Shown here piece after piece: positions 1 to 26,313 of a stretch of DNA of 26,313 bases; position 1 is the first letter of the stretch; each line of letters starts with the position of its first letter. Location: the NCBI GenBank assembly GCA_919902045.1, contig CAKKSP010000030.1, forward strand, positions 5,276 to 31,588. Reading direction: 5' to 3'. Origin of the DNA: Omnitrophica bacterium GWA2_41_15 (GTDB lineage Bacteria > Omnitrophota > Gorgyraeia > Gygaellales > Profunditerraquicolaceae). The position numbers and the translations under genes are program-made. The notes beneath the pieces were generated by a model. The model saw nothing but the letters and a program-made list of their open reading frames with translations. It made no database searches and was not told the DNA's origin.

Positions 1-34
1 TTTGAATAATTAAATGGCGGGAAAGTTTTAAACT

Positions 35-823
35 ATGCCGATACTTATACCAATATTAGTTTTAACTGCGCTGGGAGTAATTTTTGGGGCGGGGCTTGCC
101 TTAGCTTCTAAAAAACTTGCTGTTAGTATTGACCCAAAACTTGAACGCATACATGGCCTTCTTCCCGGAGCAAATTGCGGCGCCTGTGGCGGGGCAGGAT
201 GTTTTGGTTTTGCTGAAGGGGTATTAAGCGGTAAATTTAAAATAGAATCTTGCCGGGTTGTTGAAGATAAAGTTAAAGATATGATTGCAGAGGTTCTCGG
301 CCAAAAAGTAGAAAAGAAAGTAAAACTTGTTGCGGCGCTACATTGTAATGGCGGTTCAAAAGTTAAAGATCGTTTTCTCTATGACGGAATAGAAGATTGC
401 ATCTCAGCAAATTTAGTTTTAGGAGGACAAAAAGGCTGTACTTGGGGGTGCCTGGGGTTTGGTTTATGTGTCGAGATTTGTCCTTTTGATGCGATTACTA
501 TGTCAGAGGAGAGGCTGCCGATAGTTGATAAGATAAAATGCCGTGCCTGTAATAAATGCGTGCAAAAGTGCCCCAAGAAACTTTTTACTTTGCTGCCTAC
601 GGCGCAGCCGGTATATGTGGCATGCCGCTCCCATGATATTGGCAAGGACACGCGCGCGGTATGCCCTGTCGGTTGCATTGCCTGTAAAAAATGCGAGCAA
701 GTTTGTCCTGCTGACGCGATTCATGTTATAGATAATCTGGCGATGATTGATTACCATAAGTGTATTTCATGCGGAGAATGTGTTAAAGTTTGTCCCATGA
801 AAACGATTCTAAAGAGGCCATGA
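35..823 (+). CDS. rnfB: Rnf electron-transport complex subunit B (RnfB), multi-[4Fe-4S] ferredoxin
   Basis: N-terminal hydrophobic anchor (MPILIPILVLTALGVIFGAGLALA). CxxCxxAGC motif (CGACGGAGC) followed by several CxxCxxCxxxCP ferredoxin motifs (CRACNKCVQKCP, CIACKKCEQVCP, CISCGECVKVCP). ATG at 35 with a purine-rich stretch upstream. Confidence 0.8.
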   Translation: MPILIPILVLTALGVIFGAGLALASKKLAVSIDPKLERIHGLLPGANCGACGGAGCFGFAEGVLSGKFKIESCRVVEDKVKDMIAEVLGQKVEKKVKLVAALHCNGGSKVKDRFLYDGIEDCISANLVLGGQKGCTWGCLGFGLCVEICPFDAITMSEERLPIVDKIKCRACNKCVQKCPKKLFTLLPTAQPVYVACRSHDIGKDTRAVCPVGCIACKKCEQVCPADAIHVIDNLAMIDYHKCISCGECVKVCPMKTILKRP

Positions 824-1425
824 TGAATATCGCAATTTTTGCATCCGGAAGAGGAACAAATTTTTCTGCTTTGATAAAAGCCCGGGAACATAAAATATTT
901 AAGGCAAACCTATCCTTACTTATCTCGGATAATCCCGGGGCAGGCGCAATTATCCGGGCTAAGAAAGCTAAGATTCCTGTAACAGTGGTAGAGCGGGGTA
1001 ATTTTAAAAATAAAGAAGAGTTTGAAAAAGAAATTTGTAGCCAGCTTAGTAAATATAAAATAGATTTGATAGTTTTAGCCGGTTTTATGTGCATATTAAG
1101 CGCAAATTTTGTTAAGCGCTATGAAGGGAAAATTATAAATATTCATCCTGCATTGCTTCCTGCTTTTAAGGGCGGCCATGCGATAAAAGATGCTTTTGAT
1201 TACGGAGCTAAAGTAACTGGCGTTACGGTGCATTTTGTGGATCAAGAGACGGATCATGGGCCGATAATCTTGCAAGAGGCGGTAGAAGTTAAAGAAAAAG
1301 ATACTCTTGAGGTTTTAGAGGAAAAGATACACAAAGTAGAGCACCGGGTTTATCCTAAGGCAATCAGGCTCTTTGTAGAAGGTAAGCTTAAGGTAAAAGG
1401 CAGGAAGGTAGGGATCCTATCGTAG
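820..1425 (+). CDS. purN: Phosphoribosylglycinamide formyltransferase (PurN)
   Basis: MNIAIFASGRGTNFSALI and HPALLPAFKG, VTGVTVHFVDQETDHGPII are classic GAR transformylase motifs. The ORF track starts at TTG 790, but in-frame ATGs at 820 and 823 overlap the rnfB stop (TGA 821-823) and are the more likely starts. Confidence 0.85.
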   Translation: MMNIAIFASGRGTNFSALIKAREHKIFKANLSLLISDNPGAGAIIRAKKAKIPVTVVERGNFKNKEEFEKEICSQLSKYKIDLIVLAGFMCILSANFVKRYEGKIINIHPALLPAFKGGHAIKDAFDYGAKVTGVTVHFVDQETDHGPIILQEAVEVKEKDTLEVLEEKIHKVEHRVYPKAIRLFVEGKLKVKGRKVGILS

Positions 1426-2169
1426 GAAGTTTTTCAAATCTTCTTTAGAAACCAAAGATTTTTCCCCGCTAGAAATATTCTCAATCTCAATTATTTGGAA
1501 ATCATTAAAATCATACTCTTTACAAAAGTAGGCTAAAATTTTTATAATATTATTTTCTTCCTTGGTTTTTATTTTAATTTTCCATGTTTTTCCCTCAAAG
1601 TATATTTCGCTAAGTTCATTACGCAATCGTTGCATTATCAGTTGATTGAGAAAATCCCCTAAGCCAATGTCGTGTTTTTTTAAGCGGGAGCCTGATTCAT
1701 CGCCTAATGAAAATGCATTTTGGTCTATGGTTATAATACTGCGTTTATAAAATTCATCTCTTGAAAGGTATTGCAATTGGAATTTAACTATATCTGGAAT
1801 ATAGTTAATAAAAAGGCAATCCATCCCGGTTTCTTTAATATCAGACGCTACCGCAACCAAGAATAGCGGGCGGGGATTCATGCTTAAGATTACTCGGGTT
1901 GCTGCCTGGATTGTTTTATTCAAATCTCCCATTACCTGAGGCTTAAGTTGTTCTTTTTCATCAAATAATCCGGAAACAGGAATGCGTACCCATACAGTAT
2001 TGCCAATAAGCCAGGAGTCGATGGAAAGCTTATAATCTTTTTTGCCTAAAGCGGTAATTGACTTAGTGAGATTTTCTTTTGTGTAGGTGGGTTTAATCGG
2101 AAAACATCCGCAGAGAAAAAAACAGATTAAGAAAAAAAATACTAAACGGTAAGTTTTGTTTTTCCGCAT
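1417..2169 (-). CDS. Hypothetical lipoprotein, co-transcribed downstream of the FtsH-like protease
   Basis: N-terminus MRKNKTYRLVFFFLICFFLCGCF is a signal peptide with a lipobox-like LCGC. No other recognisable motif. The start overlaps the upstream FtsH-like stop by 28 nt, which suggests translational coupling. The 3' end overlaps the purN stop by 9 nt in convergent orientation. Confidence 0.55.
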   Translation of the reverse strand: MRKNKTYRLVFFFLICFFLCGCFPIKPTYTKENLTKSITALGKKDYKLSIDSWLIGNTVWVRIPVSGLFDEKEQLKPQVMGDLNKTIQAATRVILSMNPRPLFLVAVASDIKETGMDCLFINYIPDIVKFQLQYLSRDEFYKRSIITIDQNAFSLGDESGSRLKKHDIGLGDFLNQLIMQRLRNELSEIYFEGKTWKIKIKTKEENNIIKILAYFCKEYDFNDFQIIEIENISSGEKSLVSKEDLKNFLR

Positions 2170-3833
2170 TCTTTAAAGATTGCTTCGATTTCGTCGTAAT
2201 CAAGTTCCTGCCTAGCGATTAATTCTTTAGCAAAGCGCTCAAGAAGGGGTATTTCTTTAGCAAGCAGTTCCTCAACCTCTTTAAGGCACTGATTTAAAAT
2301 TTTCTGGACATCTATATCAAGAGTCTCTTTAGTTTTTTCCGAAATGTAATTACTTCCTGAACTTCCCAACCAGGAATGGCCGGCAAAACTTTTTTCTAGT
2401 TCTTTAAAGTTGCCTTTTAAACCCGAAGGGCCCATGCTCCAGCGCCAGCACATATTATAAGCCCACACCATTGCTTGGTGCATATCTTCATCAACACCTG
2501 AAGTGGTAGTGTTAAATTTTAATTTTTCTGCCGCGTAAGAACCGAGTGCCACCTTTATATTAGCTAAGTAATATTCACGGTTGTGGATATGCATCTCTTC
2601 TTTTGAGCGATGATATACGTATCCAAGGAAACCAACGGTACGCGGGATAATGCTCGCTTTAAATACATCATCAGTAGGATGGAGCAGGTAGGTGGCAATA
2701 GCATGCCCTGCCTCATGATAAGCAATTTGTTCTTTTTCTTTGGAGTTTAGCTCAATAGGTATTTTAAGCCCCAAATCAATGCGGTCCATAGCTTCGTTAA
2801 TCTCTAACATTCCGACTGAATCTTTTTTATTGCGAACGGCAATGATGCTAGCTTCCCTTGTTATGTTACAGATATCCGCAGGGGATTTATAAACGCATTT
2901 TCTAGCCAAGAGCGATACGTCAATTGTCTGGTCATGCTGTATTTTTTTAAGATAAAAACTAAAGAGTTGTTCTCTATCTTTTAACCCGGGTAAGCCGACA
3001 TAAATTTTACGGTCAAAACGGCCTGCGCGCATCAGCGCCGGGTCAAGTTCTTTTTCATCAACGTTTGTCGCCCCGATTACTACAATATTATTTTCTCTTT
3101 TACGAAGCCCGTCCATTTCTGTGAGCAGTTGATTTACCGCGGCATTAGCGCTCATCTGTCCACCCATGCCAATATCTGCGCGGCGCGTTCTTGCCACCGA
3201 ATCAAGCTCATCGATAAAAATAATACAACCGCCTTTTAACTCGGCCATGGTGCGCGCTTCTTTAAAAAGATTACGTAGTTTAGAAGCACCTAAGCCTACA
3301 ATGATCCCCTCGATTTCGCTGCCCACAACTGAAAGAAAAGGCATTTTTACTTCGGTAGCAATGGCTTTAGCAAGATAAGTTTTCCCGCAGCCAGGAGGCC
3401 CTGAAAGAAGGAGGCCTTTGATTACTTGGCCACCGACTTGTTTTAGTTGTGCGTGATCCCTTAGAAGTTGCACTACTTCCCAGGCTTCGCGCTTAATTTC
3501 TTCCATTCCCACAACCTCGTTCCATGTGATATTTACTTCTTCGGCGCGTACTCTTTTTTGGCCAAGCTTTGTCATTCCGCCGCCGAAAAGGAACCAGTAA
3601 TTAAAAAACATATAAATAGAGGCGAAAATTATAGCAGTAATTACAGAAAGAAAAAATTGAACCGGTATGCTTGAGAACATCATTTGTTTATAAAATGACT
3701 CAAGGTTGATCATTGCCCGGATACCCGCAGCCATGAGGATTATTGTGAATGTGAGTAGAATTGAGCCGATAGCAATAAGAAGTATCCTTATCCAGTAAAG
3801 TTTTAGGAACATTTTTATTTTGGATATATTCAT
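2142..3833 (-). CDS. FtsH-like membrane AAA+ zinc metalloprotease (M41-like) with short periplasmic loop
   Basis: Two N-terminal TM segments. Walker A GPPGCGKT, Walker B IIFIDELD, SRH region ATNVDEKELDPALMRAGRFDRKIY, zinc site HEAGHAI. The extracytoplasmic region between the TMs is only about 20 aa, versus about 70 aa in canonical FtsH. Confidence 0.8.
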   Translation of the reverse strand: MNISKIKMFLKLYWIRILLIAIGSILLTFTIILMAAGIRAMINLESFYKQMMFSSIPVQFFLSVITAIIFASIYMFFNYWFLFGGGMTKLGQKRVRAEEVNITWNEVVGMEEIKREAWEVVQLLRDHAQLKQVGGQVIKGLLLSGPPGCGKTYLAKAIATEVKMPFLSVVGSEIEGIIVGLGASKLRNLFKEARTMAELKGGCIIFIDELDSVARTRRADIGMGGQMSANAAVNQLLTEMDGLRKRENNIVVIGATNVDEKELDPALMRAGRFDRKIYVGLPGLKDREQLFSFYLKKIQHDQTIDVSLLARKCVYKSPADICNITREASIIAVRNKKDSVGMLEINEAMDRIDLGLKIPIELNSKEKEQIAYHEAGHAIATYLLHPTDDVFKASIIPRTVGFLGYVYHRSKEEMHIHNREYYLANIKVALGSYAAEKLKFNTTTSGVDEDMHQAMVWAYNMCWRWSMGPSGLKGNFKELEKSFAGHSWLGSSGSNYISEKTKETLDIDVQKILNQCLKEVEELLAKEIPLLERFAKELIARQELDYDEIEAIFKECGKTKLTV

Positions 3834-3938
3834 CTTTTTCTCCTAAATTTGCCTAGTTTACTTATTTTAAAATTATTTCATTAATATTTTTTTAGCATAA
3901 CATAAATAAAAATTACTGTCAAACCATATCAGTTTTTC

Positions 3939-3966
3939 TTGACAAAAATGGCCTATATGTTAATCT
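3939..3966 (+). promoter_or_regulatory. Candidate sigma70-type promoter for eno (TTGACA-16-TGtTAATCT)
   Basis: Perfect -35 TTGACA at 3939-3944, a 16-nt spacer, then an extended -10-like TGtTAATCT at 3958-3966. It sits in the divergent intergenic region upstream of eno. Confidence 0.4.
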
Positions 3967-4007
3967 AAAAGCTTATTGAAAATAAACAGGGACACTTTTT
4001 AACAGTC

Positions 4008-4052
4008 AGGGACATTTCTTAAGATATTGTTTACATGTTAAGAAATGTCCCT
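4008..4052. repeat. 45-bp perfect palindromic element, copy 1 (AGGGACATTTCTTAA-N15-TTAAGAAATGTCCCT), 23 nt upstream of the eno ATG
   Basis: The arms at 4008-4022 and 4038-4052 are exact reverse complements. The 15-nt spacer is GATATTGTTTACATG. A degenerate extra left half-site, AGGGACACTTTTTAA, lies at 3988-4002. The element is followed by CTAAAG, as in the other two copies. Confidence 0.9.
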
Positions 4053-4075
4053 AAAGTGAGCGAAAGGAGTTTCAT

Positions 4076-5344
4076 ATGGCTAAAATTAAGAAAGTAATCG
4101 GTAGGCAAATCATTGATTCCCGCGGGAATCCTACAGTTGAAGTGGATATTATTTTAGATAACGGAATATTAGGAAGAGCCTCAGTTCCTTCCGGAGCTTC
4201 AACCGGTGAGAATGAAGCGCTTGAGCTTCGTGATGGAGACAAATCAAAGTATTTAGGTAAAAGCGTTTTAAAGGCGGTAAATAATGTTAATACCGTAATT
4301 GCATCAAAAATAAAGGGTTTAGCTCCTGATTTTGAAAAAGTTGATGCCATTTTGTTAAAAATGGATGGCACGCATAATAAGTCAAATCTTGGTGCAAATG
4401 CAATCCTGGGAGTTTCTATGGCAACTGCTAAGGTAGCTGCACTTTCTAAGAAACAGCCGCTTTATAAATTTCTTAGTAATGGAAAAGCAAAACTTCTTCC
4501 TGTGCCGCTGATGAATATTTTAAACGGCGGTATGCATGCGGATAATAATCTTGATATTCAGGAATTTATGATTATGCCGGTAGGCGCGCCCACGTTTAGT
4601 GAGGCAATGCGCTATGCAGTTGAAGTATTTCATAGTCTTAAGTCAATTCTAAAATCAAAAAAACTTTCCACTTCAGTCGGAGATGAGGGAGGGTTTGCGC
4701 CCAATCTCACTTCTAACGAAGAGGCGTTGAGTTTGATTGTTGAAGCAATTGACAAAGCAGGATACAAAGCAGGAAAAGACGTTTTTCTTGCCTTAGACTG
4801 CGCAGCTAGTTCTTTCTATAAAGACGGGAAATATAGTTTCGAAAATTCTACTAAAACTGCCCAAGAACTAATAAGTATTTATCAGAGTTGGTTAAATAAA
4901 TATCCGATTCTTTCTATCGAGGATGGGCTTTCAGAACACGATAATTCCGGATGGCAGCAGATGACCGCGGCTTTAGGCTCAAGCCTTCAGCTTGTCGGCG
5001 ATGATATCTTTGTGACTAATCCGGGAATCTTTAAAAAAGGTATTGCGCAAAAAATCGGTAATGCTATACTAATAAAAGTAAATCAGATCGGTTCTTTGTC
5101 AGAAACGCTTGAGGTCATGCGTATTGCAAAGCGTAATAAATATAGTTCCATTGTTTCGCACCGTTCAGGCGAGACAGAAGATGCTACTATCGCGCATTTG
5201 GCTGTTGCAACCGGAGCAGGCCAGATTAAAACCGGTTCTCTCTCGCGTACTGATAGGATGTGCAAATATAACGAGCTTTTGCGCATAGAAGAAGAGCTGG
5301 GCAAAATTGCTGTTTATGCTGGTACGCAGTGGAAAAAAAGGTAA
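4076..5344 (+). CDS. eno: Enolase (phosphopyruvate hydratase)
   Basis: N-terminus [24 protein letters not shown]; [10 protein letters not shown]; [12 protein letters not shown]; [17 protein letters not shown]. Canonical enolase signature throughout. RBS AAGGAG at 4064-4069. Confidence 0.95.
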
Positions 5345-5629
5345 ATGATTGTTAAGAAATTACTTTGGGCTCTAGTGATAGTGGCAGCTTTTGGAGCGCT
5401 TTTTTTACCAGGTTATACAAGGATTCAAGAATTACGCGACCGCAACCGAGAATTAGAAGTAAAGATAAAACGGTTAAAAATAGAAAATGCATTATTTGAA
5501 ATAGAAACAAAGCGTTTAAAAAATGACCCCCTGTATCGAGAACAGATAATGCGTGAAAAGCTAGGGGTAGTGCGTAAGGGAGAAATTCCCGTAAAGATTG
5601 TTACTGAGTCGGCTGATCTAAAGAATTAA
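5345..5629 (+). CDS. ftsB: Cell division protein FtsB/DivIC-like septum formation initiator
   Basis: 94 aa. One N-terminal TM (LLWALVIVAAFGALF), then a coiled coil (LRDRNRELEVKIKRLKIENALFEIETKRLKNDPLYREQIMREKLGVVRKGEI) typical of FtsB. The ATG immediately follows the eno stop, matching the conserved eno-ftsB arrangement. Confidence 0.75.
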   Translation: MIVKKLLWALVIVAAFGALFLPGYTRIQELRDRNRELEVKIKRLKIENALFEIETKRLKNDPLYREQIMREKLGVVRKGEIPVKIVTESADLKN

Positions 5630-5654
5630 ATCGTTCTTTTTAATAGAATCGCGG

Positions 5655-5684
5655 GGTGGTCCCTCGTAATACTCGGGATCCACC
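5655..5684 (+). other. Hairpin (9-bp stem with one bulge, 11-nt loop) inside a 46-nt partial duplication of the tRNA 5' end
   Basis: GGTGGTCCC (5655-5663) pairs with GGGA(T)CCACC (5675-5684). It is flanked by a 13-nt direct repeat AATCGCGGGGTGG at 5647-5659 and 5694-5706; the second copy is the 5' acceptor stem of the tRNA. Confidence 0.5.
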
Positions 5685-5696
5685 TAGACAAGAAAT

Positions 5697-5770
5697 CGCG
5701 GGGTGGAGCAGCCTGGTAGCTCGCAAGGCTCATAACCTTGAGGTCGTCCGTTCAAATCGGGCCCCCGCAA
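5697..5770 (+). tRNA. Initiator tRNA-Met (tRNA-fMet, anticodon CAT)
   Basis: CGCGGGGTGGAGCAGCCTGGTAGCTCGCAAGGCTCATAACCTTGAGGTCGTCCGTTCAAATCGGGCCCCCGCAA. It has the C1:A72 mismatch, the three consecutive G:C pairs in the anticodon stem, the CAT anticodon and the TTCAAAT T-loop. Near-identical to E. coli tRNA-fMet. CCA is not encoded. Confidence 0.9.
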
Positions 5771-5780
5771 TGAATTAGTA

Positions 5781-5830
5781 AAAGGGGTCTGGCTCTTTTT
5801 GAAAAAAAGTGCCTGACCCCTTTTTATTTG
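5781..5830 (+). terminator. Probable intrinsic terminator after the tRNA-fMet
   Basis: Long imperfect hairpin AAAGGGGTC(5781-5789)...GACCCCTTT(5815-5823) with an inner GGC-TCTTTTT/AAAAAAG-GCC stem, followed by the T-rich run TTATTTG. Confidence 0.5.
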
Positions 5831-5856
5831 CTAAAAATGGGCATTTCTGCTATAAT
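5828..5856 (+). promoter_or_regulatory. Consensus sigma70 promoter for the purB-led operon (TTGCTA-17-TATAAT)
   Basis: -35 TTGCTA at 5828-5833, exact 17-nt spacer, perfect -10 TATAAT at 5851-5856. A 70-nt leader precedes the purB ATG and contains an 11-bp hairpin (5871-5882 pairing with 5892-5902). Confidence 0.6.
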
Positions 5857-5926
5857 TAAAATCTATTTTAACACGCGGCGCAATCGGTATATGCGCCGGT
5901 GTTGCCTAACTGGCAAGGAGTGCCCT

Positions 5927-7222
5927 ATGATTACTCGCTATAGCAGAGAAGAGATTAATTCTATTTGGCAGGATGAGTTTAAGTTTAAAACTATGCTTGA
6001 GATAGAGCTTCTAAGCCTCGAAGCCTGGGAAAAACTTAAAAAAATCCCTCAAGGATCCGCAAAAAGAATCCGCAGCAAGGCCCGATTTAATATTAATCGT
6101 ATTAACGAAATAGAAAATAAGACGCATCACGACATCGTGGCTTTTGTTACTAATGTCGGAGAAAGTATCGGTAAAGACGCCCAATATCTGCATTTTGGCC
6201 TGACTTCATCAGATATTATTGATACTACAACTGCTGTGCAGCTAAAGGCGGCATCAGAAATCCTAATTAAAGATTTAGAAAAGCTGCTTAGTATTTTAGC
6301 TAAGAAAGCAAAACTCTACCGCGATACGATTTGCATCGGCCGTACGCACGGAGTACATGCTGAGCCGACTACTTTTGGCTTAAAATTGGCGCTTTGGTAT
6401 GATGAAACTAAGCGTAATATTAAGAGGTTAAAAGAGGCAGCCGCCGAAGTAGCAGTAGGAAAAATATCCGGAGCTGTGGGAACTTACGCAAATGTTGACC
6501 CGCGTATAGAAAAATATATCTGCAATAAACTAAAAATTCAAGCAGCACCTATTTCAACGCAGGTTATCCCGCGCGACGGATATGCACATTATTTGGCAGT
6601 CTTAGCAGTAATCGGCTCAAGCCTTGAGAAATTCGCCCTTGAGATAAGGCATTTGCAGCGCACCGAGGTGCTTGAGGCAGAAGAGCCGTTTGCAAAAGGC
6701 CAGAAGGGGTCATCTGCAATGCCGCATAAGCGTAATCCTGTTATTTGCGAACGTATCTGTGGTTTAAGCAGGATTTTACGCGCCAATGCCCAGGCAGGTT
6801 TAGAAAACGTGGCACTTTGGCATGAACGTGATATCAGTCATTCTTCGGTTGAACGGGTGATTTTACCTGATTCCACGATCCTCCTTGATTATATGCTCTA
6901 TAAATTTACTCAGGTAATTGAGGGGCTTTTAGTTTATCCGGAGCATATGCTTGAGAATTTAATCCGCACTAAGGGTTTAATATTTTCACAACGGGTGCTA
7001 CTTTCCCTTATGGATAAGGGTGTCCAGCGAATGAAGGCATATGAGTGGGTACAGCGCCTGGCTATGGAGAGTTGGCAGGGACGTAAAGATTTTAAGGCCT
7101 TACTTGGTTTAGATAAAGAAGTCTCATGTTATTTAAGCGCAGAAGAACTCGATAAGATATTTGATCTTAATTATTATCTAAGGTATACGCGTACAATTTT
7201 TAAAAACGTAGGTTTATTATAA
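5927..7222 (+). CDS. purB: Adenylosuccinate lyase (PurB)
   Basis: MITRYSREEINSIWQDE N-terminus, SSDIIDTT, the GRTHGVHAEPTTFG fumarate-lyase signature, SSAMPHKRNP. RBS AAGGAG at 5915-5920 with ATG at 5927. The ORF-track start at 5828 overlaps the promoter and is rejected. Confidence 0.9.
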   Translation: MITRYSREEINSIWQDEFKFKTMLEIELLSLEAWEKLKKIPQGSAKRIRSKARFNINRINEIENKTHHDIVAFVTNVGESIGKDAQYLHFGLTSSDIIDTTTAVQLKAASEILIKDLEKLLSILAKKAKLYRDTICIGRTHGVHAEPTTFGLKLALWYDETKRNIKRLKEAAAEVAVGKISGAVGTYANVDPRIEKYICNKLKIQAAPISTQVIPRDGYAHYLAVLAVIGSSLEKFALEIRHLQRTEVLEAEEPFAKGQKGSSAMPHKRNPVICERICGLSRILRANAQAGLENVALWHERDISHSSVERVILPDSTILLDYMLYKFTQVIEGLLVYPEHMLENLIRTKGLIFSQRVLLSLMDKGVQRMKAYEWVQRLAMESWQGRKDFKALLGLDKEVSCYLSAEELDKIFDLNYYLRYTRTIFKNVGLL

Positions 7223-7231
7223 TTACAAACT

Positions 7232-10201
7232 ATGTCCTGGTATATTGAAGTAAAAGATAAAGAAGGAATTTTTGATGCTGTAGGTGAAGGTGTAAAAAAA
7301 GATATCCTTGATTTAGGCATCGAAGGGATTAGGGATGTGCGTTTTAGCCAGGCGTATATCCTTAAAGGCGCACTTACTGAAGCAGATGCCAAAAAAATAG
7401 CTTTGCAGCTTTTAACTGATCCAATTGCTCAGGATTTTTCCGTAAAGAAACTTTCTGAAGCTTTGCTTGAGCGTAAAAGCCTGACAGAATCTATCCATAA
7501 GGGAGAATTTGTAGTTGAGGTAGCTTATAATCCCGGAGTAATGGATCCGGCGGAAGCTTCGATACGAAAAGGTATAGAAGATTTATATATAAAAGGAATT
7601 GACGCAGTAAGGAGTACAAAAAAATACCGTATTTTTGCAAATCTTTCCGAAGCACAGCTTAAAAACATCGCAGAAAAACTTTTATACAATAAACTTATCC
7701 AGCATGTTGCGGGTCTTTCCGAAGGAGAAGAAAAAGTGGCGTTAGAGAATACACTTGCTGCTTACGAATTTAAGCTGCGTACCGTAGAGCTTATAGATGC
7801 ATCTGTCAAGAAATTAGAAGAGATCAGCCGTTTAGGGCAGCTCTTTTTGAATTTAGAGGAGATGCAGCAGATACAGAAATATTTCAAGAAATTAAAACGT
7901 AATCCTACGGATTGCGAATTAGAGACAATCGCACAAACTTGGTCAGAGCATTGCGGGCATAAGACGTTTAGGGGGAAGATAAAATATACTGAACAGGTAA
8001 CAGGTAACGGGTCACGGGTCACTACGAAGAAAACAAAATTGATTCATAGTCTGCTTAAATCTACGATTATGAAGGCAACACAGGAATTAAAGAAACCCTG
8101 GTGTGTTTCGGTTTTTAAAGATAACTCCGGAGTCATTCGTTTTGATAAAGATTATAACATATGTTTTAAAGTAGAAACTCACAACCATCCTTCTGCGCTT
8201 GAGCCTTTTGGCGGAGCAAATACCGGAATAGGCGGAGTAATCCGCGATCCGATGGGTACAGGCCTTGGTGCAAAGCCATTTTTAAACACGGATGTTTTTT
8301 GTTTTGCGCCTCCTGAAACTTTATTTAAGGATTTACCTGCCGGCACATTGCATCCTAAAAGAATAATGAAAGGGGTTGTCGCCGGAGTCAAGGATTACGG
8401 AAATAAAATGGGGATACCTACGGTTAATGGAGCAGTACTTTTTCATGAGCGCTTTGTGGGTAATCCTTTAGTTTATTGCGGGACTGCCGGGATACTTCCC
8501 AGAAATATGAGTTTTAAACAGGTTAAAAAAGGAGATCTCGTACTCTTAGTAGGAGGCCGCACCGGAAGAGACGGAATTCATGGCGCTACTTTTTCTTCGG
8601 GAGAATTGACTCATGAGTCAGAGGCTATTTCATCAGGAGCAGTTCAAATAGGTAATCCCATTGAAGAAAAGAAGACGCTTGATACGCTTCTTATAGCCCG
8701 CGACCGAGGGCTCTATCGTTCTATTACTGATTGCGGCGGAGGAGGGTTATCGAGTGCTGTTGGAGAGATGGGTGCTGATTTAGGTGTAGATGTAGATTTA
8801 GAAAATATTCCGCTTAAATACCTCGGGCTAACCTACACTGAAATCTGGATTTCAGAATCACAGGAGCGGATGATTTTATCCGTACCAAAAGATAACTTAG
8901 AAGCATTAATGGAAATTTTCCGAAGCGAAAATGTTGAAGCAGCGGTAATCGGAAAATTCTCCGGAAGTAAGCACCTGAAACTTTATTATCAGAGGAAATT
9001 AGTTTGCGATCTGGATATGGAATTTTTACATAATGGTTTACCTGATTACCATAAGATAGCAACTTTTACTATCCCTAAATTTAAAGAAAATAAAGCTGCT
9101 GTTTCTAAGGACCTCGGTAAAACATTAAAGCAATTATTATCGCATCCGGATATATGCTCAAAAGAGTGGATTATCCGCCAATACGATCATGAAGTGCAGG
9201 GAGGCTCGGTAATTAAGCCGCTTACAGGCGTAGCTAATGACGGGCCGTCTGATGCGGCGGTTGTAAGGCCGTTTCTTGATTCTAAGCGCGGGGTAATTGT
9301 TTCCTGCGGAATAAATTTTCACTATGGATTTCTTGATCCCTATTTGATGGCAGGCTCTTGTATTGATGAAGCGCTGCGCCAAGTCGTTTCCGTAGGCGGT
9401 TCTGTTGAGCGCGTGGCAATATTAGATAATTTTTGCTGGGGGAATCCCGATAAACCTGACCGGCTGGGCAGCCTTGTGCGCGCTGCTTACGGTTGTTATG
9501 ATGCGGCAGTTGGTTTCGGTGTGCCGTTTATCTCCGGGAAAGACAGCCTTTATAATGAATTTACGGTAAAGGGAAAATCCATAAGCATTCCCGGGACGCT
9601 TCTTATATCGGCTATTTCGGTTATGGATGATATTTCAAAAGCTATTACGATGTATGCCAAAGAACCCGGCAATCTCATTTATGTTGTAGGGGATACTTTT
9701 GATGAATTAGGCGGCTCGCATTATTATGCAGTTACCGGAAGATCCGGCGGTTATCCGCCGCTAGTTAATCCTAAAAAAGCCCTGCAAATATTTTCTGCTC
9801 TTGCCAAAGCTTCGCAAAAAAGTTTAATTCAGTCAATGCATGATTGTTCAGAAGGCGGGATTGCCTTAGCTGCGGCAGAGATGGCTTTTGCAGGTGCTTT
9901 AGGGATGGAGCTTTCTGCAGGAGAGATACCTTTTGTGGGAAAATCTCGTTTCGTTAATCAGAAACCGCGGCGCACAAATGAAGTTTTGCTATTTTCTCAA
10001 TCTAATTCGCGTTTTGTTGCAGAGGTGAGGCGTAAAGACCGTATAAAATTTGAAAATTTGCTTCAAGGAGTTTCATTCGGATTAATTGGTTGCGTGACTA
10101 AAGATAAGAACTTCCGGATTTTTGGGTTAGAAGGGAAGCCCTGCATAGAAGAGCATGTTGCCGCGTTAAAAGATGCGTGGCAAAAAACCATGAGGTATTA
10201 G
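7232..10201 (+). CDS. purL: Fusion protein: tandem PurS-like domains + FGAM synthase II (small PurL)
   Basis: Residues 1-80 (IEVKDKEGIFDAVGEGVKKDILDLGIEGIRDVRFSQAYILK...LLTDPIAQDF) match PurS. Residues about 90-165 (VVEVAYNPGVMDPAEASIRKGIEDLYIKGIDAVRSTKKYRI...LLYNKLIQ) look like a second PurS-like domain. Then come smPurL motifs: WSEHCGHKTF, ETHNHPSALEPFGGANTGIGGVIRD, GGRTGRDGIHGATFSS, DCGGGGLSSAVGEM. Confidence 0.85.
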   Translation: MSWYIEVKDKEGIFDAVGEGVKKDILDLGIEGIRDVRFSQAYILKGALTEADAKKIALQLLTDPIAQDFSVKKLSEALLERKSLTESIHKGEFVVEVAYNPGVMDPAEASIRKGIEDLYIKGIDAVRSTKKYRIFANLSEAQLKNIAEKLLYNKLIQHVAGLSEGEEKVALENTLAAYEFKLRTVELIDASVKKLEEISRLGQLFLNLEEMQQIQKYFKKLKRNPTDCELETIAQTWSEHCGHKTFRGKIKYTEQVTGNGSRVTTKKTKLIHSLLKSTIMKATQELKKPWCVSVFKDNSGVIRFDKDYNICFKVETHNHPSALEPFGGANTGIGGVIRDPMGTGLGAKPFLNTDVFCFAPPETLFKDLPAGTLHPKRIMKGVVAGVKDYGNKMGIPTVNGAVLFHERFVGNPLVYCGTAGILPRNMSFKQVKKGDLVLLVGGRTGRDGIHGATFSSGELTHESEAISSGAVQIGNPIEEKKTLDTLLIARDRGLYRSITDCGGGGLSSAVGEMGADLGVDVDLENIPLKYLGLTYTEIWISESQERMILSVPKDNLEALMEIFRSENVEAAVIGKFSGSKHLKLYYQRKLVCDLDMEFLHNGLPDYHKIATFTIPKFKENKAAVSKDLGKTLKQLLSHPDICSKEWIIRQYDHEVQGGSVIKPLTGVANDGPSDAAVVRPFLDSKRGVIVSCGINFHYGFLDPYLMAGSCIDEALRQVVSVGGSVERVAILDNFCWGNPDKPDRLGSLVRAAYGCYDAAVGFGVPFISGKDSLYNEFTVKGKSISIPGTLLISAISVMDDISKAITMYAKEPGNLIYVVGDTFDELGGSHYYAVTGRSGGYPPLVNPKKALQIFSALAKASQKSLIQSMHDCSEGGIALAAAEMAFAGALGMELSAGEIPFVGKSRFVNQKPRRTNEVLLFSQSNSRFVAEVRRKDRIKFENLLQGVSFGLIGCVTKDKNFRIFGLEGKPCIEEHVAALKDAWQKTMRY

Positions 10202-10202
10202 C

Positions 10203-10844
10203 ATGTTTAGAAACGATTTTACAAAAGATGAAACCTGGCGGATCTTTCGTATCATGGCAGAGTTTGTCGATGGTTTTGAAGTCCTCTCTAAGATTGGCCC
10301 GGCAGTATCAATATTTGGTTCCGCGCGTATTAAAAAAAATGACCCTTATTATAAGCTTACAGAGAAAATTACTTACCAGATTGCTAAAGAAGGGTATGCT
10401 GTTATTACCGGCGGCGGCCCCGGGTTAATGGAAGCGGCAAACAAAGGCGCTAAAAAAGCCGAGGGAAAATCTATCGGATTAAATATTCAGATCCCGCTTG
10501 AGCAGAAGGCAAATGCTTATGTAGAAACATTGCTTGATTTCCATTATTTTTTTGTGCGCAAGGTGATGTTTGTGAAATATGCTAAGGCGTTTGTGATCAT
10601 GCCGGGTGGCTTTGGGACGCTAGATGAGCTTTTTGAGAGTTTGAACCTTATTCAGACCGAGCGTATCGGAAAATTTCCGGTAGTTTTAGTAGGTAGAAAA
10701 TATTGGGGCGGGCTTGTGGATTGGCTTAAGACTACGGCATTAAAAAGAGGCTGCCTTGCCCAGGAAGATTTAAGGATATTCAGCCTTGTAGATAAACCGG
10801 AAGAAGTGGTCGAGGAAATTAATAAGTTTTATGGTAAATCCTAA
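10203..10844 (+). CDS. LOG-family (TIGR00730, PpnN/YgdH-like) nucleotide 5'-monophosphate nucleosidase-type protein
   Basis: Diagnostic LOG motifs AVITGGGPGLMEAANKGA and VIMPGGFGTLDELFE. 213 aa. The ATG is 2 nt after the purL stop, and the 3' end overlaps the purQ start by 14 nt. Confidence 0.75.
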   Translation: MFRNDFTKDETWRIFRIMAEFVDGFEVLSKIGPAVSIFGSARIKKNDPYYKLTEKITYQIAKEGYAVITGGGPGLMEAANKGAKKAEGKSIGLNIQIPLEQKANAYVETLLDFHYFFVRKVMFVKYAKAFVIMPGGFGTLDELFESLNLIQTERIGKFPVVLVGRKYWGGLVDWLKTTALKRGCLAQEDLRIFSLVDKPEEVVEEINKFYGKS

Positions 10845-11637
10845 AGTTTTAATATTACGTACTGCCGGAACTAACTGTGACCAGGAGACCGCTTTTGCTT
10901 TTAAGAAGGCCGGCGGAGAGGTTGATTTAGTGCATATTAACCGGCTAATTTCGGGAGAGAAAAAACTTTCTGATTACCAGATTCTTGCCCTCCCGGGTGG
11001 TTTTAGTTATGGTGATGATGTGGCTGCAGGAAAAATTTTAGCAAATGAGCTTAAATATAAACTTGCAGATGATTTAAAAAAATTTATTCAGGATGGGAAA
11101 TTGGTAATTGGCATTTGTAATGGTTTTCAAATCTTAGTAAAAAGCGGTTTTCTTCCCGGGAATTCAGAGCTTAAGCAGGAAACAAGTTTGATTATTAATG
11201 ATTCAGCGAAGTTTGAGGATCGCTGGACGTATTTAAAGTCACAAGTCACAAGTTACAAGTCACAAGTTAATTGTGTTTGGACTAAGGACTTGCCGGAAGT
11301 GATTTATTTGCCGGTGGCACACGGAGAAGGAAAGTTTATCTGTGAAAAATCAGTTTTAGGTAAATTAGAAGAAAACGGCCAGATTGTAATTCAATATTGT
11401 AATCAACAAGGGGTTTTAAGCGGATATCCGGATAATCCTAATGGTTCTATAAAAAATATTGCCGGGATTTGTGATGAAACCGGAAGAATGTTTGGGTTGA
11501 TGCCGCATCCTGAACGTTACATTGATATTTATCAGCATCCGGCAGGTAAATTTGCTGCCTTAAAAAGCGGCCGTAAAGAAGGCGACGGATTTAAAATTTT
11601 TCAAAACGGAGTAGAGTATGCTAAAAAAAACCTGTAA
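10831..11637 (+). CDS. purQ: Phosphoribosylformylglycinamidine synthase glutaminase subunit (PurQ)
   Basis: VLILRTAGTNCDQE, GICNGFQILV (catalytic Cys), PVAHGEG, MPHPER (His/Glu of the triad). 268 aa, the longer PurQ type. Confidence 0.85.
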   Translation: MVNPKVLILRTAGTNCDQETAFAFKKAGGEVDLVHINRLISGEKKLSDYQILALPGGFSYGDDVAAGKILANELKYKLADDLKKFIQDGKLVIGICNGFQILVKSGFLPGNSELKQETSLIINDSAKFEDRWTYLKSQVTSYKSQVNCVWTKDLPEVIYLPVAHGEGKFICEKSVLGKLEENGQIVIQYCNQQGVLSGYPDNPNGSIKNIAGICDETGRMFGLMPHPERYIDIYQHPAGKFAALKSGRKEGDGFKIFQNGVEYAKKNL

Positions 11638-13066
11638 TCCCCGCGAATATTGCGGTTTATTTGGAATCTTTGGCCACGCGCATGCCAGTTGGTTGACGTA
11701 TTTAGGTTTATATGCCCAGCAGCATCGGGGTCAGGAAGCATGTGGTATTGTCTCTAATTATCGCGGGCAGCTTAATATACATAAAGGAGTTGGTTTAGTA
11801 AACGATGTATTTAACGAAGCTCTTCTTAGCCGGATGAAAGGCGAAATGGCGGTGGGCCATGTGCGATATTCGACTACCGGATCAAGCGTTTTAAAAAATG
11901 CCCAGCCGCTTTTGATTGATTTTTCAAAAGGCTCGGTTTGTATTGCCCATAACGGAAACTTGGTGAATTCTCTTGAGCTGCGTAAGTATCTGGAAGGAAG
12001 CGGTTCAATTTTTCAGACTACGACAGATTCAGAGTTGATTATTCATCTGATGGCCAGGGCAAAAACAAATAGTTTAAAAGATTCGCTTATCTATGCGTTA
12101 CGTAGAATTCGCGGCGCGTATTCTTTAGTGATGATGAGTTCAGATAGCCTGATCGGTGTGCGTGATCCTTTAGGATTTCGTCCGCTGTCATTAGGTAAAC
12201 TTGGTAAAGCATGGTGCCTGGCTTCCGAGACATGCGCGTTTGATCTTATCGGCGCTAAATTCGTGCGCGAGGTAATGCCTGGTGAAATAATTTTTATTGA
12301 TCAAAATGGATTACATTCTTTTTCGCCACGAGAGCTTCAGGTAAAAAAGCGCCATGCATTCTGCACTTTTGAGCATGTATATTTTGCGCGGCCTGATTCG
12401 ATGGTATTTGGCGAGACTGTGCATGCGGTCAGGCGTAAATTTGGCGAGCAGCTGGCGCGGGAATTTCCGGTAGATGCGGATATGGTGGTTCCAGTGCCGG
12501 ATTCAGGGTATTCTGCTGCGCTTGGTTATGCCAAAGAATCAGGGATACCGCTTGAAATGGGAATTATTCGTAATCATTATGTGGGCAGGACTTTTATCCA
12601 GCCGGCGCAGGATGCGCGCGAGTTGGGGGTAAGGGTTAAATTTAACCTGCTTAAGGATGTACTTAAAGGAAAACGGATTGTTGTAGTTGATGATTCTATT
12701 GTGCGCGGGACTACTTCTAAAATCCGCGTGCGTAACCTAATTCGGGCAGGAGTTAAAGAAGTGCATATGCGTATATCTTGTCCCGCGCATCGCTACCCGT
12801 GTTTTTATGGAATAGATTTTCACCGCTCAAATGAGCTAATTGCAAATCGCTATGAGTCCCTTGAACATGTCCGTAAATATCTGGGTGTGGATAGCCTTGG
12901 GTATCTTAGCCTTGAAGGGATGTTAGGGTGTTTAAAAAATCCGCGGCATGATTATTGTAATGCCTGCTGGACCGGGAAATATCCTATTAAAGCAGAGAAA
13001 AGCCATAGTAAATTTTCGCTTGAATTACGTTGTTGCGGCCAAGGAGAAATACAATGCAAGGTTTAG
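11618..13066 (+). CDS. purF: Amidophosphoribosyltransferase (PurF) with 11-residue propeptide
   Basis: MLKKTCNPREY then CGLFGIFGH: N-terminal nucleophile Cys after a B. subtilis-like propeptide. Also RGQEACGIV, VVVDDSIVRGTTS (PRPP motif), CNACWTGKYP (Fe-S ligand region). A 25-aa Cys-containing C-terminal tail overlaps the purM start. Confidence 0.9.
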   Translation: MLKKTCNPREYCGLFGIFGHAHASWLTYLGLYAQQHRGQEACGIVSNYRGQLNIHKGVGLVNDVFNEALLSRMKGEMAVGHVRYSTTGSSVLKNAQPLLIDFSKGSVCIAHNGNLVNSLELRKYLEGSGSIFQTTTDSELIIHLMARAKTNSLKDSLIYALRRIRGAYSLVMMSSDSLIGVRDPLGFRPLSLGKLGKAWCLASETCAFDLIGAKFVREVMPGEIIFIDQNGLHSFSPRELQVKKRHAFCTFEHVYFARPDSMVFGETVHAVRRKFGEQLAREFPVDADMVVPVPDSGYSAALGYAKESGIPLEMGIIRNHYVGRTFIQPAQDARELGVRVKFNLLKDVLKGKRIVVVDDSIVRGTTSKIRVRNLIRAGVKEVHMRISCPAHRYPCFYGIDFHRSNELIANRYESLEHVRKYLGVDSLGYLSLEGMLGCLKNPRHDYCNACWTGKYPIKAEKSHSKFSLELRCCGQGEIQCKV

Positions 13067-14094
13067 GGTTAACATATAAAAAATCAGGGGTTGATATACA
13101 TAAAGCCTCAGAGTTTAAGGGAAAAATTAAATATCTCGTGCGCGGTTCAATGCGTAAAGAGGTATTAAAAGGTATTGGAGGATTTGGTAGTTTTTTTGCA
13201 GCTCCTAAAGGTTTTAAAGAGCCGGTTTTAGTTTCATCTGCTGACGGAGTAGGGACAAAATTAAAAATAGCTACCCTTATTAATAAGCACGATACTATAG
13301 GAATTGATGCGGTAGCAATGAACGTGAATGATATTCTTTGTACCGGAGCAGAAACGCTTTTTTTCCTGGATTATATCGCTTATAGTAAACTTCCTGAAAA
13401 AACCCTGCTTGATATTTTAAAGGGTCTGAATGAAGGTTGCCTGCAAGCTGGTTGTTCTCTGGTAGGCGGTGAAACCGCCCAGATGCCGGGGATGTATAAA
13501 GATGGAGAGTATGACTTAGCAGGTTTTTGTGTGGGGGTAGTCGAGAAAAAGAAAATTATTGATGGTTCACAGATCAAGGCAGGAGATTTAGTTATCGGAA
13601 TTGAATCAAGCGGAATACATTCAAACGGGTATTCTCTTGTGCGCAAAGTATTGTCGATAGGTGAACAGAAAAAAATGGCAGGAGAGCTTCTTAAGCCTAC
13701 GCGGATTTACGTTAAGCCGGTATTGTCTCTGCTTCAGGGCACGCCTGCCTCCGGCAGGCAGGGTGGCAGGGGACAGGTGACAGAGATACACGGGATTTCC
13801 CACATTACAGGAGGAGCTTTTTATGATAAAATCAGTAGAATTCTGCCTCAGGATATTGATGTATTGATTCATAAAAGCTCATGGCCAGTGCCTGATATCT
13901 TTAAACTTATTCAGGTAAAGGGTAGGATTAGCGATCAGGAGATGTTTAGTACTTTTAATATGGGTATTGGTATGGTGCTTTTAGCGCCGGATAAATTTGC
14001 TAAAGATATTCAAATGTCACTTAGTAAAAATAAATTGCGCTCTTGGGTAATTGGGGAAGCGATAAAGGGGAGTAAGAAAGTAAAGGTAGCTTAA
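13054..14094 (+). CDS. purM: Phosphoribosylformylglycinamidine cyclo-ligase (PurM, AIR synthetase)
   Basis: MQGLGLTYKKSGVDI, SADGVGTKL, GGETAQMPG, HITGGAF. RBS AAGGAG at 13041-13046 with ATG at 13054. The ORF-track TTG at 13030 is rejected. Confidence 0.9.
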   Translation: MQGLGLTYKKSGVDIHKASEFKGKIKYLVRGSMRKEVLKGIGGFGSFFAAPKGFKEPVLVSSADGVGTKLKIATLINKHDTIGIDAVAMNVNDILCTGAETLFFLDYIAYSKLPEKTLLDILKGLNEGCLQAGCSLVGGETAQMPGMYKDGEYDLAGFCVGVVEKKKIIDGSQIKAGDLVIGIESSGIHSNGYSLVRKVLSIGEQKKMAGELLKPTRIYVKPVLSLLQGTPASGRQGGRGQVTEIHGISHITGGAFYDKISRILPQDIDVLIHKSSWPVPDIFKLIQVKGRISDQEMFSTFNMGIGMVLLAPDKFAKDIQMSLSKNKLRSWVIGEAIKGSKKVKVA

Positions 14095-14108
14095 TAGGAG
14101 GAGTGATT

Positions 14109-14963
14109 ATGTCGTTATTCTATTTTCTTCTAATGGTTGCAATTTTTATATTTTTTTCAGGAATCAGGATAGTGCGGCCTACGCACAGGGGCTTGATTGA
14201 ACGTTTAGGTAAATATAACCGTTTTGCCGGGTCAGGATTCCATTGGATTTTTCCGGTTTTAGAACGGCTTTTTATGGTAAATGTCACTGAACAGATGGTA
14301 GATGCCGAGCCGCAGGAAATTATCACTAATGATAATTTGAATGCCAGGGTAGATGCACAGGTGTATTTTAAAGTTAAGTTAGAAGAAGAAGACGTGAAGA
14401 GTTCACAATATAATGTTAATAATTACCAATGGCAGATCGTGAATTTAGCCAGGACTACTTTAAGGAATATTATCGGTACCCTTACTTTAAAATCCGCAAA
14501 CAGCGAGCGCGGGAAAATTAATTCGGAATTACATAAAACTCTGCTGGAGGAGACTAAGAGCTGGGGGATTGATATAGTGCGCACGGAATTAAAAGAAATT
14601 GATCCGCCAAAAGACGTGCAAGAAACAATGAATAAGGTGGTTAAGGCAGAAAACGAAAAAATTTCTGCGGTTGATTATGCTACTGCTGTTGAAACTGTCG
14701 CAGATGGCCAGAAGCGCGCAGAAATCAAAAAGGCAGAAGGTGTAAAACAGGCCAGAATCTTACATGCAGAAGGGGAAGCAGAAGCAATTAAGTTAGTTAA
14801 TGAGGCCGCAGAGCATTATTTTGTAGGCAATGCCCAGGTTTTGCGCCGGATTGAAATGGTAGAAAAATCGCTTGAAAATAACGTAAAAGTTGTTGTGCCG
14901 GCAAATACCGAGCTAATAAATGTTCTTGGTGATATGGCAGGGATTATTCCTCTAAAAAAATAA
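14109..14963 (+). CDS. SPFH/band-7 (stomatin/prohibitin-like) membrane protein
   Basis: N-terminal TM (LFYFLLMVAIFIFFSGI), then an SPFH core (IRIVRPTHRGLIERLGKYNRFAGSGFHWIFPVLERLFMVNVTEQMVDAEPQEIITNDNLNARVDAQVYFKV) and an EA-rich coiled-coil C-terminus. RBS AGGAGG at 14094-14099. GTG at 14103 is an alternative start. Confidence 0.75.
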   Translation: MSLFYFLLMVAIFIFFSGIRIVRPTHRGLIERLGKYNRFAGSGFHWIFPVLERLFMVNVTEQMVDAEPQEIITNDNLNARVDAQVYFKVKLEEEDVKSSQYNVNNYQWQIVNLARTTLRNIIGTLTLKSANSERGKINSELHKTLLEETKSWGIDIVRTELKEIDPPKDVQETMNKVVKAENEKISAVDYATAVETVADGQKRAEIKKAEGVKQARILHAEGEAEAIKLVNEAAEHYFVGNAQVLRRIEMVEKSLENNVKVVVPANTELINVLGDMAGIIPLKK

Positions 14964-14968
14964 CCATT

Positions 14969-15000
14969 TTCGACCTACGCGGTCGACCGCGTAGGTCGAA
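14969..15000. repeat. 32-bp perfect GC-rich palindrome (TTCGACCTACGCGGTC|GACCGCGTAGGTCGAA), REP-like element copy A
   Basis: Exact reverse-complement symmetry across the 32 bp. About 65% GC in an AT-rich intergenic gap between the SPFH gene and purD. No T-tract on the + strand; a T-tract follows on the - strand. Confidence 0.85.
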
Positions 15001-15014
15001 GAAGGTAACTTAAG

Positions 15015-16283
15015 ATGAAGATACTAGTAATTGGTTCAGGGGGGAGAGAACATGCGCTTGCCTGGAAGATCTCGCAGTCAAAGCGTGTTGAGAAGATTTT
15101 TTGCGCTCCGGCAAACGCGGGGATTTCAGAAATTGCTGAATCCGTTCCGATTAAAGCAGTAGATATCAATAAACTTTTAGAATTTGCTAAGAAAGAAGCA
15201 GTTGACCTTACGGTAGTTGGGCCGGAGGCTCCGCTTGCTTTAGGCATAGTTGATGAATTTCAGAAAAACGGGCTTAAAATTTTTGGGCCGCAGAGATTTG
15301 CAGCAAAATTAGAAGCCAGCAAAGTTTTTTCTAAGCAGGTTATGGCTAAATATGGAGTGCCGACAGCAGAATTTAAAGTTTTTTCCGATGCTGATCAGGC
15401 AAAGGAATATGTTGCTAAAAAAGGCGCTCCCTGCGTAGTTAAGGCAGACGGATTAGCCCAAGGTAAAGGCGTAGTAGTTGCAAAGACTATAAAAGAAGCT
15501 CAAGATGCGATTACTCTGATCATGCAAGAAGGAGTATTTGGCGAGGCAGGAAATCACGTAGTCATTGAAGAGTGTTTGATAGGACAAGAAGCCTCGATTT
15601 TAATACTCACAGATGCAGAAACTGCAATTCCTCTTGCTTCAAGCCAGGACCATAAACGTGTTTTTGATAATGATGAAGGCCTAAATACCGGAGGGATGGG
15701 GGCATATTCTCCTGCGCCGGCAGTGACTCCTGAAATTTTTAAATATATTGAGCAAAAGATAATTCAACCCATGATTAAAGGGTTAGCTAAAGAAGGGATT
15801 GTTTATCGCGGCGTGCTTTATGCCGGAATTATGCTTACAGCCGAAGGCCCAAAAGTCCTGGAGTTTAATGTGCGTTTTGGGGATCCGGAAACACAGGCGA
15901 TATTACCACGGCTTAAGTCAGATATAGTTGAGGTAATGCTGGCAGTTGCAGAAGGAAAACTTTCCAGTATAAAAAAGTTAGATTGGGATGATCGCGCTTG
16001 TGTATGCGTAACGCTTGCTGCCGGAGGATATCCAGGGCCGTATGAAAAAGCAAAAGTTATCACCGGCCTTGAGGAAGTTAAAAAAATGACAGATGTAATC
16101 GCCTTTCATTCCGGAACACGTAAGTTTGGCGATAAGATTGTTACTGACGGCGGAAGAGTACTTGGCGTTACAGCACTTGGTGCCAATATAAAGGAAGCGA
16201 TTACGCGTTGTTATCAGGGTGTTGATAAGATAAAATTTGAAGGAATGCATTTTCGCCGGGATATTGGGGTGAGAGCGGTTTAA
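15015..16283 (+). CDS. purD: Phosphoribosylamine-glycine ligase (PurD)
   Basis: MKILVIGSGGREHALAWK, ATP-grasp motifs (VVKADGLAQGKGV, EECLIGQEASI, LEFNVRFGDPE), C-terminal GGRVLGVTA. Confidence 0.9.
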   Translation: MKILVIGSGGREHALAWKISQSKRVEKIFCAPANAGISEIAESVPIKAVDINKLLEFAKKEAVDLTVVGPEAPLALGIVDEFQKNGLKIFGPQRFAAKLEASKVFSKQVMAKYGVPTAEFKVFSDADQAKEYVAKKGAPCVVKADGLAQGKGVVVAKTIKEAQDAITLIMQEGVFGEAGNHVVIEECLIGQEASILILTDAETAIPLASSQDHKRVFDNDEGLNTGGMGAYSPAPAVTPEIFKYIEQKIIQPMIKGLAKEGIVYRGVLYAGIMLTAEGPKVLEFNVRFGDPETQAILPRLKSDIVEVMLAVAEGKLSSIKKLDWDDRACVCVTLAAGGYPGPYEKAKVITGLEEVKKMTDVIAFHSGTRKFGDKIVTDGGRVLGVTALGANIKEAITRCYQGVDKIKFEGMHFRRDIGVRAV

Positions 16284-16287
16284 ATCT

Positions 16288-16332
16288 AGGGACATTTCTT
16301 AAGATGTAAATTGCGTGTTAAGAAATGTCCCT
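16288..16332. repeat. 45-bp perfect palindromic element, copy 2, between purD and purE
   Basis: Arms at 16288-16302 and 16318-16332 are identical to copy 1. Spacer GATGTAAATTGCGTG. Flanking T16287/A16333 extends the stem to 16 bp. It begins 5 nt after the purD stop and ends 15 nt before the purE GTG. Confidence 0.9.
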
Positions 16333-16347
16333 AAAAGAGGAGTTCTT

Positions 16348-16833
16348 GTGGCTAAACTAATTAGTATAATTATGGGTAGCGAATCAGATTTAGATACAGT
16401 GCAGGAAGCGGTAAATATCCTTAAGGAATTTAAGGTTGATTTTGAAATTAAGGTGCTTTCTGCCCATCGCAGCCCGAAGGAACTTGAAAAATATATTGAT
16501 ACTGCGCCTAGTCGCGGGGTAAAGGTTTTTATTGCTGCAGCAGGTGGAGCAGCAGCGCTTGCAGGAGTCATTGCTAGTCATACGCCTTTACCGGTAATCG
16601 GGATACCGATTGAAAGTTCGAGTTTAAAAGGAATAGATTCGCTTTTATCAACTGTGCAGATGCCCGGTGGAGTTCCGGTAGCTTGTATGGCAATAGGAAA
16701 AGCCGGGGCGAAAAATGCAGCGCTTTTTGCTTTACAGATCCTTGGAACAAGCGATCAAAAGATCAGTGGCTTTCTTAAAGATTATAAGGTCAGGATGGCA
16801 GAAAAAATTAAGGCGATAAAGTTGAGGTTATAG
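16348..16833 (+). CDS. purE: N5-carboxyaminoimidazole ribonucleotide mutase / AIR carboxylase catalytic subunit (PurE)
   Basis: KLISIIMGSESDLDTV, AAAGGAAALAGV, VIGIPIES, MPGGVPVACMAIG. GTG start at 16348 preceded by RBS AGAGGAG. The ORF-track TTG at 16315 lies inside the palindrome and is rejected. No purK is present in the window. Confidence 0.85.
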   Translation: MAKLISIIMGSESDLDTVQEAVNILKEFKVDFEIKVLSAHRSPKELEKYIDTAPSRGVKVFIAAAGGAAALAGVIASHTPLPVIGIPIESSSLKGIDSLLSTVQMPGGVPVACMAIGKAGAKNAALFALQILGTSDQKISGFLKDYKVRMAEKIKAIKLRL

Positions 16834-16844
16834 AATATATTTTT

Positions 16845-17912
16845 ATGCGTACCCGTGTAATCAAAATTGACCCGCAGTATCCTGATCCAGCTCTTTTAAA
16901 AGAAGTAGCAGCTATGCTTAAAAAAGGCGGCCTGGTAATAATGCCTACTGAAACTGTTTACGGTATCGCAGCCGATATGCAGAATAAATTAGCTATGGAG
17001 CGCCTGGCTAAAATTAAAGAAAGGCCGAAAGGTAAACCTTTTTCTCTGCATATTGCAGAAAAAGTAAAAGTAGAAGATTTTGTAAGCGATATTCCGCTTT
17101 CAGCGCATAAGTTGATCTATAAATTTTGGCCTGGCCCGTTGACGCTGATTTTTAAAGGCAAAGAAGAAGATTCTGTGGGGATCCGGATGCCAAATCAGGA
17201 AATAGCCTTAAAACTTATTATGATGTCGACTAAAACAATAGTTTGCCCTTCGGCTAATCTTGCCGGAAAACCTCCTGCAAAAAATTGCCAAGACGCGCTT
17301 GTTGATTTAGATGGCCTGGTCGATATAGCTGTTGATTGCGGTGAGGCTTCTTTAGGTAAAGAATCTACAGTTGTAGATGTCAGGCCTGAAATACCTGTTG
17401 TAAAGCGGGAAGGAGCAGTCAACCGGGGAGATATAGAACAAACACTAAAAAACAAGATCGTGCTTTTTGTTTGTACAGGAAACTCTTGTCGCTCAGTGAT
17501 GGCGCAGGCGCTTTTAACTAAGCGTCTTAAAGATAAAGCTCGTACTGATGTTGAGGTGCTTTCGCGTGGGATCATGATGCTCGAAGGCCTTAAGGCAAGT
17601 GCCGAAACTGCGGCTTTACTTGCGCAGGAAGGTGCTGATGTAAGCGATCATCGCTCTCAACGGGTAAGCCGTGAGCTTTTGCAGCGAGCGGATTTAATTT
17701 TAGTTATGGAGCGTATCCACGAGCAAAAAATTTTAGAAATTGAGCCAAAAGTAAGAAATAGGCTTTTTCTTTTAAAAGAATTTACCAGGATTGATGTAAA
17801 GCAAGCTAATGATTTAGAAGTGCCTGACCCCATTGGGAGGTCTGAAGGATTTTACGAGGATACTTTTGCAATGATAAAAGAAGCAGTTAGCCGAATTGCG
17901 GAGGTTATTTAA
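16845..17912 (+). CDS. Fusion of L-threonylcarbamoyladenylate synthase domain (YrdC/Sua5/TsaC) with low-molecular-weight protein tyrosine/arginine phosphatase
   Basis: N-terminal half has the YrdC/Sua5 signature KKGGLVIMPTETVYGIAAD and later SANLAGKPP. The C-terminal half, starting near residue 200, has the LMW-PTP P-loop VLFVCTGNSCRSVMAQAL (CX5RS) and a downstream DP motif (LEVPDPIG). Confidence 0.8.
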   Translation: MRTRVIKIDPQYPDPALLKEVAAMLKKGGLVIMPTETVYGIAADMQNKLAMERLAKIKERPKGKPFSLHIAEKVKVEDFVSDIPLSAHKLIYKFWPGPLTLIFKGKEEDSVGIRMPNQEIALKLIMMSTKTIVCPSANLAGKPPAKNCQDALVDLDGLVDIAVDCGEASLGKESTVVDVRPEIPVVKREGAVNRGDIEQTLKNKIVLFVCTGNSCRSVMAQALLTKRLKDKARTDVEVLSRGIMMLEGLKASAETAALLAQEGADVSDHRSQRVSRELLQRADLILVMERIHEQKILEIEPKVRNRLFLLKEFTRIDVKQANDLEVPDPIGRSEGFYEDTFAMIKEAVSRIAEVI

Positions 17913-17913
17913 A

Positions 17914-18384
17914 ATGAATTTACCTAAAAAAATGTTGATTGGCTCAGACCACGCGGGGTTTGCTTTAAAAGAAGCGCTTATTAAACATCTTGTAAAAAAA
18001 GGAATTAAGGTTAGGGATGAAGGGACATGTTCGATAGATAGCTGCGATTACACTGATTTTGCCGCCATTGTTGCTGGTAAGGTTTCACGTAAGCGTTTTA
18101 GCCGCGGGATTCTGATTTGTAAAAGCGGAATCGGAAATTCTATTATCGCTAATCGTTTTCCCGGAGTGCGAGCTGCCCTGTGTTATAATAAAGAAGTAGC
18201 TAAACTTTGTCGTGAGCATAATGATAGTAATATATTAGTTTTGGGCGCGGGGTTTGTCCCTCCGAAAGATGCAAAAGAGATGGTAGATATCTGGCTTAAA
18301 ACTGATTTTACCGGAGGCAGGCATAAGCGCCGCCTTGATAAAATTAAAAAAACTGAAGAGTTGATAAGGGGGGATAGATTTTGA
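17914..18384 (+). CDS. rpiB: Ribose-5-phosphate isomerase B (RpiB/LacAB family)
   Basis: [41 protein letters not shown] at 17914 is 2 nt after the upstream stop. Confidence 0.85.
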
Positions 18385-19619
18385 GCTTTCTTAAAGAAAC
18401 AGATCCGGAGATTTCTCGAATTATAAAAGACGAGTTGAAGCGCCAGCAGGATAACTTAGAGTTGATCGCTTCTGAAAATTTTACTTCACAGGCAGTTCTT
18501 GAAGCACAGGGCTCGGTATTGACTAATAAATATGCCGAAGGCTATCCTCATGCGCGTTGGTACGGAGGCTGTGAGAATGTCGATGATGCTGAGATTTTAG
18601 CGATAGAGCGGGCAAAAGAACTTTTCGGGGCAGAGCACGCTAATGTTCAGCCGCATTCAGGTTCACAAGCAAATATGGCAGTATATTTTTCGGTGCTTAA
18701 ACCGGGGGATACGGTTTTAGCAATGGATCTGGCAGCTGGAGGCCATCTGACACACGGCCATCCGCATAATTTTTCCGGCAGGCTTTATAATATTGTTGGT
18801 TACGGAGTTGACGCAAAAAGTGAGACCATTGATTACGAGTATGTTTTGGCTTTGGCAAAATTACATAAGCCGCGAATTATCCTTGCCGGAGCTTCTGCTT
18901 ATCCGCGCATATTAGATTTTAAAAAGTTTAGAGCTATATGTGATGAAGTAGGCGCGTATTTATTTGTAGATATGGCCCATATTGCCGGGCTTGTGGCAGG
19001 CGGAGTACATCCGTCGCCAGTGCCTTATGCAGAGTTTGTATCTTCTACAACGCATAAAACTTTACGTGGGCCGCGCGGAGGATTTATCCTTTGTAAAAAA
19101 GAATTTAGCCGTAAAATTGATAGTCAAATTTTCCCGGGAATCCAGGGAGGGCCGTTAATGCATGTAGTGGCTGCAAAAGCTGTAGCTTTTAAAGAGGCAA
19201 TGACAAAAGAGTTTAAAATTTATCAGGCTCAGATTGTGAAAAATGCAAAAGCGCTTTCCAAAGCTCTTGAAGAAAAAGATTTTCGCATAGTTTCCGGTGG
19301 CACAGATAATCATCTTATGCTCCTAGATTTGACATCAAAGCAGATTAGCGGAAAAGAAGCCTCTGCGGTTTTAGGAGAGGCCGGGATTACGGTAAATAAA
19401 AATCTCATACCTTTTGATAAGCAAACACCCGCAGTAACAAGCGGGATACGTCTTGGAACGGCAGCAGTTACTACGCGTGGAATGAAAGAGGTTCAGATTC
19501 GTCAAATTGCTTCTTTTATTGATGAGGCAATCGGCTTACGCGGAGAGCATAAAAAATTACCTGATATCCGTAAAAAGGTATTAGCGCTGACAAAAAGGTT
19601 CCCTCTTTATGAAAGATAA
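18381..19619 (+). CDS. glyA: Serine hydroxymethyltransferase (GlyA)
   Basis: [17 protein letters not shown], the [14 protein letters not shown]-lysine region, VTSGIRLGT. Apparent TTG start at 18381 overlaps the rpiB stop, preceded by a G-rich RBS (AAGGGGGG). Confidence 0.9.
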
Positions 19620-20088
19620 ACGCCCGGGTTGGGATGCTTATTTTATGGAAGTAGCGTTTTTAGTTTCAAAGCGCGCAACCTGCCTTCGCCGCAGCGTGGG
19701 CGCGGTATTAGTTAAAGATAAAAAAATTCTGGCAACCGGTTATAACGGCGCGCCTTCCGGATTAAAGCATTGTATAGATATAGGATGCCTGCGCCAAAAA
19801 TTAAAGATTCCTTCCGGCCAGCGTCATGAATTATGCCACGGCTTGCATGCGGAACAAAATGTGATATTGCAAGCTGCGCTTTACGGCGTCAGCACACGAG
19901 ATAGCATTCTGTATATTACTAATCAACCTTGTGTTATTTGTTCTAAGATGATTATTAATGCCGGAATAAAAGAGATTGTGATCTCCGATGGTTATCCCGA
20001 TGAGTTGGCAAAGGATTTTTTGCGCCAGGCGAAAATTAAAGTAAGAAATATTAATGCGTTGTCCAAATTGCGGCCACAAAGAAGATAA
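19609..20088 (+). CDS. dCMP deaminase (ComEB/cytidine-deoxycytidylate deaminase family)
   Basis: Zinc motifs [11 protein letters not shown] and [14 protein letters not shown]; N-terminal [18 protein letters not shown]. Overlaps the glyA end. Confidence 0.8.
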
Positions 20089-20545
20089 AGTTGTAGATTC
20101 CCGCGCCACGCAGGAAGAATCTGCGATCCGTAGGCGCCGTGAGTGCCTTAATTGCGGGAAGCGTTTTACTACCTATGAATACGTAGAAGAGGTTTCACTG
20201 ATGGTAGTCAAAAAAGATAACCGTCGGGAGCCGTTTGATCGTCAGAAGATTCTTAGCGGAATGCTTAAGGCCTGCGAGAAGCGGCCGATTAGTATTGATA
20301 AGATAGAAGAAGCTGCCTTGCAGATAGAGCGTCAGATCCAGAAAAAATACGAACGCGAGGTCCTGGCAAGCCGAATCGGAGAGTTAGTAGTTGAGAAGTT
20401 AAAGGCTATGGATGATGTTGCCTATGTGCGTTTTGCTTCGGTATACCGGCAGTTTAAAGATGTGAATCAGTTTATGCAGGAATTAAACGAGATGTTAAAC
20501 CGTGGGAAAAATAATCTTAAGAAAAAAACAAAGAAAGCCAAATGA
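20054..20545 (+). CDS. nrdR: Transcriptional repressor NrdR (zinc ribbon + ATP-cone)
   Basis: [17 protein letters not shown]...[12 protein letters not shown] zinc ribbon followed by an ATP-cone ([20 protein letters not shown]). Overlaps the dCMP deaminase gene by 35 nt. Confidence 0.9.
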
Positions 20546-20952
20546 TAGAAGTTGAGCTTAGTAAGATAGTAATTGATGAGAAGCGCCATGATCAGCTTAT
20601 TGTGCTGAAAGAAAAAAATGGAGAACGCTTACTGCCGATTGTGATCGGGCTTGCTGAAGCATCAGCGATTAAGCTTCAGATCAGCGGTTTTATTCCGCCG
20701 CGTCCGCTGACACATGATCTGTTACATATTATGATTAAAGACCTTGAAGCAAGCGTTGAAAAAATCGTCATTGATAAGCTTCATGAGAATACTTTCCATG
20801 CAAAACTGTTTCTTAAAACTAATAGCGGTAGTATCAAGATCATAGATGCCCGCCCATCCGACAGTATCGCCTTGGCTGTGCGCTCGCACGCGCCTATATT
20901 TATTGAAGATGAGGTAATTAAAAGTTCTAAACCTTTTAATAAGATCCAATGA
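20542..20952 (+). CDS. DUF151 bifunctional-nuclease (BFN) domain protein
   Basis: 136 aa with an RPLTHDLL motif, which matches my recollection of PF02577. Start overlaps the nrdR stop (ATGA). Confidence 0.5.
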
Positions 20953-22445
20953 AATTATCTCCACTTTTTGATTTTCGCGGCCTGCTGAAGCCTGTCTTAG
21001 ACTTTTCCCATAAAAATAAAATTCAATTATATCTTGTCGGCGGAATTTTGCGCGATACGCTAATTAATCGGCGTAAAGAAATATTAGATTTTGATTTTTG
21101 CCTTGAATCAGGGGCAGTAGAATTTGCGCAAAAGCTTGCTAAACAAATGATGGCAGGTTTTGTTTTGCTTGATGACGCGCATGGTTCCTGCCGTGTAGTT
21201 AAAAAAACTAAAGACGGCTATTATACCCTTGATTTTACGGATTTTCGCGGTAAGAGCCTTAAGGATGATTTGCACCACCGGGATTTTACTGTTAATTGTC
21301 TCGCGCTTTCTTTAGAAACGCTTTTTGAGGCTCGCGAGGAAAAAGATTTACAAGCAGCTGTAATAGATCCCTGGTCAGGTTTAGAAGACTTAGATAAAAA
21401 AATAGTGCGGGTAGTTAATAAATCTACTTTTGATGAAGATCCTTTACGGTTAATGCGCGCTTTTAGCCTAGCAGCAAATTTTAACTTTAAAATTGATCCT
21501 CTGACTAAGAAACTGATTAATCTTAAAAGTAAAAAACTAAAAATAGTTTCGTTAGAACGGATAAGAGATGAGTTATTTAAGCTTTTTAGCTTGCCGGAAA
21601 GCTATGCTTGGATTTCTGCGCTTGATAAAGCAGGATTACTTAAAATAATCTTTCCTGAATTTGATAAAATGCGGGGAAAATCGCAAGGGCCATATCATCA
21701 TTTAAATATTTTTGCGCATACATTGGAGAGCTTAAGCCAGTTTGATAAGGTGATTGCGGCTCAAAATAAGAATAAAGAAATTTCCGCGTATCTTAAGGAA
21801 GAGATTTCATCGGGTAGAAAGCGTACTGCGCTAATAAAACTGGCAGTGCTTTTACACGATATTGGAAAGCCTGCGACAATGCGTAAGGAAGGAAAAAAAC
21901 TTAGCTTTCATGGCCATGAGCGGGTAGGTATGCGCATGGCGCAGGAGATTTCAAAACGCCTTAAACTTTCTAATGAAGAAATACAGATGCTTTCTAAAGT
22001 CATCCTTTGGCATCTTCGGCCGGGGTATCTGGCAGATAATGCTGTTATTAGCGCCCGGGCAAAGTTTCGTTTTTTCCGCGATGCCGGAAAAGAGGCAGGA
22101 AGCGTGCTTTTACTTTCAGTAGCTGACCAGCGCGCGACTAAAGGCCGTTTAAGCCCGGCGGCAACGCGCCTGCATCATGAAAAAATCGCTTTTAATTTAT
22201 TAAAAGAGTATTTTAAGAAACAAAAAGAAGAAGTTTTAGTAAAGTTAGTAAATGGCAATGACATAATCTCTTCTTTTAAGCTTTCTCCGTCACCATTAAT
22301 CGGGGTAGTTTTAAAAGAATTAGAAGAACTTCAGGCAATCGGTAAAATTAAAACTAAAGAAGAAGCTTTAATAGAAGCAAAAAAAATTATTCAGAATGAA
22401 AAAAAAATCAAAAACCCGATTTCATCAGTTAAAAAGAATATTTGA
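20949..22445 (+). CDS. cca: CCA-adding tRNA nucleotidyltransferase with HD domain
   Basis: Pol-beta head LYLVGGILRD...DFDF and an HD domain (HHLNIFAHTLESL...LLHDIGKP). Confidence 0.8.
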   Translation: MKLSPLFDFRGLLKPVLDFSHKNKIQLYLVGGILRDTLINRRKEILDFDFCLESGAVEFAQKLAKQMMAGFVLLDDAHGSCRVVKKTKDGYYTLDFTDFRGKSLKDDLHHRDFTVNCLALSLETLFEAREEKDLQAAVIDPWSGLEDLDKKIVRVVNKSTFDEDPLRLMRAFSLAANFNFKIDPLTKKLINLKSKKLKIVSLERIRDELFKLFSLPESYAWISALDKAGLLKIIFPEFDKMRGKSQGPYHHLNIFAHTLESLSQFDKVIAAQNKNKEISAYLKEEISSGRKRTALIKLAVLLHDIGKPATMRKEGKKLSFHGHERVGMRMAQEISKRLKLSNEEIQMLSKVILWHLRPGYLADNAVISARAKFRFFRDAGKEAGSVLLLSVADQRATKGRLSPAATRLHHEKIAFNLLKEYFKKQKEEVLVKLVNGNDIISSFKLSPSPLIGVVLKELEELQAIGKIKTKEEALIEAKKIIQNEKKIKNPISSVKKNI

Positions 22446-22788
22446 GATATTACATGGCCCAAATGGATGTCTTTGGGATAAAAAACAAACCTATAAGAGT
22501 TTGATCCCGTGCTTGAAAGAGGAAGCCGGAGAGATTGTATCTGCTGTCAGGAAAAAAGATTACCATAATCTCAAGGAAGAAGTGGGTGACTTGCTGCTTC
22601 TTGTGATGTTTTACTCTCAAATTGCCAAGAAAGAAGGCCGTTTTGATATTGAAGATGTTATCGTCGAACTGATAAAAAAACTTAAACGCCGTCATCCGCA
22701 TGTGTTTGCAGGTGCTAAAGCAACTTCCGCCCATCAGATAATCCGGAATTGGCATAAAATAAAAAAAGGGGAAAAGAAAAAATCATGA
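22396..22788 (+). CDS. mazG: MazG-family nucleoside triphosphate pyrophosphohydrolase
   Basis: GCLWDKKQTYKSL, EEAGEI, EEVGDLLLLV, RRHPHVF. The start is uncertain: ATG at 22396 would overlap cca by 50 nt, so a downstream alternative start is possible. Confidence 0.7.
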   Translation: MKKKSKTRFHQLKRIFEILHGPNGCLWDKKQTYKSLIPCLKEEAGEIVSAVRKKDYHNLKEEVGDLLLLVMFYSQIAKKEGRFDIEDVIVELIKKLKRRHPHVFAGAKATSAHQIIRNWHKIKKGEKKKS

Positions 22789-23336
22789 TTTTAAACCGGC
22801 CGCAAATTGAAAAGCTGATTACGAGCAAAAAATTAGTCGAAGGATTTATAGATTTAAAAATCCAGCTTACGCCTAATGGCATTGATATAACTGTTGCAGA
22901 GGTATTTTCTTTTGTTGGTGCAGGAGCGCTTGATTTTTCTAATAAAGAGAGAATTATTTCGGAGGTAAAACCGCTTACTCCGGAGAAATTAAATCCCCAG
23001 GATAGATTTGGTTGGTGGAAACTTGCTCCCGGAGCATATAAAGTACGCACTAATGAAACTTTTAATATGCCGCATGATTTAGCTGCTCTTGCTTTTACGC
23101 GTAGTTCTTTGCTGCGTTGCGGGGTGTTTATCCAGAACGCGGTATGGGATGCAGGTTTTTGCGGGAAAGCTGAATTTATTCTTGTGGTGCAAAATCCGTT
23201 TGGTTTTAGGCTTAAACAAAACGCGCGCTTGATTCAGCTTGTTTTTTTGAAGATGCGTAAAACTGACGAAGGATATAACGGGATATACCAAGAACGACCT
23301 ACGCGGTCAAAAATTCGACCGCGTAGGTCGACGTAG
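22785..23336 (+). CDS. dcd: dCTP deaminase (Dcd/dUTPase superfamily) with a C-terminus encoded by a palindromic repeat
   Basis: LTPNGIDITV, GWWKLAPGAYKV, AVWDAGFCGKAEFIL. The last 14 codons (ERPTRSKIRPRRST) are read through GC-palindrome copy B. Confidence 0.7.
   Translation: MILNRPQIEKLITSKKLVEGFIDLKIQLTPNGIDITVAEVFSFVGAGALDFSNKERIISEVKPLTPEKLNPQDRFGWWKLAPGAYKVRTNETFNMPHDLAALAFTRSSLLRCGVFIQNAVWDAGFCGKAEFILVVQNPFGFRLKQNARLIQLVFLKMRKTDEGYNGIYQERPTRSKIRPRRST
23295..23330. repeat. GC-rich palindromic REP-like element copy B (CGACCTACGCGGTC-aaaaattc-GACCGCGTAGGTCG)
   Basis: The 14-bp arms are identical to the arms of copy A. An 8-nt A-rich loop is inserted at the centre. An extra CGTAGGT direct repeat follows at 23332-23338. 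It lies inside the dcd 3' end. Confidence 0.85.
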
Positions 23337-23351
23337 GTGAAGACTGCCTAA

Positions 23352-24170
23352 ATGAAAATAAAAAATACCGAAATTAAGGTCATCCAGGGTGATCTTACTG
23401 AATGTAAAGTTGAGGCAATTGTTAATGTTGTTAATAATGAGTTAGTAATAATAGGCACTGTAAGCCCGCCGGTAAAATTTATTATTCATGCCACGACTGA
23501 TGAAGATAGAATCCGTTTATCCTGCCGTAAAGCCTTAAAAGTCGCAGAAGAATTAAAGATAAATTCAATTGTTTTTTCGGCGTTTGGTTGCGGAACAGGG
23601 GGATTCCCTCTTTTAGCTTCCGCAAAGATTATGGGTCAAGAAGTTTTTCGGCATTTAAGGCAAGGCAAGAGTCAGCTTAAAGAGGTAATATTTTGTCTTA
23701 ATAATGATGAGGCATATAAAATTTTTCAAAAAGGCGTTGAAGGTTATCTTGATTATATGGTCAATGTTCTAAATATACGGCCTTACACAACAGTTGATGC
23801 GCTTATTGAAGTTGAAGGCGGAATAGTTTTGATTGAGAGGAGTAATCCTCCTTTTGGCTGGGCTTTGCCAGGCGGGTTTGTGGATTATGGAGAGAGCCTC
23901 GAAGGTGCGGTAAGGCGTGAAGCAAAAGAAGAGACCAGCTTAGATTTAGAAAATCTTAAACAATTCCATACTTATTCTGATCCGGAACGCGACCCGCGGT
24001 TTCATACTATCGGGACAGTTTTTACTGCTACTTCTAAAGGTAAGCCTAAAGCCGGTGATGATGCAGCTGCCCTAAAGGTATTTAAGCCGGAAGAGATCAA
24101 AAAGCTTAAACTTGCTTTTGATCATAGTAAGATTTTAGAAGATTATTTCAGCAGCAGGGACATTTCTTAA
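23352..24170 (+). CDS. Fusion: degenerate macro domain + NUDIX hydrolase (ADP-ribose-processing type)
   Basis: N-terminus [22 protein letters not shown] resembles the macro-domain start (VxQGDIT...DAIVNAAN), but the GGGV diphosphate-binding loop region appears absent. The C-terminal half carries a clear Nudix box [24 protein letters not shown]. Confidence 0.65.
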
Positions 24171-24200
24171 CAAGTAATTTGCCTGTTAAGAAATGTCCCT
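24156..24200. repeat. 45-bp perfect palindromic element, copy 3, overlapping the stop codon of the macro-NUDIX gene
   Basis: Arms at 24156-24170 and 24186-24200 are identical to copies 1 and 2. Spacer CAAGTAATTTGCCTG. The upstream gene's TAA stop (24168-24170) is the last 3 nt of the left arm. It ends 18 nt before the next ATG (24219). Confidence 0.9.
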
Positions 24201-24218
24201 AAAGTGTGTATGTAAAAC

Positions 24219-24647
24219 ATGCGAGTACTCATACATTTTTTGGCAATAACTTTTATTTTATTGCCTGATATTACTACGGCTCAAATGCAGGAAACCAAAC
24301 TCTGCTTTGGCAAAACTTGTATTTTAGCAGAGGTAGCCAATACCCCGGAAACAAGAGCGCGTGGATTAATGTTTAGGGAGAATTTGCCTGAAAACAATGG
24401 AATGCTTTTTGTTTTTGAAAAAACTGATTTTCACGCCTTTTGGATGAAGAATATGAATATTGCTTTAGATTTTATCTGGCTTGATCAGGATAAGCGGGTT
24501 TTATGGATAGATGAGAATATTCTGCCTTGCGTTGAGAAGTGCCCATCGCTTGTACCTACGAAAAAAATAAAGTATGTTTTAGAGGTAAATGCCGGTTGGA
24601 CCAAGCGCCACAATATCAAAGTCAAAAATAAGGTAGTTTTTAATTAA
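24219..24647 (+). CDS. DUF192-family secreted protein
   Basis: N-terminal signal peptide (MRVLIHFLAITFILLPDITTAQ), then ANTPETRARGLMFRE...GMLFVF...FWMKNMNIALDFIWLD...YVLEVNAGW, which is the DUF192 pattern. Confidence 0.6.
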   Translation: MRVLIHFLAITFILLPDITTAQMQETKLCFGKTCILAEVANTPETRARGLMFRENLPENNGMLFVFEKTDFHAFWMKNMNIALDFIWLDQDKRVLWIDENILPCVEKCPSLVPTKKIKYVLEVNAGWTKRHNIKVKNKVVFN

Positions 24648-26313
24648 CCTTCCCGAAGCTGTTTTTCCGCATCTACCACGTCGCGGTTAAGTACGCGTAA
24701 AGTTTCTTTAATTCTTTCTTTTAAACTTAAAGAGATAACCTTGGCATCTTGCATTTCACGCAAAATCTGGATGGACATCCGGAAGTAGCGGATGAGCTCT
24801 CCTTCGTCGGTATCGGTAAATTTTAAAACATGCTCAAAACTACTACCTTGCAGCCAGGCTTCCATTGCAGCGCTCATGTGAAAGTAAGCGCATTTTGAAA
24901 AAGGATAAATTCTTTGTCGTCTTTCTTGTGCTTTGATTCCTTCGTAGATATCATCGCAAACATGACGAATCCGCCTGCCATTTTTAGAAAGAGTTAAAAT
25001 TTCCTGGTTTTTCCGCGGCTCAAAAACTGCAGATACCGCAAGTATCCCAAGGCCAAATTCATCTAATTCTTCAAGTATTCCCTGGCTATAAAGTTCAGCT
25101 AAAAGCAGTTCGTATCCGTGCACTGATTTAGCGAACATTCCTTTATCTGTGAGTTTTCCTTCGGTAATACAGCCAAAACTTTTCAGGAGTTTCAATTTTT
25201 CACCGATTAAGCGCACAGCTTCCTGTTGCGCAGGTTTATTAAATTGAAAACAATGAAAAGAGAGAGGGTAAACTTTAACAATATCTTCACGGTATTTTTC
25301 ATAAAGATTAAGTGCTGTAGCATAAGATGAATTAAGCTGGCTTTTTACTTCTTCTGTTTTGCTAAAGATTACTCGTCGGGCTTCTTCAGGCCTTAAGCGG
25401 CGGGGGTTAATGCGGCAGTAAACAAATCCTTCTCTATCTATACCGCGGCGTCCGGCGCGGCCTGCCATCTGGTAGAAATCTCGAGTTTTAAGCAGGGTAA
25501 TAGAATGCCCGTAAAATTTTCTTAAATCATCAAAGATAACCGTGCGGCTGGGCATATTTATCCCAAGCGCAAAGGTTTCGGTAGTAAAGATTAATTTAAT
25601 CAAGCGGCTGGTGAATAATCGTTCCACAACTTCTTTTAGGGTGGGGAGCATCCCGGCATGATGATAGGCGATCCCGCGTTCAATCAGCGGGTAAAGTTGA
25701 GCTGCTGATTTCTCATTTTTTAAATCAAAACGCTCCAAGAGATCTTCATACATTCCGCTAATTTCATCTCTTTGTTTATGAGTGAGAAAATTTTCGCGTT
25801 GTAATTCAAGTGCCAATTCTTCGGTTTTTCTTCGGCTAAAAGCAAAATAAATCGCAGGCAGGCGGTCATTATCGCGTAAGTGGCGGATGAGAGTGCTGAT
25901 CCTGTTAAATTTAGGCGCGCGAAATCTTTTTAAGGCCTCAAAATTGCCTGTAATTTCATCATGCATCTGGTAATAAAAATTTAAAGGCACAGGACGGTTA
26001 TCTTCGGTGATAATTTTAAATGGCCGCTTATGGATATGAGTAAGCCATTCAGCCAGCTGTTTAATATTAGGGATAGTAGCAGAGAGCGCAAGGATGTTCA
26101 TATGCGCAGGTAAAAATATCAATGATTCTTCCCAGACTGTGCCGCGCTCCGGGTTATCTAAATAATGCACTTCATCAAAAATAATCCAGGAGTAGCGGGA
26201 TAGGCTTTCTGGTTCATCCAGGACTTTATTGCGGAAGATTTCGGTAGTCATGATCAAGACCTGCGCCTGCGGATTAATAGAAACATCTCCGGTAAGTATG
26301 CCGACATGTTCAC
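24644..26313 (-). CDS. Ski2-like DEVH-box helicase, 5'-partial (continues beyond the window edge)
   Basis: The minus-strand frame is open to the window edge. It reads ...HVGILTGDVSINPQAQVLIMTTEI (motif Ib/Ic), then DEVH (motif II), LALSATIPN (motif III), QMAGRAGRRGIDREGFV (motif VI). Walker A (motif I) must lie outside the window. Convergent with the DUF192 gene, overlapping it by 4 nt. Confidence 0.75.
   Translation of the reverse strand, partial: EHVGILTGDVSINPQAQVLIMTTEIFRNKVLDEPESLSRYSWIIFDEVHYLDNPERGTVWEESLIFLPAHMNILALSATIPNIKQLAEWLTHIHKRPFKIITEDNRPVPLNFYYQMHDEITGNFEALKRFRAPKFNRISTLIRHLRDNDRLPAIYFAFSRRKTEELALELQRENFLTHKQRDEISGMYEDLLERFDLKNEKSAAQLYPLIERGIAYHHAGMLPTLKEVVERLFTSRLIKLIFTTETFALGINMPSRTVIFDDLRKFYGHSITLLKTRDFYQMAGRAGRRGIDREGFVYCRINPRRLRPEEARRVIFSKTEEVKSQLNSSYATALNLYEKYREDIVKVYPLSFHCFQFNKPAQQEAVRLIGEKLKLLKSFGCITEGKLTDKGMFAKSVHGYELLLAELYSQGILEELDEFGLGILAVSAVFEPRKNQEILTLSKNGRRIRHVCDDIYEGIKAQERRQRIYPFSKCAYFHMSAAMEAWLQGSSFEHVLKFTDTDEGELIRYFRMSIQILREMQDAKVISLSLKERIKETLRVLNRDVVDAEKQLREG

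Follow-up and report, generated by a model that had tools for sequence, protein, structure and literature searches.

A probable REP/MITE-like family of dispersed palindromes in one lineage of Omnitrophota, located mainly in operon junctions

The RNase III hairpins in the early and late mRNAs of phage T7 and the REP-stabilised malE-malF junction are single-locus, orientation-dependent and conserved stem-loops that define mRNA ends and differential stability. The Correia elements (CREE) of Neisseria are 100-155 bp long and flanked by a TA target duplication; along with enterobacterial ERIC/IRU and the pneumococcal RUP and BOX MITEs, they are non-coding, gene-adjacent, bounded by terminal inverted repeats and give rise to long hairpins in mRNA, and such co-transcribed MITEs may carry -35/-10-like boxes, terminators and RNase III sites and vary in presence between strains. 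The ends of IS200/IS605 elements are two different imperfect hairpins around tnpA/tnpB; in these elements and in PATEs, their ORF-less derivatives, the hairpins are subterminal and read as single-stranded DNA, the flanks are asymmetric, no target duplication is formed, and either orientation occurs. REP and REPIN sequences, exemplified by REP/BIME in E. coli and GI-GIII in Pseudomonas fluorescens, are short, hairpin-forming, extragenic and multicopy within one lineage, and reside inside operons and after genes, in some cases as terminators. They are mobilised by REP-associated tyrosine transposases (RAYT), with a cognate single-copy RAYT gene flanked by the same repeats. Each REP unit forms an imperfect palindrome of its own and usually follows a conserved GTAG. 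In REPINs, the arms are conserved, and the spacers, although variable from copy to copy, still form a hairpin (PMC3337134).

Here, we describe a palindrome family from Omnitrophota that shares many of these traits. The window, that is, the whole stretch of 26,313 nucleotides that was analysed, is a conserved nucleotide-metabolism cluster with a gene order common to relatives, starting with purN, an ftsH-like gene, eno, tRNA-Met, purB, purSL, LOG, purQ and purF, and continuing with purM, an SPFH gene, purD, purE, sua5, rpiB, glyA, the dCMP deaminase gene, nrdR and onwards. The pattern AGGGACATTTCTTAA-N15-TTAAGAAATGTCCCT matches the window exactly three times on the + strand (4008-4052, 16288-16332 and 24156-24200), with 0 mismatches in each case, and has no match in 100 dinucleotide-preserving shuffles of the window (0 expected by chance). 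The two observations from which the initial annotation set out, namely, three copies with identical arms and a copy number above chance, are thus both borne out.

Copy 1 (4008-4052), a 15-bp stem with the 15-nt centre GATATTGTTTACATG, is located in the divergent ftsH-like/eno intergenic region, 23 nt ahead of the ATG at 4076 of eno (enolase; 4076-5344, + strand). Copy 2 (16288-16332) fills the junction between purD (15015-16283, + strand) and purE (16348-16833, + strand, 161 aa), 4 nt after the purD TAA (16281-16283) and 15 nt ahead of the purE GTG at 16348, a start that agrees both with the alignment of a relative's purE and with independent gene calls. Copy 3 (24156-24200) ends 18 nt before the ATG of a DUF192 gene (24219-24647, + strand), and its left arm encodes the last four residues (RDIS) and the stop of a Macro/NUDIX ORF (23352-24170, + strand), which reaches 15 nt into the arm, such that the TAA of the arm serves as the stop codon. 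The three distances agree with the 15-25 nt ahead of + strand starts noted previously, whereas the proposed spacing of 0-5 nt from the upstream stop applies to copy 2 but not to copy 3, where the stop lies within the element. All three copies are very probably transcribed, two within operons and one in the eno leader.

Alignment of the copies yields the consensus AGGGACATTTCTTAA-CATGTAAATTACATG-TTAAGAAATGTCCCT, in which 15-nt arms surround a diverged quasi-palindromic centre of 15-17 nt that allows the stem to extend to 18-23 bp. The spacers are therefore not arbitrary, as the N15 notation had implied, but diverged versions of one quasi-palindromic sequence. In many copies, the inner arms are enclosed by an outer pair that differs slightly in type (AGGGACACTTyTT ... 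AAGAAGTGTCCCT), 13-15 nt in length and placed 0-5 nt outside them, producing nested hairpins of ~80 nt; the size of the elements accordingly ranges from 45 to 85 bp. In the window, an extra direct arm of this outer type, the C-type variant AGGGACACTTTTTAA, occupies 3988-4002 on the + strand (2 mismatches to the arm), beginning 20 nt upstream of the inner left arm of copy 1, and in other copies the same type is found on both sides of the inner hairpin. By comparison with four-arm copies, AAAGTG after copy 1 (4053-4058, + strand) and AAAGTGT after copy 3 (24201-24207, + strand) are probable remnants of a right outer arm (AAAAGTGTCCCT). This accounts for the CTAAAG that was reported to trail every copy, which holds for copies 1 and 3 but reads CTAAAAG at copy 2. 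The trailing AAAG(TG) is probably the residue of an outer arm that other copies retain in full. The flanks are asymmetric (tC at one edge, AAAg at the opposite edge) and share the polarity of the centre (...TTTACMTG), which can be read as tC/AGGG...CCCT/AAAg. No target-site duplication was detected, with no direct repeat of at least 2 nt common to both flanks across the copies, and TA is present on at most one side in the copy flanks. Read directly, the arm AGGGACATTTCTTAA contains no internal palindrome and no GTAG.

Folded as RNA, the window copies with their flanks reach about -29 to -33 kcal/mol (z -4.6 to -6.5) and the nested forms -40 to -49 kcal/mol; folded as single-stranded DNA, the bare 45-mers reach -14 to -16 kcal/mol and one 80-nt nested form -22.7 kcal/mol. 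Overall, hairpin z-scores range from -4.6 to -10.5, and no shuffle folded as well as the element. A scan of the whole window against Rfam 15 returned only the tRNA-Met, the element matching no covariance model. Terminator-like sites were not found at the three window copies, and a terminator reading of these copies was rejected because no T-run follows them; two copies on another contig (L019, 10127-10206 and 11457-11536) are directly followed by T7 runs.

We scanned a metagenome collection with a relaxed pattern that required 11 nt at the outer end of each arm and allowed a gap of 19-27. Of the 29 loci recovered, 25 are on contigs from the Hainich wells H41 and H43, with coverage of 5-9. Once loci from replicate samples were merged and copies from a mismatch-tolerant arm search added, we obtained about 30 distinct hairpin loci in ~340 kb, essentially all from one uncultured Candidatus Omnitrophota of the Hainich groundwater; as these ~340 kb were fetched around matches, the density of one per 6-10 kb is indicative only. 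The enolase protein is identical on Hainich (Germany) groundwater contigs from both wells (0.2-µm fraction), and copies 1-3 are identical across all Hainich samples. Independent Logan assemblies end within the loop of copies 1 and 3, as is expected of a repeat. In 185,579 reference genomes (one per species), the relaxed pattern identified no copy of the family but only six unrelated hairpins (Lachnospiraceae, Blautia, Saccharibacteria, Bacteroidales, Cypionkella), indicating that the organism and its close kin are not among the GTDB species representatives, and in viral contigs it identified only two unrelated hairpins. Solitary arms are rare, nearly all arms being paired as hairpins in intergenic DNA, and arms with 0-1 mismatches are absent from coding sequence except for the last five codons. 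The wider search thus shows that the elements are a dispersed multicopy repeat confined to one organism and are not specific to eno, purE and the DUF192 gene, and the initial annotation was right to consider recent spread.

At 15 of the 29 hairpin loci, the elements occupy tail-to-head operon junctions: an ORF of at least 100 aa that reads towards the element has its stop -15 to +13 nt from one edge, and a start codon that reads away lies 7-29 nt from the opposite edge. The junctions filled in this manner include purD/purE, hisA/hisF, dapA/dapB, argB/argD, folD/metF and glyS/ppdK, that is, unrelated housekeeping genes; an M48 peptidase gene and a Xer-type recombinase gene are among the other neighbours. 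Half of the copies fall exactly between a stop and the next ribosome-binding site, leaving the Shine-Dalgarno sequence free. The earlier description of the element as lying just upstream of start codons is therefore true but only half of the picture, because it lies equally just downstream of stops, the bases it occupies being the only ones that a compact operon can spare. One further locus is convergent, with stops on both sides, one (copy 1) is divergent, and several copies are found between a gene end and a canonical promoter of the TTGACA-N17-TAAGAT type, with a T-run after the hairpin. Among 17 orientable copies, the polarity points towards the downstream gene in 10 and towards the upstream gene in 7. 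In several cases, an arm provides the last codons and stop of the upstream gene (ending in RDIS or RDTF), and in a few, the following gene takes its ribosome-binding site and start codon from a remodelled outer arm. A lipoprotein gene between hisA and hisF is flanked by two copies, as is an AAA_14-DUF4143 gene, in the latter case by two 80-nt copies.

Among named relatives, the best matches to purD come from Candidatus Omnitrophota MAGs, the closest being only 71% identical. In the closest relative for which DNA is available (L040), synteny is conserved and the purD-purE gap is 16 nt (TGA gtatgcggagggattt ATG), with no element, compared with 64 nt here (the 45-nt element plus 19 nt); in a second relative, the gap is 23 nt according to gene coordinates. 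No comparable inverted repeats were found in the 21-kb syntenic region of L040. The orthologous purD-purE junction therefore lacks both the element and a compensating structure, an outcome that the initial annotation had itself named as one that would refute its reading. On parsimony, the difference would reflect insertion here and not loss in the relative, which is distant (71% amino-acid identity). At one locus, the H43 strain has an 18-nt outer-arm segment that is missing from H41, the surrounding DNA being otherwise identical.

The symmetry of the arms bears on the level at which the element is maintained. Conservation is far higher in the arms than in the centre, and few copies have decayed. 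Arm variants (ACAC, ATCT and CTTT types) are always matched on both sides, with double changes at stem positions 8, 9 and 11 in seven cells and pairing never broken; none of 500 shuffles matched the observed number of both-side-changed cells or the covariation score. Although these variants define sub-families and hence represent few events, not seven independent ones, they show that symmetry is maintained. Non-Watson-Crick positions, read on the sense strand, comprise 4 G·U vs 6 A·C in stems and 19 vs 18 in centres, so that the symmetry is not strand-specific. We saw no sign of strand-specific (RNA-level) selection, and the pattern fits a palindrome maintained at the DNA level, in a test whose power is low (~10 stem events). 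Compensatory change, which the initial annotation had named as a way of telling an RNA from a protein-bound DNA site, is present as matched double changes at three stem pairs, none of them broken, with no G·U bias.

Taken together, these observations do not bear out a dedicated cis-regulation of eno, purE and the DUF192 gene, as originally entertained: the same element recurs beside genes as unrelated as his, dap, arg, fol and glyS/ppdK, with about 30 loci in all, in both orientations (10 vs 7), with no preference for G·U and with an association with stops as tight as that with starts. A PurR- or NrdR-type pathway operator, an idea prompted by the pur genes and nrdR in the window, was rejected on account of the same his, dap, arg, fol and glyS/ppdK junctions.

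The same genome contains a second palindrome family. Family 2, with the palindrome TTCGACCTACGCGGTCGA, contains GTAG, occurs as inverted doublets and is also located at gene junctions; the window has it twice, once between the SPFH gene and purD (14958-15011) and once at the 3' end of dcd (23295-23330). Its unit (CGACCGCGTAGGTCG) resembles classical REPs in being a small imperfect palindrome that contains GTAG. Several family-2 units on contig L019 flank a 213-aa ORF (7916-8557) that contains HUH (HFH) and YIHLNP motifs and matches Pfam Y1_Tnp (E 2.8e-9, above the cut-off); its sole NCBIfam match is 'REP-associated tyrosine transposase' (E 4.8e-17, below the equivalog cut-off), and its best PDB match is E. 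coli TnpA-REP (4ER8). Family 2 and this RAYT-like gene together indicate that this Omnitrophota genome runs at least one REP/RAYT-type system. Beside family 1, as we denote the 45-mers, no transposase was detected by tblastn over the ~340 kb of loci, which represent part of the genome: using approximate sequences of IS608 TnpA, IS200 TnpA and E. coli RAYT, with which a negative outcome is weak, and then the L019 RAYT-like protein as queries, we recovered only the family-2-flanked gene L019:7916-8557. Likewise, no full-length IS with family-1 ends was seen in these ~340 kb.

Family 1 shares with REP and REPIN sequences the short, hairpin-forming, extragenic and multicopy character within one lineage, the conserved arms with a variable, hairpin-forming spacer, the paired changes, the lack of target duplication, and the location inside operons and after genes, with some copies as terminators. 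The host also encodes a RAYT-like Y1 transposase, but one that is accompanied by its own GTAG-type family; unlike REP units, the family 1 arms contain no GTAG and are not themselves imperfect palindromes, the arrangement is nested (two direct arms per side) and not one of two inverted REP hairpins, and no RAYT flanked by family 1 was found in the ~340 kb searched. The non-coding character, terminal inverted repeats, gene-adjacent location, long hairpins in mRNA and variation between strains given above for Correia, ERIC/IRU, RUP and BOX elements and for co-transcribed MITEs recur in family 1, which may likewise bring -35/-10-like boxes, terminators or RNase III sites, but at 45-85 bp and without a duplication it differs from Correia elements, and of the features that define MITEs as non-autonomous derivatives of DDE transposons, it has the terminal inverted repeats (15-nt perfect arms) and not the target-site duplication. 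We know of no related full-length IS with ends that match family 1. With IS200/IS605 ends and PATEs, it has in common the hairpins, the asymmetric flanks, the lack of target duplication and the occurrence in either orientation, but it is a single symmetric palindrome with no associated gene. Sites of the integron attC and Xer/dif-like types were considered and rejected, the 15+15+15 geometry and the sequence being unlike R/L boxes and the 11-6-11 layout. Because the arms lack GTAG and are not self-palindromic, and because there is no target duplication, we liken family 1 to REP and MITE elements and do not file it as a proven member of either.

We consider it probable that the 45-mers are a new REP/MITE-like family of dispersed palindromes, mobile or recently amplified in one Omnitrophota lineage and persisting mainly in operon junctions. 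Such a family would have spread recently as DNA within the lineage, most likely through a single-stranded hairpin intermediate handled by an HUH/Y1-type enzyme (RAYT or IS200/IS605-like) or another element-specific enzyme, and its movement would leave no target-site duplication. Copies would survive where insertion is tolerated, mainly in the short gap that separates a stop from the next ribosome-binding site inside operons, which would explain why the window copies look as if they had been placed just upstream of start codons. Because these junctions are transcribed, each copy would also passively add a highly stable intercistronic hairpin to the mRNA, where it might incidentally act as a barrier to 3'-exonucleases, a target of RNase III or, if a T-run follows, a terminator, or else the element might serve as a weak outward promoter. 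The transposition mechanism, the mobilising enzyme and any effect on mRNA are our inference, whereas the dispersal within one organism, the junction placement, both orientations, the matched arm variants, the orthologous site without the element, the strain-level indel and the RAYT-like gene with its second repeat family are observed directly.

An alternative that we regard as unlikely, if still worth serious consideration, is a selected intercistronic RNA hairpin, whatever its origin, that is kept because the transcribed 15-bp stem does a job, be it RNase III segmentation, protection of the upstream cistron from 3'-exonucleases or capping of the downstream 5' end. Such a hairpin would set the relative expression of neighbouring genes; it is compatible with a mobile origin and also with both orientations, given that a palindrome makes the same stem either way. 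The folding energies, the exact fit of half of the copies between stop and ribosome-binding site with the Shine-Dalgarno sequence free, and the conserved and compensated stems with drifting centres all point in this direction, and the tight arms, with so few decayed copies, could point to selection on every copy for some role in the host. Like the T7 RNase III and malE-malF hairpins, these are stable intercistronic stem-loops that could define mRNA ends and differential stability, but unlike them, they are multicopy, occur in both orientations and are missing from relatives, and neither the fixed orientation nor the orthologous conservation of cis-regulatory RNA families is seen. Selection on the RNA is further at odds with the lack of preference for G·U over A·C on the sense strand (~10 stem events), with the conserved pur junction of the nearest relative, which has neither the element nor a substitute structure, with the copies in convergent, divergent, promoter-proximal and terminator contexts, and with the drift-like indels in arms between strains and recruitment of arms as coding sequence or ribosome-binding site. 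Of the stem-loop reading in the initial annotation, the hairpin itself stands (15-bp stem, fold z-scores, compensated arms), whereas the dedicated cis-regulatory RNA does not.

Less likely again, in our estimation, is that family 1 represents a new kind of element, an array of 15-nt words (two direct and two inverted) without the REP hallmarks that is recognised by a protein and either moves gene cassettes into operons or controls expression at operon junctions genome-wide in Omnitrophota. The cassette idea was prompted by the lipoprotein gene and the AAA_14-DUF4143 gene that are each flanked by two copies.

We find it very unlikely that the element is a DNA site through which a dimeric or multimeric protein represses or organises transcription, or that it has an outward promoter of its own. 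In the former case, the site would comprise up to four arms per locus, 15-20 nt apart and inverted over a centre-to-centre distance of 30 nt, and the combination of direct and inverted arms indeed resembles protein-binding arrays; the matched double changes, however, are unexpected if half-sites drift independently, and the genes have no common pathway and form no coherent regulon in promoter regions with in-register -35/-10 boxes, as operators of dimeric factors do. In the latter case, the promoter would be TTTACA-16 nt-TAAAGT/TAAAAT reading out of the AAA end, with starts 6-8 nt after CCCTAAAGT. Its -35-like TTTAC(A/C) and its T+AAA(G/A)T end are intrinsic to the polarity of the element, T occupies the sixth -10 position in 8 of 13 AAA-end flanks, the AAA end faces the downstream gene in all three window copies, and TTTACA-16-TAAAGT of copy 1 passes a sigma-70 scan on the eno strand. 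Copies 2 and 3, however, fail the scan on the gene strand: the sole element-borne match of copy 2 is on the opposite strand, copy 3 has none towards the DUF192 gene, and the counts are within the shuffled expectation. Moreover, 7 of the 17 copies with a definable orientation turn the AAA end towards the upstream stop codon, the predicted transcription start falls on or within the Shine-Dalgarno sequence, and most copies lie a few nucleotides after stops in conserved operons, where relatives have no operator or promoter. The repressor-over-promoter geometry put forward for the window copies thus comes down to a weak sigma-70 match in one of the three, not above shuffles; an outward promoter would be incidental in some copies and does not explain the family.

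We give scarcely any credence to a DNA-uptake (DUS/USS-like) or chromosome-organising (parS/NBS/matS-like) 15-nt word, often in inverted pairs, which would be over-represented in one lineage, as observed, with inverted pairs able to double as terminators, given that DUS/USS and NBS-type words are frequent inside genes, whereas nearly all arms here are in intergenic hairpin pairs, with solitary arms rare and 0-1-mismatch arms in coding sequence confined to the last five codons.

With a dispersed palindrome family as the preferred explanation, a false lead is removed, in that eno, purE and the DUF192 gene need no shared regulator. Two junction-colonising palindrome families and a RAYT-like transposase are documented in Omnitrophota, a phylum of which hardly any members have been cultured and in which, to our knowledge, such repeat systems, including REP/RAYT, have not been described; a literature search on palindromic repeats in Omnitrophota returned nothing relevant. 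Should the processing of mRNA prove to depend on the hairpins, operon tuning would gain a genome-wide layer. The repeats also have practical consequences, in that they break short-read assemblies and could be used as strain markers. They shift the 3' ends and start calls of genes as well, with arms supplying stops, ribosome-binding sites and spurious in-frame ATG or GTG codons. Such an ATG/GTG within the arm (GAAATGTCCCT) was rejected as a true start: about one third of the copies have it in frame, as chance alone would give, and more convincing starts, preceded by a ribosome-binding site, lie downstream.

Besides family 1, the dispersed 45-bp palindrome, the genome carries a second, unrelated family of dispersed palindromes (family 2; TTCGACCTACGCGGTCGA / TCGACCGCGTAGGTCGAA), which contain GTAG and usually take the form of inverted doublets. 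Family 2 palindromes also occupy operon junctions, where one flank, GAAGAAGGTAA, often lies at the expected ribosome-binding-site position of the next gene. Within the window, they were found at 14958-15011 and 23295-23330, and at the loci fetched from other metagenome contigs and assemblies, at L011 8199, L019 7692-7822 and 8548, L029 4192-4222, L032 58-91, L033 11522-11556, L036 3689 and L037 3739-3772. At L019, family 2 palindromes lie on both sides of a gene encoding a 213-aa RAYT-like Y1 transposase (L019:7916-8557, + strand), which matched Pfam Y1_Tnp, PDB 4ER8 and, below the cut-off, NCBIfam REP_Tyr_transpos. This gene and its flanking palindromes make up a REP/RAYT-type system in an Omnitrophota genome.

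A giant, repeat-rich protein of 2537 aa is encoded at the same locus, and the final ~60 nt of its gene are duplicated (L019 7620-7682 and 10050-10105). Between the duplicates lies a ~2.4-kb block in which the family 2 repeats and the gene for the RAYT-like protein are accompanied by an AbiEii toxin gene. This block between the duplicated gene ends looks like an inserted island. The ORF preceding the toxin gene had no Pfam match; by eye, it likely encodes an AbiEi-type antitoxin.

Some family 1 copies bracket genes. At L019, an AAA_14-DUF4143 ATPase gene (10285-11433) with its own promoter, TTGACA-N17-TAAGAT, has a ~80-nt multi-arm family 1 element on each side (10127-10206 and 11457-11536); these elements have ~40 nt in common on their left side and AAAAAGTGTCCCTTTTTTTGC on their right, and a terminator-like T-run follows both of them. 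At L011 (10178-10732), a ~150-aa lipoprotein gene between hisA and hisF of the his operon is flanked by family 1 hairpins, C-type at the left and T-type at the right, an arrangement that resembles a gene cassette enclosed by family 1 repeats. The C-terminus of this lipoprotein appears, by eye, to be peptidoglycan-binding-like.

One family 1 locus varies between strains. Comparison of groundwater wells H41 and H43 (L024 6217-6261 versus L039 3956-4014) revealed a polymorphism: the strains differ in whether they carry an 18-nt segment of an outer arm, and a cluster of substitutions alters the 3' end of the adjacent gene, in a stretch of DNA that is otherwise identical. Elsewhere, some arms, whether outer or solitary, seem to have been remodelled into translation start regions (L028 10394-10412, L018 512-535, L030 1751-1765), for example AAGAAGTGTCCCT to GAGGAGTGTCCATG, giving a Shine-Dalgarno sequence and ATG.

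Both families break up short-read assemblies of this Hainich Omnitrophota organism: independent Logan assemblies (5' ends of L004, L042, L043 and L045, and of L047 and L049) end within the loops of family 1 copies 1 (before eno) and 3 (before the DUF192 gene) and within the family 2 palindrome upstream of purD.

The pur operon of the window includes a gene for a 989-aa PurS-PurL fusion (7232-10201); a LOG/lysine-decarboxylase-like gene (10203-10844) separates purL from purQ, and an SPFH/Band 7 gene (14103-14963) separates purM from purD, an arrangement also kept in the distant Omnitrophota relatives. A tRNA-Met (CAT) gene (5696-5771) lies between a ftsB/divIC-like gene and purB, followed by a 21-bp inverted repeat with flanking A and T runs (5780-5824) that looks like a bidirectional terminator.
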